The notes: generated by a model not told the origin, from the letters alone. A stretch of DNA of 64,000 bases from an uncultured delta proteobacterium (GCA_963808625.1 CAWEHK010000031.1:1-64000), one strand, 5' to 3'; counted from the first letter of the stretch, positions 1 to 64,000 are shown. Numbers and translations: made by a program.

Positions 1-3326
<3,326 letters not shown>

Positions 3327-3645
3327 GGAGAAGTCTTTTGGGGGAGTGAACAAACGCTGCAACCAAAGGCGGAAAGCTCTCGATGATGGATCTTATTTAC
3401 GCACACATTGGAGAAACACGAGAACACGTGCAGGTGCTTATCAACATTTGCGGATCATGTGCACTATGCTCCTCTGCAAGAGGCCAACGCAACACGGCAA
3501 GCTACCACCGCTTTTGCGAGATGGCAGATTGTCAGGTTTCCATTATAGCGGCGAGACAACTTTCGCCTTATGTGAGCCGAAAATAAGAAAGGCAGAGCCG
3601 TTGCTGACTCTGCCTACTGGGGATGACTATCGGTTAGGGAGCAGG

Positions 3646-5040
3646 CTATTTCTTGCCTTGATCATGAGGCACAATTACTTTCACGGTGGCTGTGCTAGTG
3701 TTACCTGCTTGATCCGTCGCACTAATGGTTATGGTATATTGCCTCCCGTTTCCTTTTCCTAATCGATCAGCTCGAAGCTGCAGAGTAATTGTACCAGTTG
3801 CTGGATCTATCACGGGCGTAGTCCAATCACCTTCAGGATCGTCCACAGGTTCACTGGATGTAACTGAGGCGGCCAATGTAACCGGCAATCCGCTGTTGTC
3901 ACTGGCGTTGGTCCGAATCGTGATTGGGACCATTTTGTGGTTAGGCGGCCACAGGATGAATTTATCCGGGCTAGGTGCCAACGTTGGGGGGGTCGTATCT
4001 GGTGGGGCACCGTCGCACACCTTAAAGATGCTCTGGTATTGGTGCTGCCCCTCATCAAAATCACGGACGCCCACATAGGCACAGTGCTCGGCGGTGTTGA
4101 CCGAGAGGCCGCTGGGTTTGCCGTAGATTGGGAGCAGCGGATAGAGAACGGTGTCAGTATTCCCATCCACGATCCCCACGCTCGCGGCCTCCCGCATACC
4201 CACGAAGACTCGAGCCGTGATTGGATCCACACCCACCGAGACGGGCCCATCCGCCAGGAGAATGTTAGGCAGTGCGGTATCCGTGGCGCCATCCACAACG
4301 CTGATCTGATTGCCCAGGTTCTGTCCCACGTACACATGGCGGTTATTTGGGTTAACCGCCACCGAGGTGGGATTTCCCGCCAGCACTGGCACGTGGTGTA
4401 TCAGGGTCTCGGTGCTGGTATCTATCACCGCCACCTCGTTGTTGGTATGAATGGACACATAGAGCCGCTGATGAAGACGATCATAGGTCACGTCGCCAGC
4501 CTTATCGTCAAGCCCGGTGATTTCTTTGCCGAGAAGGTAGCTGCCGGCACCATCGGGGTACAGGACCCAAACCTCGTGGAACATCGCGATGTAGACCCGA
4601 CCGTTGTCGGGATTGATCGCCATTCCGCCCGCGCCGTATGTCCCACCAAGCAGCACGACCTGCTGCTGGGTGTCAATGTCGAACACCTGCACGTAGGCGT
4701 TGCATCCGCTGCAGTAGTAGTCGACAAACAGCCGATGGCGCGCGCCATCCACAGCGATGAAAGACACATCATAATCAGGGAGGACGGGGAAGCTGTACGG
4801 GAGCAGGGACCCCATCACCCCATCGATTACCCGGATCTGCCGGTTCACCTGGTCAACCACATAGATCAGATTGTTTGCAGAATCCGTGGCGATCGCCCCT
4901 GGCTCGAAGCCGAGCGGGATGGAAGATGTAATCGGGATTGCCCACAGGACCGAGGGAGAGAGCAGGAGCAGAGCGAGGGGACTGCCGACCGCCAGCATCA
5001 GCACGGTCAGATACGGTAGAAAGCGTCGCATTGGTTTCAT
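3646..5040 (-). CDS. Secreted YVTN/YncE-type beta-propeller protein with C-terminal Ig-like (LWPPNHKM) domain
   Basis: Signal peptide; repeats such as RLYVSIHTNNEVAVIDT and HVYVGQNLGNQISVVDG; C-terminal YTITISATDQAGN; RBS aaggag. Confidence 0.8.
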   Translation of the reverse strand: MKPMRRFLPYLTVLMLAVGSPLALLLLSPSVLWAIPITSSIPLGFEPGAIATDSANNLIYVVDQVNRQIRVIDGVMGSLLPYSFPVLPDYDVSFIAVDGARHRLFVDYYCSGCNAYVQVFDIDTQQQVVLLGGTYGAGGMAINPDNGRVYIAMFHEVWVLYPDGAGSYLLGKEITGLDDKAGDVTYDRLHQRLYVSIHTNNEVAVIDTSTETLIHHVPVLAGNPTSVAVNPNNRHVYVGQNLGNQISVVDGATDTALPNILLADGPVSVGVDPITARVFVGMREAASVGIVDGNTDTVLYPLLPIYGKPSGLSVNTAEHCAYVGVRDFDEGQHQYQSIFKVCDGAPPDTTPPTLAPSPDKFILWPPNHKMVPITIRTNASDNSGLPVTLAASVTSSEPVDDPEGDWTTPVIDPATGTITLQLRADRLGKGNGRQYTITISATDQAGNTSTATVKVIVPHDQGKK

Positions 5041-5445
5041 AAATTCTCCTTAACTAAGTAGGTTAGGTGATAAGGTGAAGTGATAAGAAATCGATTTCTT
5101 GCATTTTCTTGTGTTTTTCCTTTTTCCTAGGTCACGGTTCTCTTACAAATTTGTGTCCATTGCTTCCTCCTCTGTCGATGATCAGGTTGATCGTGAGCGG
5201 AAAACAGTAGTAAACAGGTTACAGAGTGGCTGACATTCAGATTCTCACCAGCCGAGTCAAAGCAAGCTCGATCAGGAGCCCACAACAGGTAGTTATGAAA
5301 AACCTCCCAACGCTAAACACCTAAGTATATTTGGAAGGATAGCAGATATTGAAGATGCCGATACAGGAAAGACAAAAGGAAAGGCTTACTGAGGCAATAC
5401 AGATGAGCTGCCGAAGATGGCTGAGATAAAATGCTCTCATTTTGT

Positions 5446-5520
5446 TAGGCAACCCGGCTATCTTTCCTTAAGATCCGTGGCTTTCCGTCCCCACCTCACG
5501 ATGGGTTTGGCTTTTCTTCA
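5446..5520 (-). promoter_or_regulatory. Cyclic di-GMP-I (GEMM-I) riboswitch
   Basis: The minus strand reads GAAAAGCCAAACCCATCGTGAGGTGGGGACGGAAAGCCACGGATCTTAAGGAAAGATAGCCGGGTTGCC, matching the GEMM-I architecture, about 400 nt upstream of the beta-propeller gene. Confidence 0.88.
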
Positions 5521-5588
5521 GTATTCTATGTAGAACTGATAAACGGATGCCTCAATAGGGCACAATGCGTAATTTATTTGAAGAAGGA

Positions 5589-5667
5589 GTGTAGTTGGGG
5601 GGGCGGGTTACTCTGCAATTGAAGGGACGGGGGGGTGTAGTTGAGGGAGCGGATTCCTCTACAATTG
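5589..5667. repeat. Two imperfect 33-bp direct repeats, 46-bp period
   Basis: gtgtagttggggggg-cgggttactctgcaattg vs gtgtagttgagggagcggattcctctacaattg. Confidence 0.6.
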
Positions 5668-6121
5668 TAGGTTGGAATAAACATCGGTAAAACAAATCAA
5701 AAGGAGTTGTCCAAGTATTTTATAAACCCTTATACCTGGAGCAAAGGAGACTACCGATACCGTTGCCTTCTATCCATAATGCGGAGGATCTCTTCTCTCG
5801 TTGGATAGCATTTTAATATCACCAACAGGACCTGCCTTGAGAAATCTGACGCCCAACGTCCAAAGATAAATAGGCTTTCAGGCTCAGGGTTGGCATCATC
5901 TGAATGGTAGTCAGTTTTCGTCTGAGCGACCGGAGCCTACATGGGACTAAAAAGGCCACATAGCTCTCCTGGACCTTAACTTCTCGAACGCCCAGAAATT
6001 CAACACCTCCAAATCATTTCTGTTCTGCTCGCCAAGGTGATTATGGTTCCACCTCCTGGCAACCTGTACTGAAACAAAGGAGGCTTTCCGGTTTCTCGAA
6101 ATCCTTCCACCCTTTATGTTT

Positions 6122-6234
6122 CACAGCGCAGCCATAGGCCGCAACCAAACTTGAGTGGGAATTTCAACGATACCAATAGGTTCCAAAGAAAATCTTGGCA
6201 AAAAAACAAGAAACTTAGGATTAGTATCACAGAA
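6122..6234 (+). repeat. Dispersed ~113-bp intergenic repeat (MITE-like), copy 1
   Basis: Near-identical to the reverse complement of 25761-25874. Confidence 0.85.
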
Positions 6235-6421
6235 AGATGCTCACCCCATGTCCGTCGTCCTTCAGCTTGGGGTAGGCATTGCAGGAAAGAGAAAAGAGAA
6301 AGAAAAAGGGAGAATTGTAAATCAATCCCATTCGGTTTAAACTGGAGGCATTGTATGGAAAAGAAAAGGGGAAGAAGAGGGAAGAATGGCAACTCAATCC
6401 CAATAAAGGAGGGTAAAGGCC

Positions 6422-8626
6422 ATGCAATTTCACAAGCATTACATTATCGTTGCTTCCTTGCTGCTAGCCGCTTTCTTTTTCGCTGAAGGGTCGGCAAAGG
6501 CGGCGCAGGGGAATCGCCCAAACATCTTGTTCATCGTCATGGACGATGTCGGAATCGACCAGTTCAAAAGCTTTGGCTATGGCGGTGACGAGCCGCCAAG
6601 AACGCCGACAATGGATACGGTAGCCAGGGGAGGGCTTCGCTTCAGAAACGTCTGGGCGATGGCGGAATGCAGCCCCTCCCGTTCTCTGATCTTCAGCGGG
6701 CGCTATCCGCTGCGAACGCATATCTACTCCCCGATCCAGTCGGTGGATCTCGCCAACTCGCAGCTGTCACCGTATGAAATGACTATCCCTAAAGTTCTGA
6801 AGCGCGCCGGCTACACGAGCGCGCTGTTCGGAAAACACCATATGGCGGGACCCACCAATCCATTTGGCGACCAAGCCCCGATGTCGTTCGGCTTCGATTA
6901 TTTTCACGGACCGGTGGGAGGTACTACCGCGGGAGCGATGCCGGAGCCTATCGATGCGACCGCCGGGGGCATCGCATCTGGAGGCCCCTATGTTTGCGGG
7001 TTCATCCCAAATAAAGATACTGATCCCGACAACGGTGCGGACAACGGCGCCTGCTATTTCGCCGACAGAAACTGTACGGTGATCTCGAGGAGCGAGACAG
7101 AGCCCCATCCGGGGCGTGCCTGCCTTGAGCTGGGCGGGATCTTGGTTCCCGATGCCGCTTGTCAGGCAGATCCCCCTGCCAATGTCAATTTCCTCCTGGC
7201 CAATGCCTATTATGTCTGGTACCTTGGGGAAACCGACCTGGAAACCAACCTCATCAAACGGATTCCACTCACCGACCCACGCGCCCGGACCTATTGGCCC
7301 ACTGAACTAACCACCGCGGCTATCGCGTGGATCAATGCGCATCAGCATAGACCGTGGATGGTTACGGTAGCCTACCCTTCCATCCATGAGCCTTATCAAC
7401 AGGCCCCCCAGTCGTTAACGCCGGGCTCGGGCGATTTGGGTGGTGCGTGTTGCGGCTGTGACGCTGACATACCAACCCTTGGCGATCAAATGTTACAGGC
7501 CATGGATGCGGAGATCGGCCGCCTGCTTGTCGAGACTGGCTTGGCCTCACGAACCAGCAGTGGCCAGTTGAAATACACGCCCAATGCCTCAAACACAATG
7601 ATCGTCATCGTCGGCGACAACGGAACCTATGGGCCTAGCGTCAAGTCACCATTTGATCCGACTCGCGCCAAAGGGACGGTCTTTCAGACCGGGGTATGGG
7701 TACCGCTGATCGTGGCCGGCCCGCTGGTTCATTCTCCAAACAGGAAGGTCGAAAGCATGGTGAATGGGGCCGATCTTTTTGAGCTGTTCGGCGAAATCGC
7801 CGGGCTGGACGTCCGCAAGATTGTCCCCTCCTCACGCGTTCTCGATTCGGTCTCGATGTTGCCCTATCTCAAACACCCCTCGCGCCCGAGCCTTCGCGGG
7901 TACAACTTCGCCCAAACCGGCGTCAACATCACTGCCAACAACGAAAGACCCGGCCCCTGCGTGCTCCCTACCTCGATCTACGGGTCGGGGAGTACCTGTG
8001 TACAGCTGATGGCCGATCAGAAGGCGTGTGAAATGGAAGGTGGAACATGGTACGGCGAGAACTATAGTTCGTGCTGCGCGTTGACGAAGGCGCCGGGAAT
8101 GGAGAATCTGCAAGTGCGTTGGCTTACGCAATCTGCCGTGCGGAACGATAAGTTCAAACTGGTGCAGACAATTTACGAAGATTGCAACGCAACGAACACA
8201 AACACAACATCGACGGTATACGATCTCTATGAGATCGATCAGGCTGTTCAGTCCCCGTATTCGTCCCCGAAGCTCGATACTGTAGAGGCCAACCTGATTA
8301 CCTCCCAATCCTCTCCGCTGCAAGGCTTGACCCCGGAGCAGGCGAAGAACTTCAAGCTCCTTGAACGGAAACTTAACAGAATTCTGGCATCGGAACCCGA
8401 GTGCCCTGGTGACGGCAACAATGACGGCGTAGTCGACATAAAGGATGTCTGGAACTGGTTATTTTATAACCTTATGCACAACGGTAACGATACGATCACG
8501 ATCTCAACCTGGTACGACTTCCCCACCCTGAGTTCAGACGGCACTAACGTTTATGACGGCGATACGGATGAGAGCGATCTTAAGGTGATCATCGAGAATC
8601 TTGGTCGTAGATGCCCGCGAAAATAA
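6422..8626 (+). CDS. Secreted Cys-type sulfatase with C-terminal dockerin/EF-hand-like motif
   Basis: Signal peptide; PNILFIVMDD, CSPSR (CxPxR), GKHH and GDNG motifs; C-terminal GDGNNDGVVDIKD. Confidence 0.88.
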   Translation: MQFHKHYIIVASLLLAAFFFAEGSAKAAQGNRPNILFIVMDDVGIDQFKSFGYGGDEPPRTPTMDTVARGGLRFRNVWAMAECSPSRSLIFSGRYPLRTHIYSPIQSVDLANSQLSPYEMTIPKVLKRAGYTSALFGKHHMAGPTNPFGDQAPMSFGFDYFHGPVGGTTAGAMPEPIDATAGGIASGGPYVCGFIPNKDTDPDNGADNGACYFADRNCTVISRSETEPHPGRACLELGGILVPDAACQADPPANVNFLLANAYYVWYLGETDLETNLIKRIPLTDPRARTYWPTELTTAAIAWINAHQHRPWMVTVAYPSIHEPYQQAPQSLTPGSGDLGGACCGCDADIPTLGDQMLQAMDAEIGRLLVETGLASRTSSGQLKYTPNASNTMIVIVGDNGTYGPSVKSPFDPTRAKGTVFQTGVWVPLIVAGPLVHSPNRKVESMVNGADLFELFGEIAGLDVRKIVPSSRVLDSVSMLPYLKHPSRPSLRGYNFAQTGVNITANNERPGPCVLPTSIYGSGSTCVQLMADQKACEMEGGTWYGENYSSCCALTKAPGMENLQVRWLTQSAVRNDKFKLVQTIYEDCNATNTNTTSTVYDLYEIDQAVQSPYSSPKLDTVEANLITSQSSPLQGLTPEQAKNFKLLERKLNRILASEPECPGDGNNDGVVDIKDVWNWLFYNLMHNGNDTITISTWYDFPTLSSDGTNVYDGDTDESDLKVIIENLGRRCPRK

Positions 8627-8806
8627 TCGGGCGGAAGGATACGCCATAGCAAGGGTGGCTATCTCAAACTCACTTCTCGGCTCCCATGGAGCATTTATGT
8701 GGGTGTTAGTGGCGGGATCGTCTCGATGCGCCACGGCGAATAAGCACCCGCCTTTCAGACCTAAAAGGAAACTTTGACAAGTAAGACCTTAACCAGTTAG
8801 ATAGAA

Positions 8807-8841
8807 CGCAGGCAGGGTCAGCAATGGCTCTGCCTGTTTTT
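8807..8841 (+). terminator. Intrinsic terminator
   Basis: gcaggcagggtc-agcaat-ggctctgcctg hairpin followed by a T run. Confidence 0.55.
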
Positions 8842-9085
8842 GCTGGCACTGTGAGCTTCACTGAGTAGAACATATCTCTCCTATATGTTGACCTGGAAGT
8901 CCTGATCGTTTCTTGAAAAGTTGCTTTTCATATGTGCACTCGGGACCACTTTGTGAAAAGATCGCTTATGTTATCGTGCCCTCATTCAGGATCAGTCCGA
9001 ATTTACTCTCAACGATTGTCAGACAATGCAAGCGATGGCAGCATCAATGTGTTTGAGGGGGCGTGTTGCTGAGAAGCTGTCGGAA

Positions 9086-9967
9086 CTACTCAAGCCGTTC
9101 GGGGCTGCGACGGCACTGCTGCGGGATGGTGCTTTGTTCGAGCAGCTGTTGCTGAGTGAGGTCAGTGACAGAGTTGATTCCGTACTTCCGTGAGACGTAA
9201 AGCCAATATGCGTCGGACAGTTCATGGAGATTGAGTGAGCCAAGGATGCCGGTCACGTCCGAGATAGCGGCAACATGCGGATCTGCTCCGTTTGTGAGCC
9301 AGGAAAGCAATTGCCTGCCGGTTTCCTCCGTTGGCGTAAAGTATTTCCCGTCAAAGAGGCGCGTCCGGTCCTTGGTGGATGTGGCGGTGTGGCCGTCAAT
9401 GGAAAGGTCGAGAACGACGGTGAATTCATACTCGAGGCCCTCCCTTTGGACGAATGCCAGGCCGAGCTTCTGCACTCTGGTCTTGCCTTTGTCATCCTGT
9501 GCAATCTCATAGCCCGTCTTCGTGCGCAGAGTAACGATGAGATGTAGGCTGCTCTTGAGGATGGTATCCACCAGTTCGTTGTGCTTAGGGGTCGCCTCCC
9601 GCCAGGCGGCAAAGTCGTTTTGGGTCCTGGTTGATTTGGCGATATGGTCCTTGATGTCGAGGATGCCCCCGACTCCGGCCCAGGCGTGGGAGAGCGAGTC
9701 AATGATGAGGACATTGTAGCCGGTTTGCTCGGCGGCATTGATGCGCTTGATATATTCCTCGGGAGCAAAGGAATCATTGATGGGAGAGATGTCATACTCA
9801 AAGGCGTCGGAATAGAGATCCCCGGAACCTCGCTCGGTGTCGATCAGGGCGATGGGGCCGCCGAGACCGGTGGCGATGCGCAGGGCGGAGTAGGTCTTGC
9901 CGGAGCCGGATGGACCGGCTATGGCGAGTCTCAGTTTTGCTTTCTTACGTTCCGCTTTTCTGAACAC
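9086..9967 (-). CDS. Phage-type AAA_24 / Sak4-like ATPase (C-terminus probably frameshifted, extending to about 9019)
   Basis: MFRKAERKKAKLRLAIAGPSGSGKT, IDTE, IIDSLSHAW, QREGLEYEF and KDRT motifs. Confidence 0.85.
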   Translation of the reverse strand: MFRKAERKKAKLRLAIAGPSGSGKTYSALRIATGLGGPIALIDTERGSGDLYSDAFEYDISPINDSFAPEEYIKRINAAEQTGYNVLIIDSLSHAWAGVGGILDIKDHIAKSTRTQNDFAAWREATPKHNELVDTILKSSLHLIVTLRTKTGYEIAQDDKGKTRVQKLGLAFVQREGLEYEFTVVLDLSIDGHTATSTKDRTRLFDGKYFTPTEETGRQLLSWLTNGADPHVAAISDVTGILGSLNLHELSDAYWLYVSRKYGINSVTDLTQQQLLEQSTIPQQCRRSPERLE

Positions 9968-9987
9968 TGGAAGACCTCCTCAAATGT

Positions 9988-10134
9988 CTAGTGAATGTTG
10001 GTTGCTTCGTGCACCGCGGGCCTTTCTATCTGGTCGCAAAGAGCCTGGACATTGCAGTATCCGTCGCACTTCCAGTTCATGACTTCTGCTGAGGGAAGTC
10101 CGGGGATCGTGCCGGTGGTGAATGCACGGGCAAT
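9988..10134 (-). pseudogene. C-terminal remnant of a PD-(D/E)xK / Cas4-like nuclease
   Basis: An unlisted frame reads IARAFTTGTIPGLPSAEVMNWKCDGYCNVQALCDQ...*, with a Cys cluster, directly upstream of the AAA_24 gene. Confidence 0.5.
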
Positions 10135-10155
10135 TCACGGGCCTTCGGCCGAAGG

Positions 10156-10356
10156 TCACTGTCCCAAATGCCGAGTTGCCTCTTCGACTACCTGAGGAAT
10201 CGAGGGCCTCTCACAAGATCTAACATCGTTTTCCATGTGCTCGTGATGGGGGAAATTCTCAAGGTCAGGAAAGTGCGGAGCAACGTAGGCGTTCTCCAGT
10301 CTTCGAATAGACGATTCCACCTCTTCAAGGTAACTGCGCAGCACATTATGCAACAT
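10156..10356 (-). pseudogene. DUF6516 (TumE-like) toxin, apparently internally deleted
   Basis: APHFPDLENFPHHEH motif; only 66 aa, with the N-terminus joined directly to the C-terminal motif. Confidence 0.65.
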
Positions 10357-10576
10357 GGCGCAGATGCTTTTCTAACTCAAGCCTGATCGCCAGGTAGTGT
10401 TGATAATCGTTGGCCCACTCGACGAAATCCGCGGAGTCTTCCATCCGGCCTTTCTCATAAGCGCTGAAAAATTCTTCCGATCTCATGCGGTACCGATTTT
10501 CAAATACGCTTAAGTGCTTGCTTACCGCCACAAGAGCGTCTACCGATGAACTGAACTGGCTTCTTTCCTTTTTCAT
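10346..10576 (-). CDS. TumA-like antitoxin
   Basis: LSVFENRYRMRSEEFF...DFVEW pattern; overlaps the toxin start. Confidence 0.7.
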   Translation of the reverse strand: MKKERSQFSSSVDALVAVSKHLSVFENRYRMRSEEFFSAYEKGRMEDSADFVEWANDYQHYLAIRLELEKHLRHVA

Positions 10577-10674
10577 GAGTTCCTCGCCACGCTGTAAGTT
10601 GTTCAGTGAATAATTGTAAAATCTATCATCATTTGAAGTGGACGGGGAGTACAAATAATCAGGGAGGGCGCCTT

Positions 10675-11064
10675 AGCGGGCCTTGAATCCTACCAATGCG
10701 AGTGTGCGGGCAAATCACCGTGGGCGTGCTCACCCAGGCGATGATGTTCCTCTCCTGAGGCATTCGCCGGATCGATGTGAATCGTGGCATTGGTCAGATA
10801 GCGCAGATGATGCAGCAGTTGATGCCTTACCTCCCTGGCTATCTCGTGCCCTGCTTCAACGGAGAGCTCGGGACTCACCGCGACGTTTACTTCGGCATGA
10901 AGCCGATGTCCCGAGCATCTGACCCTGACTTCCGTGCCCCCCTGGACCCCGGTGGTGTGGCTGACTGCATGTCCGACCTCATCGATCACCTCCGGGGCGA
11001 TCCCATCGAGAAGTCGGGTAAAGACCGCCCTTCCCGATTCCCAGGCGATGCGGAAAATGGCTTC
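10675..11064 (-). pseudogene. Duplicated 3' third of the CDF transporter gene
   Basis: Closely similar direct repeat of about 12125-12514; encodes VRVRCSGHRLHAEVNV...HSHW. Confidence 0.9.
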
Positions 11065-11081
11065 TGGACCGGCCGGGAATC

Positions 11082-11888
11082 CTAAGGCAGCTTCGCAAAT
11101 ACGCGTGCGGGTGCTCCGGTGCCGTTTTGGATAAACATGGGAATGACGTAAAGCACAGCGCCGGATTCTGGAATCTTGTCCAGGTTGGCAATATTCTCAA
11201 GAGCAAGCTTTTGTGCGTTGCAGAGCGCTTGATGCACCTTGAAGTCCTTTGAAGATCCCGGATCGATACTCGGCGTATCGATGGCAATGCCGGTGATCGT
11301 CCGTTTCGCCAGGAGAAAGGCGACCGCTTCCGGTGAAAATCCCGGAAAGTGCAGCTCTGCAATCGCTTCCTTGCCGGTCTTATCCGTACCAAGCACCTCT
11401 TTCCTGTCCGGGTAGAAACGCCCATCGATACCGCTGTACATAATGACCCATGCCCCTTGAGGGATCCGGCCATGTTTCTTTTCCCAGGCAAGAATATCTT
11501 CCACCGTCAGTTGATAGTCGCGATTCGACAGAGACTTCTTCGTAACGTCGATCTTGGCCGCGGCGCCAATCCATTCTTGCAGCGGAATCTGACCGATGGT
11601 ACGCCCCTGTTCGGAAAAATGAATCGGCGCATCAACGTGAGTACCGCCATGTTCGGATGCTGCATATTGATTCGAAGCATACCACCAGCCGCCATCTGAG
11701 ATCCCTTTGAAGACCACCGTTGGGGTGAAGGGCTTATCGGTAGGCCAATAGATCGAGTCTTCTGAAAAAGGGAAGGTCATGTCGATGAACTTTTCTTTTG
11801 AGGCAGCGGAGGCGGGAGTTATGGCTGCGAATAAAATTACTGAAATGAGCGCGGCAGTAAAAAGAAAAGGGTGAGTGTTGCGTTGCAT
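11082..11888 (-). CDS. Secreted cyclase-family (kynurenine formamidase-like) metallohydrolase
   Basis: EHGGTHVDAPIHF, HFPGFS, IDTPSID, LENIANL and GTGAPARVFA motifs; signal peptide. Confidence 0.9.
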   Translation of the reverse strand: MQRNTHPFLFTAALISVILFAAITPASAASKEKFIDMTFPFSEDSIYWPTDKPFTPTVVFKGISDGGWWYASNQYAASEHGGTHVDAPIHFSEQGRTIGQIPLQEWIGAAAKIDVTKKSLSNRDYQLTVEDILAWEKKHGRIPQGAWVIMYSGIDGRFYPDRKEVLGTDKTGKEAIAELHFPGFSPEAVAFLLAKRTITGIAIDTPSIDPGSSKDFKVHQALCNAQKLALENIANLDKIPESGAVLYVIPMFIQNGTGAPARVFAKLP

Positions 11889-12139
11889 ACGGTCTCCTTT
11901 TTAAAATGTACCTCTTTCCATTCCAGACTGTGGGCACTTCGGCGACAATATTATCGATATCAGCTAAAGATGCAACCTCATCGCCCGGCCTTCATAACGA
12001 AACCCACAACAAGCGCCCTGCCTGACCCAGCAGGCAGCAGAGGATATGGGCCGGGACCTTCAAAAACTCCATCTGGAATCCTTCAAGGAGTTGGTGCGAT
12101 GGGAGTGTCTTGCAAAACCTTACCAGCAGGCCTTGCATT

Positions 12140-13150
12140 CTACCAGTGCGAGTGTGCGGGCAAATCACCGTGGGCATGCTCACCCACGCGATGATGTTCC
12201 TCTCCTGAGGCATTCGCCGGATCGATGTGAATCGTGGCATTGGTCAGATAGCGCAGATGATGCAGCAGTTGATGCCTTACCTCCCTGGCTATCTCGTGCC
12301 CCGCTTCAACGGAGAGCTCGGGACTCACCGCGACGTTTACCTCGGCATGCAGCCGATGACCCGACCATCTGACCCTGACTTCCGTCACCCCCTGGACCCC
12401 GGCGGCATGGTTGACGGCGTGCCGGACTTCATCGATCACCTCCGGGTCGACCCCATCGAGGAGGCGGGTAAAAACCGCTTTTCCTGATTCCCAGACGATG
12501 CGGAAAATGGCTGCGGTGATTACAAGACCAACAACAGGATCGGCCAGGGGGTAACCAAGCCGGACGCCGAGGGCGCCGAAAAACACGGCCAGACTGGTGA
12601 GGCCGTCCACCCGCGCGTGGTAGCCGTCGGCAATGAGAGCTGCGCTGCCGATTTCCCTGCCAATCTTGATGCGCAGGATCGCCACCGCCTCGTTGCCGGC
12701 AAAACCGATGACCGACGCCGTCATGACCGCCCATAAATAGCCGACCGGCTGAGGGTTGAACAGGCGAACGAACGATTCGTAGCCGGCAACGACCGCGCTC
12801 GCCAAGATGGTCAAAACAATAACCACCCCTGCCAGGTCTTCCACGCGACCGTAGCCGTAGGGGAAGCGCCTGCTTGGCTGCCACCCCGCCATGGTGAAAG
12901 CAATCCACAGGGGGATGGCCGTGGCCGCATCACCGAAATTGTGAATCGTATCGGCAAGAAGGGCCACGCTTCCTGAAAGCAACACGACGACAACCTGGAA
13001 AAGAGCGGTAGCCAGCAACCCCAGGAGTGACCATTTGATCGCCCAATGGCCTCGCTGGGTTGAGAGCGCAGCCGGATCCAGGGCGCCGTGAGGATGATGA
13101 TGGTGGGCTTGCTCCTGCCTGCCTTTATGCGCATGTGTATGGCCGAACAT
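12140..13150 (-). CDS. Cation diffusion facilitator (CDF) metal efflux transporter
   Basis: His-rich N-terminus; SVALLADTIHNFGD, YGYGRVEDLAG and ALIADGYHARVD motifs. Confidence 0.93.
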   Translation of the reverse strand: MFGHTHAHKGRQEQAHHHHPHGALDPAALSTQRGHWAIKWSLLGLLATALFQVVVVLLSGSVALLADTIHNFGDAATAIPLWIAFTMAGWQPSRRFPYGYGRVEDLAGVVIVLTILASAVVAGYESFVRLFNPQPVGYLWAVMTASVIGFAGNEAVAILRIKIGREIGSAALIADGYHARVDGLTSLAVFFGALGVRLGYPLADPVVGLVITAAIFRIVWESGKAVFTRLLDGVDPEVIDEVRHAVNHAAGVQGVTEVRVRWSGHRLHAEVNVAVSPELSVEAGHEIAREVRHQLLHHLRYLTNATIHIDPANASGEEHHRVGEHAHGDLPAHSHW

Positions 13151-13753
13151 CTTTGCTGGACCTCAACTCAGAAGGCATTCTTAGTGATGCTCCCAGATGG
13201 CGCTTCCAGGCCGCCAATCATCCTTGACGATGCGTCTGCAGCATCAACCGAGCCATGATCTTTCGCTGGAGTAATCCCTGCGAGCTTCTTCGAGAATAGC
13301 ACTTTTCGTGATTTTGGCACTCTGAATTGCGTAAAATTAGGATGGTCAACTCCGGAAGAAACGAGTTATACGCGTTAGGGATCGAAAGTTGCTTTGTTTC
13401 ATCTTTCTGGATGCCCGCCAAAAGCACGCGGGCATGACAATAGGGTGCCTGTTGCTGCTCCGTCAATCCGCAGGCTGACCGGCGGGAATCGAGGAACCTG
13501 TGACACATGCAGGACTTCACCCTTAACGAGTATCGTGTTTTTCCCGAAACGCACCAGCCGCATGAATCAACCCAAGGGGAGGGTTTTAAACCCAACCACC
13601 ATGGCAACGATTCCGACGCGTTTCGGGAGGGGATGAACCCCTCCCCTACGGTCTGGATTTAGCTTTGCAGGTTTCCGGATGGAAACGAGTTTCCGTAGCA
13701 GCGTTACCACGCTTTTGACTGCCTGCGCGGATGGGGAAAGGGAAGAAGAGAGC

Positions 13754-15433
13754 ATGAATGCGCGCATCAGTGACCGAATTTTGAAGGGACCGAAGCGGGG
13801 GCCTCACCGGTCTTTTCTCAAGGCCGTAGGTTTCTCGCACCGGGATATCATGGAAAAACCGCTCATCGGGATTGCGAATTCCCACAATGACATGTTTCCC
13901 GGTCATGCCCATTTGAACCGGATTTCCCAGGCCGTCCGGGAAGGGGTTTTCGCGGGCGGCGGTCTCCCCTTCGAGTTTCATACCATTGCCCTTTGTGATG
14001 GGATTTGCATGGGCCACGAGGGAATGCGCTGCCCCCTGCCGAGCCGTGAGCTCATCGCGGATTCCATCGAGGTGACCCAGTTGGCCCACGCCTTCGACGG
14101 TCTGGTCCTGGTTACCAACTGCGACAAGATTACGCCGGGAATGATGATGGCGGCAGCCCGCCTGAACGTGCCGGCCATCCTCATCAGCGGCGGCCCCATG
14201 TGGTCGGGTTTCTGGCGTGGCAACCGGATCGATGACATCACCATCTTCGAGATGATGCCGAAGGTCGAGCGAGGCGCAGTGCCCCTGGCCGAACTTCATG
14301 AAATAGAAAAAGCCGCGAGTCCCGGGGTCGGCTGCTGTCCTTCCATTGCTACGGCCAACACCATGAACTGCCTCGCCGAGGCCATCGGGTTGGCCCTGCC
14401 CGGAAACGGGGCGATCCCCGCAGTGTCGGCAGAACGGACTGTCCTTGCCCGGGAGACCGGGAAACGGATTGTTGGACTGATCCAGGAGGACTTCCGGCCG
14501 GACCGCATTTTCGCCATGAAAAATTTCGAAAATGCCGTGGCGGTCGATATGGCCATCGGCGGCTCCACCAATTCGGTGCTGCATCTCATGGCGATGGCCC
14601 ACGAAGCCGGCATCCCGCTCGGTCTTCACCTCTTCGACCGGATGAGCCGCACGGTTTCGCGCCTCTGCAACCTCAGGCCCAACGGCCCTGATTTCATGGA
14701 AGACCTGTGGCGGGCCGGAGGCATTCCCGCCGTGATGAAGGAATTGGAAGCGGGCAACCTGGTCCACCTGGAGGCAGAAACCGTGGCCGGAGGCACTCTG
14801 GGAGATCTGCTCAAGGATGCTCATGCGGGAGACGGGGAAATCATCCGACCGCTTTCAAACCCCTGGGATCGCGAAGGGGGAATAGCCGTCCTCTATGGCA
14901 ATCTCGCCCCGGAAGGAGCCATCATCAAGCAGTCCGCCCTTGCCCGCAGCCGGCGGCGGCATCGTGGTCCGGCCCGGGTCTTTGAGAGCGAAGAAGACGC
15001 CGTGGAAGCCATGCTGAAGGGGGTGGTTCAGGAAGGAGAGGTCATCGTGATCCGTTATGAAGGTCCGAAAGGGGGACCAGGCATGAGGGAGATGCTCCTT
15101 GCGACCTCAACCCTCGTTGGCACCGGGTTGGATCGTTCGGTGGCCATGGTTACCGACGGGCGCTTTTCCGGGGCAACCAGAGGTCCTGCCGTTGGACACC
15201 TTTCACCCGAAGCCATGGAGGGTGGGCTCATTGCCGTTGTCAGAGACGGCGACGTGATCGAGATCGATGTGGAACGGAGGATGCTCAACCTTGAGGTTGG
15301 GCCGACTGAGGCGGGCAAACGATTCGAGGCCTGGCAAGCACCCGCACCGAAGGTTACCAGGGGTTATTTGGCCCGCTATGGTCTCCTGGCTACGTCGGCC
15401 TCAACCGGGGCAGTCCTGAAATCGCGCCTCTAG
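13754..15433 (+). CDS. ilvD: Dihydroxy-acid dehydratase
   Basis: [35 protein letters not shown] and [11 protein letters not shown] motifs. Confidence 0.93.
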
Positions 15434-15831
15434 CACTGATCCTCGTTAAGGATGAAAAGGTTCTCTTTCTACCGCGGAGAACGCAGAGAGACTTCGCTAT
15501 GAAATCATTAGGTTTCTCTGCGATCTCAGCGTGCTCTGCGGTGAATTCATAAGTCTGCCAAAACGACGGTTCTCAGCCTAGACGAGTATAATTGCATACT
15601 TCATTGATCCCAAAAATACAACGTCAGCCCGGTGAAAACCGCGGCCCTGAAACTCTTAAGGACTGGATTCCGGCATTCGTAGGAATGCCGACACGGTGCA
15701 ATGTTTACAGCGTGGATCAATGCAATCAAGCGCTGGGCAGATGGCAGAATTCCTCGATTTCGGCCAGGAGAGTGATTTTGCATGATTCCCGCTCTTTACC
15801 CGCGATTATTCCGTCTTTTGAAGGACATACC

Positions 15832-16134
15832 TCAACGCAAGGTAAAAAGCCGCACCTGCAAGCACAGCCCCCATCCCCCACAAGAACAGCCCTTGCCAAA
15901 ACCTGCGCACCTCTTTCCGGCCCTTTGAGCTGGGGAGATTGCCCTCCCAGCGGCAATCGCGATTGCGGCATCGATAGCGGCGAATGGGATAAAACCGACT
16001 TACCAGCCGGTCGACCGGCCGACGGTGAATGACGGCCAGAGAACGACGGCCGCAGGTCGGACATGTGTGGCTGCGCCGGGAGCGTTTACGGTGGTTTGAT
16101 TTTCAGCATTCTGTTCTAAATCGCTGTCCGGCAT
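15832..16134 (-). CDS. Small zinc-ribbon membrane-associated hypothetical protein (frameshifted; absent from the ORF track)
   Basis: Frame reads HTCPTCGRRSLAVIHRRPVDRLVSRFYPIRRYRCRNRDCRWEGNL followed by a hydrophobic tail; the ATG at 16134 needs a 1-nt correction in an A run. Confidence 0.5.
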
Positions 16135-16332
16135 GATCTGGCACGCTACCTCAAAAATAGTGCTGGGTGCTGGGTGCTCACAGAGAACCCAATAATCCCA
16201 ATGCCACTGTTCATCGTTTCAGGCTGCCGCCCCGGAATGACAATTCAGATGATTCTCCCGGGGATGACTCAGAATATCGAATCAACCGATGTTTTGGTCT
16301 CTGAAATAGTCCTGCACAAAGGTAATGTGTCG

Positions 16333-16401
16333 CTAGATGAGGTCTTTCAGTTGCTCAAAGACCTGATCCGACATGCGCTTGGGTTTGATGGGCTTCAACA
16401 T
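16333..16401 (-). pseudogene. N-terminal stub of a GntR/FadR-family regulator
   Basis: RBS gaggaa, then MLKPIKPKRMSDQVFEQLKDLI followed by a stop; lies downstream of the lactate dehydrogenase genes. Confidence 0.7.
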
Positions 16402-16520
16402 GATCTTCCTCAGTCAAATGCAGTGGCAGGTGATCAGTAGCCAGTGACCAGTGATCAGTTGTTGCTGATCGCGGGCGGGGCCAACCGCCAGCCGTTTCCA
16501 CTGTCACCATGAGAAGGGGG

Positions 16521-17817
16521 TCACCCTAACGATTCAGCGTAGACCTCAATGGCATGCTTGACCTGGACCCGGTCCCCTGCCTGTGACAGCATATCCGTCA
16601 TTTGCAGCATGCAGGCCGGGCAGCTCGTCGCGACGACCTCACATCCCGACTGCTCGATGTTCTCTCGCTTGCGCTTGCCGATGGCTGCGGAAATGTCATA
16701 ATGCTGCAGATTAAAGCTCCCCCCCATCCCACAGCAGCGGTCGGCTTCGAGCATCTCCACAAAGCGATACCTCGGATTGGCCTGAAGCAAAGTGCGCGGC
16801 TGTCCCGCCACTCCCAGAGACTTCTTCAAGTGGCAAGGATCGTGGTAAGTGAGTATGACCTTTTTCTCATCGCCTTGTGTTTCTACCTGACGAAGACCCA
16901 GTTTATCAACCAAAAACTGGCTTACTTCCATGGTTTTTGAAGCCATTGCCGCCACCTGCTCCTGAGTTTCGGCATCGAGGTCCTGCGCCATCAACGGCCA
17001 GAGTTTCTTGATTGTCGAGGCGCAGGTCGCACAGGCGGTAATCAAAAAGTCGAAGGGCTGCGCGGTAAACCGTTGCAGGTTGTAGCGGACCAGTCTGTTG
17101 AAGGCTACCGTATCTCCCGAAGAAAGGGCGGGGATGCCGCAGCAGGCAAAGTCTTCGGGGAGATACACCCCAACGCCGTGATGGTCCATGGTGTGCATCA
17201 CGGCCTTTCCGATGTTTGGAAAAACCTTGTCAATGACACACCCGACAAAGAAGGCCACTTTCAATCCGGAAGCCCCTGGCTCGGTGTTCATGGGTTCCAC
17301 CATCCGGTGAAAGGCAATCGGGGCGAGGGCCTTAAAATGGCGGTCTCCCAGGGGCGAGGCGAAGCGGCTGCAAGAAGTCACCGAGCAGGTCATCAACCGG
17401 TTTAACGAAGATGCCCTGGAGCTTGGAGCCCCATTCCATGAGGCTGTCGAAGAATTCCGGATGCCCCAGCATGCCCCGGAAAATGGCCTTTTTCAGGGGA
17501 TGAAGCCCCATGTAACCGGTGAGGATGGCGCGCGCCTTGATGAAGATATCGAGCACCTTGACCCCGCTGGGGCAGTTGGCGGAGCAGGAGCCGCAGAGGA
17601 GGCAGCGCATCAGGCGTTCATTCACCCCTTTGGGATCTTTGAACATCTCCTGGACAAGGCCATCAAGGAGAGCCAGCTTCCCGCGCGCCACATCGGCCTC
17701 GCGACCGGTTTCCGCAAAGACCGGACAAACCGCCTGGCACATCCCGCAGCGCATGCAAACGACGAGCTGATCTTCGAGCTCCTTGATCAGTCCCGCGAGT
17801 TGCTTCATATCGGACAT
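16521..17817 (-). CDS. GlcF-like Fe-S subunit of a D-lactate/glycolate dehydrogenase (frameshifted)
   Basis: Two CxxCxxCxxxCP motifs and two CCG domains, split across two ORFs. Confidence 0.88.
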
Positions 17818-17819
17818 GG

Positions 17820-19203
17820 CTACTCTCCTATGATCTTGCCGGGGTTCAGAATGTTCTTGGGATCGAGGGCCGCTTTGATGCGCCGCGAATAGAGGATGGT
17901 GGCCCGGCTGGTTTCCTTCTCCAGGAAGCGGGATTTGGCCATACCAATGCCATGCTCACCGGAAAGGGTCCCTCCCAGCGCCAGCGCCCGGTCGAAAATG
18001 GCGTCAATGGCCTTTTCGACACGCTCCCATTCTTCATGGTTGCGCCGGTCCGTGAGGATCGTGGGATGGAGGTTGCCGTCGCCGGCATGGCCGAAGGTCC
18101 CAATGGTCAAATTGAATTCCTTGGCGATTTCTTCGATGGACCGAATCATAGCCGGGATCTTGCTCCGCGGCACCGTGGCATCTTCCAGCACCGTCGTGGG
18201 TTTGACCCTGGAGAGGGCCGAAAGGGCCGCGCGCCGCGCTTCCCAAACCTTATCCCGCTCGGCCGCATCCTGGGCCACGCGAACACTCATGGCCCCCATC
18301 TGCCGGCAGAGGGATTCCACCTTCTCGGCATCTTCCTCCACCTGCACCGGATGGCCGTCGACTTCGATGAGCAGCAGGGCCGCCGCGTCCACGGGAAGTC
18401 CCACATGGCTGAAATCCTCGACGGCGCGAATCGTGAAATTGTCCATGAACTCGAGGGTCACCGGCACGATGCGGTTGGCAATGATCGCCGCAACCGTTTC
18501 CGAAGCCTTATTGATATCATTAAATATGGCCATCATGGCCTTTTTTGCGGGCGGCATGGGGATCAGCTTGAGGATGATCTTGTCGAACACCCCCAGAGTG
18601 CCTTCGGAACCGACCATAAGGCCGCCCAGGTTGTAGCCGGTAACACACTTTACGGTGCGGGCGCCGGCCTTGACCAACTCCCCGTTGACGTCAAAGAATT
18701 CGAGCCCCATCACATAATCCCGGGTCACCCCGTAGCGCAGCCCGCGCAGCCCTCCGGCATTTTCCGCGACATTGCCGCCGAGGGTCGAAACCGCCTGGCT
18801 GCCGGGGTCGGGGGGATAGAAGAGCCCCCTTGCCTCCACCGCCGCGGCGAATTTGGCCGTCACCACGCCCGGTTCAACCACCGCATAGAGGTCTCCTTCA
18901 TTGATCTCGATGATTCGATTCAAGGCGTTGGTGAGCACCACCACGCCCCCCGCTTTGGGGATGGTCCCGCCGCTGAGATTGGTGCCGGCCCCGCGCACGG
19001 TCAGCGGCAAGCGCGTTTTCATTGCAGAGCCGCACCACTTTGCCCAGCGCTTCGCTCAAGGTCGGACGAAGGACCATAGCGAGGCAGGGCGGTTCAAGGA
19101 CGGCGGCGTCATAGGAATAAGTCATTCGATCCGTTTCGTCGACGAACACGTTTTCCTTGCCCAAAATCGTCTCGAATTCCTGCAACAGAACCTTGCTGAT
19201 CAT
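17820..19203 (-). CDS. GlcD-like FAD-linked subunit of a D-lactate/glycolate dehydrogenase (frameshift near 19020)
   Basis: RGAGTNLSGG, YPPDPGS, GHAGDGNLHP, SGEHGIG and DPKNILNPGK motifs. Confidence 0.9.
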
Positions 19204-19501
19204 AATGCCTCCTCTTTTCACCCTCACCCTTCCGTTATCAGGGTACGGTTTCTTTCAATCCTCGACAGTAACGTGCGCGATATGAAGCAGCCTGATCTGC
19301 TCTATTTTTAGCGACTTGCCGGCAAACTTACAATGCCTGAAATGCACCCCCCCCTCGGTAACAGCAGGAAGCCCTCAGGCAGGTTAAATCCCCCTCTTCC
19401 CCGTAACCGGATGATTGCTCATGGACTTCGGGTCTTTTTCAGTTATATGAATTGTGGGAACGACAATCCGGCTTTCCCCGTGTAGCTGGAGAACCTTTTT
19501 A

Positions 19502-19687
19502 AACGGTGTCAAAACAGCCCGTACAAGTACCTTGGGACTGATTGCCGCCAGCCACCATAGCATAGTGGAAAACCCGGGAACGTCATTCCCGCAGGCTTGA
19601 GGCGGGAATCCAGGGGTCTTTTGATCCCTGGACCCCCGCCAGAAACGTGCGGGGGTGACGACCGTAAGATCTTTTTTGGACACGCTC
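19502..19687 (+). mobile_element. MITE-like element with IS5-like termini enclosing paired REP-like hairpins
   Basis: Right end ttttttggacacgctc followed by tta; internal gtcattcccgc...gcgggaatcca / ctggacccccgc...gcgggggtgac; homologous to 49656-49843. The left end is degenerate. Confidence 0.6.
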
Positions 19688-19758
19688 TTAGACAAGCTCT
19701 TACTCCTGCGGAAGGGACAGAGCCATAATCCAATGGTGTTCACAGGGAGACGAAATTC

Positions 19759-20313
19759 ATGGAAAAACACGAACGGATGAGGTATTTAAGAAAGGGCTAC
19801 AGCAGTGCAGACCATCGGTCACCGACGTCGAGAGCCTGATCAGGCGTTTCTCTATGCCATCGAGGTGACGAAGAACCATGGCGGATCGACGATCGCCGCC
19901 CCCGCGCTGGCGCCGGAAGAACGCTCTCAACTGGCGGAGCTGTGCCGGCAAGCGGGATCACGCTCTTAACGGAAAATCTCCGGGACCATATCGGGAAGAT
20001 TCAGACCGGCCTGACCCTGGGCGACTGGGGTGTTGCTGAAACGGCCACCCTGGTGCTGGATTCGACTTCGGAAGACGTGCGCATTGCCACCATGTTGAGC
20101 GAAACCCATGTGGCCGTGCTCCCGAAGTCTCGCATCAAGTCCGACATCATGGAACTGGAACCCGAATTGAGCGAGAGCATGAAATCCGCTCCCCGTTATC
20201 TGTCCTTTATCAGCGGCGCCAGCCGCACGGCCGACATCGAACGGGTGCTGACCATCGGCGTCCACGGCCCCCAGGAGCTGCACCTTCTCATCCTGGATGA
20301 AGAGCCGGCTTGA
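19759..20313 (+). CDS. LutC/LldG-like LUD-domain lactate utilisation protein (5' part frameshifted)
   Basis: GVAETATLV and ISGASRTADIERVLTIGVHGP motifs. Confidence 0.85.
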
Positions 20314-20376
20314 TTATGGCGCTTCCTGCGACGACTCGAAACGGAACGCCCGACCTGTGACTTCAGGAGAAGAACC

Positions 20377-22532
20377 ATGATCACGACCCCCAGTGACCTC
20401 AAAACTTACAAGAAAGACCTGAAGCGAGCGCTTCAGAATCAGTTCCTGGGCGCCACTTTGGATAACTTTGCAACGGCCTTTAAGGCTTCCAGGGCGAAAG
20501 CCTTCGAGGGAATCGATCTCGACACGCTCATCGCCGAGATCGCCGCAGGGAAAGATGCGGCCATCCCCTACCTCGAGGAGCTCTTCGCGGCCTTCAAAGC
20601 CCGCGCCGAAGCGGCTGGGATCAAGGTGCACGTTGCCCACACCGCCTTTGAGGCCAACTCCATCATTGCCGATATTGCCAGGGCCAACGAGCGTGAAGAA
20701 AATCGTCAAGGGCAAGTCGATGACCGCAGAAGAAACCTTCCTCAACGACCACCTGGAAAAAGAAGGCTTTCATCGTCACCGAAACCGACCTCGGCGAGTG
20801 GATCATCCAACTTAGGCACGAAGGCCCTTCGCACATGGTCATGCCGGCCATCCATCTCTCCCGTAAGGAAGTTGCCGAACTCTTTACGAAGGTCACCGGG
20901 CAGGCTCAGGACCCCGACGACATCAACGGCATGGTCAAAGTGGCCCGGAGGGAACTCCGCCAGGCGTTCCTCGAGGCCGACATGGGCGTCACCGGGGCCA
21001 ATTTTGCCATCGCCGAGACGGGAACGATCGGACTCGTCACCAATGAGGGCAACGGCCGCCTGGTGACCACCCTGCCGCGCGTCCATGTGGCGCTGGTCGG
21101 GTTTGACAAGCTGGTGCCCGACCTCAAGAGCGCCCTGCGCATTCTCAAGGCGCTTCCGCGCAACGCCACCGGCCAGCTCATCTCGACTTATGTGACCTGG
21201 ATCACCGGCCCCACACCATGCACCTCCGCTCCCGACGGCCGCAAGGAGATGCATATCGTCTTCCTGGACAACGGCCGCCTGGCGCTGGCCCGCGACCCGC
21301 TGTTTTCCCAGGCGCTGCGGTGCATCCGCTGCGGCGCCTGCGCCAATGTCTGCCCCATCTACAAGCTCGTCGGCGGGCACAACTATGGTCATGTTTACAT
21401 TGGGGCCATCGGGCTCATCCTCACCTATTTCTACCACGGCCGCGAAAATGCCCGTGCCATCGTCCGAAACTGCCTCAACTGCCAGGCCTGCAAGGCGGTC
21501 TGCCCCACCGGCATCGACCTCCCCTATCTGATCAAGGGGGTCTACCGGACCATCCTCGAAGTCGGAAGGCCAACCGCCCGTCAAGAACCGCCTGCTGAAG
21601 CGCGTCTGGGAAATCGCAAGCTGTTCCATTTCCTCCTGCGCCGGGCCTACCTTGCGCAAAAGCCGGTCGCCAAAGGAGAATACCTGCGCCATCTGCCCTT
21701 CTTCTTTTCCTCGGAGCACGGGTTCCGCAGCCTGCCGGCGGTCGCCAAAACGCCGTTGCGGGACATGTGGGAACGGATCAATCCCCGGTTGAGAAGCCCC
21801 GCTACCGGGTGGCGCTCTTCGGGGGGTGCCTGGTGGATTTCGTCTATCCGGAACAGGCCCAGGCCCTGGTGCGTGCTCTTCAAAGACCACAACGTGCAGC
21901 TGGAATACCCCATGGAGCAGACCTGCTGCGGTCTGCCGGCCATGATGATGGGTGAAAATGAAACGGCGCGAGAAGTGGCCGTCCAGAACCTGAAGGCCAT
22001 GGACCCGGCGAGTTACGATTATATCCTGACGCTTTGCGCCTCCTGCGGTTCCCACCTGAAAGAGAACTATCCCAAACTCTGCGGTGAGGATGAGGGGCTC
22101 GGGCGTCAAGGTCGCAGCAGCTCGAGCATAAGCTGATTGATTTCAGTTCCTTCATGGTGAACGTTCTGCAAGTTAAGCCGGAAATGTTTCGCAGGAGCGG
22201 CAAGAAGGTTGCTTATCACGCGCCATGCCATCTTTGCCGCGGTCTGGGGGTGACACGCGAGCCTCGGGAACTTATCGTAACGGCGGGCATGGAATATTGC
22301 CCGGCAAAAGATGAAGACGTATGCTGCGGCTTCGGAGGGTCGTACTCCATCGATTTCCCGGAAATCTCGGCAGAACTGCTCAAGCGCAAACTGGCGAATG
22401 CGGAAGCGACCGGCGCCGAAGTGCTGGTGACCGACTGCCCGGGATGCGTGCTGCAACTGCGCGGCGGCATGGACCGAAAAACCGGTCGGAAAGCTTGAAG
22501 TGAAGCATATTGCTGAGATCATCGGTGAATAG
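20377..22532 (+). CDS. ldhH: L-lactate dehydrogenase large subunit (LutB-like LUD + Fe-S + CCG fusion, LdhH type); several frameshifts
   Basis: KGKSMTAEE, HMVMPAIH, GLVTNEGNGR, CIRCGACANVCP and two CCG domains across ORFs 20377, 20468, 20835, 21767 and 22154. Confidence 0.85.
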
Positions 22533-22552
22533 CGTTAGAGGAGCGAACACCG

Positions 22553-24063
22553 ATGACCGCCATTCCTTTCCCAGGCTCACTCCGGAAGAAGCTGTTACTC
22601 ACATTTTCGATGGCGCCACCGTGGCCTTCAGCGGCTTTGGCAATGTGGGCGCGCCCAAAGTCATTCCTCGGGCCCTGGCCGCCAGCGCCCGCAAGCAGCA
22701 TATGAAGGGCGAACCCTTTAAGGTCCGCGTATTGAGCGGGGCTGCCTGTGGCGTAGACGTTGATGAAGCGCTGGCGCAGGCCCGGGCCATCACCTGGCGC
22801 GCCCCCTACCAGAGCGCCGCCACCCTGCGCAAAGCAGATCAACCGGCAGGAAGTCGAATATGTGGACATGCACCTTTCCCACGTTCCCCAGACCGTTTCC
22901 TCCGGGTTTTTCGGCAAAGTGGACATCGCCGTCATCGAGGCAACTGAGATTACGCCCGACGGCAGGGTCTATCTGACCACCTCGATCGGCGCTTCTCCAA
23001 CCTACCTCAAATGCGCCGACCGCGTCTTGATCGAAATCAATCGCTATCATTCCCCGCGCCTTCGGGAAATGGCCGATATTTCATGCTGCTGCCGGCCCCC
23101 CATCGCAATCCTTTTCCCATCCTCGATCCCATGACCAAGTTTGGCTGGTCGTATGCCGTCGTTGATCCCAAAAAGGTCATCGGTATTGTCGAAAGCGATG
23201 AACCGGATTACATGGACCCACGCACCGACCGCGATACCACGAGCCAGCGAATTGCTGAACACGTGATCCGCTTCCTCTTCGACGAGATGCACGCCGGCCG
23301 CATCCCCGAAGGATTCCTTCCCATACAGGTGGGCATCGGCGCGTTGCCGACGGGGTCCTCGCTGCCCTTGGCAAGAACCCCTACATCCCGCCATTCCGGG
23401 TCTATAACCTGGTGATTCACGATCCCATGATCGACCTCATGGAGCGAAGGCAAGGTGATGGGCGCCAGCGCCACCAGCCTCTCGGTGTCGTCAGATGTCC
23501 TGAAACGAATCTACAATCGCATGGACTTCTTTGTGCCGCGCATCGTTTTGCGGCCGCAGGAGATTTCCAATCATCCGACGATTATCCGGCGCCTCGGGGT
23601 GATTGCCTTGAATGCGGCCCTCGAGGTGGACATCTATGGCAATGCCAACTCTTCCCATCTTTTCGGGACCGATATCGTGAACGGCGTCGGAGGCAGCGGT
23701 GAATTCACCCGCAACGCCTATCTTCCCATCATCATGTGCCCGTCGACTGCCAGGGGCGGCAAGATCTCCTGCATTGTGCCCATGACTCCGCACATCGACA
23801 GCAATGAGCATTCGGTGCAGATCGTCGTGACCGATCAGGGTCTTGCCGATCTCCGCGGGCTGGGACCGAAGCAGAGGGCCAAGGCGATCATCAACAACTG
23901 CGCCCATCCCGCTTACCGCGACTATCTGTGCCGCTATCTGGAACGGTCGCGGGTCGGCCATATCCGGCACAACCTGAGAGAATGCTTCGAGCTGCACCGC
24001 AATTTCATCGAACACGGCGCCATGCTGCCGGGTCTCGACCTTACCGAGACGAGCGTGTGCTGA
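22553..24063 (+). CDS. Succinate/acetate CoA transferase (acetyl-CoA hydrolase family), paralog 1; frameshifted
   Basis: AFSGF, RAPYQS, YVDMHLSH, LRPQEISNHP and NGVGGSGEFTRN motifs. Confidence 0.85.
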
Positions 24064-24094
24064 AAAACGAGATTCGTAACATAGAAGGAGAGAT

Positions 24095-25614
24095 ATGATG
24101 TCAACCGTAGGTGTCTTTCCCGATCTTACTCCCGAAGAAGCCGCCGCACGCATTCCCAATGGCGCGACCGTAGCCTTCAGCGGATTTACCAATTCGGGTG
24201 CGGCCAAGCTCATGCCGCGAGCCATTGCGGCGCGGGCGCGGGAATTGCACGAGAAGGGCGAACCGTATCAAGATCCGGGTGCTGACCGGGGCTTCGAGCA
24301 GTGAGAGCATCGACGAACCCCTGGCCGAGGCTGAAGCGATCTCGTGGCGGGCGCCCTATCAAAGTGCTCCCAGGCTTCGCCGGCAGATCAACAGCGAGGA
24401 AGTGGAATACGTGGACATGCATCTTTCGGCACTTTCGCAGACGCTGCTCGCCGGCTTTCACGGAAAGCTGAACTTCGCGGTCGTCGAGGCCACGGAGGTG
24501 ACGCCGGATGGCAGGGTTTATTTAACGACCTCCATCGGCGCCTCCCCAGCCTATCTCAAATATGCCGATTACGTCTTTATCGAAATCAACCACTTCCACT
24601 CGAAGCGCCTGCGGGAGATGGCGGATATTTTGATTCTGCCGCCACCGCCCCACCGCTTGCCGGTGCCGCTTCATGACCCCATGACCAAGCTCGGCATGCC
24701 CTACGCGGAGGTCGATCCCCGGAGGATCATGGGAATCATCGAAAACAACGAACCCGACCGCGTCGCCCCGTTCACCCCGGGAGACGCGCGCAGTCGCAAG
24801 ATTGCCGAGCACGTCCTGAATTTTCTCCTGGGCGAGCTGTGGGCCAAGCGCATCCCCAAAGAATTCCTGCCCCTGCAGGCGGGAGTCGGCAATGTGGCCA
24901 ACGCGGTGATGAGTGTTTTGGGCGAGAGTCCTGAGATTCCGCCATTCAAGATGTACACCGAAGTCTTCCAGGATGCGCTCGTTGACCTCATGGAAGCGGG
25001 AAAGCTCACGGGAGCCAGCACCACCAGCCTTACCCTGACCCCCGAGATCCTTGCAGCGGATCTACGACAACATGGACTTCTACGCCCCCCGTATTGTCCT
25101 GCGGCCCCAGGAAATCTCCAACCATCCCGGTGTCGTTACTCGCCTCGGGGTGATCGCCATGAACACCGCGCTCGAGGTCGATATCTACGGGAATGTCAAC
25201 TCGTCTCACGTCTTCGGCACCGACGTCATGAACGGCGTCGGGGGCAGCGGCGAATTCACCCGGAATGGCTACCTCTCGATCTACATGTGCCCATCCATTG
25301 CCAGAGGGGGTAAAATTTCGTCGATCGTCCCCATGTGCCCCCACATTGACAACAATGAGCATTCGGTGCAGATCGTGGTAACCGAGCAGGGTCTGGTCGA
25401 TCTTCGCGGCCTCGGGCCCATGCAGCGCGCCGCAGCGATTATCGAAAACTGCGCCCACCCGGCCTACCGCGACTACCTCTATCGCTACATCGAAAGGGCC
25501 CGGGTCGGCCACATTCGTCATGATCTTGAAACCTGCTACGAACTCCACCTCAACCTGATGGAACACGGCGCCATGCTGCCGGACCTGGATCTATCGGGGA
25601 TCGCTGAGGCCTGA
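24095..25614 (+). CDS. Succinate/acetate CoA transferase (acetyl-CoA hydrolase family), paralog 2; frameshifted
   Basis: Same motif set plus LQAGVGNVANAV. Confidence 0.87.
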
Positions 25615-25760
25615 TTACGGCGACACGCCCTATGGCGCACTACAGAAGGACAGATTTAACGGAGGGCGGGTTTTCCAACCCGCCATGATCAGCGTTAGGC
25701 CCTTGAACCCACCGCAAATGCACAGAGCGCAGGGAGAAACCCTGTTATTTCTCTCTGCGC

Positions 25761-25874
25761 TCTCTGTGACACTAATCCTGAGTTTCTTGTTTTCTTGCCA
25801 AGATTTTCTTTGGAACCTATTGGTATCGTTGAAATTCCCACTCAATTTTGGTTGCGGCCTATGGCTGCGCTGTG
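25761..25874 (-). repeat. Dispersed ~113-bp intergenic repeat, copy 2
   Basis: Inverted copy of 6122-6234. Confidence 0.85.
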
Positions 25875-25941
25875 TCTCCGGGCTGTATTTCTCTTTGATT
25901 GCGGGAAAGGGCTGCATTCTTGCGCATCCAGCTCTTTTCCC

Positions 25942-26367
25942 TCAATGACGTTCAAGCTTTTCGACTCTGATGCCCAAATCGAGTTTCAGAATCTCCGGGT
26001 CTCCCGTCAGGATGATTCCATTCAAGGATTGGGTGAGGGCGACTGCGAAAGCATCAGCGTAGGAAAGAGGAAACCTCATCTTGTTTTGGGCGGCTCGCAG
26101 CACATCCTGTTTTTTGACTTCATATAACTTGACCGGCAGCAGCAGGATCTCTTCCAGAGTCTCAGCGGCTGCAGCATCACCCTTCTTCTTCCCAATCTGG
26201 TAATAGACTTCACCAAGATTGATCCAGGACATATGAAGGGAGACTGCCTTCCGTTCGGCCTCGTTGATAGCCTTAAGAACCTTTGATGCCGCAGGCTCCT
26301 CACCCTGGATCAGGGCAAGCAAAGCCCATGCGTCAAGGATCAGTCTCTCGCCTGAGATCTTCTGCAT
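25942..26367 (-). CDS. vapC: VapC-family PIN toxin
   Basis: ILDAWALLA, INLGEVYY, LSYADAFAVA and LTGDPE motifs. Confidence 0.88.
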   Translation of the reverse strand: MQKISGERLILDAWALLALIQGEEPAASKVLKAINEAERKAVSLHMSWINLGEVYYQIGKKKGDAAAAETLEEILLLPVKLYEVKKQDVLRAAQNKMRFPLSYADAFAVALTQSLNGIILTGDPEILKLDLGIRVEKLERH

Positions 26368-26572
26368 GGTCGATTTCCAGGGCTTCTACCAGCGATTCGG
26401 TTCGGTATTTCCCATAAAGCTTTTCTTGGACGGATTTTCTCAAGGGAGTCAGAATAATTCGTTTGCCATCTTGCGTGACCTGAAACAAGCTTCCGCGATT
26501 GATTTTCAAGTCATCTCGGATACGCTTCGGAAGGACTACCTGACCCTTTGATGACACCTTGGCAGTAAGCAT
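26333..26572 (-). CDS. AbrB/MazE-family antitoxin
   Basis: KVSSKGQVVLPKRIRDDL motif. Confidence 0.88.
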   Translation of the reverse strand: MLTAKVSSKGQVVLPKRIRDDLKINRGSLFQVTQDGKRIILTPLRKSVQEKLYGKYRTESLVEALEIDHAEDLRRETDP

Positions 26573-26774
26573 AATCTTACTCCTTCTTTCATCTTACCAA
26601 TAAAATAGTAAGCAAGTGCTCCACCTATGTCAACCGCAAAAAAACTTCACTCACAACATAGGAAACTACACCAAGAATTTTTCAAGGAGCATTGCGCCGA
26701 GATGGATATGGGGAGGAGAAGGATCTGTTGGAATGCGGATCATAGTCTTGCCGGTATGCCCGGAGAAAGGGCGG

Positions 26775-27330
26775 TCACAAGTGGGTGAACGGCAGCCCGA
26801 TGATGCGGTCGGAATAGATCCGCGGAGCCACATCGTTATTGATGACGATCGCCAACCTGTGCTTGGTGATCGGCCACAAAATCGCGCAAGCTTCCAAGCT
26901 CACGCGCTCCCACCGTCGATGTGTGTTTGATCTCGAGGGCTACGAGGCCAAAGGCTCCTTCAAGCGCCAGGTCTATTTCCGCCCCCCCGCCGGTTCGGTA
27001 GTGACTGTATTGATAGCCGACCCCCAACGCGCTCAACTGGCGGAGCACCTCCTCCAGCACCATCCCTGCCCAGGACGCTCCCATCTGAGGATGACTCAAG
27101 AGGGCATCCGGTTCGGGAATGCGCAGCAGCGTGTGGAGCAGACCGCTGTCCCGCAGGTAGCCTCGCGGATGTTTGACTACCCGTTTCAAGGAATTCCTGG
27201 TGAAGGCCGGGACCATTCGCCAGATGAAGGTGCCGTGAGCGATCTCAAAGTAGTCGCGGGTGGTCGGCTGGGAGACCCCGAGGGCCCGGGCGACTTCCGC
27301 AATATTGAGAATACGGCCGGACAATCCGCC
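26775..27330 (-). pseudogene. C-terminal DUF4143 part of an AAA+ ATPase, 5' truncated
   Basis: KRVVKHPRGYLRDSGLL, YRTGGGAEIDL and ALEIK motifs; no P-loop present. Confidence 0.78.
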
Positions 27331-27392
27331 CAGCACGCGGGGTCGGACCAAGCCAATACTGTCAGCACGCGGGGTCGGACCAAGCCAATACT
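27331..27392. repeat. Perfect 30-bp tandem duplication at the truncation point
   Basis: cagcacgcggggtcggaccaagccaatact twice, with a 2-bp spacer. Confidence 0.9.
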
Positions 27393-27618
27393 CTGAAATT
27401 ATTAATATTCATTGAAATTGGACTGTCTTTCTTGCCCTTAGGACCTTCTTTTTGCCGCGAAGAAGCGCCTTCTAAGAGGTCCCGATTTTCTTCTTTCCTG
27501 GAATACTTGAGGTTCGTCCCGAATCCAAATTCCAGCCGCCTCTCGTTGCCATTCGCTCGGTTTTGTGTCAATAATAGCTCCGGCTTTGACGATTTCCTCA
27601 TTTCAGAAGGCTATTCCA

Positions 27619-28035
27619 TTGATTGCCAAGACCTACACCTGCAGCCTCCTCGGGATTGATGCCCTGCTCGTGGAAGTGGAAGCGGACCTGTCCCCCGGGC
27701 TCCCTTACTTCGCCATGGTCGGCCTCCCCGACAACATCGTGCGGGAGAGCAAGGACCGGGTGAAGACGGCGCTCCAGAACAGCGGCTATCCCTTTCCCAT
27801 GGAACGGATCACCGCCAATCTCGCACCGACGCATCTCGAGAAGGAAGGGGCGGGGTTCGATCGGCCCATCGCGAAGGGTGTCCTGGCGGCCATGGGCTTG
27901 CTCGATCGGCAGATGGCCGAAAAGGTGATTCTGGTCGGGGAACTCTCCCTCGACGGCAGGGTCAAACCGGTCACCGGCAGTCTGCCGATGGCCATCCATA
28001 CCCGGAAGAGCGGCTACGGCCACCCGAATATTTAA
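27619..28035 (+). pseudogene. comM: 5' fragment of ComM/YifB Mg-chelatase-like helicase
   Basis: GIDALLVEVEAD, VGLPDNIVRESKDRV, ITANLAP and GELSLDGRVKPV motifs; stops after about 138 aa of a roughly 500-aa family. Confidence 0.85.
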
Positions 28036-28154
28036 TCTCATTGCGTACCATTTTGCAGCGAAAGACCTCGGTGTTTTTTGCGGTGTGAATGTATTTCACG
28101 GTGAATAAATTTCACAATTGACAAGTATTGCAGGGTATCGCATAGATTATTCCA

Positions 28155-28540
28155 CGTTTCCCGTGCTAAACGAATTTCCTCTCACTTCGGCAGACTGGTT
28201 TGTCACGTCACCGGTTCCGCCTGAGTGTTGTCTCAAGGTGCTTCCATGGCGAGAATCCTTTTTCCGTGTAGTTGGAAGAAAGGAGGTGAGAAGACACCAG
28301 TTCCATCAAATGCCTGATGCATTTAGCATGATGAGTTAGCCGAACCAGAACCATTATCTTATCAGCTTAAGAAAGCCGCTTTGAGAGGTGGCGACCGGCG
28401 CTTATTTTTCGAGACGGCAGAAGGAGAGGGGGCCATGAGCAGGGTGAAGTGGTTGTGTGCAATGCTGATCGGACTTCTATGGGTAGGTCCCGCCTGGGGC
28501 ATGGAGCGCGGGGTGTTCGCCAATGGCAAGGTCCATTTCT
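28155..28540 (+). repeat. Leader plus signal-peptide region, near-identical to 31962-32347
   Basis: Direct repeat with offset 3807 and only a handful of mismatches. Confidence 0.9.
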
Positions 28541-31500
28541 GTTATGTGTGTGGGACTGACGCCTGTCACAAGTCTTACAATGTTGATAGTAATGGTATGC
28601 TTAACCCAAAATTCACCACAGATAAACCGGATAACTCTATCTACCACGGCTACTGTCGCTATGCCAAGGGCCGTGGGACGGGTATGGCCGTCTTCAATAA
28701 TCAGCTATTTTTTACCTTTACCGCGCAGACCGCCTGCAATGATACCGCCGACGTATGGCCCTTCGTTGCCGTCTTTGACCTGACGCTAAACAAATTTACT
28801 TCCGTGACAAAACTGGGGAGCACACCGCTTCACAGTGATAACCGGGCGCATGGTAGAACGGCTGGCGCTGCAGTGGCGGTGCTAAACAATACCCTTTATG
28901 TCTTTACGGATACCAGCACCTTTACGAGCACCAATGGAACAGGCTGGATTTCTCATACCCCCGGGCTCATCACGGACGCTAAGGGCAACCCGTTGATAGA
29001 CTATCAAATCGACGACGCCATTACCATTTTCCCCACGGATTCGGACCCAAAGATCCTTCTCCTTCTTGGGTATACGGATTTCGAGTCGGGCGTTTATACC
29101 GGGTTGTCGGCAGTTACCTGGAACGGCAAATTTGGCGCGGATTCCGACTACTCGCCGACGATTGCAACAACCAGTCTGGGTCTGGGTGCAAGTGTCGATT
29201 ATACTGCCGGTCTGCTTACGGGTACCGCCAAGTCACCGGATTCCAGTCATTTCATCGACGGCACTAAAGCTGCTTCGGTTCAGCTGTTCGTAGCATATGT
29301 AAACAACGACGGGGGCGACAGCGTGCGCCGCCTTGAATACACCTATCAGACCACACCAGGCAAATGGACCATCGATTCCAAGCACCTCAGTGGCTCTGGT
29401 AGCACTATCGACGGTCTTGTTGCTTTCCCCTGGTACAGCGACCAATGTAGCTCCGACAATGCAACACGCATCCAGAGACAACATCTTTCCATAAATACTC
29501 ATGAGTGCACAAAATATGGACCTATTATGGGCTGTAAGGAATTTAAATGGAAGGCCAGAGACTTCCTTTCCGACGCCATGGTCCCGCAGAAGAGCCCATA
29601 TCAGGACAAGGAAAATTGGATCCCCATTTCTTGCCAAAATTGGGGTGGGACCTACACAGAAACCGACGCTAAGGGTCAAAGCGATGATGACATGTCTTTG
29701 AGAAAATACTGGCAACTTCAGGGCGTCGTGTTGGGTCCGCCCCCCTTCGCCATCAACGAGGTCCCCGCCACCGAGACGGGAGAACTCTCCAATGTGGAAT
29801 ACGGACTGGAGAATTCCATTGGGGTGAAGCATTCACAGAATTGGGAGAATGTGCTGACACTTTCAGCCGGCTTTAAGGTCCATGCCGGCTTTTTGGATGA
29901 GTTTCTGGGGATAAGCGATCAATTCGATATTGGATATAAGCATGGATGGCTGCAGGAACACGAAAACAGCAGCTCCTGGAGTGCAAATTTATTGGTCAAA
30001 ATGGGCACCTCGATGATCTCTTCCGAGGACCTGGAAAACCTGGACCAACACGCGTGGGGTATCTTCAGTATACCGACCATGCTGGTTCAGGATTTCCGCC
30101 TGTACTCCTACGACTACGACATCAATAAGCCTAATACCGGCCGCTATCTTGGACAGGACCTGCACTCTACCCAGGTACTGAATGACAATAAGCACAAGGG
30201 TAGCGTTCAGCAAATTGAGTTCCGCCTCGCGGATCCGGGAGGCGATAAGGACGAAATCCCCGGACTTTTTTCCGAGGTCCCCGGCCTCCCTGATATTGGA
30301 ATGGCAAACCGATTCCCCACTTCAACGGACCTTCATTCCTGGTACGCGGTGCATTGGGATGTTGACAACGCCATTTGGGGGGTCAGATACCCCAACGACA
30401 AGCTGCCAAACTACCTGCTGAAATATAGCCCCGGTTCGGGCACTGACACTGAATTTACCCTTACCGACGATAATCTTACCACTTCCGGTGCGACCAACAG
30501 CATAGATATCAAGAATCAGGTCTCTATGGAGATCGGTACAAAGCTCCTGGGCTTTGGGGCGGATTTTACGGCCGGCTACGAGGGAAGTTTCGGTGCGAAA
30601 GTGACCGGTACAACAAGTCTCAAGGAAGATGTAAAGGCTTCACTTGGGATGAAGGATTGCAGCGCCCCCTACTGCTACAAGTCGGTGACCATACAGCCTT
30701 ACTGGCTCGATGCACTGGAAGACACCGCGCCCTGGATCCCCGCCGTCTATAAGGGGCAACGCCCCTGGTGCCTGACGTGGAGGGTCAAGAGTGCATGCAC
30801 GCATGATAACCACTGCTTTGGCGACTCCCCTTTACCCCAGCAGATCACGGGCAGCGTTGTTGGAGTACCGGAGCAGAGCGCTGCTTCCAGCTCCTTGTAT
30901 AAGAGCCATTATCACGTCAGAGGTGGAAGCCTGACCTGGCAGGACGAAGAGGGAACGAGAAAACCTATCCCGATGACCGCAGGTCAGTTCAAACCATTTC
31001 TTGGCGCTACCGTGTCTCTGAATGGCTTCACCTGGTCTTCAACCCAGGCCGAAGGTAAGTGGACACGACACGGAAACACATGGGCATTCAACACCAGTAA
31101 ATCGGCCGAGCGCAATATCGTCAAGCTTAAGCTCGATTTTGAGAACCGGACCTGGGATTTCGACATTGCCAAAACCGATCTTTCCAGCGCCTTCAAGGCC
31201 TCCCAAGGTGGTGCTCAACTCAGGCTCACAGTCAATGACCGCTATGGCTTCGCTGCCGGCATAAACCACGATGTCCATATAAGCTGGGATCAGAAGCTGC
31301 CCAAGAAGCAGCCCAACGTCATGGAGCTTACCCGCAACATGGGCGTGTATGATTCTGCCGCGGGCACTGGCGACGCGTTCCTCAGCGGCACCCTCCCCGC
31401 GCCCCTCGATTTCTTCGGCGACATGACCATTGAAGTGAACGGACACAGCCGCATGATACCTCTCATCTCAATGGTATATTTTGACGACGCGGTAGCGAAG

Positions 31501-31725
31501 GGTAAGGCCCTCGAATACGACGCGGGTGATCTTCACTTTGCCGTGGATTTCGGGAAGAAGACATGGTGGGCTCGCTTCAAGGGTGAAGCTTTCAACCGGC
31601 TTCATGCTCCGCGAGCGGGGACCTCCCGCATCGTGATCAGGGTGGGCGGAGAACCCTGGTACAAGGGCGAGGTCCCGATTTCCAATCACACGTCCAATCT
31701 GAAGTTTTACGGGACGCGATCCTAG
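28435..31725 (+). CDS. Large secreted multidomain hypothetical protein (~1096 aa)
   Basis: RBS aaggag, signal peptide MSRVKWLCAMLIGLLWVGPAWG, uninterrupted ORF, Cys pairs, beta-rich composition. Confidence 0.85.
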   Translation: MSRVKWLCAMLIGLLWVGPAWGMERGVFANGKVHFCYVCGTDACHKSYNVDSNGMLNPKFTTDKPDNSIYHGYCRYAKGRGTGMAVFNNQLFFTFTAQTACNDTADVWPFVAVFDLTLNKFTSVTKLGSTPLHSDNRAHGRTAGAAVAVLNNTLYVFTDTSTFTSTNGTGWISHTPGLITDAKGNPLIDYQIDDAITIFPTDSDPKILLLLGYTDFESGVYTGLSAVTWNGKFGADSDYSPTIATTSLGLGASVDYTAGLLTGTAKSPDSSHFIDGTKAASVQLFVAYVNNDGGDSVRRLEYTYQTTPGKWTIDSKHLSGSGSTIDGLVAFPWYSDQCSSDNATRIQRQHLSINTHECTKYGPIMGCKEFKWKARDFLSDAMVPQKSPYQDKENWIPISCQNWGGTYTETDAKGQSDDDMSLRKYWQLQGVVLGPPPFAINEVPATETGELSNVEYGLENSIGVKHSQNWENVLTLSAGFKVHAGFLDEFLGISDQFDIGYKHGWLQEHENSSSWSANLLVKMGTSMISSEDLENLDQHAWGIFSIPTMLVQDFRLYSYDYDINKPNTGRYLGQDLHSTQVLNDNKHKGSVQQIEFRLADPGGDKDEIPGLFSEVPGLPDIGMANRFPTSTDLHSWYAVHWDVDNAIWGVRYPNDKLPNYLLKYSPGSGTDTEFTLTDDNLTTSGATNSIDIKNQVSMEIGTKLLGFGADFTAGYEGSFGAKVTGTTSLKEDVKASLGMKDCSAPYCYKSVTIQPYWLDALEDTAPWIPAVYKGQRPWCLTWRVKSACTHDNHCFGDSPLPQQITGSVVGVPEQSAASSSLYKSHYHVRGGSLTWQDEEGTRKPIPMTAGQFKPFLGATVSLNGFTWSSTQAEGKWTRHGNTWAFNTSKSAERNIVKLKLDFENRTWDFDIAKTDLSSAFKASQGGAQLRLTVNDRYGFAAGINHDVHISWDQKLPKKQPNVMELTRNMGVYDSAAGTGDAFLSGTLPAPLDFFGDMTIEVNGHSRMIPLISMVYFDDAVAKGKALEYDAGDLHFAVDFGKKTWWARFKGEAFNRLHAPRAGTSRIVIRVGGEPWYKGEVPISNHTSNLKFYGTRS

Positions 31726-32430
31726 CGTTACAGCCCAGGAATTTCATCGCGGATCGAGGCGGTCGCCGCCGCTGACACGGTTTGTTGCCTAAATGGCGTC
31801 GCGGCTGGCAGGTACAAGAAATAATAGTCAAAACCGCATCCCCCTCTCCCGTATCGGGAGAGGGGACCTCCAGCGGAACGAGGAATGCGTCCAGTGCCTC
31901 CTGAGTCCACTCCGATCTGCTGCTCTTGCGGAGGGCGGGCTGGGTCGGGCCCAATGCCGTTCGTTTCCCGTGCTCAACAAATTTCCTTTCACTTGGGGAG
32001 ACTGGTTTGTCACGTCACCGGTTCCGCCTGAGTGTTGTCTCAAGGTGCTTCCATGGCGAGAATCCTTTTTCCGTGTAGTTGGAAGAAAGGAGGTGAGAAG
32101 ACACCAGTTCCATCAAATGCCTGATGCATTTGGCATGATGAGTTAGCCGAACCAGAACAATTATCTTATCAGCTTAAGAAAGCCGCTTTGAGAGGTGGCG
32201 ACCGGCGCTTATTTTTCGAGGCGGCAGAAGGAGAGGGGGCCATGAGCAGGGTGAAGTGGTTGTGTGCAATGCTGATCGGACTTCTATGGGTAGGTCCCGC
32301 CTGGGGCATGGGGCGCGGGGTGTTCGTCAATGGCAAGGTCCATTTCTTTTATTTGGACCAGTCGGCTGAGGTCTGCCACAGTTCTCACAATGTCGACAGC
32401 AATGGTATGCTTAACCCAAAATATGACTCA

Positions 32431-33340
32431 GAGCGTGTCTAAAAAGTTTACACTGGACTCGGGGTTAGACTTCTGATAAGTCAACATGGGACAACCCTAG
32501 CAATGGAGGAGCCCATGTGTGACACAAGCCAACCGCAGCAGCCGTATTCCAGTGACTTGAGTGTGAATGAATGGCAGTTTCTCAAACCGCTGGTTCCCAT
32601 GCCTAAACATGGCGGGAGACCGGCCAAATACGAGCGTTTGGAGATCCTCAATGCGATACTGTATCTGGTGCGCTCCGGTTGCGCGTGGCGTCTTTTGCCA
32701 CATGACTTCCCTCCCTGGCGGATCGTCTATCACTACTTCTCGTCATGGCGCCGTGATGGCACATGGACACAGGTCCATGACGCACTACGATCCCAGGTGC
32801 GCATTGCCGAGGGACGGGAAGCCGAACCAAGTGCAGCCATCCTCGACAGCCAATCGGTCAAGACGACCGAAAAAGGGGGCTCCATGGATATGATGCCGGC
32901 AAGAAGGTCAATGGCCGCAAACGGCATCTGCTCGTAGACACGCTGGGGTTGGTTATTGCTGTAGTCGTTCATGCAGCCAACATTCAGGATCGAGACGGCG
33001 CCAAAATACTCTTCTCTCTGATACGCGATGCCTATCTGCGTATCCGGCTCGTTTGGGCCGATGGGGGATACGCTGGAAAATTGATCGAGTGGGTCGCTTC
33101 TTTGCGAAACAGCAACTGCCTCCGGTTGGAGATTGTGAAAAGGTCCGACGCAATCAAAGGCTTTTACGTTCTTCCGCGCCGCTGGGTTGTGGAGAGAACC
33201 TTTGGCTGGTTGGGACGTCATCGGAGACTTTCCAAAGATTATGAGTACCTGACTGAAACCAGTGAAAACATGATCCGTGTCGCCATGATCAAATTGATGG
33301 TGCGGCGACTCGCATCCGGCTGACCTTTTTAGACACGCTC
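32431..33340 (+). mobile_element. Complete IS5-family element (IS1031/IS427-like), 910 bp
   Basis: Perfect 16-bp TIRs gagcgtgtctaaaaag / ctttttagacacgctc; 3-bp TSD TCA. Confidence 0.95.
32503..33323 (+). CDS. IS5 transposase in two ORFs joined by a probable programmed -1 frameshift
   Basis: YSSDLS, WRLLPHDFPPW, ILDSQSVK, WADGGY and RWVVERTFGW motifs; slippery AAAAAGGGGG near 32870. Confidence 0.92.
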
Positions 33341-34423
33341 TCAGAAAACTGGAGTAACTGTATCTACCACGGCTACAATCGTCATTCCAAGGGCCGGGGC
33401 ACGGGTGTGGCCGTCTTCGATAATAGGATATTTTTTACCTTTACCGGACAGTCTCCCAACAATGCTACCGCCCCCATATATCCCCTTGTCGCCGTCTTTG
33501 ACCTGACAGAGGATAAATTTATTTCTGTGACAAAGCTGGGCAGCACGCCGCTTCACAGTGATAACCTGGCACAAGGCAAAGCTGCGGGTGCTGCAATAGC
33601 GGTCCTGAACAATATGCTTTACCTTTTTACGGATACAAATACCTGGACCAGCGCCAATGGAAACGACTGGGCTTCTCATACGCCCGGGCTCATCACGAAC
33701 GCTAATGACGGGGCGCTGATAGACTATCAAATCGAAGATGCTATTACTATTTTCCCCTCGGATTCGGATCCAAAGATCCTCCTCCTCCTCGGGTACACGG
33801 GGAGCGAAGGGAGCACCTACGATTACTTAACGTCAGTTACCTGGAACGGCCAATTTGGCGCGAATTCCGACTACTCGCCGAGCGTTGCAACAACCATTGT
33901 ATATCAGAACTCGATTACGGATACTGCCGGCCTGCTCACGGGCACCGCCAGGTCTCCGGACCATGATTATTTCACCGACGGCGCTAAAGCCGCTTCCGTT
34001 CAGCTTTTTGTACAGTTCCTCACGAGCAGTAATTATGATGTGAAACGCCTTGAATACAACTATCAGACCACACCGGGCAAATGGACGATCGATCCTCAGC
34101 ACCTCCACCCATGTTCGAACTGCGGTGTCTATGACCTTGTTGCTTTCCCCTGGTACACCGACGAATGCAGCAATGACGGTGCAACACGCATCCAGAGACA
34201 ACATCTTTCCCTAAATACCTATGAATGAACAGATTACAAAACCACTATGGGCTGTAAATCAAAAAAATGGGTCGCCAGAGACTTCTATTCCGACGCCATG
34301 GTCCCACAGAAAAACCCGTATTCTCCAGACAACTCACATTGGGTGCCTATTTCTTGCCTCACCACCGGACACTTTTTCGGGTAGTGCGAAAAGACGGGTT
34401 GACCGGCCAATCTGTACCTTTTT

Positions 34424-34830
34424 TCAGGTACTTTCTAAAGCAGCCAGTGCTGCCCGGAGCTTTGCAAGGCGTCTTGCCAGGGGTTGGATTTTGTTTTTGG
34501 TTTGCTGGTTGAGAGTCTGGCGACGGTGCATCTCCAATTGGTGTTTCACGGCATCGAGGACGCGGCATATCGCTGCGATTCCTGTGTTGTCTGCTTGTGC
34601 ATCGTGGGTGGTTTGAAGTTGAGGCACAGCATGAACATAGGCCATATTTTGGCGGGCGAGGTGATATTGGCGTTGCAGATCGGTTTGAGTGACCTGGACG
34701 TAGCGCATGGTCATTCGAATGTCGCGATGACCGAGGATTTCCTTCAAGGCCGTGAGACTGATGCTGGCCCTTAGCATCATGGTGGCGTAGGTATGTCTGT
34801 TATGCCGAGCTCGGCATAACAGATGCGGAC
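34424..34830 (-). pseudogene. C-terminal fragment of a tyrosine recombinase
   Basis: RHTYAT...LKEILGHRDIRMTMRY; the HxxR motif is interrupted by a palindrome. Confidence 0.8.
34796..34823. repeat. Perfect 28-bp palindrome
   Basis: tctgttatgccgag|ctcggcataacaga. Confidence 0.92.
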
Positions 34831-35167
34831 CTTCCCCTTCAGCATCCCAGCCAGAATTCAATGCGCATTTACGCAATAAGGAGGTCCGGTATGATGCCCA
34901 TGGATCTGCATAGAGAATAGGGCTGAGCCCGGAGTGCAAATCTAGCCAGCTCACAATTTCGCATTTTTCATGCAGAAACCCGGAGGTTTTCCCTACAGGG
35001 GTGACAAAGAGTCTCCAGACGAAACTTGTCGCGGCCCAATTCAGCGGTGAGTTGGGGATAGGAATTTGATTTTTGGGTTTGCGCCATCTTTCGGGGGCAA
35101 CCATTTCCCCTCGAGTCCTCCCAGAGCGAAGATCTAATTCCCTTTTCGTCTTCTCCGCACCAACGCG

Positions 35168-35941
35168 TCAGTGGTCTGTTGTCACTATCCCCATCGGAAC
35201 CACGTGGATTCCGGAGTTCTCAAGGGTCTTGCGAATGGTCTTGACCAGTTGGCTTGCGCCCGGGTTGTCGCCGTGGACGCAGAGCGTATCCATTTCGAGA
35301 GCGATTTCTTGGCCGTCGATGCTGGTCATTTGTCCCGTCTTCACCAGCTTGAGGACGCGTTCTTTCACCGTTTCCGGATCATGAATCACGGCGCCCGCCA
35401 TCGAGCGCGGGGCCAACTGGCCATTGCTCAGGTAGGCCCGGTCCGGGAAAACTTCCCGCGCAACCCGTAAGCCCGCATGGGTGGCCATTTGCGCACAGAG
35501 GGAGCCGGCCAGAGCAACCAGGATCAGCTCGGGATCGAAGGCTTTGACCGCCGCGATGACTTCCCCGGCCGCCCGCTCGTCCCGGCCGCCAGGTTATACA
35601 TGGCCCCGTGCGGTTTAACATGCTGGAGCTTGACACCCGCCGCCCGCGCGAAGGCATCGAGGGCTCCGATCTGATAGAGAATGTAGTTCCTGATTTCTCC
35701 GGGAAAGGTTTCCAGATTGCGTCGCCCGTATCCGAGAAGGTCCGGATAGCCCGGGTGCGCACCCACGCCAACGCCGTGCTTTCTTGGCCAGCTCCAGGGT
35801 TCGCGCCATGATCATCGGGTCGCCCGCATGCCAGCCGCAGGCCACGTTGGCCGAGGTGATAAAGGGCATGATCTCTTCGTCCTGGCCGATCCGGTACAAG
35901 CCAAAGCTTTCGCCCATGTCACAGTTGATGTCCGTCCTCAT
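35168..35941 (-). CDS. pxpA: 5-oxoprolinase subunit A (LamB/YcsF), frameshifted
   Basis: [36 protein letters not shown] and TLCVHGDNP motifs. Confidence 0.9.
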
Positions 35942-36052
35942 GGTTTCCTCAATTGCATCGAGAGTGGCCAGTGATCAGTGGTCAGTGGTCAGTGATCAGA
36001 AAAAGGCTAAAAACCTCTGACCCATGTGCTGCTGGTGATCTCGCTTCCAAGC

Positions 36053-37099
36053 TCACATGGCGTTTGTCCACCGTTCATACAGAAACTTTCGGATAATCAA
36101 TTTCACCAAACTGGTCACCTCTGGCAGGCTGGAAAGCTTGCCCCGTAGATTTATGAGACTATTCTCTGCAAATCTATAGAAGCTCCTGAGCTGGAACTGA
36201 TTTTTCAAGTAGATCTCTCTTGCCTGCAGCAAATCGATGTTTGCAAAGCGGACCTTCGCGCCCGCTGGGAGTTGGGCGAGCAGGGGCAGGTCCGCGGCGA
36301 TCACCGTGGCGATTTTGACATATCCTCCCACCGTCTGGCAATCCGCTGCCAGGATGGTCGGTTGCTGGTTGCCGTGCACCTGAACGGCGCCCGCGCACGT
36401 TCCATCGGAGATAATGTCCACACCTCGGCGGAGCTCGATGAGCGGTCCCGCGAGGGCGATCCCCATGCGATCCAGCCGGGTGGTGACTTCATACAGACTG
36501 GATAGAAAAGTCTCCATTCCTTTCGCCGTGACATGATCGTCCTGGGGGCCGGGAATGACTCTCAGGGTCGGCTGCTCCGAGTAGGGGGGAATCAACCGGG
36601 CGGGAAAGGCGAAGATGGGTTTGCCATACCTCTCGCCCAGGGGAAGGATGTCGCCTTTCTGCAACGCTCTGCCTTGATATCCGCCGAATCCGCCTCTGAG
36701 GTAGGTCGACCGACTGCCCATGATCTCCGGCACGTCCACCCCGCCCGCCACCGCCAGGTACGAGCGCAGCCCGATGCGGGCATAATCGAGGCTGAGGACA
36801 TCGCCTGCTTTCGCACAGTGACAGGTCCAGTTTGAGATGGGACCATGGTTCAGCCTGGGCGCCTGGTCGGCACCGGTAATAGCAAAGTGGGCATCGCACA
36901 AAAATTCCGCCTGGAATCCTCCCAGAGTTATCTCGATGGCAGCAGCGCCAACGGCGTTACCCACCAGCAGGTTGCCGACCATCAGAGCCTGCTGGTCCAT
37001 CGCACCGGACACGGGGACGCCCCGGTCCCGAAACCCGAACCGGCCCCGGTCCTGGATCGTTGCCAGTGGACCTCCCTCAATGATGCTGATGGCTTTCAA
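36053..37099 (-). CDS. pxpC: 5-oxoprolinase subunit C
   Basis: TIQDRGRFG, GVPVSGAMD, GSRST and DCQTVGGYVKI motifs. Confidence 0.9.
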   Translation of the reverse strand: MKAISIIEGGPLATIQDRGRFGFRDRGVPVSGAMDQQALMVGNLLVGNAVGAAAIEITLGGFQAEFLCDAHFAITGADQAPRLNHGPISNWTCHCAKAGDVLSLDYARIGLRSYLAVAGGVDVPEIMGSRSTYLRGGFGGYQGRALQKGDILPLGERYGKPIFAFPARLIPPYSEQPTLRVIPGPQDDHVTAKGMETFLSSLYEVTTRLDRMGIALAGPLIELRRGVDIISDGTCAGAVQVHGNQQPTILAADCQTVGGYVKIATVIAADLPLLAQLPAGAKVRFANIDLLQAREIYLKNQFQLRSFYRFAENSLINLRGKLSSLPEVTSLVKLIIRKFLYERWTNAM

Positions 37100-37769
37100 A
37101 TGCTTCCCTCGTGATGGGCTTGAACTTCAGGGATTGCCCGGCATGAATGATGAAGGGGTCCGCCTTGTCGAGGTCGAATATCCTGACTGGAGTCTTCCCA
37201 ATCAAGTGCCATCCGCCAGGGCTGTCGATGGGGTAGATCCCGGTCTGGCGATCGGCGAGGCCGACGCTGCCCGCCAGCACCACCTTGCGCGGCTCCTTTC
37301 TCCGGGGCGTGTGGAGACGCTCATCGAGTCCTCCCAGGTAGGGGAAGCCGGGAGTGAAGCCGATCATGTAGACATAGTAAAGAGCGGCGCAATGGAGCCT
37401 CACCACTTCGCCGGGGGTCATGCCGTGAAAGGATGCAACAGAGTCCAGATCGGGGCCGTATTCGCCGCCGTAGCAAACCGGAATCTCGATGACCCGGGTG
37501 GAGGCCGCCGTGCCTTCGGGCGCTGCTTTCAGGCATTCGTCAACGACCAGCAACAGGTTCTCGAAAGAACATTGCCACGGGTCGTATTGAATGAAGAGGG
37601 AACGGTAGGTGGGATTTAACCCCAGAATGCCCGGGTGTTGTCGTTTTATGAGTTGTCCGAACAACTGCTGGACCCGGCGGTTGATGGCCGGGTCGATGGC
37701 GTCTCCAAATTCCACGCTGATTCCGGTGTCACCACACAAAAGGACACGCGTTTCGGAGTATTCGTTCAT
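37077..37769 (-). CDS. pxpB: 5-oxoprolinase subunit B
   Basis: EIPVCYGGEYGPDL, GFTPGFPYLG and TGIYPIDSPGGW motifs. Confidence 0.92.
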   Translation of the reverse strand: MNEYSETRVLLCGDTGISVEFGDAIDPAINRRVQQLFGQLIKRQHPGILGLNPTYRSLFIQYDPWQCSFENLLLVVDECLKAAPEGTAASTRVIEIPVCYGGEYGPDLDSVASFHGMTPGEVVRLHCAALYYVYMIGFTPGFPYLGGLDERLHTPRRKEPRKVVLAGSVGLADRQTGIYPIDSPGGWHLIGKTPVRIFDLDKADPFIIHAGQSLKFKPITREAFESHQHH

Positions 37770-37897
37770 GGCTCAATATCCGTGCCCGCATTCGGGAAAC
37801 GGAACGGCAGGCAGTCTCGCCGTTTTCTATGGAGTCGTCCACCCACAAAGCATTTTCTTTTACCACGAAAGACAGAAGCGAAAAGATTCCTTCGTTT

Positions 37898-37951
37898 CTT
37901 CGTGCTCTTCGTGCTCTTCGTGCTCTTCGTGCTCTTCGTGCTCTTCGTGGT
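37898..37951. repeat. 9-bp tandem repeat (CTTCGTGCT) x5 plus one variant
   Basis: Read directly; forms the right arm of an imperfect inverted repeat starting at 37862. Confidence 0.9.
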
Positions 37952-38104
37952 TAGAAAGGCGGACGAAATAAGAGCAAAATAAGGAAGGCGCTCAACCGAC
38001 CATCATGACCCAAGCCAGGGGCCGGTGGCAAACTTGCTCGCAGAGACGAACCGGCGGAGCGGGCGGGGAGGCCCCAGGGCTTGAGCCTCCAGGCCTTCAA
38101 TGAT

Positions 38105-39125
38105 CTAACTCATGCGCGCAGGTACCTGCCCAGTCTGATTGATGGCCGAGAGCTTCCATTGGGACGCACCGAGGTCCCGGCAGAAGGTCCAGAATTCCTG
38201 GAACTTCACGGGATTCAATTTATCTCCCTCGACAACCTGGCCGGTCTTTTCATCCAGCGTGTAGTCGAGGAGGTTCGCCGTGAACAGTACCGTGATATAT
38301 TCCTTCCCGGTTTCCTGCCACATTTCGGAGGGTTCGACTTTCCGAATGGCAATGTTCTCGAGACGATTGATTATGCCCTTGCTCTTCATCGCCTCGAATT
38401 CGGTTCTGAAAAATGCGGCCATCTCGCTCGTAACGATCGCTTCGATCCCTTCCACGCTACGATTCATCCAGGCCGCCTGCACTTTGAAGAAGAGATCCTG
38501 GAAGGTCTCTTTGAGGGCCTCTTCGCTGAAGCCGGGGTCGGCCTGCCGCATCTGCCGAAAGCCCTGTGCAACTTCCGAAACAGCGGGATAGCTGTCTTGC
38601 TGGGAGTCGCGGTATAAGGCAGACGGTCCGGAAGAGCTCCCCTCATCCTGATAACGGGCCTGGCTGTAGCTTCCGGAGGCAGCGGCCTGCTGGGCCCGCC
38701 GCCTTCTTGAAAAACCGGTAGGCAAAGTAGAGCAGCAGCCCGATGAGGGCGAAATCGAGAAGCCCCATGCCTCCTCCCGTCATTCCACCGGGCGATGCGT
38801 GGCCGGTGCCGCCAAAGAGAAGACTCCCGAGCAGCCCGCCAGCGAGCCCTCCCGCCAGTCCCTGCATTAAGGGACTGCCGCTGAAGAACCCACCTGACGG
38901 CTGGCCGGGAGTCCCGAGGGACGGGTTTCTCCCCGGTGTGCTAAGGCCGGGGGAACCCGTGGACGGACTCGACGGCGCGCTCGGAGCCGAAAAACTGCGG
39001 CCTCCGCGGCTTCCCGACGAACCTCCGCCACCCGCTCTCGCCCAGGCGCTCGATTCCACAAATGTTGAAACGGCAAAAAAGAACAGGGCCAGGACTGCCA
39101 GCCCGGCAATCAATTTTTTTCTCAT
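38105..39125 (-). CDS. Tim44-domain protein (frameshifted)
   Basis: ARAGGGGSSGSRG, GLAGGLLGSLLFG, VQAAW and FQEFWTF motifs. Confidence 0.88.
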
Positions 39126-39185
39126 GTTAAATGCTCCTCCTTATCGAGTGGAACCTCGCCAAACAACCCCTTCCGCGGTGCTTGA

Positions 39186-39470
39186 CTAGTCGAAGTCGAA
39201 AACCTCCTGAAGGAATGATTTTCGTTTGTGCTTCTGATGCCCAGAATGCCTCGGGTCGTATTCCCGGGGGTGCGCGGGGGGAGCCTGACGGGGATGGGGC
39301 TCACGGTATTCGCCTCCGTAACTCTGAGGAGGAGGGGCAGCGGATCTCTCAATCATCTTATCAAGCTCGCCCCGGTCGAGCCAGACGCCTCTGCACTTGG
39401 GGCAATAGTCAATCTCTATTCCCTGTCTGTCTGCGATCATCAGGTCAACACTACATAATGGACATTTCAT
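39186..39470 (-). CDS. zf-TFIIB zinc-finger protein
   Basis: MKCPLC...IEIDYCPKCRGVWLDRGELDK; C-terminal KSFLQEVFDFD. Confidence 0.9.
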   Translation of the reverse strand: MKCPLCSVDLMIADRQGIEIDYCPKCRGVWLDRGELDKMIERSAAPPPQSYGGEYREPHPRQAPPAHPREYDPRHSGHQKHKRKSFLQEVFDFD

Positions 39471-39623
39471 TGTTCTTCCTCTCCATGTTGGTTGTTTAAC
39501 AGGCATCCTCTCACGCCCCGACCGGTGGTTGCCATTGGAACCATGCGTTTTACCGGAGTCATGGTCTCCTTTCCTGGAACCGTTGTGATCCCACGCAACG
39601 CCCTTGCCGCCTCGCTCCTCGGC

Positions 39624-39670
39624 AAAAAAAAACGAGACCTTCGGCGTGTTTTACCACCCCAAAAGTCTCG
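39624..39670 (-). terminator. Terminator of the riboswitch expression platform
   Basis: cgagactttt...gaaggtctcg stem followed by a T run. Confidence 0.7.
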
Positions 39671-39760
39671 CTAATTGGCATAACCCAACGGCAAAGCCAG
39701 GTGTGTTTGCATGGCACCGTATTGGTGACTTTGCCCTAAGTAGCTACTCCCTCTTGTTGG
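39661..39760 (-). promoter_or_regulatory. yybP-ykoY (Mn2+) riboswitch
   Basis: Minus strand AGGGAGTAGC...GTCACCAATAC...GCGAGAC, overlapping a terminator. Confidence 0.75.
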
Positions 39761-40510
39761 GATGAATTGTAACCACGTTCCCGCTGATGTCAACCGTGAA
39801 CGGAAATGCCTCCCGCGCCCGTCCCGATCAAAAGGGTGGACACGCCCAATTCGACGGGAGACGAACCGGCAGCACGCCCGGGAACCGGCTGATGATTTCG
39901 AGCAGGTCTTGGATCTTATTTTGGATGTCGAGGAGGGCGAGCATGCGCAGGGTCGAAGGCAGGGTGCCATGCGAAAAAACGTGACGCTGAACTACGTATT
40001 CGCCCGCTTCCGGATGGCAGGGATGATAGCAGTAAACCAGTCCTTCGGCGACGAGACTGATCAGCAGACAGATCAGCGCACAGGTAAAACCTTCCGGGAT
40101 CTTCATTAATATTCTATATTGGTTAAGGTTAAAGATCTGGAGCGGCAGTTTGCGGCGACCTTGATAAAATCGTGCCTAAGAGGCGCTCCTACGGAAAGGT
40201 AGTGGCGGCCCTGGCAAAGTGCAGGATTTCTGCCTTGATCGGTATAGAATGAACGCAATGGGGGGGTAAGCAGGGGGCTACGCCCCGGCAGGCTTAAAAG
40301 CCTGCCTCGCGAGATGCATGGAATGGAGGGATATGGGCTGGGGGCTTATCCATATAAAAAAGGCGCCCCGGAGAGCCGAATCCTCTTTTCTGATGCGCCG
40401 GCGCTCGTTAGTATAAAAGACTCAAGGATCATCACAGGATATGTGACGTCGCATTTACATTTTGTTCACGTCAAACCCCTTTTTATTACAGTGGAGAAGA
40501 GGACCGGCAA

Positions 40511-40855
40511 ATGACAGAAAGCAAAACCCCAACGAAACCCATCGTGCTGAACGAGGTAAACTTTGACAAGGTCCTGGCGGAAACCGAACTCCCGGTAGTC
40601 TTCGAGTTCTGGGCTTCCTGGTGCCATCACTGCACCGCTCTTTCATCCATAATCGATGAGGTTGCCGAGGAAATGGGAGGTGAAGTCCTCATCGGCCAGA
40701 TTAATTGCGACTTGAACCGGGATCTGTGCAAGCGGTATGACGTGAAAGCAGTCCCCACGCTCTTCCTGGCAAAGCAGGGCAAGGTGGTGGGCACAACGGT
40801 CAATCCCAAGGAAAAAGAAACGCTGGTCTCCTGGATAAAAGGCATGCTAGCCTAG
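40511..40855 (+). CDS. Thioredoxin-family protein
   Basis: FWASWCHHC active site and VPT cis-Pro loop. Confidence 0.88.
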
Positions 40856-40872
40856 CTGCTTGGTCAGCTGCT

Positions 40873-41046
40873 GGTATAATGGTTTCGACGGAAGAAGAAG
40901 CGGTCAGGTTTTTGCTCATCTCGGGGAAGCCGATCAATGAACCGGTTGCGTGGTACGGCCCTATTGTGATGAATACAAAAGAAGAATTGCGCATCGCTTT
41001 TGACGAATACCACAATGGCACGTTTATCAAACATCATAAATCTTAG
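40873..41046 (+). pseudogene. C-terminal fragment of pirin
   Basis: [41 protein letters not shown]. Confidence 0.85.
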
Positions 41047-41177
41047 AGCGTGTCCAAAAAGTTCTCCCGAGTCACATTGCGTCATTCCGGCGAAAGCCGG
41101 AATCCAGGTCTTTTAAGACTTTCTGGACCCCGGCTTTCGCCGGGGTGACGGGATAGAAGGGCTTTTTAGAAACCTTC
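41046..41177 (+). mobile_element. 132-bp MITE with IS5-like TIRs, TTA duplication and internal REP-like hairpin pair
   Basis: tta|gagcgtgtccaaaaag ... ctttttagaaaccttc|tta; left end matches the IS5 TIR at 32431 in 15 of 16 positions. Confidence 0.8.
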
Positions 41178-41214
41178 TTAGAATGAAGAAAGGCCTCACG
41201 CGGGTTTGCAAGAA

Positions 41215-41928
41215 ATGGCTTTACGAGGAATCAGCGTATGCATATTCGATGTCAATGGCGTTTTGATTGATTCAAACCTGGCTAATGCTCAGGCCATGGC
41301 GCAGGGTTTTACCGATGATCCCGGAATGCAGGAGAGAATCATTCAATTATACCTCAAGCTCACGGGCATCGACCGTGGACAGAAAATCCGGATCATTCAA
41401 GATCAGATCGTCGGCCGCCCGTTCAAGGAAGGCGAATTTGAACGGCGTTGGGAGAGGTTCAAGGGCCTGGGCCGATGGTCCATGCTCAAGGCTCCGTTGA
41501 CGGAGGGATGCAGTGAGGTGCTGGCGGCGATCGGGAAGCGCAGGATCACCCGAGCCGCCCTTTCCAACACGCCAGCCAGTGAGTTGCAGGAAACGCTCGA
41601 GGCCCATCACCTGGGACCCCTTCTGGACCTGGCTCGTGGCGGCGGTGACTGGCCGAAATCGGAATCGCTCAAGCAGCTCCTGAAGGAGTTCCAGTTTGCC
41701 CCGATCCAATGCCTCTTTTTCGGCGACGGAAAGGGTGACCTGGCAGCAGCCAGACAGGCCGGTGTGCCCTTTGTTGCCATTGATTCGGGAACCGGGCAAT
41801 TCGACACCGAAGAGGGCTTCGCGGGCCCTTACGGGTCCCTTGCGGAATGGGGCCGGGAGGTGTTGGGCATGGATCTCGTTTTGAGAGTCTGTCAGCCCGG
41901 GGGACGGTCCAAAACAGCCGGGCAGTGA
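41215..41928 (+). CDS. HAD-family hydrolase
   Basis: IFDVNGVLIDS, LSN, PK and FFGDGKGD motifs. Confidence 0.85.
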   Translation: MALRGISVCIFDVNGVLIDSNLANAQAMAQGFTDDPGMQERIIQLYLKLTGIDRGQKIRIIQDQIVGRPFKEGEFERRWERFKGLGRWSMLKAPLTEGCSEVLAAIGKRRITRAALSNTPASELQETLEAHHLGPLLDLARGGGDWPKSESLKQLLKEFQFAPIQCLFFGDGKGDLAAARQAGVPFVAIDSGTGQFDTEEGFAGPYGSLAEWGREVLGMDLVLRVCQPGGRSKTAGQ

Positions 41929-42059
41929 CCCACTTTGTGCTGCAGGTTCGAATGCCGTCCCCTCCCGGTGGTCGTTTTCCGATCATCATCTCGAAATGTT
42001 TGTAACTACCGCTTCCTTTCACCTTGATAAAGGCTGTCTTCTCTGCAGGAGGATAACAC

Positions 42060-42485
42060 ATGAAACCACAGCTCCTTGCCCTCGTTACCGCCATTGCCTG
42101 GGGCGTGGGCGGCTATTTTGAAAAGAAGGGTCTGCACATGGGCCACCTTTCTCCCCAAGTAGGGATCACTATCCGAACCGCTGTGGCCCTCCTGATCCTG
42201 GCCTGCGTCAGTTTCCCGGAGTGGCGGTCCGTAGCGCAGGCAGGCTCGAAGTCGCTCCTCTACATGGTTATCGGCGGAGGCGTGGTAGCGGGCTCGGTTG
42301 GGATGCTCTGCTTCTACGCTGCGATCAAAGGGGCGCCGCTCAGTCGGGTTATGCCCATTGCCTTTACGTCACCACTCTTCGGTGCTGCGATGGGTATAAT
42401 TTATGGCGGAGAACCTTTGACGCTGAAGACCGTCCTGGGTATGGCACTAACGGTCGGCGGCATCGTTCTTCTTACCATCGGGTAG
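42060..42485 (+). CDS. EamA/DMT-family small transporter
   Basis: About five hydrophobic helices; GEPLT motif. Confidence 0.85.
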   Translation: MKPQLLALVTAIAWGVGGYFEKKGLHMGHLSPQVGITIRTAVALLILACVSFPEWRSVAQAGSKSLLYMVIGGGVVAGSVGMLCFYAAIKGAPLSRVMPIAFTSPLFGAAMGIIYGGEPLTLKTVLGMALTVGGIVLLTIG

Positions 42486-42519
42486 AGAATCCTCCGCTCC
42501 CGTCCTCACCGCTTCACCG

Positions 42520-42890
42520 CGTCCCTCCAGAATTATGGCCGCCCGCATCAACATATTGACAGGGTTACGCTGGTTGCCGACATGCCCGGCGTGGGCCCCG
42601 AAAACGTAGCCATCGACGTCCACGATAATCACTTGACGCTTCGCGGGACGGTCACGACGGAGGGAGAAAAGGAACGGGTGCTCCTTCAGGAATACGGCGT
42701 CGGCGACTATTTCCGCGAATTCACGCTGGGAAGACTGATCGACCAGTCAAAGATCGAAGCGAGTATGAAGCATGGGGTTCTCACGTTGACATTGCCCAAA
42801 GCGGAAGCAATTAAGCCCCGGAAAATCAGCGTTAAGACGAGTAGTGTCCATCCGGAAACCCCATGTAGGAGGGGCTTCCAGCCGCGATAG
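42520..42890 (+). pseudogene. Hsp20/alpha-crystallin protein, 5' end damaged
   Basis: LVADMPGV, YFREFTLG and GVLTLTLPK motifs; no clean start. Confidence 0.7.
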
Positions 42891-42909
42891 GCTGGAAGCC
42901 CCTCCTACA
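42864..42909. repeat. GTAG-type REP doublet
   Basis: tgtaggaggggcttccagcc-gcgata-ggctggaagcccctcctaca, with 20-bp perfect arms. Confidence 0.85.
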
Positions 42910-43117
42910 GAACAAGGCGCTACTTTCCGGATGAGAACGAGTAACCCGGGCTCGGCCAAGAATCCCTCAAAAGAGCCGGTTGGGTTCTTCTCCAACCGGC
43001 TCTTTTTATTTTTGCCTGTTTCTTCTATGCTTTAGTGTCTTAAACTGTTAGTCGCGTCAGTGGTTTCGGAAAGAAAAGGTGCAGGATGAAACCGAATACC
43101 ATGGAGGGCGAGGCGTC

Positions 43118-44545
43118 ATGGCGATAAGAGTGGTTCTCATCGGAGCGGGGCCGGGGGGATATGGTGCGGCGATTCGTGCTGCCCAACTGGGGGCGGAGGT
43201 CACGGTCATCGAGCGGGACAGCGTAGGAGGGACTTGCCTCAACTGGGGTTGCATTCCTTCCAAAGTCATGATCACCACGGCCGAGCTGCTGGATAAGTTT
43301 CACCGAGCCGAGGAATTCGGCCTGCGGTTGGACGGTAAAATCTTTCCCGATATGCAGCGACTCATGGCGCGCAAAGAGAAAGTGATCCAGGATCAAGCCA
43401 AAGGGATACTTGACTTGCTCCGTCACCATAAGGTCCGCACCCTCCGGGGTCGGGGCACTGTTGAAAAGCAAGGATTGATTGCCGCGCACCTGGACGACGG
43501 CACAACCCTCGAGGTCTACTGGGACAAACTCATTCTGGCCCCCGGGACCCAGCCCTTCAACTTTTCGGCATTTCCCTTCGACGGCGAATTCATCCTTTCC
43601 AGCAACGACGCGCTTTGCCTTCAGGAGGTCCCCGAGTCCGTCATGATCCTCGGGGGCGGCGTCATTGGATGCGAATTCGCCTTTCTCCTGGCGGCCCTCG
43701 GGTCCCAGGTCACCCTGGTCGAGGCCATGGACCGCCTCCTTCCCCTCCCCTCAGTCGACGAAGCCTGTTCCAGGGTAATTGAGCGGGAGATGAAAAAGCG
43801 GAAAATCAAGTTCATCGTAAAACGAACTGCAGAGCGCTTCCATCGCGATCATGGCAAACTCAGTGTAACCCTTGGCCCATCTCCGCTCCTCCGCGACCCC
43901 AAAGCAAAAGAACCCCTGGTCATGGAAGTAGCCAAAGTTTTGGTCGCCATAGGGCGGCAGCCCAACACCGCAGACATCGGTCTGGAAAAGCTGGGCGTGA
44001 ACGTTGACCAGGATGGGTGGATCATCGCCGACGACCGAATGGAAACCAATGTTCCCGGGGTTTATGCCATCGGCGATGTGCTCGGGCCGGCAAAAATAAT
44101 GCTCGCCCACGTGGCGACCGCGGAGGGCCGGGTTGCTGCGGAAAATGCCGCCGGCAAAGGTTGCACCATGGACTACAGCGTCGTGCCGGGAGCCATCTTC
44201 ACCATGCCGGAGGTAGCCAACGTCGGGCTGACGGAAACGCAAGCCAGGGAGCGGGGTTTGGGCGTCCGCGCTGACACGGTCCTCTTCCGGACCCTGGGAA
44301 AACCTCAGGTGCTCGGTGAAATCGCGGGCGAAGCCAAGATTGTCTCGGACGCAGAAACGGGCAGAATTCTGGGGGTCCATATCGTGGGACCGCATGCCAC
44401 GGACCTCATCGCCGAAGGGACCCTGGCGGTGAAGATGGGAGTCACGGTGAAGGACCTGGCGGAAACCATTCATGCGCATCCAACCCTTGCCGAGGTAATG
44501 GTGGAGGCATCGTTCAAAGCCCTGGATAACTCTTTGCACGGGTGA
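43118..44545 (+). CDS. lpdA: Dihydrolipoyl dehydrogenase
   Basis: GAGPGGY, GGTCLNWGCIPSK, GGGVIGCE and HAHPTLAE motifs. Confidence 0.95.
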   Translation: MAIRVVLIGAGPGGYGAAIRAAQLGAEVTVIERDSVGGTCLNWGCIPSKVMITTAELLDKFHRAEEFGLRLDGKIFPDMQRLMARKEKVIQDQAKGILDLLRHHKVRTLRGRGTVEKQGLIAAHLDDGTTLEVYWDKLILAPGTQPFNFSAFPFDGEFILSSNDALCLQEVPESVMILGGGVIGCEFAFLLAALGSQVTLVEAMDRLLPLPSVDEACSRVIEREMKKRKIKFIVKRTAERFHRDHGKLSVTLGPSPLLRDPKAKEPLVMEVAKVLVAIGRQPNTADIGLEKLGVNVDQDGWIIADDRMETNVPGVYAIGDVLGPAKIMLAHVATAEGRVAAENAAGKGCTMDYSVVPGAIFTMPEVANVGLTETQARERGLGVRADTVLFRTLGKPQVLGEIAGEAKIVSDAETGRILGVHIVGPHATDLIAEGTLAVKMGVTVKDLAETIHAHPTLAEVMVEASFKALDNSLHG

Positions 44546-44651
44546 TCTCCATCTGCGAATCTTTTTCGACGGAAGGTTCTCTTGCCCCTTGCCTGGTAAC
44601 ATGTTACCTTATGGCTACTGAGAGCGATTTCAATTGAAAGGGGTGGATTGA

Positions 44652-44870
44652 ATGGGAACGGCACTCACACCGAGCGAGAAGATGAGACGTTATCGTCACA
44701 ACATGCGCGTTGCCGGTCTGCGTCCCGTGCAAGTCTGGGTGCCGGATGTCAGGGCGCCCGGATTTATGGAGGAAGCCAGAGCGCAATCGTTGCGCGTCAG
44801 TGTCCATGCCAGCGAACGGGATGCACTGGATTTCATTGAATCCGTGGCGGACCTGGATGGATGGCAATGA
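44652..44870 (+). CDS. MazE-like (DUF3018) antitoxin
   Basis: GLRPVQVWVPDVRAPGF motif. Confidence 0.85.
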   Translation: MGTALTPSEKMRRYRHNMRVAGLRPVQVWVPDVRAPGFMEEARAQSLRVSVHASERDALDFIESVADLDGWQ

Positions 44871-45192
44871 AGCGCGGCGACGTGGTGTTGGTGATTGCGC
44901 CGGGTGATTATGGAAAGTCTCGTCCTGCCGTCGTGGTGCAGTCCGACATTTTCAACGAAACCCATGCAAGCATTGTGGTCTGTCTCTTGAGCACTGATTT
45001 ACAGGATGCGCCATTGTTTCGCCTCTCGGTTGAACCAACCGATGAAATGGTCTGCAAGTTACCTCCCAGATCATGGTGGATAAGATTGTTGCTCTGAAGC
45101 GAGACAGAATTAGAGCAAAAATCGGTTCACTGGATGAGGACTCGATGCCCCTTCTTAACCGATCGCTCATGTTTTTTTTGGGGCTTCCATAA
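44867..45192 (+). CDS. mazF: PemK/MazF-family toxin (frameshift near 45050)
   Basis: MKRGDVV...GDYGKSRPAVVVQSD, continuing as SQIMVDKIVAL in another frame. Confidence 0.85.
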
Positions 45193-45380
45193 GCACGCAA
45201 ATTGGCCTTCACAACGCCTCGATGTTACGGATTCACGGGTACACGGGCAACCCCCACCGCTCGTCTGACGGCACAACTTGGTACATATCGGCGATAGTTT
45301 GGAGTAACCTATGAGAGAGATTTCGCTCATTTTGTGCAGTATCCCAAGTAATGAGAAGGCATAAAGGAGGAGGAGAAGCC

Positions 45381-45791
45381 ATGAAGGAGATCAGCGAATT
45401 GAGCTTGCCCGAGGATGTCCGTTATACCGAGGATCATGAGTGGGCAAAAAAGCTTGGCGGCGAGAAGTTCCGGGTGGGCATCACCGACTATGCTCAAGAC
45501 CAGCTTGGTGACATCGTTTTTGTGGAAGTGCCCGAGGTGGGCTCGACTTTCTCCAAAGGAGAACAATTCGGGACGTTGGAGTCGGTCAAAGCCGTGGCTG
45601 AGGCGTACCTCCCGGTGAGCGGCGAAATCGTTGCCGTGAATGAGGCGCTGGAGGAATCCCCGCAACTGGTCAATCAAGCACCCTACGAGGAAGGATGGAT
45701 CGTTGAAGTGACCGCCTCCAACCCCTCTGAGTGGGACGGGCTTATGGCCAGGGATGCTTACCTCGAGATGCTGAAAGGCTTGGAAAAATGA
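45381..45791 (+). CDS. gcvH: Glycine cleavage system H protein
   Basis: VGITDYAQDQLGDIVFVE and lipoyl site ESVKA. Confidence 0.95.
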   Translation: MKEISELSLPEDVRYTEDHEWAKKLGGEKFRVGITDYAQDQLGDIVFVEVPEVGSTFSKGEQFGTLESVKAVAEAYLPVSGEIVAVNEALEESPQLVNQAPYEEGWIVEVTASNPSEWDGLMARDAYLEMLKGLEK

Positions 45792-47119
45792 GATACCTAC
45801 CGCATACCAGTGAAGATATTGCTGAGATGCTCCAGGTGGTGGGGGCATCCAGCCTCGATGATCTCTTTGCAACCATTCCCGAAGATTGCCGGCGCAAGAC
45901 CGATCTCGACCTTCCCGAACCGCTGACGGAGTGGGAATTGAACGACCTGATGGCGGCCCTGGCGAGCACGATGGCGGTCTCCCCGGAGTACAAGGTGTTT
46001 ATGGGAGCAGGCTCCTATGAACACCACATCCCGGCAGCGGTCTCCTATCTTCTTGGCCGCTCCGAATTTGCCACGGCCTATACTCCCTATCAGCCTGAAA
46101 TCAGCCAGGGAACCTTGCAGGCAATATTCGAGTACCAGAGCTTCATGGTCACTCTCCTGGGCATGGATGTGGCCAATGCCTCCATGTACGACGGGGCTTC
46201 GGCGCTGGCGGAAGCGCTGCTCATGGCAACGCGGGCCAGCCGCTTGAAGAAAGTCGCGGTTTCAAGCCTCGTTCATCCGCTCTACCGGCGGGTGATACGC
46301 ACCTACCTGGAACCTCCCGGCTATGAGATTATCGAACTGCCGTATCTTGAAAACGGCCGAACCAATCTGCAAGCCCTGGAAAGCACCGACGATCTGGCGG
46401 CTGTTGCCGTGCAGTCTCCCAATTTTTTCGGATGCATCGAGGACCTGGCGGCCGTGGGAAAGCTCACCCGTGACACCAAGACCCTCTTCATCACGTCCTT
46501 CACGGAACCCCTTGCCTACGGACTGCTGAAGGACCCGGGCAGCCAGGGCGCCGACATTGCCTGTGGCGAAGGTCAAAGCTTCGGTATACCCCAATCTTAT
46601 GGCGGGCCGGGACTGGGAATACTCGCCTGCCGCAAGGAAACCATGCGCACCATGCCGGGCCGTCTGGTGGGAAAAACCACGGACCGAAACGGGAAGACCG
46701 GATTCGTGCTCACCCTTGCCACCCGTGAGCAGCACATCCGGCGAGAAAAGGCGACTTCCAACATCTGCACCAACAGCGGGCTCTGTGCCATAACGGCGGC
46801 CATGTACCTGGCCTCTCTGGGCGGGACCGGCCTCCGGGAACTGGCACAGTTGAATCATGACAAGAGCGAATATTTGAAGCGGGAACTGACCCGGGCAGGG
46901 TTCCGCATCCCCTTTGCCAGTCCCACCTTTAATGAATTCGTGGTGCATTTTCCGCCGGGCTTCGAGGCGACCTACCAGCGGCTACTGGAGCAGAAGATCA
47001 TCGCCGGCCTTCCCCTGGCACCATACTACCCGGAACTGCGCGACCATTATCTCCTGTGCGTGACGGAAACCAAAACCAGGAACGATATGGATGCCCTGTT
47101 GTGGCAGTTGGGCGGCTGA
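45788..47119 (+). CDS. gcvPA: Glycine dehydrogenase subunit A
   Basis: TAYTPYQPEISQG and REQHIRREKATSNICTN motifs. Confidence 0.95.
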   Translation: MRYLPHTSEDIAEMLQVVGASSLDDLFATIPEDCRRKTDLDLPEPLTEWELNDLMAALASTMAVSPEYKVFMGAGSYEHHIPAAVSYLLGRSEFATAYTPYQPEISQGTLQAIFEYQSFMVTLLGMDVANASMYDGASALAEALLMATRASRLKKVAVSSLVHPLYRRVIRTYLEPPGYEIIELPYLENGRTNLQALESTDDLAAVAVQSPNFFGCIEDLAAVGKLTRDTKTLFITSFTEPLAYGLLKDPGSQGADIACGEGQSFGIPQSYGGPGLGILACRKETMRTMPGRLVGKTTDRNGKTGFVLTLATREQHIRREKATSNICTNSGLCAITAAMYLASLGGTGLRELAQLNHDKSEYLKRELTRAGFRIPFASPTFNEFVVHFPPGFEATYQRLLEQKIIAGLPLAPYYPELRDHYLLCVTETKTRNDMDALLWQLGG

Positions 47120-47247
47120 AGCGTCACCGATGTGGTGAGTGCTGTGAGTGCTGAGTGATGGGTGCTGAGTGCTGGGTCTGTTGTGGCAGCTGGGCGGTTG
47201 AAGCGTTACCGATAGAAGGGATTGCGAAATCATAGAGAGGTTGGATC

Positions 47248-48702
47248 ATGAAAGAGTCCTTAGGCACAACCGGTTTGATCCTCAATGAACCACTGCTCCT
47301 GGAAAAGGGAAAAAAGGGCCGGCAGGGCTTTTCCCTGCCTCGGCGGGATGTCGAGTCCTATCCTCTGGATGAGGCGCTCATCGGCGAGGGCCCGAACTTT
47401 CCCGATTTGAGTGAAGTGGAAGTGGTGCGCCACTACACCCGGCTGTCCACGTGGAATTTTGGCGTCGACACCGGCATGTACCCGCTCGGATCATGCACCA
47501 TGAAGTACAACCCGAAAACGAACGAGAAGCAGGCGGCGCGGCCGGGATTTGCCCATGCCCACCCGCTGCTTCCTGGCGCCTTGTCCCAGGGGGTGCTCAA
47601 AGTGATGGTCGAGCTCGAGCGGCTCCTGGCGGAAATCACCGGCATGGATGCCGTGACCCTCCAGCCTGCCGCCGGGGCTCACGGGGAACTTGCCGGCATG
47701 CTCATCTTCCATGCTTACCACAAAAGCAAGGGCTCGCGCCGCTCCAAGATCATCGTACCCGATACCGCGCACGGCACCAATCCGGCCAGCGCCGCCCTGT
47801 GCGGCTACACCGCGGTCAATATCAAGTCCAACGAGCGGGGCGTTCTCGCTCCCGAGACCGTCGCCGCGGTCATGGATGAAGAAACCGCCGGAATCATGGT
47901 CACCAATCCCAATACCCTTGGCCTCTTTGAGGAAAACATTCGAAATGTTATCGACATCGTGCACGCCAAAGGCGGTCTGGTGTATGCCGATGGGGCCAAC
48001 ATGAACGCCATCATGGGCATCGTGAACGCGGGCGACCTTGGGGTGGATGTGCTGCATCTGAACCTCCACAAGACCTTCTCGACACCCCACGGAGGCGGCG
48101 GACCCGGCGCCGGTCCCGTTTGTGTCGGAAAGCATCTCGAACCCTTCCTCCCGGTTCCCCGGGTGCTCCAGGAAAACGGAAGCTACGTTCTTTCCGAGGA
48201 TTTTCCCCAGTCAATCGGGAAACTGCACGCCTTCCATGGCAACGTGGGCATCTTGATCCGGGCCTACAGCTACATTCTGAGTCTCGGAGCGGAACTGAAA
48301 AAGGCAAGCCAACTGGCGGTGTTGAATGCCAACTATATCAGGGAAAAACTCAAAGACGTCCTGCACCTCCCTTACGACCGGCCCTGCATGCACGAATGCG
48401 TCTTTACCGACAAATATCAGGCCGCACGGAAGGTAACCACCCTCGACATGGTCAAGCGGTTGATGGACTATGGCTTCCACCCGCCTACCATCTATTTCCC
48501 GTTGGTGGTTCACGGAGCCATCATGATCGAACCGACGGAGACGGAATCGAAAGAGGATATCGATCTTTTCATTGAAGCGTTCAGAGCGATCGTCAAAGAG
48601 GCCGACGAGGATCCCGAGGCGCTTTTTTCCGCGCCCCATCATCCGAAAGTGACGAGGTTGGATGAGGTGACGGCAGCGCGCCATCCTTGCCTCACATGCT
48701 GA
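47248..48702 (+). CDS. gcvPB: Glycine dehydrogenase subunit B
   Basis: PLGSCTMKYNP, HLNLHKTFSTPHGGGGPG and MIEPTETE motifs. Confidence 0.95.
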   Translation: MKESLGTTGLILNEPLLLEKGKKGRQGFSLPRRDVESYPLDEALIGEGPNFPDLSEVEVVRHYTRLSTWNFGVDTGMYPLGSCTMKYNPKTNEKQAARPGFAHAHPLLPGALSQGVLKVMVELERLLAEITGMDAVTLQPAAGAHGELAGMLIFHAYHKSKGSRRSKIIVPDTAHGTNPASAALCGYTAVNIKSNERGVLAPETVAAVMDEETAGIMVTNPNTLGLFEENIRNVIDIVHAKGGLVYADGANMNAIMGIVNAGDLGVDVLHLNLHKTFSTPHGGGGPGAGPVCVGKHLEPFLPVPRVLQENGSYVLSEDFPQSIGKLHAFHGNVGILIRAYSYILSLGAELKKASQLAVLNANYIREKLKDVLHLPYDRPCMHECVFTDKYQAARKVTTLDMVKRLMDYGFHPPTIYFPLVVHGAIMIEPTETESKEDIDLFIEAFRAIVKEADEDPEALFSAPHHPKVTRLDEVTAARHPCLTC

Positions 48703-48767
48703 AATACGATGATCTAACCGTAATTCTCAATAGCCTCAGGGCGCGAGGAACCGTGGGAGTCTCAGAT

Positions 48768-48846
48768 CGTCATTCCCGATGCTTTTAGCGGGAATCCAGG
48801 GGTCTATCAGGACTCTGGATCCCCGCTAAAAGCATGCGGGGGTGAC
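48768..48846. repeat. Paired GTCATTCCCG-type REP-like hairpins
   Basis: cgtcattcccg...cgggaatccag and ctggatccccgc...gcgggggtgac; relatives at about 13407, 15663, 19581, 41080, 49736 and 53781. Confidence 0.8.
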
Positions 48847-48907
48847 CTCATGGGATAAGGGGCACTCTATTCTGGTTTGCTGACCTGAGGAATTGCGGAG
48901 AACCTGA

Positions 48908-49655
48908 GTGAAGGGCGACTGGTCAAATTCAGCGCAGCGCAGTGATGACAGAACCTGGCTCTATGTGGATCTGCCGATGCTGGATTACGCGGACGCCTGG
49001 CGGCTGCAGCTTGAGCTGGTTGCCGCCCGGCACTCTGCAGTCTTGGACACGGATCTCATCATGCTCTTGGAACACCCGCCGGTTTTCACTCTGGGCCGCA
49101 GAGGCGGACGCGAGAACCTCACCGTCGCCGAGAGCTTTCTGCAGCAATCCGGGATCCCGATCTTCCATGTGGAGCGGGGTGGCAACATCACATTCCACGG
49201 ACCCGGCCAGCTTGTCGGGTACGGCATCATCGATCTCCATGCGGCAAGGCTGACCGTGACCGAATATGTAACATCCCTGGAAGAAATCATGATCCGCACC
49301 GCAGCCGACTGGGGTGTGATCGCCGAACGCAATCCCATGAACCGGGGGGTCTGGGTCAACAACAGCAAATTGGGCAGTGTCGGGATCGCTGTTCGCCGCG
49401 GCATCACGTTCCACGGTTTTGCCTTCAATGTGAACATCTCCCTGGAACCGTTTTCCTGGATCAACCCGTGCGGGCTCAAAGGCATCGGGGTGACCTCTCT
49501 GGCGCGGGAGCTCGCGCGCTACGTTGTCAACCGGAGAAGTCCGCGAAACCCTGAAAAGCAACATCGAATCGGTTTTCCAGGTAAAGCTGGCGGCGACCGA
49601 ACTGGCAGCGGTGCGGGCAATGCTGCAAAGAACGACTTGTTCCGAGGACCGCTGA
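48908..49655 (+). CDS. lipB: Octanoyltransferase LipB (1-nt frameshift near 49519)
   Basis: LEHPPVFTLG, RGGNITFHGPGQ, HGFAFNV and INPCG motifs. Confidence 0.92.
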
Positions 49656-49843
49656 GGAGGTGTCTAAGGACCCTTAGCATGGTGCCTTTGTGGTGATTGC
49701 CGCGAACTGCCATGACTCAGGAAGCAACCCGAGATCGTCATTCCCGCATGCTCGAAGCGGGAATCCAGGTGCCTTCTGATCCCCCTGGACCCCCGCCAGA
49801 AACACGCCGGGGTGACGACTCGAGGATTTTTTTAGAGGCGCTC
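49656..49843 (+). mobile_element. MITE-like element with IS5-like termini and REP-like hairpins (second copy at 53702-53888)
   Basis: tga|ggaggtgtctaa ... ttttttagaggcgctc|taa; homologous to 19502-19687. Confidence 0.6.
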
Positions 49844-49856
49844 TAAAAGTACGCAG

Positions 49857-50765
49857 ATGGAAGCCACCATGCCAGAAGACCGGGAAACCAAGCCGTGCCT
49901 GCGCAAACCCCACTGGCTCAAACGGCGCCTCCCGACGGGACCCGATTACGAGAAGATAAGGTCCCTAATCAAGGAAGGGGGACTTCATACCGTCTGTCAG
50001 GAAGCCCGGTGCCCCAACCAGTGGGAGTGCTTTTCATGCCGGACGGCGACCTTTTTGATCATGGGTCCCCGGTGCACGCGCGCCTGCCGGTTCTGCGCCG
50101 TGGAACATGGACCTCTGGCTCCGCCCGATCCCGGGGAACCGGCCAGGGTCGCCGCTGCCGCACAGCGCATGGGATTGCGTTATGTGGTGGTCACCTCGGT
50201 CACTCGTGACGATCTTCCCGACGGGGGAGCCGGCATCTTCGCCGAGACCGTAAGAGCGATCCGCAGCAGATTGCCCGGGGCCTTCATCGAGGTCCTCATC
50301 CCCGATTTTCAAGGTGATCTGGAAGCGTTGCGGACGGTCGTCACCGCCCGTCCCGACGTCCTGAACCACAACCTGGAAACGGTCCCGCGCCTCTATCCTT
50401 CGGTCCGACCCGGGGCGAAATATGTCCGTTCTCTCGATCTTCTGAGAAATGCCAGGCTATGCGCTTCCTCACTCCCCACCAAATCGGGCATGATGCTGGG
50501 CCTGGGTGAATCGCCCGAAGAGATTCACCAGACGCTGCAGGACCTCCTCGATACCGGCTGCAGCATGCTCACTCTGGGGCAATATCTCCAGCCCTCGAAA
50601 GCGCACCTTGAGGTGGTGCGTTACGTTCCTCCCGAAGAATTCGACCGCTGGAGGGAAGTCGCCATGGCCATGGGCTTCGCCCGAGTTGCGAGCGGCCCTT
50701 TCGTGCGCAGTTCCTACCACGCCGGGGATCTCTTTCAGACGATGCAGGACGAACGCAGCCAATAA
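49857..50765 (+). CDS. lipA: Lipoyl synthase, copy 1 (intact)
   Basis: [20 protein letters not shown] and RSSY motifs. Confidence 0.95.
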   Translation: MEATMPEDRETKPCLRKPHWLKRRLPTGPDYEKIRSLIKEGGLHTVCQEARCPNQWECFSCRTATFLIMGPRCTRACRFCAVEHGPLAPPDPGEPARVAAAAQRMGLRYVVVTSVTRDDLPDGGAGIFAETVRAIRSRLPGAFIEVLIPDFQGDLEALRTVVTARPDVLNHNLETVPRLYPSVRPGAKYVRSLDLLRNARLCASSLPTKSGMMLGLGESPEEIHQTLQDLLDTGCSMLTLGQYLQPSKAHLEVVRYVPPEEFDRWREVAMAMGFARVASGPFVRSSYHAGDLFQTMQDERSQ

Positions 50766-50865
50766 GGCCCACCACTTCGAAGGGCTGCATACGGACACCT
50801 TCAAAGAATGGACCGCCTTTTACACGAAAGAAATCCCGTTGGGTAAAGGGACCTTTTTCCGGACC

Positions 50866-51122
50866 TCACGGTATCAGCAGGGTGGGCACATCGGAAGTTT
50901 CTGCTATGCGTTGTGACAAACTGCCAAGAAAAAAGGCGTGGACCCGGTCTTTTCCGGTGGTGCCCAGAACCGTCATGGTGGAGTTCAGCTCACGACCAAG
51001 CCGTAAAATTTCAGACGCGGTATGCCCTGCGACAAGATGCGGTTCGGCCTCGATCCCGGCTTTCCGCAGGATATCACAGTAATGATCCAAACGATCCCTG
51101 CCTTCCGCCTCAATGGGTTTCC
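50866..51122 (-). pseudogene. Duplicated 3' end of the universal stress protein gene
   Basis: Encodes the same C-terminus as 54912-55168. Confidence 0.85.
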
Positions 51123-51250
51123 CGGGTTCGCGGATCGGGGCGGGCCACTGCAAGTGCTTGACATTTCATCACAAGGTGGCGCAAAATGGCCCTATTTTCA
51201 GCTTAAAGAGCGATTTTTGAAAAATGAGCGTCTAAGGCAGAGGGAAGATC

Positions 51251-52053
51251 ATGGCAAGGGCTAAGCGTCACTACTTACCGGGATACGCCTGGCACCTAAC
51301 TCACCGCTGTCATGAGAGGGAGTTCCTGCTCAGGTTCGGGAGAGACCGCCGGAGATGGGCACAATGGTTGTTCGAGGCAAAAAAGCGTTATGGTCTGTGC
51401 ATTCTCAACTACATGATCACTTCCAATCACATCTTCTGGTTTTTGACCGTGGTGAGCGTGAGGTGATCCCGAAGTCCATGCAACTGGTTGCAGGAAGAAC
51501 CGGTCAGGAGTACAACCAGAGAAAAAAACGCAAGGGGACCTTTTGGGAGGATCGTTACCATGCAACGGCGGTGGAGACCAACCAACATCTTGTTCAGTGT
51601 CTGGTCTATATGGGTTTGAACATGGTACGGGCCGGTGCGGTAAGCCATCCCTATGACTGGGAGGGGAGCGGATGCAGGGAGATCCAGGAGCCTCGCCAGA
51701 GGTACGCATTGATCGATCATCAGTGCCTCATGGACCTGCTCAACATCCCCTCCATGGAGATGCTCCAAAGGTCGCACAAGGAATGGGTGGAGGAATCTCT
51801 CAGAGTCGAGAGAAGTACTAGAGACGGCAAGTGGTCAGAGAGCATAGCGGTGGGAAACGAAGGGTTTGTCGCAATGGTGAAGAAACAGCTGGGTATAAGA
51901 GCTAAGGGCAGGAAGATCGCTGAAGCGGTCGGCGAGTGCCAACTCCGGGAGGCACAGTCTTCTTACAGCACCATTTTCGGTGTTCAGAATGGCCTTTTAA
52001 GCTCAAATAACCTGCATTTTTGGGAAATTTCTCCCGTCACAACGACTGGATAG
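51251..52053 (+). pseudogene. RAYT/IS200-like Y1 HUH transposase, frameshifted at the HUH motif
   Basis: MARAKRHYLPG, HLTHRC, YMITSNHI[HLL], FWEDRY, LNMVRAG; apparent loss of 4 nt (CATC) in the HIH codons. Confidence 0.85.
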
Positions 52054-52264
52054 CGTGACCCAACCCCGTTTGACGTTTGAAGGATGAGGCGAGAAAGAAT
52101 CCAAATGGCATCCTTGGCTGGTACTGGAACTATGTTTCGACAGAGCCGTTTTGGGAATAGAGCGGAGGCGTATCAGTTTCTAGTCTACGGCTTGGCTTCA
52201 GAAGAAATCTCAAAGGTGGGTTTTCAACTTGTTTCTTAAATCATGAGGTTGATGGAATTTTGAG

Positions 52265-52576
52265 GTGGAAATGATCCATGAGATTCGTCTGAAGATCAGG
52301 ATGCGCCAGTATGAGTTTTCCAAACATGCTGTCGATCAAAGCATCATTCGAGACATAAGCGTCGCGGAGATAGAAGATGCGATAGCCAGCCGCAGCGAAA
52401 TAATTGAGGATTACCCGGAAGACAAGTATGGCCCAAGTTGTCTCATCCTTGGGCGCACGCAAGCGGCCCGGCCACTCCATATTCATTGCAGCTATCCGAA
52501 CCGGCCGCTTCTCAAGATCATCACCCTCTACGAGCCTGATCCCAAACTATGGATCGACTTCCGAGTCAGAAGGTGA
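52265..52576 (+). CDS. DUF4258 putative toxin
   Basis: FSKHAV, IIEDYPEDKYGPSCLILG and ITLYEPDP motifs. Confidence 0.85.
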   Translation: MEMIHEIRLKIRMRQYEFSKHAVDQSIIRDISVAEIEDAIASRSEIIEDYPEDKYGPSCLILGRTQAARPLHIHCSYPNRPLLKIITLYEPDPKLWIDFRVRR

Positions 52577-52594
52577 CATGAAGGGAACTATGGC

Positions 52595-52804
52595 ATGAAA
52601 GAGACGATGGTAGATACCAGAGTAACTTACACCCTGGAATATGGCGGCAACTTCTTCATTGTTGAAAATGTGCCTGCACGAGTTTGCCAAGAGACGGGAG
52701 AGCAGTATTTTGCTCCTGAGACCGTCGAACATATCCGAGGCATCATTAAGAGCCGGAAAAGGCCCGCCAGGGTCATCGAAACCCCTGTGTACAGTTATGC
52801 GTGA
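52595..52804 (+). CDS. YgiT-type zinc-finger (MqsA-like) putative antitoxin
   Basis: IVENVPARVCQETGEQYF motif. Confidence 0.85.
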   Translation: MKETMVDTRVTYTLEYGGNFFIVENVPARVCQETGEQYFAPETVEHIRGIIKSRKRPARVIETPVYSYA

Positions 52805-53029
52805 GAGCTGCCGTGATTGGACTCATTTCCTATTGTGCCGGTCGGCAGGGATCACGGGTCACTGATTCGTGACGTTATTCTTTCATGGGGCCTCATTTGT
52901 CAGAATATCCACCCGGCGCTCGGGAATCGTGCGCGCGATCAAGGTCTTTGCGAAGAGCTCCCGGGCTAGGTTCTGGATTGGTTCGGCGGTTACTGCTTCA
53001 ATCAGCAGGATATACCTTTCATCGTAATT

Positions 53030-53398
53030 CCAGCCGCTTTTCATCCGTCATTGCACTCATTGAGGTACTGACCCAGCCTATCCGAGAAACCAACCGGGAG
53101 CTTGCCGAGAAGTATCGGCCTTCCTTCTGCATTCGTTTAATTTCACCCTTTACGGCATTGACCCCATCATCGCCTCGAAAGCCGCCGAACTGCGCACACA
53201 ATATGATCTCAGAACGCCTGATGCCATTCAATTGGATTGGGATTCTCGTGAAGTTCGGTGATGAGACCGTCGGACGGGTGTTCGCCGACGGGACCGTCTC
53301 AAAGGGCGTGACACCCGAGGACAGGAAGAAATCCGAGCAGGGCGGCGTTCTGGCCAGGGAAATCCTGCGAAGGGCCGGAGCGGCTGACGAGTCCATTA
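53030..53398 (+). pseudogene. Fused fragments: VapC/PIN piece then GMC-oxidoreductase-like piece
   Basis: SSVIALIEVLTQP...AAELRTQYDLRTPDAIQL joined to IGILVKFGDETVGRV...AREILRRAGA. Confidence 0.6.
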
Positions 53399-53713
53399 TG
53401 GGTCAACAACAGCAAATTGGGCAGTGTCGGGATCGCTGTTCGCCGCGGCATCACCTTCCACGGTTTTGCCTTCAATGTGAACATCTCACTGGAACCGTTT
53501 TCCTGGATCAACCCTTGTGGGCTCAAAGGCATCGGGGTGACCTCCCTGGCGCGGGAGCTCGCGCGCACGTTGTCAATCGGAGATGTCCGTGAAACCCTGA
53601 AGAGTAACCTCGAATCGGTTTTCCAGGTAAAGCTGGCGGCGACCGAACTGGCAGCGGTGCAGGCAATGCTGCAAAGATCGACTTGTTCCAAGGACCACCG
53701 AGGAGGTGTCTAA
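53399..53713 (+). pseudogene. lipB: Duplicated 3' fragment of lipB
   Basis: KLGSVGIAVRRGITFHGFAFNV with no 5' half. Confidence 0.88.
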
Positions 53714-53901
53714 AACCCCTTAGCATGGGCCTTTGTGGTGATTGCCGCGAACTGCCATAACTCACGAAGCAACCCGAGATCGTCATTCCCGCACGCTTTG
53801 TGCGGGAACCCAGGTGCGTTTTGATCCCCCTGGACCCCCGTCAGAAACATGCGGGGGTGACGACTCGAAGACCTTTCCAGAGACGCTCTAAAAGAACGTA
53901 G

Positions 53902-54811
53902 ATGGAAGCCATCATGACAGAAGACCGGGAAACCAGGCCGCGCCAGCGCAAACCCCACTGGCTCAAACGGCGCCTCCCGACGGGACCCGATTACGAGAAG
54001 GTTAGGTCCCTCATCAAGGAGGGAGCACTTCATACCGTCTGTCAGGAAGCCCGGTGCCCCAACCAGTGGGAGTGCTTTTCATGCCGGACGGCGACCTTTT
54101 TGATCATGGGTTCCCGGTGCACGCGCGCCTGCCGGTTCTGCGCCGTGGAACATGGACCTTTGGCTCCGCCCGATCCCGGGGAACCGGCCAGAGTCGCCGC
54201 TGCCGCACAGCGCATGGGATTGCGCTATGTGGTGGTCACCTCGGTCACTCGTGACGATCTTCCGGACGGAGGAGCCGGCATCTTCGCCGAGACCGTAAGA
54301 GCGATCCGCAGCAGATTGCCCGGGGCCTTCATCGAGGTCCTCATCCCCGATTTTCAAGGTGATATGGAAGCGTTGCGGACGGTCCTCACCGCCCGCCCCG
54401 ACGTCCTGAACCACAACCTGGAAACGGTCCCGCGCCTCTATCCTTCGGTCCGACCCGGAGCAAAATATGTCCGTTCTCTCGATCTTCTGAGAAATGCCAG
54501 GCGTATGCGCTTCCTCACTCCCCACCAAATCGGGCCTGATGCTGGGCCTGGGTGAATCGCCGGAAGAGATTCACCAGACGCTGGAGGACCTCCTCGATAC
54601 CGGCTGCAGCATGCTCACTCTGGGACAATATCTCCAGCCCTCGAAAGCGCACCTTGAGGTGGTGCGGTACGTTCCTCCCGAAGAATTCGATCGCTGGAGG
54701 GAAGTCGCCATGGCATTGGGCTTCGCCCGAGTTGCGAGCGGCCCTTTCGTGCGCAGTTCCTACCACGCCAGGGACCTCTTTCAGACGATGCAGGACGAAC
54801 CCAGCCAATAA
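53902..54811 (+). CDS. lipA: Lipoyl synthase, copy 2 (1-nt frameshift near 54503)
   Basis: Same motifs as copy 1, split across two ORFs. Confidence 0.88.
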
Positions 54812-54911
54812 GGCCCACCACTTCGAAGGGCTGCATACGGACACCTTCAACGAATGGACCGTCTTTTACACGAAAGAAATCCCGTTGGGTAAAGGTACCT
54901 TTTTCCGGACC

Positions 54912-55803
54912 TCACGGTATCAGCAGGGTGGGCACATCGGAAGTTTCTGCTATGCGTTGTGATAAACTGCCAAGAAAAAAGGCGTGGACCCGGTCTTTTC
55001 CGGTGGTGCCCAGAACCGTCATGGTGGAGTTCAGCTCGCGACCAAGCCGTAAAATTTCAGACGCGGTATGCCCCGCGACAAGATGCGGTTCGGCCTCGAT
55101 CCCGGCTTTCCGCAGGATATCACAGTAATGATCCAAACGATCCCTGCCTTCCGCCTCAATGGGTTTCCATTCTGATGTACCATGCTCCCGGGATGCTTTC
55201 AGGGCAATGACATGCGCCACATCCACCTTCTGTACTGCGCTTCGAAGAGCCATCAATAAACTGAAGTGCACGCTCCGAGGGCGGTGACCAGTCCGTTGCA
55301 AACAACGGCCTGTGGAACGGATGCTCATTCAGACGTCTGACGCACTCTCCATTGATATCACAGGATACCATGTATTTGCTTACGAGGACCGGAATGCTGG
55401 CGCTCCGCCGCAACAACTCGAGCGTGTGTGAGCCCACCCAGATTTGTTCAAGACTGGTTTTCTCCGTTCTGCCGCTCACGATCAGATCCACTTTCTCTGC
55501 TTCCGCAATCTTCATGATCTCCGGCACGGGATCTCCCACCTCGATGAAGACCTTTGCGCCCACCCCCGCCTTCCCAATATCATCCTGCCAATCTTCAAAG
55601 CGAATCCTCGCCTCCTCCCGCAATCGTTCCTCTTCATCCTTGAGGTAGCCCCCAAACGGGACAAACGCCACCTCATCGCGCGGGATGATATGGGTCAAAA
55701 TAATTTCTTCCATCCCCGCCTGCTTGAGGTCAAGGAGGGACTTGATCGCATCGAGGGTCAACGCGCTGAATTTCGTGGCAAATAGAATTTTCTTAAGGTT
55801 CAC
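54912..55803 (-). CDS. Tandem-domain universal stress protein (frameshifted)
   Basis: KILFATKFS, GSHTLELL, PLFATDWS and FLGSLSQRIAE motifs. Confidence 0.88.
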
Positions 55804-55819
55804 GGAAATTCCCTCCTTG

Positions 55820-57268
55820 CTAGAGGAAGAAGATTAAGGTGACCAGGGCGAATGTCGTGCACAGAATGGGAATAGAATACTTGATCATATACCCGAAGAA
55901 GCTTGGCATCGGTGTTCCCGCTTCCTCAGCAATGGATCTTACCATAAAGTTGGGCGCATTGCCGATGTAGGTGTTGGCTCCCATGAAGACCGCCCCGCAG
56001 GAGATGGCCTTGAGGGTGATGGCGTTTTCGGCAATGAGCTTCGGAACCGCCAGCGACTCGGGCATGCCCGGATAGAACCTTCCGAGCGCAGCACTGAAGA
56101 AGGTCAGATAGGTCGGCGCATTATCCAGAAAGCTTGAAAGGATTCCCGATGCCCAGAAAAAGTGCGCCGGGTCCTTCACCGCCTCGATGACAAAGTCTGC
56201 GGCGCCTTTGGACCCCGCCTTCAGGATGAGGAGACATGGCACCATGCTGATGAATATTCCCGCGAAGAGGTACGCGACTTCCAGCATCGGTGCCCACGTG
56301 AAATCATTGTCCTCCCTGACCTTCCTGGCCGTGGTTACGAGCGAAAGCGTTCCCATGAGGATCAGGATGCCGTCTCGAACCAGATCCACCCATGCACGGT
56401 GCACCCCGAAAAGATTGATCGAAGCCCGATCATACAGACCACTCATCAACACCGCGCCCACAATTCCCGCCAAAAATAGAAAATTGAGCGATCCGTCCAC
56501 TCGCAAAGGTTCCCTGTCTTCTGCCTCGACCGGCGCCGTTACCCCCTCCTTTTTGTACAGATACAGGTCCATGACAAAGTACATACCCAGCACTATCGCT
56601 ACCACTGTCAACATCTGCGGGAGGAGGCTGAAGGTCCACGTGAAGGGGACGCCATGAAGGAACCCCAGAAACAGCGGCGGGTCTCCCAGCGGTGTCAGGG
56701 AGCCGCCGATATTTGCCACCAGGAAGATAAAAAAGACCACCATGAAGCTTCGGTTCTTCCGGTAGTCATTGGCCCGCAGAAACGGCCGTATCATAAGCAT
56801 CGCCGCTCCCGTGGTGCCCATCCACGAGGCCATGGCCGTACCGATGAGGAGCATGAGGCTGTTTACCGCCGGTGTCCCCCTGAGCGTCCCCCGCAGGAGT
56901 ATCCCCCCCGAGACCGTATAGAGCGCCCAGAGGAGAATGATGAACGGCACGTAGTCCGCGAGCATGACGTGATAAAACTCAAAGGACGCCGTCCAACCAT
57001 AGGCTGTCACCATGGGGATGGCGGTAGCCATAGCCCAGAAGGCGGCGACCTTGGCGAAATGGTGGTGCCAGAATTTGGGGGCAAGGAGAGGCAAGAGGGC
57101 AATAGACAGGAGCATCCCCATAAAAGGTACCCCGCTGTAGACCGGGAGCACCTCACCCAGATTGACTCCGCCATGCTCCGGCGCGGGCCCCGAAGCGAGC
57201 GCAAACGACGGCGCTGCTGTGTAACAGAGCAACCCGAACAGAACTGTTAACCATCTTCCACGCATCAT
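55820..57268 (-). CDS. Putative sodium:proton antiporter (IT superfamily)
   Basis: NIGGSLTPLGDPPLFLG, SSFLDNAPTY and GANTYIGNAPN motifs. Confidence 0.88.
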   Translation of the reverse strand: MMRGRWLTVLFGLLCYTAAPSFALASGPAPEHGGVNLGEVLPVYSGVPFMGMLLSIALLPLLAPKFWHHHFAKVAAFWAMATAIPMVTAYGWTASFEFYHVMLADYVPFIILLWALYTVSGGILLRGTLRGTPAVNSLMLLIGTAMASWMGTTGAAMLMIRPFLRANDYRKNRSFMVVFFIFLVANIGGSLTPLGDPPLFLGFLHGVPFTWTFSLLPQMLTVVAIVLGMYFVMDLYLYKKEGVTAPVEAEDREPLRVDGSLNFLFLAGIVGAVLMSGLYDRASINLFGVHRAWVDLVRDGILILMGTLSLVTTARKVREDNDFTWAPMLEVAYLFAGIFISMVPCLLILKAGSKGAADFVIEAVKDPAHFFWASGILSSFLDNAPTYLTFFSAALGRFYPGMPESLAVPKLIAENAITLKAISCGAVFMGANTYIGNAPNFMVRSIAEEAGTPMPSFFGYMIKYSIPILCTTFALVTLIFFL

Positions 57269-57454
57269 GCCTTTCCTCCTTTGTCACTCCCTCATACCAT
57301 CGCACGACATTCTGCGTCATCACAAGTTCTTTCCTGTAACAATTGATTTCCCCAATGGTAACTGCAGTGATACACATGGCGCGTAAGGTGTATAATCGTG
57401 GCCGTGCGCACAAAATCCTGCAAGGCTAACCCTGCAAACAAGGAGAAAAAAGAT
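57257..57454 (+). repeat. 198-bp direct repeat of the antiporter/ald divergent promoter region, copy 1 (copy 2 at 61926-62123)
   Basis: One mismatch seen; ends at the AT of the ald start codon. Confidence 0.95.
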
Positions 57455-57618
57455 TAACCGCTGAAAGCATCTAAGCGGGACCCCCCCAAGATGAGAGTTC
57501 CCCTCTGGAGCGATCCAGGCTGAAGGCCCCTTGAAGACCACAAGGTTGATAGGTCGGGTGTGTAAGGGCAGCAATGTTTTGAGCTAACCGATCCTAATGG
57601 GCCGTGCGGCTTGACCAT
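57455..57618 (+). rRNA. rrl: 3'-terminal fragment (~165 nt) of 23S rRNA
   Basis: taaccgctgaaagcatctaagcggga...ccaagatgag...ggttgataggtcgggtgtgtaag...gagctaaccg...ggcttgacc. Confidence 0.92.
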
Positions 57619-57700
57619 TCTAAAAAAGGCAATTGGTCGAGATCAGGACGCGGACTACGCAAACAAAGAGATCCCTATTCGGTAAGAGCAATCGATTTGA

Positions 57701-57816
57701 GGCGGTGGCGTTAGCGAGGAGGCCACACCCGTTCCCATCCCGAACACGGTCGTTAAGCTCCTCAGCGCCGATGGTACTGCGCGGGCGACTGCGTGGCAGA
57801 GTAGGTCGCCGCCGCC
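57701..57816 (+). rRNA. rrf: 5S rRNA (full length)
   Basis: cacccgttcccatcccgaacacgg, gttaagc, gccgatggtactg and gagtagg motifs, with paired ends. Confidence 0.95.
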
Positions 57817-57828
57817 TCAATCCTTAAT

Positions 57829-57863
57829 GAGCTGGGTGGAAGTTTCCTTCTCCCGGCTTTTTT
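57829..57863 (+). terminator. rrn-type intrinsic terminator
   Basis: gagctggg...cccggctttttt after the 5S gene. Confidence 0.6.
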
Positions 57864-58086
57864 ATTCCCAATCAAAGCACGAACTGTCGCCCTGCGGATT
57901 CAACCTGGATCGGCCAAACCAGTGCCGCTCAGAAGCGCCTCTCTGTTAACCTTTTTGCAACCTTAGCTTTGATATTGAGCGCAGCCACAACCGGGTCCAG
58001 CTCCACTTTGGGGGAGCATGGAGGGCCGATCAATCGGCCCAAGCTCGTAGGACAAGCTTCCCGGCAGCCTCTGCAAAGGGACTTTT

Positions 58087-59322
58087 ATGGCTGCCGTCTC
58101 GCCAGTCTATCACCCAAGAGAGCCAACAGACTCCCCCTTGTGGAGGATACTGCACAACCACTATCCTGATTTCAAGTCCGGCTATGACGAGCATTGCGAG
58201 AAGCAGTACGGGTTCTTCCGGCCGGTTGTGGACGAAGCAGACGGGCTCTTTCGACCCAATGGGACCTTCTATTGTCTCCCCAAGACGGAGCTTGAAGAAC
58301 TGGAAGAGATCTTCCGCTCCAAGGTCCTGGCCATGTTGAAAGCTGAGGCCAGAATAAACGACGGGCTTATTGAAAAATTCATCGCCTGGCATCACAGCGG
58401 TTTCAGCGTGCATGCCGGAAATCAGATAGCCAGAGACGACCGGGACGGTCAGAAGGCCCTGGCGGAATATATTCTGCGAAACGCCTTCTCCGAGCAGAAG
58501 ATTACCTATCTCGAGGATACCGGCAAGGTCCTTTACCGGTCGGCCATGACCCATGGGAGCAACAAGAAAAACTTCGAGGTTTTCTCTGCCGAGGAATTCA
58601 TCGCCGCCATCACTCAGCATATCCCAGACAAGCATTTTCAGATGGTAAGGTACTACGGCTGGTATTCAAGTAGAAGCAGGGGAGAATGAATCAAGGCCGG
58701 GCTCTTCAGGCCGGGGGATGAGCGGGCGTCTTCGGCGGTGAGCCCTGAGGTGACCGTGCTGGATGTGTCTGACCATCGGCCCCGACGGGTGCCGTCCAAG
58801 ACATGGCGAGAGCTCATAAGAAAGATCTGGGAAGTGGACCCTCTCAGTTGTCCCCGATGCGGCCATGAGATGAAGATAATCAGCCGGATTCATGAACCTG
58901 GCGTCATAGAACGCTTCCTTCGCCATCTCGGGTTGTGGAAGCAGCACCCCGACCCTCGGGAGGGAAAAATCAAAACGCCTGCGGACGGGCCGGTTGTCAT
59001 GGAGGATTTCGACGACGGCTGGCCCGGATATGAAGAGCCGGTCTTCGTCTACCACTAAACTCCGCCGCTGGAGAGATCTCCCCCCGGCTACCACAGGAGC
59101 AGTCTGTCCTCAAACCGGGGCAAATACCCTCTTTCAAGCCCTTTGCAAACAAGGAAGCCGGTCGGAAGCTCAATCTGCAGAACTCCCTATCCTGGCGACC
59201 ATCATGGTGAAGCACCATGGTGGTTCTTGTCTTTATGCCCCATGAAATCGGTACAAAAATGTCCTTGACAGAGTCCACGACTTCTGCTGCTCAAAAAACC
59301 TCGAAAAAGCAATTTCCTATCA
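58087..59322 (+). mobile_element. IS91/ISCR-like rolling-circle element, copy 1 (internal deletion and nonsense codon)
   Basis: N-terminus fused in frame to the post-HUH region (RPVVDE/ADGLF); HSGFSVH and VRYYGWYS motifs; TGA at 58687; oriIS-like end gcaatttcctatca. Confidence 0.85.
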
Positions 59323-59324
59323 GT

Positions 59325-59500
59325 CGACCACGATGCCGGGAAAGGAAAGGGAGAGAAAACCCAGGGACTCCAGGATGCCTACCCCTACCGTGCGTACCTT
59401 GACGATCATGTAGGCGACGAAAATGGAGAGCATCGCCCCCGAGAGCCCGAGGATGAGACTATTCTTGACCGACAGGAGCGAAATCAGGTCGTTCAGCCTC
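59325..59500 (-). pseudogene. Internal fragment of an FbpB-like ABC permease
   Basis: KNSLILGLSGAMLSIFVAY...LSLSFPGIVV, cut at the oriIS. Confidence 0.6.
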
Positions 59501-59565
59501 AGGACTCTGGCCAGCACCGCGGATTCATCGGGTAGAACATTACTCACCAGTGCAAAATAATACCG

Positions 59566-59867
59566 TCACAACAAGCGATTGAGCCATTTCTTCGGGTCTC
59601 GTGAGGTATGGAAAATGCCATAAACGGTCACATTCGCACCACAGTATACTCGTAAAAGACAGAGTACGGAAATCGCCTCACTAATGCCCGACGATACTCC
59701 TCATGGATTCTAGCGTGGAGCTCAGGCGTACGACAAATTGCCTGAATACAAGCGTCCACACAGCACAGGAACTCTTCCCCCAAACCGGGGCGACGATCTT
59801 CGTACCAAGAATATGCCTCATCAACGTCCTGTTGCGCTTCCGGCGCGATGATTAGTTCAGCGGCCAT
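59566..59867 (-). CDS. RelE/ParE-family toxin (frameshift near 59635)
   Basis: AYSWYEDRRPGLGEEF and RRFPYSVFY, continuing as IFHTSRDPKKW. Confidence 0.85.
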
Positions 59868-60081
59868 AGCGACTTCGTACCTTGCGTTTTACCTCGATCC
59901 ACGAAAGTCCCGAAGCCGGGTTGTTCATCAAGTTCGCCCTGCGACGAGTCAATTCTTCTTTTTGCCATTCGTATACCGGAACTTCTGAGGGGGTAGCAGC
60001 CAGATCATCCCAAAGATCTTCCACCAGTTGAAGCTTCTCTGGCGGAGTCAGGTCGAATACGGAAACAGTATTTGAATTCAT
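59857..60081 (-). CDS. Addiction-module antitoxin (TIGR02574-like)
   Basis: LTPPEKLQLVEDLWDDL...WQKEELTRR. Confidence 0.85.
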   Translation of the reverse strand: MNSNTVSVFDLTPPEKLQLVEDLWDDLAATPSEVPVYEWQKEELTRRRANLMNNPASGLSWIEVKRKVRSRYGR

Positions 60082-60237
60082 TGGCACCCTCTTGATTGAG
60101 GACAATCCTAAGAATTGGAATGATTGTTTCGATTAAAAACAGATAAATTATATCCTTCTCCCGCCGAATGTAAAGTTCACCTGCGAATGGAACGAGTCTG
60201 GTGCACCTTTCAGCCAACGATCTGCATTCTGGTGAGT

Positions 60238-60600
60238 TTAAAGTCCGATCAGAGAGGCCAGCACTACCAGCGCCGATGAAAAGAAAATCATGATGATGCC
60301 CAGGGCGGAGAGCCTGCCCCACAAGCCGTCCTCGGCAAAGCGCAGGACCTGCACCGCCAGGACCTCCGTCCCGGGACGCGAGAGCACCACCGAAAGGGTG
60401 AGCTCGCGCACGAACATGGTTGCCATGAGGATCCACCCCGACACGATGCCGGGGATGAGCAGCGGGATGACGATGCGGCGCAGGGTGCGGAAGGGGGTCG
60501 CACCGCACACCCGGGAGGATTCCTCGAGCGAGACGTCAAAGGCGCTCATGGCCGGCGCGATGATCAGGTAGGCGATGGGCAGATCGAGCAGCCCCTCGAA
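60238..60600 (-). pseudogene. 3' fragment of an FbpB-like ABC permease
   Basis: EAA-type loop SLEESSRVCGA followed by C-terminal TM helices. Confidence 0.75.
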
Positions 60601-60645
60601 CCAGGATCATTCCAGACAGGGAATAGATATTGAAAAGAGCGCTTC

Positions 60646-61924
60646 ATTCCGATCATGCTCCGCATTTATTTCAAGTACGACCGAAAACTCCTCACCCAAC
60701 TATGCCACTGCGCCAAAGAGAGCCTGGAGATGTTCTTTCGAACCTTGCTGGGCCTCGATGACGGCATCCTCGGGATGATCATGGTCATCCACACCTTCGG
60801 GGATTACGCCAGGTTTCATCCTCATCTTCATGCCATCGTCGCCGACGGGCTGTTTCGAGCGAATGGGACCTTTTATTGCCTGCCCGAAAGAGACATCAAA
60901 GCGCTGGAAGAGATCTTCCGTTCCAAGGTCCTGGCCATGTTGAAGGCTGAGGGCAGGATAGACGACGGGCTTATTGAAAAACTCATGGCCTGGCATCACA
61001 GCGGATTCAGCGTGCATGCCGGAAACCGCATTGCCAGAGACGACCGGGACGGGCAGAACGCCTTGGCGGAATATATCCTGCGAAACGCCTTCTCCGAGCA
61101 GAAGATTACCTATATCGAGGATACCGGCAAGGTCCTTTACCGGTCGGCCATGACCCATGGGAGCAACAAGAAAAACTTCGAGATTTTCACTGCCGAGGAA
61201 TTCATCGCCGCCATCACTCAGCATATCCCAGACAAGCATTTTCAGATGGTAAGGTACTACGGCTGGTATTCAAGTAGAAGCAGGGGAGAAAGAATCAAGG
61301 CCGGGCTCTTCAGGCCGGGGGATGAGCGGGCGTCTTCGGCGGTGAGCCCTGAGGTGACCGTGCTGGATGTGTCCGACCATCGGCCGCGGCGGGTGCCGCC
61401 CAAGACATGGCGAGAGCTCATAAGAAAGATCTGGGAAGTGGACCCTCTCAGTTGTCCCCGATGCGGCCATGAGATGGAGATCATCAACCTGATCATGAAC
61501 CCGACTTCATAGAACGCATCCTCCGCCATCTCGGGTTGTGGAAGCAGCCCCCCGACCCTCGGGAGGGAAAAATCAAAACGCCTGCGGACGGGCCGGTTGT
61601 CATGGAGATTTTCGACGGCGGCTGGCCCGGATATGAAGAGCCTGTCTTCGTCTACCACTAAACTCCGCCGCTGGAGAGATCTCCCCCCGGCTACCACAGG
61701 AGCAGTCTGTCCTCAAACCGGGGCAAATACCCTCTTTCAAGCCCTCTGCAAACAAGGAAGCCGGTCGGAAGCTCAATCTGCAGAACTCCCCATCCTGGCG
61801 ACCATCATGGTGAAGCACCATGGTGGTTCTTGTCTTTATGCCCCATGAAATCGGTACAAAAATGTCCTTGACAGAGTCCACGACTTCTGCTGCTCAAAAA
61901 ACCTCGAAAAGCAATTTCCTATCA
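60646..61924 (+). mobile_element. IS91/ISCR-like rolling-circle element, copy 2 (5' truncated)
   Basis: HTFG...FHPHLHAIV (HUH), YILR, VRYYGWYS and CPRCG motifs; about 1.09 kb shared with copy 1; same oriIS-like end. Confidence 0.88.
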
Positions 61925-62121
61925 GTCCACGCATCATGCCTTTCCTCCTTTGTCACTCCCTCATACCATCGCACGACATTCTGCGTCATCACAAGTTCTT
62001 TCCTGTAACAATTGATTTCCCCAATGGTAACTGCAGTGATACACATGGCGCGTAAGGTGTATAATCGTGGCCGTGCGCACAAAATCCTGCGAGGCTAACC
62101 CTGCAAACAAGGAGAAAAAAG

Positions 62122-63234
62122 ATGATCGTAGGAATCTTGAAGGAAATCAAGGATCAGGAATACCGTGTTTGTATGACTCCCGCGGGAGTGGAGGTGATGA
62201 AATTGAACGGCCACGTCCTTCTGGTCGAAAAGGATGCCGGAGCCGGGAGTGGCTTTGAGGATGAAGCTTACGTGGAGGCGGGCGCCGAGATTGTCGCGAC
62301 GGCCAGGGAAGTGTATGAGAGGTCAGGGATGATCATGCGCGTGAAAGAGCCGCAACCTGTGGAGTACGATTTGATCAAGAAGGAGCAAATCCTCTTCACC
62401 TATCTTCACCTGGCGGCGGATAGAGAGCTGACTGATGCACTCATTAAAACCGGCTCGGTTTGCATCGCCTATGAAACCATTCAGAAGGCGGATGGTTCTT
62501 TGCCTTTGCTGATCCCGATGAGCGAAGTGGCGGGGAGGATGGCCATCCAGCAGGGGGCAAAGTATCTGGAGATGGCGCAGGGAGGCGACGGCGTTCTGCT
62601 GGGGGGAGTTCCGGGAGTCGATCCCGGCATGGTGGTCATCCTTGGCGGCGGCATTGTCGGCACCAACGCGGCGAAGATGGCCTGCGGTCTGGGCGCTAAA
62701 GTCTATGTCCTCGATATGAGCCTCGATCGCCTCCGCTATTTGAGTGATGTTATGCCGGCGAACTGTTTTCTGCTCTTTGCCAGCCCGGCTACCGTCAGGG
62801 AGTTGATCGCGAGAGCTGATGTCGTCGTGGGTGCAGTGCTCGTCCCGGGTACCAAGGCCCCCAAACTGGTCACCCGCGAGATGGTGAAGACCATGAAGAA
62901 AGGCTCGGTGCTGGTTGATGTGGCCATCGATCAGGGCGGATGCTTCGAAACCTCGAAGGCGACCACCCACACCAACCCCACCTTCGTGGTGGATGGCGTG
63001 GTCCACTACTGCGTGGCCAACATGCCGGGTGCGGTTGCCAAGACCTCTACCCATGCTTTGACCAATGCCACCCTGCCCTACGCGGTCCAGATCGCCAACA
63101 AGGGGTGGAAACGGGCCATGAAGGAAAACCCCGAAATCAAACTGGGCGCCAACGTCATCAACGGCAAAATTACCTATAAGGGCGTGGCCGATGCTTTTGG
63201 CCTGGAATTGACTCCGATCGATGAACTCCTCTAA
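62122..63234 (+). CDS. ald: Alanine dehydrogenase
   Basis: [36 protein letters not shown] and [11 protein letters not shown] motifs. Confidence 0.96.
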
Positions 63235-63536
63235 GGCAAAGCACGGGGATGGAGAGAAGTGCAAACCGTCCCCTTCTTTCGGTCTGACCCGAGGTCGCTG
63301 TCTTAGAGACCTGATCCGTCCTGATTCTTCTGCAAGATCTCTTGGAACGGCGGGGCAGATCAATTATTCTTGTTCGAAGGCTGTCAGGTCGGTGATGCCC
63401 AAAGTGATCACATCAGAACGAGAGCATGCCGGCTGAGGTGTATTCTATTCCTGGCGGCCCTGCCGGGGTGCGAGGGGAGCGCCTGAAGTCCCTTCTTGAA
63501 TTCTTTGTCTCAGTTAACTGGTTAGGAGATGAGAAC

Positions 63537-64000
63537 ATGAGAAATGTTGTGATTGTGTCCGGATCGAGGACTCCAGTGGGAGCTTTTGGTGGGAGCCTGA
63601 AGTCGACGCCTGTCGTCCAGTTGGGTGCTTTGGTCATGAAGGAGGCCCTGAGGAAAGTCGGGTTGCGTCCGGTGACGATGACGGAGTTGCAAGGGTTTGA
63701 ACCCGACGCTCTGCAGGGTGTCGGACCGACAGACCTGGAAACGAAGGCCAACGACTACAACGCCTCCCTGCAGCCGGTTCAAGTTGACGAAGTGATCATG
63801 GGAAATGTGCTTTCGACTGGACAGGGTCAGAATGTCACCAGGCAGGCCATGATCGGGGCCGGCATTCCCAAGGAGACGCCCGCTTACACGGTAAACAAGC
63901 TTTGCGCGTCCGGGATGAAGGCCGTGGCTTTGGCGGCCCAGGCCATTGGCAGTGGCAGTGCCGAGATTATCCTGGCTGGGGGCATGGAAAACATGAGCCT
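63537..64000 (+). CDS. Acetyl-CoA C-acetyltransferase (thiolase), runs off the window
   Basis: SRTPVGAFGGSL, EVIMGNVL, NKLCASGMKAV and AGGMENMS motifs. Confidence 0.92.
   Translation, partial: MRNVVIVSGSRTPVGAFGGSLKSTPVVQLGALVMKEALRKVGLRPVTMTELQGFEPDALQGVGPTDLETKANDYNASLQPVQVDEVIMGNVLSTGQGQNVTRQAMIGAGIPKETPAYTVNKLCASGMKAVALAAQAIGSGSAEIILAGGMENMS

Follow-up and report, generated by a model that had tools for sequence, protein, structure and literature searches.

We lean toward interpreting a 4471-bp insert between citMHS and ald as a fossil of one-ended (read-through) rolling-circle transposition by an IS91-family element. The window, that is, the whole 64,000-nt stretch of DNA that was analyzed, belongs to a metagenome bin of 54 contigs with 84.6% completeness and 4.5% contamination. 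The insert is a mosaic of a piece of rRNA operon, two dead IS91-family copies, two permuted ABC-permease fragments, and a ParE/antitoxin pair, and both of its ends are bordered by a 198-nt direct repeat (Table 1). Its GC content is 0.546, compared with 0.55-0.56 for the flanks and the genome.

Table 1. Features of the citMHS-ald region, in coordinates of the window
Feature	Position	Strand	Basis
CitMHS_2-type transporter gene (citMHS), intact, 482 aa	55820-57268	-	Pfam PF16980, E 1.8e-180, profile 4-448 of 448
Direct repeat copy 1 (citMHS-ald intergenic region)	57257-57454		Repeat search, 99%
Sigma-70-like promoter site, GTGATA-18-TATAAT, 10/12	57367-57396	+	Consensus match only
23S rRNA 3' tail, ~164 nt	57455-57618	+	blastn to the genome's own 23S (C22:2463-2630), 89%
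23S-5S spacer	57619-57700	+	Alignments
5S rRNA gene, complete, all helices paired	57701-57817	+	Rfam RF00001, 100.7 bits, model 1-120
rrn-type intrinsic terminator, hairpin and T-run	57829-57865	+	Fold -17.5 kcal/mol, z -2.85
IS91-family copy 1, dead	57866-59322	+	Pfam Y2_Tnp; tblastn vs 460-aa full-length relative; end alignment
ABC-permease fragment B, cut by oriIS end of IS copy 1	59323-59547	-	blastn, permease operons of 3 relatives, 77-83%
ParE-type toxin, intact	59628-59867	-	Pfam PF05016, E 8.3e-5
Unstab_antitox antitoxin, intact	59857-60105	-	Pfam PF09720, E 5.4e-18
ABC-permease fragment A (BPD_transp_1)	60206-60644	-	Pfam PF00528
IS91-family copy 2, dead	60645-61924	+	Pfam Y2_Tnp, E 3.8e-29; tblastn
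Direct repeat copy 2	61926-62123		Repeat search, 99%
Alanine dehydrogenase gene (ald), intact, 370 aa	62122-63234	+	Pfam AlaDh_PNT_N and AlaDh_PNT_C, both full length

The rRNA piece comprises the 3' tail of a 23S gene, a spacer, a 5S gene, and a terminator that is homologous to the native rrn operon terminators of this genus. The Rfam LSU match (RF02541; 72 bits) extends from 57382 to 57605 and reaches model position 2912; over the initial ~70 nt, it over-extends into the promoter. The spacer is without a block of ~85-100 nt that is found in the genome's two other copies. Rfam gave no SSU match in the window, and with ~164 nt of 23S the piece is not a complete rrn operon. The RF00001 score of its 5S compares with a gathering score of 38 and with 97.4 bits for the resident 5S; the insert 5S contains fewer non-canonical pairs and one more canonical pair in helix I, where one pair shows a compensated change relative to the resident copy. 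This score and the compensated helix-I change suggest that the piece derives from a working gene.

The initial annotation had read the ald promoter and RBS as switching into a 23S tail, a spacer, a full 5S gene, and a terminator, and blastn, Rfam, and folding located all of these elements where it had placed them. It had also put the 5S gene under the ald promoter, which agrees with a promoter-like site (a consensus match) in repeat copy 1 that is now directed into the 23S tail and 5S; the identical site in copy 2 is directed into ald. The consensus scan returned 1 site versus 0.6 expected from shuffles, and the insert 5S may be expressed from it. The 23S/5S piece, which the initial annotation had proposed to classify as self or foreign, is not simply self. 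It is 89.8% identical to the resident rrn operon, whereas operons within relatives are 98-100% identical among themselves; therefore, it was not copied recently from the resident operon, and the alignments mark it as being of divergent origin. It is most closely related to another orphan of this genome, on C22 (95%).

The two copies of the 198-nt repeat differ by a single mismatch (57422 A versus 62091 G) and match exactly over at most 165 consecutive nt. Copy 1 is joined to the start of citMHS, the first 12 nt of which lie inside it; it also includes the ald RBS and terminates in ...aaggagaaaaaagAT, that is, with the 'AT' of the ald start codon. The first 12 nt of copy 2 are a stub of citMHS, and the copy stops within the ald ATG. 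The stub in copy 2 and the RBS and 'AT' in copy 1 therefore indicate that one original intergenic region was duplicated. Homology links the left ~79 nt of the repeat to the region upstream of citMHS in genome G001 and the right ~30 nt to regions upstream of ald.

According to PMC13181058, IS91 transposition generates no target duplication. Such transposition by itself does not account for the 198 duplicated nt, and a second step is needed to explain them. Flanking repeats were absent from the 7 other oriIS ends of the genome (blastn, word size 11; right flank searched up to 12 kb leftward), so that the insert described here is the only one of the eight ends with a repeat. The structure could be reconciled with the no-duplication rule given there if the 198 nt had already been duplicated in tandem and the composite had then inserted at the boundary between the copies, the novel sequence of which could have served as a target. 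However, such an insertion would have had to match the meeting point of the two copies base for base at either end, and no tandem copy was seen in the relatives examined, although the citMHS-ald adjacency was likewise absent from every one of them; we consider this course of events very improbable.

By their matches to Y2_Tnp (PF04986; E 1.7e-17 and 3.8e-29), the insert's elements are identified at the sequence level as members of the IS91 family. They are 94% identical over 1.1 kb. Copy 1 retains a left non-coding region and an oriIS end (59312-59322); however, residues 1-51 of its transposase are fused to residues 188-460, a deletion of residues 52-187 that removed the HUH motif along with the zinc domain, and a premature stop occurs at 58687. 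Copy 2 (oriIS end, 61914-61924) keeps the HUH and YxxxY motifs; it is 5'-truncated, with ~122 N-terminal residues missing, and carries a frameshift near 61494-61503. The zinc domain is missing from both copies. A full-length relative of 460 aa, which is ~85% identical to the C-terminal part of copy 1, contains PF04986 and PF14319 (Zn_Tnp_IS91), with HPHLH at residues 182-186 and YYGWY at residues 326-330, which we take to be the catalytic HUH and YxxxY motifs of the IS91-family transposase. No intact copy of this IS subfamily was found in the assembly (84.6% complete). Because both copies in the insert are dead, the structure is now fixed.

The right boundary of the insert is an oriIS end, ...GCAATTTCCTATCA at 61911-61924. 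This end is conserved in 7 copies from 4 genomes as ...AAAGC(A/G)ATTTCCTATCA, followed by unrelated flanks, and the exact oriIS 11-mer occurs 8 times in the genome versus 2.3 expected. The conserved end bears out the oriIS-like sequence at which the initial annotation had terminated the insert, with the promoter copy resuming and an intact ald following. Its description of the insert as IS91/ISCR-bounded applies to the right side only; the left boundary is a plain junction within 23S and has no recognizable IS end. The flanks after ...TATCA were GTCC, GTCG, GCTC, GCTG, CCTC (three times), CCTT, CCAA, and CCCC; IS1294b is reported (PMC13181058) to use 5'-GTCC, although the strand convention there may differ from that of our flanks. 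Homology between copies begins 130-510 nt upstream of the transposase ATG, depending on the subfamily, and comparison of the copies of this subfamily defined neither a terIS boundary nor a cleavage motif. One-ended transposition of IS91-family elements is described in PMC13181058 and PMC7707992 as mobilizing adjacent DNA when termination at terIS fails, which the former puts at 1-14% of events. In the insert, the transposase gene is preceded on the same strand by the rRNA piece, which is thus on the terIS side and in the orientation required for read-through. This agrees with the annotation's appeal to IS91 mobilization on the terIS side, as does the Y2_Tnp assignment, and read-through past terIS is suggested by this position.

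Other junctions between rRNA and IS91 sequences are present in the genome. The 3' end of its own rrn operon (C22:1-2939) is followed by an IS91 fragment in the same orientation (3037-3650) that begins 97 nt past the rrn terminator, and on C28 a 23S fragment (corresponding to C22 2109-2368, 98%) is fused to the C22-type IS fragment (89%). An IS91 element downstream of a native rrn operon, the place where the initial annotation had proposed to look for one, thus exists, and the 23S-IS fusion on C28 adds to it. In the relative G002, the only sister of IS copy 1 (91% identical in the 5' part) has no 5S upstream and shares window sequence from the terminator hairpin on, with a local alignment score of 26 versus 9.5 +/- 1.7 for shuffles (maximum, 18.5); this relic would be the expected remnant of a shorter read-through from a similar rrn-adjacent ancestor. 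An rRNA association is not general in this transposase clade, as none was found at 40 of its loci in other genomes by Rfam or at 77 loci by an nhmmer screen that recovered 2 of 2 controls. The annotation's claim that an rrn 3' end was co-mobilized therefore gains from the side and orientation of the rRNA piece and from the rrn-IS junctions; however, both IS copies are dead, and the claim had left the 198-nt duplication unexplained.

The dead state of the elements also admits another reading, which we regard as unlikely: the 4.5-kb mosaic of foreign or rearranged DNA may have entered by host recombination, through homology-facilitated illegitimate recombination or unequal sister exchange, with IS91 remnants that were already dead and played no role. 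Inactivated and 6% divergent from each other, the IS copies are older than the 99%-identical flanking repeat, and the left junction falls in plain 23S. The permease fragments and the toxin-antitoxin pair have no second copy in the assembly; the fragments run B...A in the insert and A-B in 3 of the 3 relatives examined. Mid-contig orphan 23S-tail/5S modules with no IS91 remnant beside them are found at C22:12896-13505 in this genome and on G042:C5 in another genus, so that a visible IS is not necessary for such modules to arise or to be maintained. However, the right junction falls on the very base at which the oriIS end conserved in 7 copies terminates, a position that recombination would seldom strike by chance, the genome contains three rrn-IS junctions, and an unassembled copy may have supplied transposase in trans.

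The read-through interpretation, which we favor, would begin with an IS91-family element that shared the orientation of an rrn operon and directly followed its terminator. The donor operon would not have been the present resident and may have come from a related unsampled lineage or an old paralogue. Replication would have started at oriIS, passed through the transposase gene, missed terIS, and stopped inside 23S, yielding a unit in which the 23S tail, 5S, and terminator were joined to the IS. Later IS-mediated shuffling may have added the permease fragments, the toxin-antitoxin pair, and the second IS copy before the composite entered the citMHS-ald intergenic region, its oriIS end being joined at ...ct/tccacg (slash, junction). 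The second step could have been homologous recombination of a circular read-through product already bearing one 198-nt copy, as in the ISCR1 complex-integron model, or an unequal, illegitimate exchange between the interrupted copy and an intact sister copy. Either would have left both flanking genes intact, each with its own promoter copy, and a structurally intact 5S, with its processing context and terminator, placed downstream of the additional ald promoter copy.

We also considered the possibility that the assembler created the arrangement: the true chromosome would read citMHS-198-ald, and the insert with one 198-nt copy, being a separate circle or part of a co-assembled strain, would have been threaded in via the 165-nt exact repeat. 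The fragmentation and contamination of the bin are compatible with this, and the rrn operon cut by a contig end suggests short reads. The sole mismatch between the repeat copies lies near one end and links to outgoing edges only. No read run contained over 19% of the sampled words, neither junction (57454/57455 or 61925/61926) was covered by the short contigs that four runs gave, and two metagenome scans for the junctions gave no match. However, contig building requires both junction sequences to exist physically, a 4.7-kb circle would be without a replication gene, a second strain would need the same two junctions, and paired-end repeat resolution normally follows pair links. Moreover, a 154-nt contig from an independent sediment metagenome matches 57784-57937 with one mismatch, showing continuity from the 5S end to the IS left region elsewhere, and the sister orphan on C22 ties this orphan type to the genome. 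We therefore judge an assembly artefact to be improbable.

A broader proposal, to which we give little credence at present, is that IS91 elements behind rrn terminators repeatedly sampled the 3' ends of rRNA operons in this lineage by read-through, giving at least three products of differing length, that one of these put a fully functional foreign-type 5S behind a duplicated ald promoter, and that the 198-nt duplication reflects integration of a read-through circle. If true, a second, sequence-distinct 5S rRNA would be made under metabolic rather than growth-rate control, and the locus would illustrate one way in which unlinked 5S genes arise and would parallel, in nature and without resistance genes, the formation of complex class 1 integrons.

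Stand-alone or unlinked 5S rRNA genes are known in bacteria, for example, in Leptospira. Like these, the insert combines a complete 5S, a promoter, and a terminator away from 16S and 23S; unlike them, it retains a 164-nt 23S stub and the native spacer within IS debris, and its putative driver is a duplicated metabolic-gene promoter instead of a promoter of its own. Eukaryotic Helitrons are rolling-circle HUH/Y2 elements whose read-through produces mosaics of host gene fragments, whereas the element here is a bacterial IS91-family member without a helicase domain and acts on a far smaller scale. With IS91, IS801, and IS1294, the insert shares the HUH/Y2 transposase with an N-terminal zinc domain (here in the full-length relative), ends that differ from each other, the one downstream of the gene being a conserved oriIS, and cargo upstream of the transposase gene, where co-mobilized DNA is expected. 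It differs in that its elements are dead with terIS undefined, that its host is an uncultured Syntrophobacteraceae-type anaerobe, and that it is surrounded by a 198-nt direct repeat, which those elements do not generate. The mechanism of gene capture is known and the case is a tidy but unsurprising natural one; what is new is the cargo, an rrn 3' end in place of resistance or virulence genes. In the ISCR1 model, an aberrant rolling-circle product integrates as a circle by homologous recombination (PMC7707992, citing Toleman et al. 2006, and PMC3575428). The repeat here is just 198 nt, the oriIS end abuts the right repeat where a variable region intervenes in integrons, and the locus contains no integron or resistance genes, its circle and recombination being hypothetical. 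Nevertheless, as in ISCR1 complex class 1 integrons, a host sequence present in two direct copies encloses an IS91-like block; this sequence is the 3'-CS in those integrons and the 198-nt intergenic region here.

The intact alanine dehydrogenase gene (ald) is separated from an intact CitMHS_2 transporter gene by an insert that is flanked by a 198-nt direct repeat. The order of elements in the initial annotation (promoter copies, 23S tail, 5S gene, terminator and oriIS-like end) was confirmed at the positions listed in the table. The two repeat copies differ at a single base (57422 A versus 62091 G), and their longest exact stretch is 165 nt. Copy 1 runs on from the CitMHS_2 gene and ends ...aaggagaaaaaagAT, and copy 2 opens with the initial 12 nt of the CitMHS_2 gene and continues into the ald ATG. 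Within the repeat, homology to the citMHS upstream region of the relative G001 covers the left ~79 nt, and homology to the ald upstream regions of several relatives covers the right ~30 nt. The repeat is anchored in both citMHS and ald, and therefore represents one original intergenic region duplicated around the insert. Since citMHS and ald are not adjacent in any of the relatives G001, G002, G006 and G007, no empty site is visible in another species. The GC content of the insert (0.546) is close to that of its flanks and of the genome. Its two ABC-permease fragments lie in reversed order compared with the intact operons of all three relatives examined, and no unique event history is derivable from the order of the permease fragments, the toxin-antitoxin pair and the IS copies. 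The intact toxin-antitoxin pair may aid the persistence of the insert. Elsewhere in the window, positions 5444-5520 (minus strand) match the c-di-GMP-I-GGC riboswitch aptamer (70.9 bits versus a gathering score of 59).

Coordinates of the insert, its flanks and related rRNA and IS loci (positions on the window contig, C31, unless another contig is named)
Feature	Location	Strand	Remarks
CitMHS_2 transporter gene	55820-57268	minus	intact
Repeat copy 1	57257-57454		198 nt
Insert	57455-61925		4471 bp
23S rRNA 3' tail	57455-57618		last ~164 nt
Spacer	between 23S tail and 5S
5S gene	57701-57817		full; 100.7 bits
Terminator hairpin and T-run	57829-57865		-17.5 kcal/mol, z -2.85
IS91-family copy 1	57866-59322
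ABC-permease fragment, first	59323-59547	minus
ParE-type toxin/antitoxin pair	59628-60105	minus	intact
ABC-permease fragment, second	60206-60644	minus
IS91-family copy 2	60645-61924
Repeat copy 2	61926-62123		198 nt
ald (alanine dehydrogenase)	62122-63234		intact
Resident 5S gene	C22 2776-2892
IS fragment beside resident operon	C22 3037-3650		5'-truncated
C22b orphan (locus L004)	C22:12896-13505		23S tail 12896-13156 (260 nt); 5S 13341-13457 (95.9 bits)
G042:C5 orphan	locus L133 4506-4798	minus	last 100 nt of 23S, spacer, 5S, terminator

The transposase remnants in the insert match Pfam Y2_Tnp, and an intact relative of 460 aa contains Zn_Tnp_IS91 and Y2_Tnp domains with the motifs HPHLH and YYGWY. 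Both IS copies are dead; their identity to each other is 94% across 1.1 kb. In copy 1, residues 1-51 are joined to 188-460, with loss of the zinc domain and HPHLH, and a premature stop lies at 58687; copy 2 is missing its first ~122 residues and carries a frameshift near 61494-61503. The sequence initially described as oriIS-like proved to be a true IS terminus, since seven copies with unrelated flanks share the conserved right end ...AAAGC(A/G)ATTTCCTATCA, whose exact 11-mer occurs eight times in the genome bin G000, which contains the window, versus 2.3 expected. The insert stops at this terminus to the base. On the left, terIS side, no common boundary emerged: the copies become homologous at a point 130-510 nt before the ATG, varying with the subfamily.

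The 11-mer ACGCATCATGC was considered as a terIS motif and rejected, because three of its five occurrences in G000 (versus 2.3 expected) are unrelated to any IS. It lies at the left end of both repeat copies (57260-57270 and 61929-61939), and several IS subfamilies also carry it, with one end base changed, ahead of the ATG. A motif that it resembles, …ACGCATCATGCA…, precedes the transposase ATG by ~65 nt in several other window-IS subfamilies. This likeness is probably a coincidence of start-codon context. No intact copy of the window IS subfamily was found in the G000 assembly. A second, distant IS91-family group in G000, 25-31% identical to the window transposase, is apparently full-length in at least six places (C3, C17, C19, C29, C39 and C45); this group, whose copies give near-identical tblastn statistics, suggests a recently active element.

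As described in three published accounts (PMC13181058, PMC7707992, PMC3575428), IS91 fails to terminate at terIS in 1-14% of events, so that adjacent DNA is moved; the insertion substrates are single-stranded circles with joined ends, and insertion occurs beside a preferred tetranucleotide without duplication of the target. In the window, the rRNA piece and the transposase share a strand, with the rRNA piece on the upstream side; co-mobilisation needs this placement and orientation. A search for an IS91 element downstream of a native rrn operon, as suggested in the initial annotation, succeeded on C22, a further G000 contig that starts inside a 23S gene: a truncated IS fragment in the same orientation lies 97 nt past the resident rrn terminator. 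On the contig C28, 260 nt of 23S (corresponding to C22 2109-2368, 98%) are joined to a C22-type IS fragment (89%), and this structure is the C22-type rrn-IS arrangement minus 668 nt at another place in G000. Ahead of the 23S/IS91 fusion (C28:74965-75505) lies a repeat of ~70-90 nt, which is present on dozens of contigs, including C31 (41084-41170 and 67652-67744), and resembles a REP or MITE-type element.

IS copy 1 has a single close sister, in the relative G002 (91% identity in the 5' part). Starting at the terminator hairpin, this sister has sequence in common with the window (local alignment score of 26 versus 9.5 +/- 1.7 for shuffles, with a maximum of 18.5) and has no 5S upstream; an nhmmer screen detected no rRNA at this locus, and its hairpin now folds poorly (z -0.13). 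Because the window terminator is native to the rrn operons of the genus, the G002 sister has, by its sequence, the look of a shorter capture from an rrn-adjacent ancestor of the same kind. The structures on C22, on C28 and in G002 support co-mobilisation of the rrn tail. Read-through by IS91 as its cause, which had been proposed from the window itself, is thus favored by the side, the orientation and three sibling structures, but the captured piece was not a recent copy of the resident operon.

G000 contains three 5S genes: the window copy, that of the C22 operon and that of a second orphan on C22 (C22b). Over 374 shared columns, the window rRNA piece is 94.9% identical to C22b, 89.8% to the resident operon and 89.5-89.8% to the G002 operons, versus 97.9-100% between two operons within one relative genome. 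It is therefore not simply "self", and a recent copy of the current C22 operon is ruled out. A search for a closer donor among 96 genomes of the order found no rRNA tail above 90-92%. The window 5S outscores the resident 5S (100.7 versus 97.4 bits), from which it differs at ~six positions, and shows a compensated helix-I pair (A-U versus G-C) and one more canonical pair, pointing to a working rRNA gene as the source. We infer that the piece was copied from such a gene in a different, unsampled lineage or from an old paralogue.

The C22b module, which also consists of a 23S tail, spacer, 5S and terminator, cuts short a purine-nucleoside-permease gene fragment (12514-12906) and is followed by a PAS-domain gene; no IS91 remnant was found beside it. 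In a tblastx comparison, the flanks of the C22 rRNA copies showed no similarity to ~2.7-kb native rrn flanks from G001, G002 and G006 or to the orphan locus G042:C5. A 23S on a contig of another bin of the genus (G005:C57, locus L135 3183-5984) is only 74-78% identical to the 23S of the genus and may represent bin contamination or a very divergent operon.

The G000 bin comprises 54 contigs and 4.8 Mb, with 84.6% completeness and 4.5% contamination. Of 22 sequencing runs compared, none contained more than 0.19 of the sampled words, and no RNA run turned up; assembly of runs X1-X4 at 90% likeness produced contigs of ~80-600 nt that covered neither of the junctions nor an empty site, and metagenome scans for a 29-nt left junction and a 22-nt promoter word each returned 0 stretches. 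A 154-nt sediment-metagenome contig matches 57784-57937 with one mismatch; the join between the 5S end and the IS left region therefore exists outside the G000 assembly. A 151-nt sediment-metagenome contig from X1 lacks 33 nt (59323-59355) and has an IS right end abutting 59356 rather than 59323; it represents a variant IS/permease junction from a related strain. The 165-nt exact repeat could have led to mis-threading of the assembly graph, the real structure being an empty site together with a 4.7-kb circle or a second strain. We consider this unlikely: both junctions must physically exist even then, the circle would be without a replication gene, and the sister orphan C22b ties the window rRNA type to G000.

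At loci of the window transposase clade in other genomes, rRNA was found at 0 of 40 with Rfam and at 0 of 77 with nhmmer, a screen that recovered both positive controls and has limited reach outside the family. Clade-wide targeting of rrn operons was accordingly dropped, and the transposase-rrn link is local. The 81 genomes of the family yielded one more mid-contig orphan, partial matches at contig ends being excluded from the count. It lies in another genus of the family (G042:C5), directly after a short ORF; its 5S is partly decayed (83.3 bits), and no IS91 was present in the 6 kb examined.

Repeat copy 1 contains a sigma-70-like site (GTGATA-18-TATAAT, 57367-57396) directed into the 23S tail, and no terminator was found between this site and the 5S gene. 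Transcription of the orphan from the duplicated promoter would be predicted to yield an RNA resembling a natural 5S precursor, because the spacer, 5S and terminator are included. The ~six differing 5S positions could make the orphan traceable in RNA and in ribosomes, as a way of addressing whether captured rRNA genes come into use.

To our knowledge, nearly all documented natural footprints of one-ended transposition by the IS91 family concern resistance and virulence genes of clinical bacteria. Here the cargo is unusual, being the tail of an rRNA operon, intact 5S gene included, in an environmental anaerobe, and sibling products occur in the same genome; a full-text literature search yielded no relevant report joining IS91, rolling-circle and 5S rRNA. 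Nothing in the insert overturns current understanding, and its reading as new cargo and a neat fossil of a known mechanism, one-ended transposition by the IS91 family, is partly supported.

A right-flank repeat within 12 kb was found at one of the eight oriIS ends in G000, that of the window insert. Since IS91 does not duplicate its target, a second step is needed to account for the 198-nt repeat. The composite may first have inserted at the ald start; further read-through from oriIS would then have stopped at ...ct|tccacg and produced a circle of the insert plus one 198-nt copy, which would have integrated into an intact locus, either through homologous recombination or through cleavage of that sequence. 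Alternatively, the composite may have inserted at ...ct|tccacg, and unequal, illegitimate recombination with an uninterrupted sister copy would have joined ...aaaaagat to the 23S. Either route would restore both genes to an intact state, with one promoter copy apiece. Should the junctions prove real, the duplication would provide a small, clean case for studying how a rolling-circle product integrates without target disruption. The first route follows the logic proposed for ISCR1 complex integrons in the model of Toleman et al. 2006, as cited in PMC7707992, and the window insert likewise carries an ISCR1-like flanking duplication.
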